In this document: positions 1-19,273 of the stretch, piece after piece
How the letters are laid out: every line of letters starts with the position of its first letter
Position numbering within the stretch: the stretch's first letter is position 1
Source: Rhodothermaeota bacterium MED-G12
GTDB lineage: Bacteria; Bacteroidota; Rhodothermia; Balneolales; Balneolaceae
NCBI GenBank assembly: GCA_002457365.1
Contig: NTKP01000032.1
Location: 1-19,273, forward strand
Length of the DNA stretch: 19,273 nucleotides
Direction of reading: 5' to 3'
Notes under the pieces: generated by a model
The model's database searches: none
Seen by the model: only the letters and a program-made list of their open reading frames with translations
What the model was told of the DNA's origin: nothing
Program-made: the position numbers and the translations under genes

Positions 1-1
1 T

Positions 2-2368
2 TCTATGGGACGTGAAGGGATGTCTATTCAGTTAGTAGAATCTGATTACAACTTGTTAGAATCATATGTACGTGGCGATGTTATTACCTTTGATGCTACT
101 CTTGGTTTCTATAATGGTACTGCACAGGTCGGAGTTGAAAATGTTATCCTTGTAGGTAATGTAAATGCTGATTACACAGATTATGCTTCACTATTAGAGC
201 CTTGGGAAGTACCTATGAGTGAATTAAATACCTTTACGGGTACTGAATTGTACATGAATATCGAAGGATATTTACAATATAATGGTGCCTATGTTAAGTT
301 CCCATCCTCTACGGTAACTCAAGCGGGTGAATTTAATGGCCGTGTTGATTGGTCGGTAAATCAAGGTGGCTCTCGTATGTACGTATACGACACCTCCCTT
401 CGTTTCAGAAACGACCATGCTATTGGTGCTGAAGGTTATATCCCTTCGTATAACGCACGAAGAATCGACGGTGATGACGGTCCATTTGTTGCCCCAGCTT
501 CTGGAGCTAATGTAGACATTAGTGGATTTGTGAACTTTGTTGGGGACGATCCTGATGGACTCGTGCCTAGTGGTAACGGTGCCCTTTCTATCAACCCATT
601 TGAAGATGGAGTGGTATGGTTAAACGAGGCACGTTTTGTGGATGGTCAAGATGTTGGTGGAACTACTTTTAGTTGGCCCAATGACCTAGTAGTAAATGGA
701 TTACCTCCTGTGTTTTCTAATATCATGTTATCGGATTCAGCGATTACTTCAACCGATGAAGTGACCGTTAGCGCTGATATTGTAGGGGCCGAAGGAGCTA
801 CTATAACAGCAGTGAGCTTAACCTACAGTGTTGGTGGTAAGGATTCTACTGTTACAATGACCAACTCTGCTGGTGATACCTACGAGTTTACACTACCTGC
901 TTTCCCTAATTTCTCAGCGGTTTCTTTTCACATAGAAGCAACTGACTCAGAAGGATTGACAGGACGTGCGCCTTTATCTGGCGGGTTCAATTTCTTTGTG
1001 CAGGATGAGCCAATTACCAGCATAGAGTTTTTACAAAAAACAGACAACACCGGTGGTGACAGTCCACTCTTTGGACTCGGTAACCTAGACGTTAACATAA
1101 CCGCTACTGTAGTGGCAAGTGCTGTTACTGATGGGTTTATTGTAATTCAAGACAAAGCTGCTGCTTGGTCTGGTATTTTTGTTGAGCAAGATAATGCTAC
1201 GTCTGCCTTAGCACAGGGAGATATTATCAACATCACCAATTTAGCTACAAATGAGACCTATGGTGTTACTTCAGCTATCCTTAACGAGTTCACTAAAACA
1301 GGAACGAATGCGGAAATGGATACCTTAGCAATGTCTGCCATCACCCAAGATGTTGTGGCAAACTTCGAAGCACACGAAGGTTTACTCCTTTCTCTTGATG
1401 ATGTACGTGTCATTACCAACCAAGCCGATGGAGGTTCTGATTATGGTGAGTGGATGATTGGTTCACGTCAAGGTGGTGGTGCAGCTGATACCTTAGAAGT
1501 TGGCGAAGGTCTTCGGGTAGATGACAACGTAAACTTTGGCCAATTAACCTATGGTTCTAACCTAAACGAACATGTGAAAATTGGTGCGGTTATCGATAAT
1601 TTTACAGGAGTTCTACACTACAGCTATGGTAACCCAAAAATGATCATGCGTAGCCTGGATGATGTTACTTCATCTGACTGGACGGTTCCAATGACAGATT
1701 TTGTGCTTAAAACACCTGAAGAAGGAGCCACTATTGTTGCAAATGAAGATGTTACTCCAACATGGTCAGCAACTACAGATTTGGATGGCAATACTGTACG
1801 ATATGAAAAGGTTTTATATCTACCGGATTCTACAGAGTTCTTTGCTGCTCCTTCAAATAATGACGGTTTGGATACGGAAATAACCGTACCAGCAACATTA
1901 TTAGATCAACTACTAGTTTCAGCAGGAGTTGCAGATGGTGAGAGTGTAACACTACTTTGGAATGTGCGAGTGAATGATGGTGTAGACACCCTAGCCATAT
2001 CAAGTGGATATGATATAGACACTAATACATTTACCCCAATCTATAGAACAGCAACATTTACCAATAGTTCAGAAGTTAACAACGAAGTGGTAGCAGGACT
2101 TCCTGAGAAGTTTGACCTCAAACCTAACTATCCAAATCCATTTAACCCAAGTACGCGTATTTCATTTGACCTACCTGAGTCAGCTGAAGTTCGACTAACG
2201 GTATTTGATGTGTTGGGTAGACAAGTAGCAACCTTGGTCAATCAGCCAATGAAAGCGGGTTCTCATACCGTGAATTTTGATGCTCAACGTTTAGCGAGTG
2301 GGGTATACATATACCGACTAGAAGCAGGTAGCTTCAGTATGACTCGAAACATGATGTTGATTAAATAA
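2..2368 (+). CDS. Large secreted protein, 5'-truncated by the window edge; T9SS cargo with Ig-like and OB-like beta modules
   Basis: The frame is open from position 2 to TAA at 2366-2368. The first Met (MGREGMSIQ...) has no signal peptide, so the true N-terminus lies upstream. The C-terminal 85 aa are a textbook T9SS sorting domain. Internal modules include VNITATVVASAVTDGFIVIQDKAAAWSGIFVEQ...GDIINITNLATNETYGVT and GAVIDNFTGVLHYSYGNPKMIMRSLDDV, plus an Ig-like segment (EVTVSADIVGAEGATITAVSLTYSVGGKDSTVTMTNSAGDTYEFTLP). Confidence 0.85.
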   Translation, partial: SMGREGMSIQLVESDYNLLESYVRGDVITFDATLGFYNGTAQVGVENVILVGNVNADYTDYASLLEPWEVPMSELNTFTGTELYMNIEGYLQYNGAYVKFPSSTVTQAGEFNGRVDWSVNQGGSRMYVYDTSLRFRNDHAIGAEGYIPSYNARRIDGDDGPFVAPASGANVDISGFVNFVGDDPDGLVPSGNGALSINPFEDGVVWLNEARFVDGQDVGGTTFSWPNDLVVNGLPPVFSNIMLSDSAITSTDEVTVSADIVGAEGATITAVSLTYSVGGKDSTVTMTNSAGDTYEFTLPAFPNFSAVSFHIEATDSEGLTGRAPLSGGFNFFVQDEPITSIEFLQKTDNTGGDSPLFGLGNLDVNITATVVASAVTDGFIVIQDKAAAWSGIFVEQDNATSALAQGDIINITNLATNETYGVTSAILNEFTKTGTNAEMDTLAMSAITQDVVANFEAHEGLLLSLDDVRVITNQADGGSDYGEWMIGSRQGGGAADTLEVGEGLRVDDNVNFGQLTYGSNLNEHVKIGAVIDNFTGVLHYSYGNPKMIMRSLDDVTSSDWTVPMTDFVLKTPEEGATIVANEDVTPTWSATTDLDGNTVRYEKVLYLPDSTEFFAAPSNNDGLDTEITVPATLLDQLLVSAGVADGESVTLLWNVRVNDGVDTLAISSGYDIDTNTFTPIYRTATFTNSSEVNNEVVAGLPEKFDLKPNYPNPFNPSTRISFDLPESAEVRLTVFDVLGRQVATLVNQPMKAGSHTVNFDAQRLASGVYIYRLEAGSFSMTRNMMLIK
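2111..2365 (+). other. T9SS (Por) C-terminal sorting domain of the preceding CDS
   Basis: FDLKPNYPNPFNPSTRISFDLPESAEVRLTVFDVLGRQVATLVNQPMKAGSHTVNFDAQRLASGVYIYRLEAGSFSMTRNMMLIK. It has the canonical NYPNPFNP..T.I.F.L, V.L.V.D..GR.V and SG.Y.Y.L motifs at the extreme C-terminus. Confidence 0.88.
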
Positions 2369-2390
2369 ATTTTTTGATGTAAATCATTTT

Positions 2391-2428
2391 GAGATGAGAG
2401 CGGGAGTTCTCATCTCATCTTCTTTTTT
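2391..2428 (+). terminator. Rho-independent terminator after the T9SS cargo gene
   Basis: Perfect 9-bp stem GAGATGAGA (2391-2399) / TCTCATCTC (2408-2416), an 8-nt loop, then the T-rich tail atctTCTTTTTT. It starts 23 nt after the stop codon. Confidence 0.75.
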
Positions 2429-2463
2429 GTACTCCGGTACCTTGTTCACTTAAGTAGTTCATT

Positions 2464-2484
2464 CAATTAGTTGACCCAATTAGT
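2464..2484 (+). promoter_or_regulatory. 8-bp direct repeat CAATTAGT-N5-CAATTAGT upstream of the five-gene operon; candidate regulator site flanking a TTGACC hexamer
   Basis: CAATTAGT occurs at 2464-2471 and again at 2477-2484, a 13-bp period. It lies 57-77 nt upstream of ATG 2541, and TTGACC (2471-2476) overlaps the first copy and the spacer. I could not identify a convincing -10 element. Confidence 0.3.
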
Positions 2485-2540
2485 GTCGTAAAAGTCCAAT
2501 CAAGTTGGGCTTAACCCTTAAAGATTCGATTATACTGCTC

Positions 2541-4088
2541 ATGCCCGTACGTTTATTTTCTTATTTGCGCAGCCAACTAACCCTTCTTGGAGTACTAGTT
2601 ATTGGCATTCTTTGGGCTTCTTGTGATGCTGGAATAACTGGGGACTATATCGAAAACCAAGCCCCCAGCACCTACATGACCATAGCGGGCATCGATCGGG
2701 AAGACGAATTTAGATTGTCCAGCCAAATTCGGATTTCATGGTGGGGAAATGATCCAGATGGCTATGTCGCAGGTTTTGAATACGCCATAAATGACACCTC
2801 GGAGGGAGCATGGTCCTTCACAACCAGAACTGATAGTACCTTTATTTTGCCTATTACGGAAGGTCAAACGGTAGATGATGTGTTGTTTAAAGTGCGTGCT
2901 ATCGATAATGATGGGGCCAAAGATCCAGTGGGAGCCAGGTTGCGGTATCCAATTATTAATTCAACCCCATCGGCTGCCTTCAAGCCAACTGAAACCCCAG
3001 CTGACACTATGTTTGGAATTGCTAGTTTCGGCTGGACCATAGACGATCCGGATGGGTTGCTGAATGTTAGAAGCACACAAATTGCGTTCAATGACACGCT
3101 CAATGGGTGGGTAGATATTCCGTTTAATGCCACAAACAATGGAGAGCTTTTTATCTCAGTATCCGTTGACAACAAGACCGTTGGGATCAAAACAGGTCAG
3201 GTGTATCTTGGGCGTTCCTACAGCAGCGCTATTGATGGAGAAGGGAACCCCATACTAGTTAGTGGAATTGAGGTTGGTGCGACGAATACCGCTTATGTCC
3301 GAACCATCGATGCAGCAGGGGCAGTAAGTATGCGTGATCAGGTCCAGTGGTATGTAAAGCAACAAAAATCCAAGGTGCTATTTCTCAATGACATTGGTAA
3401 AAATTCATCCCTTGATGACATGAACTGGCACCTTAGCTATTTAAGCGAATTGGGGATTGACCCGGATATATGGTTAATAAACACGGGCCAACCTGCATTA
3501 GGGACGATTGAACTCTCAGATCAATTCCCAAAAGTGGTGAATCCTACACTTAAAAAAACCTTATCACAATGGGACCATATCTATTGGGTTTCGGACGATG
3601 TAGATCGAAATATTGTACATGCCTTAGACATTACTTCTGAATTTTTCGCTGGAGGTGGAAGCATGTTTGTCACCATTCCTATGAAAGAGGTTTCTCAAGA
3701 AGACGTGATATTTAACTTTCTTCCGGTTGATTCGATTGGCTTCTTTCCACCAGGCGGTATCGAGACAGGATTTGTTATTAACGCTGGAACCGAAATAACT
3801 CCAGTAGATGAACCCAATGCTCCGACCTTGAAATTGGAATCTCGTGTGGTAGGCTGGTATCCATTACAAGCGGTATCTGGTTCTACCTTATTATATGAGT
3901 CGGATTATCGCTCCACTACCTTATTAGGATTTATTACTGACTACACTATAATGGAAGGGGTAAGCATTAAGAATACGGAAGGTAATCTCATTTACTTTGG
4001 AATGGATTTAACCAAACTTAATGGGAATAACAACATGAAGGATTTTATAGAGTACATGTGCCTGCAACAGTTAGGATTCCAACAATAA
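2541..4088 (+). CDS. Predicted lipoprotein: two tandem W-x-G-x-DPDG / R-x-ID-x-x-GA beta-sandwich modules plus an uncharacterised alpha/beta-like C-terminal half
   Basis: ATG 2541 gives MPVRLFSYLRSQLTLLGVLVIGILWASC, with a signal peptide and lipobox Cys. The track's TTG 2505 start only adds 12 aa upstream. Repeat 1 is IRISWWGNDPDGYVAGFEYAINDT...FKVRAIDNDGAKDP. Repeat 2 is ASFGWTIDDPDGLLNVRSTQIAFNDT...AYVRTIDAAGAVS. There is a 10-nt gap to the next gene. Confidence 0.8.
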   Translation: MPVRLFSYLRSQLTLLGVLVIGILWASCDAGITGDYIENQAPSTYMTIAGIDREDEFRLSSQIRISWWGNDPDGYVAGFEYAINDTSEGAWSFTTRTDSTFILPITEGQTVDDVLFKVRAIDNDGAKDPVGARLRYPIINSTPSAAFKPTETPADTMFGIASFGWTIDDPDGLLNVRSTQIAFNDTLNGWVDIPFNATNNGELFISVSVDNKTVGIKTGQVYLGRSYSSAIDGEGNPILVSGIEVGATNTAYVRTIDAAGAVSMRDQVQWYVKQQKSKVLFLNDIGKNSSLDDMNWHLSYLSELGIDPDIWLINTGQPALGTIELSDQFPKVVNPTLKKTLSQWDHIYWVSDDVDRNIVHALDITSEFFAGGGSMFVTIPMKEVSQEDVIFNFLPVDSIGFFPPGGIETGFVINAGTEITPVDEPNAPTLKLESRVVGWYPLQAVSGSTLLYESDYRSTTLLGFITDYTIMEGVSIKNTEGNLIYFGMDLTKLNGNNNMKDFIEYMCLQQLGFQQ

Positions 4089-4098
4089 ACCTTAGCCA

Positions 4099-7080
4099 AT
4101 GAATACAAAAAAACATATCCGTTCTTTTCTATTTTTAGCTGGCTGTTTTATTAGTTTGATGATGTATGGCAGCACAGCACTTAAGGCACAAAGCACCGGT
4201 GATATTACCGGGGTTATTACCGAAGAGGCAACGGGTGAGACCTTACCTGGCGTGAATGTTCGAATTGTAGGAACAAATTTTGGAGCCGCAACGGATGTGG
4301 ACGGCCGATTCACCATTAAAAGTATTAGACCTGGAGAATATACCCTCGAAATCACCTTTATTGGATTTCAAGTCACTCAATTAACAGGGATTGTAGTCAC
4401 AGCTGGACAGACAACCGAAGTAGCCCAAAGCCTTACCGAACAAATTTTTGAATCCGATCAAGAAGTGGTGGTCATTGGTGAGGCACCTATTTTTGATGTT
4501 GAAAAATCAACTACATCATCGACTATTTCCAAAAAAGATATCGAGGCGGCACCTATACAGCGAGTAGAAGATGCAGTATCACTACAATCCGGGGTGGTTA
4601 AAGACCCTACTGGACTTTATATAAAGGGGGGACGTGCCTATGAAACTGGCTATGTGGTTGATGGTGTTTCTGCACAGGATCCATTAGCTGGAACGGGGTT
4701 TGGACTCGATTTAGGATCTAACTCGTTCAGTAATATAGAAGTAATTACAGGTGGTGTTGGGGCAGAATATGGGGACGTAACCTCAGGTGTCGTTTCGGTG
4801 CAAACTCAAAATGGGGGAGATCGTTACGAAGGTAATTTCTCACACAAACGAGATAATTTAGGCAGCAACGTATTGTCTAATCAGGCAAACTTTTTCTCTG
4901 ACATCTATGAATTAAGCTTAGGTGGTCCATCACTATTAACGGAACAGTTATTGCCTGCTTTAGGTATTGATTTGCCTGGATCACTTACCTTTTTTGCAAC
5001 AGGACAAATTTCGTTAACCGATGGATATACCAAATTATCAGCGAGTCAAATTCGTTCATCCATCGTGAACACTGATTTTTGGTCCCCTCGTCAAGGGAAC
5101 CGGTGGAATGGGATGTTTAAGATGACCTACAACATCAAACCTGGTGTTCGACTACAGGGCGCGTATCAGCGCTCGTTAACCATCAACCAGAATACGCGAA
5201 TGCTTCAGATAACAGGGGCCGATACGCAGATTCGACCAGGTTTTCAGTTCGCATTTTCAAATGGGTTTTTAGATAATGCCAGTACGTATACCCACGATAG
5301 TAATTTGTCCTACCTAAAATATACTCAGACGCTCTCGCAGTCGGCTTTTTATGAGGTTCAGGTGAGTCGATTATTTACCCGGCTCCGCGCCGATGCAAAT
5401 GGGCGTAAATGGCGCCCAACCAATGTGGATAGTGAGTTTGACCCAGAGAGTATTGTGACTTCTCCTGCAGAAGAGTTTGAAGGAGGCGAGGACTTTACCT
5501 ATGTACTAGCAGGTCCAGGTTATGTGAATAATGGGGGTATTTCCACTCTATGGCACGATCACTTTGCGGAGGAACTTACCGTGAAAAGTAGCCTAACTAA
5601 GTTTTTTGGCGATCGCACGAATCAAATAGTAGCGGGATTTGAATTTAAATTTAATGACTATCAGTGGATTGATATCACACGTCCTTGGATTGGGGCACCT
5701 ATATTTATTGATGAGAACAGGACTTCGGAAACGTTTAGGGTAGGGGAAACTTTTGATGCATGGCGAGTTAAGCCAAAAAGAGGAGCCATTTTTGTAACCG
5801 ATAAAATAAGGTACAATGGTCTTATTGCTAATATTGGGGCGCGATTGGAATATTGGGCGCCTGGGCGCTATGTGGACAATGCGGTAAATAATGCCCTTGA
5901 TCCAAATACCCTTTCCACCATCCCTACATTTGTGGCACAAGATTATCTAGACAGTAGTACCGAGATTTTGGGTCTTCGCTATAAGTTTAGGTTCTTACCC
6001 AAGATTAATGTGTCGTTCCCCGTTCGGGAAAACCAAGTGTTGTTCTTTAATTACGGACACTCGACACGAATTCCTCACCCCTCTTATATATATGCAGGTC
6101 TAGATCCTTTTTATCAAGATCAGTCCGATTTGCCTGATTTAGGGAACCCCAACTTGGATCCAGAAGTTGACATTTCTTATGAAATTGGGTTCAGAAATCA
6201 AATTACTTCGAACGATGCATTTAATGCTTCTGCCTTCTGGAGAGATAAATATGATTTTGTTACCACCCAATCTATTCGAGTTCAGGATGTAGATGGTCGA
6301 AACGTAAGTAAAGCCTTCCGTATTAATGGGGATTATGCCCGCTCGCGAGGGGTAGAGTTATCCTACATCAAACGCTACAAGGATTTAATTCGAGGTCAAC
6401 TTTCCTTTACCTATTCACGAGCAGAGGGGCTAAGTTCTACTAATGATGATAATTTAAATGCAATCAATGCAAACCAAAACATCGGAAGTAACGTAGAAAC
6501 TCCATTAGCTTGGGATCGCCCATTTGATATAAAAGGTAATATCACTTTTACTCATGATAGGCCACAAGGTTTGTTTGGCTGGTCGGCTTTAAATGACTTT
6601 CAGATCTTTTTATCTGGGGTGTGGCGATCCGGGACCCGTTATACTCCTATGGAATTCATCGGGCTACAAAGAAACCCAGTTACAGGTAGAGAAGACTGGC
6701 GACCTATTTATGAGCGCGTAGTCGATCCTGCTAAGCGTTACAGTGAATTAGGCCCTGCTTGGTTCTACATGGATTTGAACATTCAAAAGTGGTTTGAAGT
6801 ACAAGGGGTTCGTATTTCTACCTTTGTTGAACTAACTAATGTGTTGGATAACAGAAGTTCAGTCATCGTTAATCCGGTTACAGGTGAAGGGTATAAGAAA
6901 TATCCTCGAGATCCTGCGGCGTTGATGGCGCTTCGAAGCGATCGAAGTTATGATGTCCCAGGTAATGTTCGCGATCCAAGGTATTTAGATCCAACCGATA
7001 ATAACTTACCCGCTTACGATAACCCGGCCAATTATATAGAACAACGGCACTTAATGGTAGGGGTATCGATTCGATTCTAA
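4099..7080 (+). CDS. TonB-dependent outer-membrane receptor with an N-terminal carboxypeptidase-regulatory-like domain; no adjacent SusD
   Basis: The signal peptide ends ...TALKAQ. The CarboxypepD_reg-like domain reads GVITEEATGETLPGVNVRIVGTNFGAATDVDGRFTIKSIRPGEYTLEITFIGF. The plug reads IKGGRAYETGYVVDGVSAQDP...IEVITGGVGAEYGDVTSGVVSVQT. A long barrel ends in an aromatic residue (...MVGVSIRF). Confidence 0.93.
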   Translation: MNTKKHIRSFLFLAGCFISLMMYGSTALKAQSTGDITGVITEEATGETLPGVNVRIVGTNFGAATDVDGRFTIKSIRPGEYTLEITFIGFQVTQLTGIVVTAGQTTEVAQSLTEQIFESDQEVVVIGEAPIFDVEKSTTSSTISKKDIEAAPIQRVEDAVSLQSGVVKDPTGLYIKGGRAYETGYVVDGVSAQDPLAGTGFGLDLGSNSFSNIEVITGGVGAEYGDVTSGVVSVQTQNGGDRYEGNFSHKRDNLGSNVLSNQANFFSDIYELSLGGPSLLTEQLLPALGIDLPGSLTFFATGQISLTDGYTKLSASQIRSSIVNTDFWSPRQGNRWNGMFKMTYNIKPGVRLQGAYQRSLTINQNTRMLQITGADTQIRPGFQFAFSNGFLDNASTYTHDSNLSYLKYTQTLSQSAFYEVQVSRLFTRLRADANGRKWRPTNVDSEFDPESIVTSPAEEFEGGEDFTYVLAGPGYVNNGGISTLWHDHFAEELTVKSSLTKFFGDRTNQIVAGFEFKFNDYQWIDITRPWIGAPIFIDENRTSETFRVGETFDAWRVKPKRGAIFVTDKIRYNGLIANIGARLEYWAPGRYVDNAVNNALDPNTLSTIPTFVAQDYLDSSTEILGLRYKFRFLPKINVSFPVRENQVLFFNYGHSTRIPHPSYIYAGLDPFYQDQSDLPDLGNPNLDPEVDISYEIGFRNQITSNDAFNASAFWRDKYDFVTTQSIRVQDVDGRNVSKAFRINGDYARSRGVELSYIKRYKDLIRGQLSFTYSRAEGLSSTNDDNLNAINANQNIGSNVETPLAWDRPFDIKGNITFTHDRPQGLFGWSALNDFQIFLSGVWRSGTRYTPMEFIGLQRNPVTGREDWRPIYERVVDPAKRYSELGPAWFYMDLNIQKWFEVQGVRISTFVELTNVLDNRSSVIVNPVTGEGYKKYPRDPAALMALRSDRSYDVPGNVRDPRYLDPTDNNLPAYDNPANYIEQRHLMVGVSIRF

Positions 7081-7081
7081 C

Positions 7082-8137
7082 ATGAATTCAATAAAACAGC
7101 ATATCAAACGTACGTTCTATTACAGCATATTCCCGAAAAGTCTTTATGTATCTATTGCATTCATAGGATTGTTATTTTTATTCGTAGTTGGTTCTACTAC
7201 TACGCTAAAAGCACAAAAAAGCTTTGGGCAAGACCGAGCAGGTACGGAAGGGTTTCAGTTTACCAAAATCCCTGTCGATCCCCGTTCGGCGGCTATGGGG
7301 AACTCCAATATGGCCGATGCAATGGATGGCTCTAGTTTATATTGGAATCCTGCTTTATCGGCAGAAACGAATGGATCAGAATTTATGGTCAGTCATACGG
7401 AGTATGTAGCTGGTATTCAGCAAGATTATTTTAGTTATATCCAAAGGATAAATAGCTATGCAATTGGTGTTTCCGTTCAGTACTTAGGTTCTGGTGACAT
7501 AATGGAAACTACGGAATTTCAACCCTTTGGTACGGGCAGAATATTTTCAACCCACCACATGGCTGCCGGACTTTCTGTTGCTCAGAAGGTAACGGATTTG
7601 TTCAGTTATGGCCTTAGTTTTAAATATTTATTAGAGAAAGTTGAAGAGATACAATACCAGAGTGGTGCAATAGATTTTGGTTTTGCTTACCGGGTAGGAG
7701 ATACAGGACTGCGTTTTGCAGTCGGGATTAATAACTTTGGATTAGATGCGACTCCTGAAGGTACGACGAGTAGAGAGTCACTAGATGGCCTTAAAGAAAT
7801 TGTACCGGAGACCAATACATCACTTCCTACTCGCTTTCATATCGGGGCGGCTTATGATTTGGTAAAAAATCAACAAAATAAGGTAATTCTTACCGCTCAA
7901 GTAACGAATCCATCCGACAATGCAGAGCAGTTAAACATCGGGGCGGAGTACAGTTTTATGGATCAGTTCTACTTGCGTACGGGCTATGAGTTTGGTCAGT
8001 TAGAACGCCGTATGCCTAGTTTAGGGGGTGGCGTTGCGGTGCCCTTTGCAGGCCGAACATTAAAGGCAGATTATGCTTACACACGGTTTGAGCGTTTGGG
8101 GCAAATTCATCGGATAGGAGTGAGGGTAAGTTTATGA
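7082..8137 (+). CDS. PorV/PorQ-family (FadL-like) outer-membrane beta-barrel protein
   Basis: The signal peptide ends ...TLKAQ. The family N-terminal motif is present: FQFTKIPVDPRSAAMGNSNMADAMDGSSLYWNPALSA. Alternating beta-strand patterning runs throughout. It starts 1 nt after the receptor stop. Confidence 0.78.
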   Translation: MNSIKQHIKRTFYYSIFPKSLYVSIAFIGLLFLFVVGSTTTLKAQKSFGQDRAGTEGFQFTKIPVDPRSAAMGNSNMADAMDGSSLYWNPALSAETNGSEFMVSHTEYVAGIQQDYFSYIQRINSYAIGVSVQYLGSGDIMETTEFQPFGTGRIFSTHHMAAGLSVAQKVTDLFSYGLSFKYLLEKVEEIQYQSGAIDFGFAYRVGDTGLRFAVGINNFGLDATPEGTTSRESLDGLKEIVPETNTSLPTRFHIGAAYDLVKNQQNKVILTAQVTNPSDNAEQLNIGAEYSFMDQFYLRTGYEFGQLERRMPSLGGGVAVPFAGRTLKADYAYTRFERLGQIHRIGVRVSL

Positions 8138-9444
8138 AATTAGCACTAATTCAACCTCTTATGAGAGTTTCAGCACCTTTGCTACTGCTCTTTTTGATGA
8201 TCGTTCAAGGTGGATGTAGCGAACTATTTAATACCAAAGACAATACAGATACCGACGAAATATTTGACGAGGGTAAGATAGATCCGCGCTTAGAAAACGT
8301 GGATGGTTATGCCCCTGTATTACCATTTTGGGGTGGTTTTGATGCTCCTAATGATGTGCATGTTGGATTTGATGAATTTGTATATGTAACCGATGCCAAT
8401 GGGGTGCACTTATTGGATAGGGCGGACCTATCCCCTCGTGTTACTATAGAACTAGAAGGAGCTGAGGCGGTAACACAGGATAGACTCTTGAATGTGTACG
8501 TAGCAGCTAGGATTGACACCATTATAGAGAGTATTGATCCTACAATCACATGGAATTTACCGGCCGTGTTTAAAATAAAGAACATGAATGGAGCTGGTCC
8601 TGTTACCTTTGTGGACACGCTTATTTTCCCCTTTGATGATGCCAGTTTAAGTACTTCTGCGGCTCAAAATTCACGCTTAAATCGTAGCAGTGGGACCAAT
8701 TACGAAAAAGTGAACATCACAGGTCTCAGCATATTAGCTGATAATACCTTGTATGTCACAAGAACGGGTCCATTCAATGAGACCACTCAAGTTGCGGCGC
8801 CAGACAATACGGTGTTAGAATTTCATCGAATAGTAGAAAACGGCGTTGAAACAGATAAGATGCGCAACGTGCGTCAAATCAGGAGTCTTAGCCCAAATGT
8901 GCCTTCTTTAAGAAGTGCCATAGGCCTTAGCGGAATTGCTACCTTTGTAGCCCCACCACAGCGAGATACCTATAACGATAATCGAAGCTTTTTGATTACA
9001 CAATCACAAGCCAACGTAGACATACCATTTCGAGTTTTATGGATTGATGTAGTAGAGACCGTTGATGGGTTGATTTATCAACAAAATTCACAGCTACTTG
9101 CCCAAGACACCTCACAAGCCAGTGGTTTTCTGTATGAACCTAATAAATTCATGCGCCCTCAAGACGTGGCATTTGGAGGAGATGATGATGCCTTTATTTT
9201 TGTAGTGGATAGTGAGACTCACCGATTATACCAGTTTCAGTCTAATGGTCAAGAAGGCGTCCCCCCACCAGCAGGAGCGGAAGACCAAACTCGTCAAATT
9301 ATGGTGTCTTTTGGTGAGCTAGGGGCAGGTCCTAAACAGTTTAACATGCCTAGTGGTGTGGCATACTTTCGCCGAGTAGTTTATGTAGCCGACAAAGGCA
9401 ATAATCGTATTGCCCGGTATAAATTAACCTCTGATTTCGAATAA
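8134..9444 (+). CDS. Lipoprotein with NHL-repeat / six-bladed beta-propeller-like domain
   Basis: ATGA start/stop overlap with the upstream gene. Signal and lipobox: LLLLFLMIVQGGCSE. NHL-like blades: PSGVAYFRRVVYVADKGNNRIARYKL, PQDVAFGGDDDAFIFVVDSETHRLYQF and PNDVHVGFDEFVYVTDANGVHLLD. Confidence 0.75.
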   Translation: MKLALIQPLMRVSAPLLLLFLMIVQGGCSELFNTKDNTDTDEIFDEGKIDPRLENVDGYAPVLPFWGGFDAPNDVHVGFDEFVYVTDANGVHLLDRADLSPRVTIELEGAEAVTQDRLLNVYVAARIDTIIESIDPTITWNLPAVFKIKNMNGAGPVTFVDTLIFPFDDASLSTSAAQNSRLNRSSGTNYEKVNITGLSILADNTLYVTRTGPFNETTQVAAPDNTVLEFHRIVENGVETDKMRNVRQIRSLSPNVPSLRSAIGLSGIATFVAPPQRDTYNDNRSFLITQSQANVDIPFRVLWIDVVETVDGLIYQQNSQLLAQDTSQASGFLYEPNKFMRPQDVAFGGDDDAFIFVVDSETHRLYQFQSNGQEGVPPPAGAEDQTRQIMVSFGELGAGPKQFNMPSGVAYFRRVVYVADKGNNRIARYKLTSDFE

Positions 9445-9448
9445 AACT

Positions 9449-10741
9449 ATGCGAGATAGACGTATACATGAATCCGGGAAGTATATGTTTTCGGTTGGAG
9501 TGTATCTCTTGATTTCGCTCCTTTTGGTGACTTGCTCAACCCAAAGTTCTGGCGACCTTTCGCAGCAAGAATTAGTACAGGCGCGCAGTAAAGTTTTACT
9601 TATTTCATTTGATGGTTTCCGGGCAGATTACTTAAGCTCAGAACACACTCCATTTCTGCAGGAATTATCCAAGAATGGAGCCCGCTCAGAAGGGCTCATT
9701 CCTGTATTCCCATCCAAAACGTTTCCTAATCATTATGCTATTGCCGTGGGCTTATATCCGGAAAATAACGGGATTATTGGGAACTCGATGGTAGATACTG
9801 TCATGGGTAAAAGCTACAGTTTGGGCGATCGAGAGCAGGTAGAAAATCCGAATTGGTACGAAGGAGAGCCTATCTGGAATACGGCTGAAAAACAAGGTGT
9901 ACGCGCTGGAACTATGTTTTGGGTAGGTTCAGAGGCCCCCATACAAGATATGCGCCCAACCCATTGGAAAAGCTACGACGGGACACTGCCCGATAGTGCG
10001 CGTATCGATATGGTCCTAGCTTGGTTGGGTTCAGATTCATCATCTGAAGTTGATTTTGCCACGGTGTACTTTAGTTTTTTGGATAGTCAAGGACATCGCT
10101 ACGGTACAGATGCCCCCCAAACCATAAAAGCATTGCAGCGGGTTGATACACTCATGAGCTATCTCATGCAGCAATTAGCCTCAAAAGGCTTAGATCAAGA
10201 GACGAATATTGTATTGGTTTCTGATCATGGCATGCACAATGTTTCTAGAGAGCGGGTGGTACGCTTAGATAGCTTTATTGACATCGACCGTGTGCGTTGG
10301 ATTAGTGGATCTCCCTCAGTGACCCTGAATATAGACCCTTCATATCGCATGCAGGCGTATCAAGAACTACGAAAAGCTCAAGAAAATGGAGCTCCTTTTA
10401 ATGTATATATGAAACAAGATATACCAGAGCGTTTCCGCTATAAGAATCATGATCGAACGCCAGATTTATTGCTATTGGCTAACTTGGGATACACCATTAC
10501 CACCACAGACCGTTTAGACTCTCGGCCCAATTTCCCATCGGGTGGAGCGCACGGCTATGATCCTACCCATCCAGAAATGCATGCCGTATTTATGGCTATA
10601 GGACCAGATATTGTTCCTGGCAGCGTGCTTCCTCCTTTTGAAGTAGTGCATGTGTACGAATTACTGACCCACCTACTAGGTATAGCACCCGCTCCCAATG
10701 ACGGCAACCTCGAAACGTTTGAGGGAATTCTTTACGATTAA
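9449..10741 (+). CDS. Ectonucleotide pyrophosphatase/phosphodiesterase (NPP family, alkaline-phosphatase superfamily), probably a lipoprotein
   Basis: LLISFDGFRADYL. FPSKTFPNHYAIAVGLYPENNGIIGN contains the catalytic Thr in TFPNH. Metal-ligand motifs are LDSQGHRYG, VSDHGM and GGAHGYD. The N-terminus YLLISLLLVTCS suggests a lipobox, and the alternative start Met13 is at 9485. It starts 4 nt after the NHL gene. Confidence 0.9.
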   Translation: MRDRRIHESGKYMFSVGVYLLISLLLVTCSTQSSGDLSQQELVQARSKVLLISFDGFRADYLSSEHTPFLQELSKNGARSEGLIPVFPSKTFPNHYAIAVGLYPENNGIIGNSMVDTVMGKSYSLGDREQVENPNWYEGEPIWNTAEKQGVRAGTMFWVGSEAPIQDMRPTHWKSYDGTLPDSARIDMVLAWLGSDSSSEVDFATVYFSFLDSQGHRYGTDAPQTIKALQRVDTLMSYLMQQLASKGLDQETNIVLVSDHGMHNVSRERVVRLDSFIDIDRVRWISGSPSVTLNIDPSYRMQAYQELRKAQENGAPFNVYMKQDIPERFRYKNHDRTPDLLLLANLGYTITTTDRLDSRPNFPSGGAHGYDPTHPEMHAVFMAIGPDIVPGSVLPPFEVVHVYELLTHLLGIAPAPNDGNLETFEGILYD

Positions 10742-10797
10742 ATAAAGTTATCTTATTGTGTCACAGAACGTTGTGTACTTTGGCACGGTATATCCGC

Positions 10798-10825
10798 TAT
10801 AATTTGGATTGCATCTAATCAAATT
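10798..10825 (+). promoter_or_regulatory. Possible fdxA promoter -10 (TATAAT) overlapping an imperfect palindrome
   Basis: TATAAT lies at 10798-10803, about 74 nt upstream of ATG 10877. AATTTGGATT-gcatct-AATCAAATT (10801-10825) is a 9/10 inverted repeat with one bulged G. I found no good -35 element at 17-bp spacing. Confidence 0.25.
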
Positions 10826-10876
10826 CGGGCGCATATTTTATCTTAATTCAAGAATAACTCACTCTATTTTCACGCC

Positions 10877-11212
10877 ATGCCTTACGTTGTTACAGAACCA
10901 TGTATTAAATGTAAATACACCAACTGCGCGGCAGTTTGCCCGGTTGACGCTTTTCGAGAAGGGCCTAATTTTTTGGTCATAGATCCTAATGAGTGCATTG
11001 ACTGTGATGCATGTGTATCCGAATGCCCTGTTGAGGCTATTTATCCCGATGATGAGGTGCCTGATAAATGGGAACATTTTATTGACTTGAACGAACGCCT
11101 TGCCGAAGCATGGGAAGACAATGTCATCAACGAAACCAAGGATGCATTGCCTGAAGCAGATGAATGGGCAAGTAAAGAGGGCAAAGAAGATCAACTTCAA
11201 GAAGAGTGGTAA
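10877..11212 (+). CDS. fdxA: 7Fe ([3Fe-4S][4Fe-4S]) ferredoxin, Azotobacter FdI type
   Basis: [62 protein letters not shown]. The Cys pattern is C8-x2-C11-x4-C16-x3-C20-P and C39-x2-C42-x2-C45-x3-C49-P, followed by the typical [12 protein letters not shown] tail. Confidence 0.93.
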
Positions 11213-11257
11213 AGCTACTGGGTAGGGTAGTTTTATATCCATCACCCTGCTAAATCC

Positions 11258-12097
11258 ATGTTAGCACTCGCCCCGTTTTTTGCAAAAGAACGTCCCTCCA
11301 TTATGGGAGTACTTAATGCTACTCCCGATTCCTTTAGCGACGGAGGACAGTTCAATCGGGTTAGTGCAGCTCTTCATCGTATTGACGAAATGATTGAGCA
11401 AGGCGCTTCGATCATTGACATAGGTGGAGAATCTACCCGACCATACGCCCCTGCTGTTGAAGAATCAGAGGAAATTCGCAGGGTTATTCCCATTTTACAA
11501 AACGCAGTACCCCGTTTTTCCGATCAAGTCCTCTTTTCTATTGATACCACTAAATACGGGGTAGCAGAGCAGGCCTTAGATGCGGGTGCGCTCATCATAA
11601 ATGATGTCAGTGGGCTTCAAAAGTCCCCAGCAATGGCAGGCTTAGCGGCATCGTTTAATGCGGCATTTATTCTAATGCACGCCCAAGGAAGTCCCCAGGA
11701 TATGCAAGACAATCCGAGTTATACGCATGCCGTCACAGATATCGTTGATTTTTTAGTACAGCAAAGCGTGCTCTTGCAGCGGGAAGGAGTAGAACATATT
11801 ATTGTGGATCCAGGCATAGGCTTTGGAAAAAGTCTGGATCACAATCTGCAGATTATTGCAGGGCTTGACAAAGTGGTAGAAATTGGCTTTCCTGTATTGT
11901 TAGGTGCCTCTCGGAAATCTATGTTTGGTCAGCTGTTAGACGATCGTGGAGTGGAAGGACGATTGGCAGGAACACTAGCGGCACATTATCATGGATTAAT
12001 GCAGGGAGTGCGTATATTGCGTGTGCATGATGTGCAAGAAGCTAGTGATAGTGTACGAGTGTTTGAAGCTTTACAAGCGGCTAAACAACCAGAATAG
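11258..12097 (+). CDS. folP: Dihydropteroate synthase
   Basis: IMGVLNATPDSFSDGG, IIDIGGESTRP, IINDVSG, DPGIGFGK, LLGASRKS and RVHDV are all pterin-binding-domain signatures. Confidence 0.95.
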   Translation: MLALAPFFAKERPSIMGVLNATPDSFSDGGQFNRVSAALHRIDEMIEQGASIIDIGGESTRPYAPAVEESEEIRRVIPILQNAVPRFSDQVLFSIDTTKYGVAEQALDAGALIINDVSGLQKSPAMAGLAASFNAAFILMHAQGSPQDMQDNPSYTHAVTDIVDFLVQQSVLLQREGVEHIIVDPGIGFGKSLDHNLQIIAGLDKVVEIGFPVLLGASRKSMFGQLLDDRGVEGRLAGTLAAHYHGLMQGVRILRVHDVQEASDSVRVFEALQAAKQPE

Positions 12098-12194
12098 AAT
12101 CTTAGCTTTTGTATAGATACTTTTAGGCCACATATTAGTTGGTTAGACGAACCTATGACACACGCTATTATAAAACGTAAATTACTCTTTTGAA

Positions 12195-13010
12195 TTGAAT
12201 CCTCTAGGCTTTCTCGATTTTGGATTATTGGATTTTCTAGAGACACTAATTATTGCAGGTGCTTTAGTTGGTGTCTACCGTTGGATCCGTGGAACCTACG
12301 CCATTCGCGCAGGTGTGGGTATTTTATTTCTTTTGCTTATCAATTTTATTATTCGATTATTTGGATTCACTACGATTGATTTTATTTTAAGCGCCATTCT
12401 TGATGTAGGTATTTTAGCTGTATTTATCATATTTCAACCAGAAATAAGAGGGCTTTTATACCGAATAGGTCAGAATCCTTCTATTCGATTATTTGGTGGT
12501 AAGTCCAGCACGGAGCAGGTTATTGATGAGGTTATAAATGCGGTTAAGCATATGTCAACTGAGTATATCGGTGCCCTTATTGTTTTTGCTCCTCCTTCTG
12601 GTGCCTTGAATTATGACAATACAGGGACGCAACTCGATTCGGTAGTAAAACAAAAATTATTGGTGAGTATCTTTAGAAAAGAATCTCCATTGCACGATGG
12701 CGCCGTTATTATTCGTAATAACCGGATTACTGCAGCAGGTTGTTTCCTGTCTTTGTCCGAAAATCCTAATTTAAGTAAATCTCTAGGTACTCGTCACCGA
12801 GCAGCAATTGGTATGTCCGAAAATAACAACATGTTTGTTATTGTCGTCTCAGAAGAAACCGGCCGTATATCGGTAGCTCAAAACGGTAATTTAAACAGTG
12901 GACTTAGTATTCAACGTCTCCGTAAAGAAATGGAGAGTAGTTTTTCTTTGACTAAGTTTAAAGAAGAAGTAGCCTTTTCAGCCCCGCAAACGGAAATGAA
13001 TCTGAAATAA
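12195..13010 (+). CDS. cdaA: Membrane-anchored diadenylate cyclase (c-di-AMP synthase, CdaA/DacA type)
   Basis: Three N-terminal TM helices end in FQPEIRGLL. The DAC domain reads GALIVF...PLHDGAVIIRNNRITAAGCFLSLS...LGTRHRAAIGMSE...FVIVVSEETGRISVA. No in-frame ATG lies upstream of the conserved N-terminus, so a TTG start is inferred (12195, or alternatively 12228). Confidence 0.9.
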   Translation: MNPLGFLDFGLLDFLETLIIAGALVGVYRWIRGTYAIRAGVGILFLLLINFIIRLFGFTTIDFILSAILDVGILAVFIIFQPEIRGLLYRIGQNPSIRLFGGKSSTEQVIDEVINAVKHMSTEYIGALIVFAPPSGALNYDNTGTQLDSVVKQKLLVSIFRKESPLHDGAVIIRNNRITAAGCFLSLSENPNLSKSLGTRHRAAIGMSENNNMFVIVVSEETGRISVAQNGNLNSGLSIQRLRKEMESSFSLTKFKEEVAFSAPQTEMNLK

Positions 13011-13042
13011 TTTGGGGCCTGCTAACCGGCATCGGGTTGTAA

Positions 13043-14386
13043 TTACCCAGAGTTTCGTTCTAAGAAATGAGTATTTCCCTGTACTCTATATAGACTTCGA
13101 GCGGTCGTAACGGTGCCTTTTCCATAGCGATTATTGATACGATCAATGGCTTGATAACGCTGAGTATGTTCGGCTTCGTCCCGAAAAAATAGATTCATTT
13201 GGCTGGTTTTATCCATGTCTTGAGTGCTTATCATTAGACTACGAATGGCCATTTTTCGCTGGCAAAAAGAGTCAATGAGTTCAGCTAATTCTCTCATGCA
13301 CGCGTCATACACATACTTGGTTATGTGAGTAAAACTAGGGGTTACAAAACGGAACCCTATGCTAGGATAGTCATTTTTGTCAAAACCAATATGCCCACCA
13401 AAGCTACTCGAACGTATGCCGTAGGCCCGCATTCGGTAGCAGATCATTTCGATTCCAATGGCTAGTTCACCTTTGATAGCTTCTGGGTCAGTACTTCCTT
13501 CGGAAAATGTATGCCCATAACTGACGCCCCATTTAGGTGAATATTCATGATTTTCCTCGAGTATTCGGCCTTGATCCTGGCCGGTAATCGTTTCAAAAAG
13601 CATACGCCCAAAATGGGGTCCAAATAGACGAACAAAGGTGTTGGGCTCATTATGGTTTACCACATCTCGTATGCGCTCATATCCTTCTGCTAGGAGATGC
13701 TCATAACGCCTTCGCCCTACCCCCCATACTTCGTTGAGCGGTAATGGGTGTATATACATTCGTTCATCTTCCTTGCTTAGAATAAGAGAAATACCGCGGG
13801 GCTTATCCAAGCCACTGGCAAGCTTAGCATAGGTTTTGGATCGAGCAATTCCAATAGATCCATACAGTCCCGTGGTTTCCACGATATCGCGTTGCAGTTG
13901 TTGCGCAAAGGTCCGGATTTGAGGTTCTTCTTTGCCCAAAAGAAAACTTGCGTCCATAAAATATTCATCCATCGAATAGCGCTCTATTTGGTGTGAGTAG
14001 CGATTCATAATATGATGTACCTGTGTTGATATAGCGGTATAGCTAGCGTAGTCTACCTGAAGCATGCATACGTAGGGGCATCGCTTGTAAGCTTCATAGG
14101 CACTCATTCCTGTTTTAATCCCCATCGAACGTGCTTCATAAGAAGAAGTGGCTACAATGCCTTTAACGGTTCCATTTTCTTTTCTCCACCCACCCACAAT
14201 GAGGGGGATTCCGTACATATTCTTTCGGAGTTGCTCTACTTGTGCGTAAAAACAGGCAAAGTCGAAATGCAAATATAAGCGGTCCTGTCGGTGTCGGTGT
14301 TGGTGTTCTGGGTATACCGTATTGTAGAGCGTAATACGATGTACATCTTGTTCGGCTTGATACGAATAGTCATTTTTTTTTGGCAT
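13043..14386 (-). CDS. dinB: Y-family DNA polymerase (DinB/Pol IV-like) with a ~34-aa His/Gln/Arg-rich N-terminal extension
   Basis: The palm motifs look intact: LYLHFDFACFYAQVEQ (first catalytic Asp at residue 42) and ERYSMDEYFMD (the D-E pair). Also present are GIVATSSYEARSMGIKTGM, SIGIARSKTYAKLAS..KP, VWGVGRR, and a little-finger region with the QMNLFF...IDRINNRYG tail. The only possible start is ATG at 14386. Confidence 0.9.
   Translation of the reverse strand: MPKKNDYSYQAEQDVHRITLYNTVYPEHQHRHRQDRLYLHFDFACFYAQVEQLRKNMYGIPLIVGGWRKENGTVKGIVATSSYEARSMGIKTGMSAYEAYKRCPYVCMLQVDYASYTAISTQVHHIMNRYSHQIERYSMDEYFMDASFLLGKEEPQIRTFAQQLQRDIVETTGLYGSIGIARSKTYAKLASGLDKPRGISLILSKEDERMYIHPLPLNEVWGVGRRRYEHLLAEGYERIRDVVNHNEPNTFVRLFGPHFGRMLFETITGQDQGRILEENHEYSPKWGVSYGHTFSEGSTDPEAIKGELAIGIEMICYRMRAYGIRSSSFGGHIGFDKNDYPSIGFRFVTPSFTHITKYVYDACMRELAELIDSFCQRKMAIRSLMISTQDMDKTSQMNLFFRDEAEHTQRYQAIDRINNRYGKGTVTTARSLYRVQGNTHFLERNSG
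14288..14305 (-). repeat. In-frame hexanucleotide tandem repeat (CACCAA CACCGA CACCGA) encoding HQHRHR in the polymerase N-terminal extension
   Basis: The plus strand reads TCGGTG TCGGTG TTGGTG at 14288-14305, which is codons 28-33 (H-Q-H-R-H-R) of the minus-strand CDS. Confidence 0.85.
14373..14381 (-). repeat. A9 homopolymer in codons 2-5 of the polymerase gene
   Basis: The plus strand has T x9 at 14373-14381. The coding strand reads ATG CCA AAA AAA AAT (M P K K N). Confidence 0.9.
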
Positions 14387-14432
14387 AAATTACTCCGCTA
14401 TTGATATGTACAATATATGTGTGTAATTTAAA

Positions 14433-14455
14433 ATGACCAAACAAATATTGGTCAT
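14433..14455 (+). promoter_or_regulatory. Perfect 8-bp inverted repeat ATGACCAA-N7-TTGGTCAT spanning both candidate start codons of the orphan gene
   Basis: ATGACCAA lies at 14433-14440, the spacer ACAAATA follows, and TTGGTCAT lies at 14448-14455. The left arm contains ATG 14433 and the right arm overlaps the in-frame ATG 14454. It could be an operator or an mRNA hairpin that occludes initiation. Confidence 0.4.
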
Positions 14456-15095
14456 GAATAACTTTCCCCTTGTCGAAATGCTTGCTTTTTTTCCCCGCTA
14501 TTCAGAGGTGCACACTTTTGATTGGAGGCGCCGCTATGTGCGGCAGGTACGTCATATTAGATCCTGCCACACTAAGACGCTAGGTGGGGTGCGATATTCA
14601 TTTTTTAGCATTGTAACTCAGCAGGGTGAAGCTATGGATGTGCGCTTTAATCACGATGAATTACTTTGGGACATAGTAGCGCTGCCTGGATCTGAGTTAG
14701 CTATACATAGCGAAGATGGCTCGCATTTTGTTATTGACCGAATACTGGTGCACCAACAGCGGCATAAGCATCAGCCTTCTCTGGCGCATCGTATGCGCCC
14801 CATCCGGTTTGAGTGGCTTCCTCACGCCCAATGCGCGAGGCAGAGCCCTATTGAATACGCCAAGGTAGACCGCATGCATCCGTATCGTTTTTTAAAAGGA
14901 AAAAATAGCTCTTATCAGGTTCATAGGATAGAAACGCGTCATCTAGAAGATGTTATGGTCACCCGGCATTTCCATTATGTTATTGAGGATACCGAGCGGA
15001 GATTCTATCATGTAGTATACATATTGGATCAGGGAGATTGGCGGTTTATACAAGAAGTAGATGAACAGTTCTTATTTCATCGGTCTAGTCCGTGA
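14433..15095 (+). CDS. Hypothetical His/Arg-rich protein with two tandem modules resembling the ImuB C-terminal (ImuB-C / DUF6504-like) domain
   Basis: It is the only long ORF in a 730-nt space, with no competing frame. It has 18 His in 220 aa. Internal duplication: aa 29-84 (FDWRRRYVRQVRHI...VRYSFFSIVTQQGEAMDVRFNHDELLWDIV) against aa 151-208 (YRFLKGKNSSYQVHRI...TRHFHYVIEDTERRFYHVVYILDQGDWRFIQ). The alternative start is ATG 14454. Function is unknown. Confidence 0.6.
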   Translation: MTKQILVMNNFPLVEMLAFFPRYSEVHTFDWRRRYVRQVRHIRSCHTKTLGGVRYSFFSIVTQQGEAMDVRFNHDELLWDIVALPGSELAIHSEDGSHFVIDRILVHQQRHKHQPSLAHRMRPIRFEWLPHAQCARQSPIEYAKVDRMHPYRFLKGKNSSYQVHRIETRHLEDVMVTRHFHYVIEDTERRFYHVVYILDQGDWRFIQEVDEQFLFHRSSP

Positions 15096-15115
15096 AAATG
15101 GGCTAAATAATATAA

Positions 15116-19273: not shown

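Follow-up and report, generated by a model that had tools for sequence, protein, structure and literature searches.

The question raised by this locus is what is encoded by a small open reading frame that diverges from a Y-family DNA polymerase gene in the genome of Rhodothermaeota bacterium MED-G12 (contig NTKP01000032.1). Small partners (UmuD', YolD, ImuA/ImuB-C) restrain bacterial error-prone polymerases and set when mutagenic synthesis is allowed. For the window, by which we mean the whole 19,273-nucleotide stretch that was analyzed, the first-pass annotation had described the product as a His/Arg-rich orphan built from two modules resembling the C-terminal domain of ImuB. We consider that the protein is most likely a new polymerase accessory subunit under LexA control, a counterpart of ImuB-C, UmuD' or YolD.

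A conserved gene of the Balneolales

The existence of the reading frame called initially (frame start 14433, end 15095, + strand) was confirmed. Its true start is probably Met8 at position 14454, because the 202-203-aa homologues open with MN(K/N)FPL, and because the ATG at 14433 sits within a conserved hairpin and is absent or out of frame in other genomes. The probable extent of the coding sequence is thus 14454..15095 on the + strand (213 aa plus stop). The ORF is a real, conserved gene. It has 18 homologues at 50-98% identity in which the indels are whole codons. With about 100 relatives it is not an orphan. The estimate that His makes up about 8% of residues was accurate (8.2% measured, with Arg at 10.9%). 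The gene carries no annotation, and its family has neither a name, a Pfam model nor a structure.

The family was found in the Balneolales only, with the order assigned by source names, and comprises long forms like the one in the window and a sister family of single-domain homologues of about 96 aa. Searches with Pfam and with sequence profiles gave no match to any catalytic-looking family, and PDB sequence searches with profiles of both families gave no match. DUF1854 (E 0.005) was considered as an identity and rejected; only 2 of 19 members matched it in the Pfam scan, and it was treated as a chance match for that reason. Neither the PHROGs search nor tblastn against phages and plasmids matched the protein, so there is no sign of a mobile-element gene.

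Tandem duplication and predicted fold

The internal duplication is real, but profile comparison is needed to see it. When the two units of the protein are compared with hhalign they match each other (Prob 92, E 5.6e-7), with QVRHIRS in register with QVHRIET. The single-domain sister family served as the comparison family for the halves, and it matches both unit 1 (aa 1-85, 14454..14708, + strand; hhalign Prob 97.7, E 2.2e-12) and unit 2 (aa 91-213, 14724..15092, + strand; Prob 99.6, E 1.6e-24). In HMMER searches the HMM of this family also matches both halves of one ~208-aa frame in 8 other genomes. The signal required the sister family, as a first hhalign comparison of the halves using a shallow 14-sequence alignment gave a Prob of 1.4%. 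The duplication is not visible in single sequences. Smith-Waterman alignment of the two halves against shuffles gave z = -0.5, and alignment of the two modules as drawn in the first-pass annotation gave z = +0.25, the score of the latter being equalled or exceeded in 758 of 2000 shuffles; the self-alignment check suggested there is therefore no better than shuffled sequence. The proposed duplication and its register hold at the level of profiles, but the proposed module size of ~57 aa does not. The repeat unit is ~85-120 aa with its N-terminal strand included, and the modules delineated earlier are the four-strand cores.

In unit 1 the N-terminal strand FPLVEMLAFF is followed by a short helix, DWRRRY, and then by a meander of four strands. 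Unit 2 comprises the strand VIDRILV, an invariant segment (RHKHxPS..HR..P.RFE), an inserted strand (PYRF), again a meander of four strands, and a QEVDExxLF tail. The His/Arg patch VHQQRHKHQ (14748..14774, + strand) lies in this unit; its R-H-K-H-x-P-S is invariant in 14 long-form homologues, and the MAFFT alignment pairs the patch with RGFxxPxL of the single-domain forms. Its supposed echo of an HQHRHRQ patch in the polymerase is superficial, given that only E-H-Q-H is kept among polymerase orthologues. W196, P143, Q200, E201 and F208 are invariant in the family. W196 is also invariant across long and short forms, in which R145 and R183 are nearly so.

The AlphaFold model of the protein is confident (pLDDT 87.7, pTM 0.84), all-beta and divided into two units, each predicted to be six-stranded. 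The strands of unit 1 are at residues 6-14, 29-43, 46-55, 60-66 and 71-76 (pLDDT 83-97), and those of unit 2 at 91-101, 114-123, 142-148, 152-167, 170-179, 184-190 and 195-202. Foldseek comparison of this model with the PDB and with BFVD (viral) returned nothing at E 0.001 or better, and the best PDB match had an E of 0.057 and a TM of 0.22 or less. The predicted fold thus has no counterpart in either library searched, that of solved structures or the viral one. A first model, built from 14 sequences, had a pLDDT of 60 and was set aside, its Foldseek matches being meaningless.

Polymerase linkage and the shared control region

The divergent gene (13043..14386, - strand) encodes a Y-family DNA polymerase of 447 aa (Pfam IMS, E 9e-42) with a weak DUF4113 match at model positions 5-23. 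D42 and D140-E141, read directly from the sequence, are kept, and the polymerase is apparently active. Its N-terminal extension measures 35 aa; further features are a clamp-type motif (QMNLFF), one resembling RecA-NT, and the tail GNTHFLERN. The extension and the tail are conserved in 22 orthologues, and these termini are specific to the subfamily.

A functional tie between the two genes, as put forward initially, is borne out by linkage and by near one-to-one co-occurrence. In each of the 26 long-form loci examined, one and the same polymerase orthologue (445-447 aa, 58-72% identity) diverges from the gene about 70 bp away, and the pair sits in unrelated flanking contexts among these loci. 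Single-domain homologues adjoin polymerases of the same subfamily in three orders (divergent, polymerase then gene, and gene then polymerase). In a sample of 201 genomes, both the accessory gene and the polymerase occur in 66, the accessory gene alone in 2 and a polymerase-tail match alone in 4 (3 of them fragments), counts that come from related genomes and are not independent evidence. The presence of the two genes is patchy yet matched within genera, and their copy numbers agree. Some single-domain members have no adjoining polymerase and are found beside RmuC, XseA or SRAP, or are solitary. In the window, a YedK-type SRAP gene with an MCGRY start (15116..15832, - strand; Pfam SRAP, E 1.8e-51) is convergent with the ORF. 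Most long-form loci have an SRAP orthologue within ~2.5 kb, and several single-domain genes adjoin one.

The gene and the polymerase share a 67-bp promoter region containing a LexA box. The operator, of the Balneolaeota direct-repeat type (14405..14424, - strand), reads ACACACATATATTGTACATA and matches 16 of the 20 positions of the consensus TTACACATATTTTWTACATA, which comes from PMC7739468; in so AT-rich a genome such mismatch scoring discriminates poorly (8 sites at 16/20 or better), and the core-repeat pattern is more informative. The operator is the sole match in the window at 15/20 or better. The strict core ACATAT-N5-ACATA occurs in 4 copies in the 1.38-Mb assembly, one of the others being upstream of a UvrD-like helicase. 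The box is at the same position in 24 of 26 long-form loci and is found upstream of most single-domain genes, including solitary ones. No LexA gene was seen in the assembly of the window, which is 74% complete; LexA is present in two genomes of the same genus.

By its operator the promoter belongs to the Balneolaeota LexA (SOS) regulon, for which binding itself is reported from EMSA in PMC7739468. According to that paper, all predicted promoters were bound by LexA, and the promoter was tested there as that of the polymerase, with no discussion of the divergent gene in the portion of text available. The probe used in the EMSA, p02350Bvul, corresponds to the orthologous intergenic region of Balneola vulgaris, and 98 of 100 bases match one of our long-form loci (L065).

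A second element of the control region is an inverted repeat, ATGACCAA-N7-TTGGTCAT (14433..14455, + strand), that ends on the start codon and is predicted to form an 8-bp hairpin (RNAfold, -9.0 kcal/mol) in the very short leader. Of 26 orthologous loci, 21 retain the GACC...GGTC arms, and the loop varies in length and sequence. The arms are lost in L057 and in three loci of one genus (L073-L075), and an ACC/GGT remnant is present in L065.

Ancestry and role of the protein

The resemblance to ImuB-C (DUF6504) suggested by the first-pass annotation falls below every usual threshold in Pfam, hhalign and HMMER. The window protein has no match to Pfam DUF6504 (PF20114; gathering score 24.2 bits). 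Among the long forms DUF6504 is the commonest Pfam match, with 4 of 19 matching at E 0.008-0.06 (best 16.8 bits, E 0.0083), all in unit 1 and all below the gathering score; none of 40 single-domain members match. A six-frame DUF6504 search of the genome of the window found nothing. In hhalign comparisons with ImuB-C alignments, unit 1 gave P values of 0.0046-0.015, unit 2 of 0.05-0.14 and the single-domain family of 0.13-0.19. The real score of unit 1 (16.3, vs 13.4 for a reversed-column control) was reached by 0 of 60 column shuffles, and that of the single-domain family by 21 of 60. An ImuB-C HMM ranked the ORF 57th among 4,277 ORFs of its own genome (E 46), and a unit-1 HMM failed in HMMER to separate ImuB-C sequences from background. 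The PDB holds no ImuB-C chain for comparison. The ImuB-C sequences came from a word-index search (8 close relatives), a contig scan (15 near-identical types) and a phylum scan around one type (1 of 101), with the Deinococcus, Thermus and Abditibacteriota copies coming from plasmids. Proteobacterial and actinobacterial ImuB C-termini are missing from the alignment, which limits the test.

One explanation is nevertheless that the protein is a very divergent, duplicated standalone ImuB-C that, in the manner of the Geobacter lexA-imuB-C-polY type, serves an active PolY together with RecA. We regard this ancestry as possible but doubtful. It deserves consideration because the alignments keep the same order from one end of the domain to the other, with PI(D/N)V, F.WR, Y.V..V, Y..V.T..G and the C-terminal W.L...D aligned, and because the genomic niche is the same (PolY adjacent, LexA box present, SRAP nearby), except that DnaE2 is absent from the genomes checked. 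The unit 1 scores and the Pfam matches point the same way. The published definition of ImuB-C (beta-rich, ~80 aa, with a conserved C-terminal Trp and basic residues; PMC3765255) is matched by the protein and its invariant positions, but these features are not specific to one family. The ImuB-C fold is reported to have no PDB relatives (PMC12926913), as is the case for our model. Against this ancestry, every score is under accepted thresholds, the reversed-column control comes close to the real score, the single-domain family shows no signal and the HMM searches were negative in both directions. The converse, that the family is unrelated to ImuB-C, UmuD and YolD and constitutes a further, structurally new class of small subunit for bacterial Y-family polymerases, with a single-domain homodimer and a long form that sits as a single-chain dimer on the lineage-specific N- and C-terminal extensions of the polymerase, is in our judgment quite possible. 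Divergent ImuB-C ancestry is compatible with a role as a polymerase accessory subunit.

Other explanations loosen the tie to the polymerase. That the protein is an SOS-induced factor that binds lesions or DNA and acts alone on damaged or single-stranded DNA, sharing only regulation and pathway with the polymerase, seems unlikely to us. Many single-domain members are solitary or lie beside RmuC, XseA or SRAP, and have a LexA box of their own. The domain may therefore target DNA or other repair proteins and not be a polymerase subunit in the strict sense. Arg, His and aromatics make up the conserved residues of exposed type, ImuB-C was earlier proposed as a DNA-damage sensor (PMC3765255), and the weak, non-significant Foldseek matches include the single-stranded DNA binders Pur-alpha, RPA70 and PrgE. 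However, the co-occurrence with one polymerase subfamily is near-perfect genome by genome with equal copy numbers, the pair stays adjacent through shuffled gene orders, and no DNA-binding domain gives a significant fold match. We consider it very improbable that the protein regulates the polymerase gene, transcriptionally or post-transcriptionally, or that it is an SOS effector of another kind (a cell-division inhibitor or RecA modulator, for example). A divergent pair with a short common control region is typical of a regulator and its target, and that region holds a second conserved inverted repeat, but Pfam and profile searches detected no helix-turn-helix or other DNA-binding family, and single-domain genes are frequently co-transcribed with the polymerase gene from one operon. 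Because the inverted-repeat spacing is variable, an RNA hairpin fits better than a dimeric operator. Small division inhibitors are membrane proteins, whereas this protein is soluble and predicted to be all-beta.

The protein is thus probably a non-catalytic accessory subunit of the divergent Y-family translesion polymerase, co-regulated with it by LexA, a fused pseudo-dimer and part of a mutasome. LexA at the single operator in the 67-bp region would repress both genes, and DNA damage would induce them together. Other candidate partners are wanting in the genomes checked, with neither DnaE2 in five relatives nor UmuD in the genus of the window. The building block is a predicted six-stranded beta domain of ~96 aa, present as a single-domain protein in other Balneolales and tandem-duplicated here; we infer that the single-domain form is a homodimer mimicked by the 213-aa chain. 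The protein may bind the polymerase through the conserved N-terminal extension of the subfamily, its C-terminal THFLERN tail, or both. A small mutasome of protein, polymerase, RecA (via the RecA-NT-like motif) and beta clamp (via QxxLFF) could then license or target lesion bypass, in parallel with UmuD'2 and UmuC, YolD/YqjX and YqjW, and standalone ImuB-C and PolY.

The family appears to fill the role of polymerase partner across a whole bacterial order, and it offers a natural comparison between a monomer and a fused dimer. If this reading is true, the catalogue of mutasome architectures is extended and the Balneolales SOS regulon gains a missing component, though within a limited scope: a single order of bacteria from marine and saline settings, and a type of function that is already known.

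The kind of partner is known from other systems; its duplicated form is not. A free-standing copy next to a polymerase, an arrangement not recognized initially, is already described for ImuB-C, which adjoins an active Y-family polymerase and frequently also LexA and SRAP (PMC3765255; PMC6511836, section 17), the copies lying near DinB-like polymerases in PMC3765255. Examples are the Geobacter lexA-imuB-C-polY and the Deinococcus lexA-polY-DUF6504-dnaE2 operons. Like these proteins, ours is small, beta-rich, non-catalytic, LexA-controlled and without a PDB relative. It has an adjacent Y-family polymerase with a RecA-NT motif, often SRAP nearby, a PI(D/N)V-type N-terminal strand and a conserved C-terminal Trp. 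It differs in its non-significant sequence similarity, tandem-duplicated domain, QEVDExxLF tail and His/Arg patch, and in having been found only in the Balneolales. DnaE2 was not found in the five relatives checked, as each carries one C-family polymerase only. Like UmuD'2 of E. coli Pol V (UmuD'2C-RecA-ATP), it would be a small SOS-induced partner of a UmuC-like polymerase with QLxLF and RecA-binding C-terminal motifs, and since UmuD'2 works as a dimer, the tandem duplication could mimic that state. Unlike UmuD'2, it lacks an S24 peptidase domain, a Ser-Lys dyad or any sign of self-cleavage; a Pfam scan of 59 family members gave no Peptidase_S24 match at E up to 10. UmuD was not found in the genus of the window, where the single S24 peptidase is a LexA-sized open frame, and some Balneolaceae have a separate umuDC besides the accessory gene and polymerase pair. 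The protein also resembles YolD/YqjX of Bacillus, the partner of UvrX/YqjW, a small SOS-linked accessory protein that replaces UmuD for a Y-family polymerase bearing RecA-NT. The reported YolD fold is an SH3-like barrel with an N-terminal arm, whereas our model has no SH3-like or other significant Foldseek match in the PDB, and the family members scanned have no Pfam match to YolD-like (PF08863).

A tandemly duplicated, probable accessory protein

The open frame at 14433-15095 (plus strand, 220 aa as called) is composed of 8.2% His and 10.9% Arg. It is divergent from a Y-family polymerase gene (13043-14386, minus strand, 447 aa; Pfam IMS, E 9e-42), with a gap of 46 bp if the called start is used, and convergent with a SRAP/YedK gene (15116-15832, minus strand; Pfam SRAP, E 1.8e-51). 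A search of 5.8 billion proteins retrieved 18 homologues at 50-98% identity, and the named ones among them, which come from Balneolaceae and Gracilimonas, are annotated as "hypothetical protein". Homologues of 202-203 aa begin with MN(K/N)FPL, equivalent to Met8 of the called frame, and the ATG upstream of Met8 falls within a conserved inverted repeat and is out of frame or absent in other genomes. We therefore place the start at 14454, which gives a protein of 213 aa. Across 14 aligned homologues 58 columns are invariant, and a 9-codon indel keeps the frame. Judged from sequence, this is clearly a real gene.

The first-pass annotation proposed an internal duplication. Single-sequence self-alignment did not recover it: the two halves scored below the shuffle mean in local alignment (z = -0.5) and the two proposed modules gave z = 0.25. 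Nor did a first profile comparison of the halves, built on 14 close sequences, bring it out (Prob 1.4%). An exhaustive profile search covering 1.84 billion representatives yielded more distant long forms (the duplicated proteins) and proteins of ~100 aa that match the C-terminal half only. In a follow-up search, ~60 clusters of ~96-aa single-domain proteins were found to form a sister family, also in the Balneolales. This family is matched by the N-half of the long form (Prob 97.7, E 2.2e-12, 80 columns) and by the C-half (Prob 99.6, E 1.6e-24). The halves also match each other when a more diverse long-form alignment is used (Prob 92, E 5.6e-7), and they do so in the originally proposed register. 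As an independent line, eight other genomes each have a ~208-aa frame whose N- and C-halves are both matched by a single-domain HMMER model. Since both halves match the single-domain family and each other, the protein consists of a ~96-aa unit duplicated in tandem, with unit 1 (aa 1-85) as the N-terminal repeat and unit 2 (aa 91-213) as the C-terminal repeat carrying an extra inserted strand. One Balneolaceae genome has six single-domain-family matches on several contigs, and three of these are interrupted by in-frame stops, as if copies had recently multiplied and begun to decay (G387).

An AlphaFold2 model built from 49 sequences is confident (mean pLDDT 87.7, pTM 0.84) and nearly all beta; in each unit an N-terminal strand leads into a long hairpin meander. 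A pTM this high suggests fixed packing of the units. Foldseek searches with the model gave no significant hit in the PDB (best E 0.057, TM 0.22 or less) or in BFVD, and sequence-profile searches of the PDB gave no match. The protein is confidently modelled as a non-enzymatic two-unit beta protein.

Linkage to one polymerase subfamily

Each of the 26 long-form loci has the orthologous polymerase (58-72% identity) as its divergent neighbour, and the flanking genes differ. Where a single-domain gene adjoins a polymerase, that enzyme belongs to this subfamily too (41-59% identity). Three gene orders occur there: the two are divergent, the polymerase precedes the small gene, or the small gene comes first. 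The remaining single-domain genes follow SRAP, lie beside RmuC or XseA, or are solitary. Of 201 genomes sampled once from the class, 68 had the accessory family (long and single-domain forms) and 70 the polymerase tail; both occurred in 66, the accessory family only in 2 and a tail match only in 4, three of the last being fragments or remnants. All accessory-family matches in this sample fall within the order of the window, as do the tail matches except for a weak one (G322, E 4.5e-6). Presence is patchy yet matched within genera, and copy numbers of the two genes agree. Because related genomes are not independent, we read this co-occurrence as strong linkage and not as a statistic: the accessory protein co-occurs obligatorily, near one-to-one, with one polymerase subfamily.

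By its sequence the window polymerase belongs to a subfamily of its own. Members share a conserved 35-aa N-terminal extension (DVHRITLYNT..EHQH), a clamp-type motif (QxxLFF), a RecA-NT-like motif (A(I/M)DxINNRYG, with a weak DUF4113 match at model positions 5-23) and, after these two motifs, a C-terminal tail, V.G(N/K)THFLERN. Polymerases with a long-form partner have HFDFACFYAQVE and those with a single-domain partner HLDMNCFYAQVE. The window polymerase carries the clamp motif and the RecA-type motif and, with D42 and D140-E141 in place, is apparently active. No DnaE2 was found in five relatives checked, each of which has one C-family polymerase. Four of the five have a shorter second Y-family polymerase, DinB-like by size (372-381-aa frame); in the fifth (G385) the paired enzyme is the sole one found. 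Some relatives have a separate umuDC. Given these other Y-family polymerases and umuDC in the same genomes, the pair is an additional translesion system.

Neighbourhoods vary. In a Gracilimonas MAG (L001, 1-4500) the pair adjoins an HTH gene, AAA_24, and genes with LmuB_C, MC3 and CTD7 domains, which are of the kind seen in conflict or defence systems. This is a hint that a variable genomic island can harbour the pair. The window has ordinary-looking flanking genes at 11258-13010 and 15850-17370: folP-like and MotA/ExbB-like (both by eye), a CdaA-type diadenylate cyclase (DAC, E 7e-41) and MotB/OmpA-like. Its G+C content falls from ~0.44 to ~0.34 past position 16000. At three loci (L031, L032, L053) the polymerase is divergent from SRAP, behind which a single-domain gene stands on the same strand at a distance of 30-70 bp; the first two have a LexA box in the polymerase/SRAP gap and another before the small gene.

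A shared control region

The window locus is a LexA-boxed divergent pair. The 67-bp region between the genes is strongly conserved across genera and holds TATGTACAATATATGTGTGT, the reverse complement of ACACACATATATTGTACATA, which fits TTACACATATTTTWTACATA, the direct-repeat LexA consensus that an earlier study reported for Balneolaeota and confirmed by EMSA (PMC7739468). No other site in the 19-kb window agrees with it at 15 or more of the 20 positions, and the strict core ACATAT-N5-ACATA has four copies in the 1.38-Mb assembly. Another of these copies, the second good box GTACATATATTTTACATA (contig C4, 6022-6037), lies ~30 bp upstream of a UvrD/PcrA-like helicase gene (6066-8111, 681 aa), a class listed in the Balneolaeota LexA regulon (PMC7739468). 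A box is at the equivalent position in 24 of 26 long-form loci. Most single-domain genes, also those that do not adjoin a polymerase, are directly preceded by one. The EMSA probe p02350Bvul of that study matches the orthologous intergenic region of locus L065 at 98 of 100 bases, and purified LexA is stated there to bind all predicted promoters (PMC7739468). No S24 peptidase was found in the 74% complete window assembly; two genomes of the same genus have exactly one each, an open frame of LexA size. Many orthologous regions (L001, L056, L059 and others) have an extra half-site just upstream of the box, forming with its first repeat the perfect palindrome ACATATTGATATGT; the window is without it (CCGCTATTGATATGT).

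A second conserved element, (AT)GACCAA-N7-TTGGTC(AT), terminates on the start codon; in the window this inverted repeat is ATGACCAA-N7-TTGGTCAT (14433-14455). The arms persist at 21 of 26 loci around loops that differ in length and sequence; one genus (L073-L075) has lost the repeat. Predicted hairpin energies across orthologous loci are -7 to -10 kcal/mol. Because the loops vary, an RNA hairpin fits better than a protein operator, and the repeat may be a 5' leader hairpin acting on translation or mRNA stability in a lineage not reliant on Shine-Dalgarno sequences.

ImuB-C and known systems

Pfam DUF6504 is the ImuB-C domain. It matches Caulobacter among the control genomes and small ORFs of Bacteroidota genomes that are flanked by DnaE2 and an apparently inactive PolY, and RefSeq lists a "DUF6504 family protein" in Deinococcus lexA-polY-DUF6504-dnaE operons. 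The first-pass annotation saw a likeness to ImuB-C in both modules. Its landmarks do pair (F.WR, Y.V..V, Y..V.T..G and the C-terminal W.L...D) in hhalign alignments collinear over the full domain, a point in favour of homology. All scores stay below accepted thresholds. DUF6504 matches 4 of 19 long forms, all in unit 1 (E 0.008-0.06), and none of 40 single-domain forms. Against an alignment of 20 ImuB-C sequences, hhalign gave P 0.0046 for unit 1, 0.048 for unit 2 and 0.13 for the single-domain family. The unit 1 score of 16.3 was attained by 0 of 60 column shuffles, with a reversed-alignment control at 13.4; 21 of 60 shuffles attained the single-domain score. An ImuB-C HMM ranked the ORF 57th of 4,277 ORFs of its own genome, and a unit-1 HMM did not set ImuB-C sequences apart from background. 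ImuB-C has no structure in the PDB, and its fold has been called novel (PMC12926913). Also in favour of homology, the general description of ImuB-C, beta-rich with a conserved C-terminal Trp and basic residues, fits the window protein, as its neighbourhood of DinB-like polymerases, LexA and SRAP fits the locus. Weighing these results, we regard homology as possible but somewhat doubtful.

For the accessory family there is no Pfam, NCBIfam or PHROG model, no structure and no name, and a literature search found no published description of it. The type of system is known, namely a Y-family polymerase under SOS control that is served by a small, possibly ImuB-C-like accessory protein; the arrangement that had seemed unfamiliar is already on record. 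The nearby SRAP gene agrees with published work that ties SRAP-like proteins to UmuC-like polymerases. Upon DNA damage, LexA cleavage would de-repress both genes, and the accessory protein would dock on the polymerase, probably on its lineage-specific termini, forming with RecA and the clamp a small mutasome. Single-domain members would work as dimers, and the duplicated protein would correspond to such a dimer fused into one chain. Such a mutasome would parallel the presumed roles of UmuD'2, YolD/YqjX and standalone ImuB-C.
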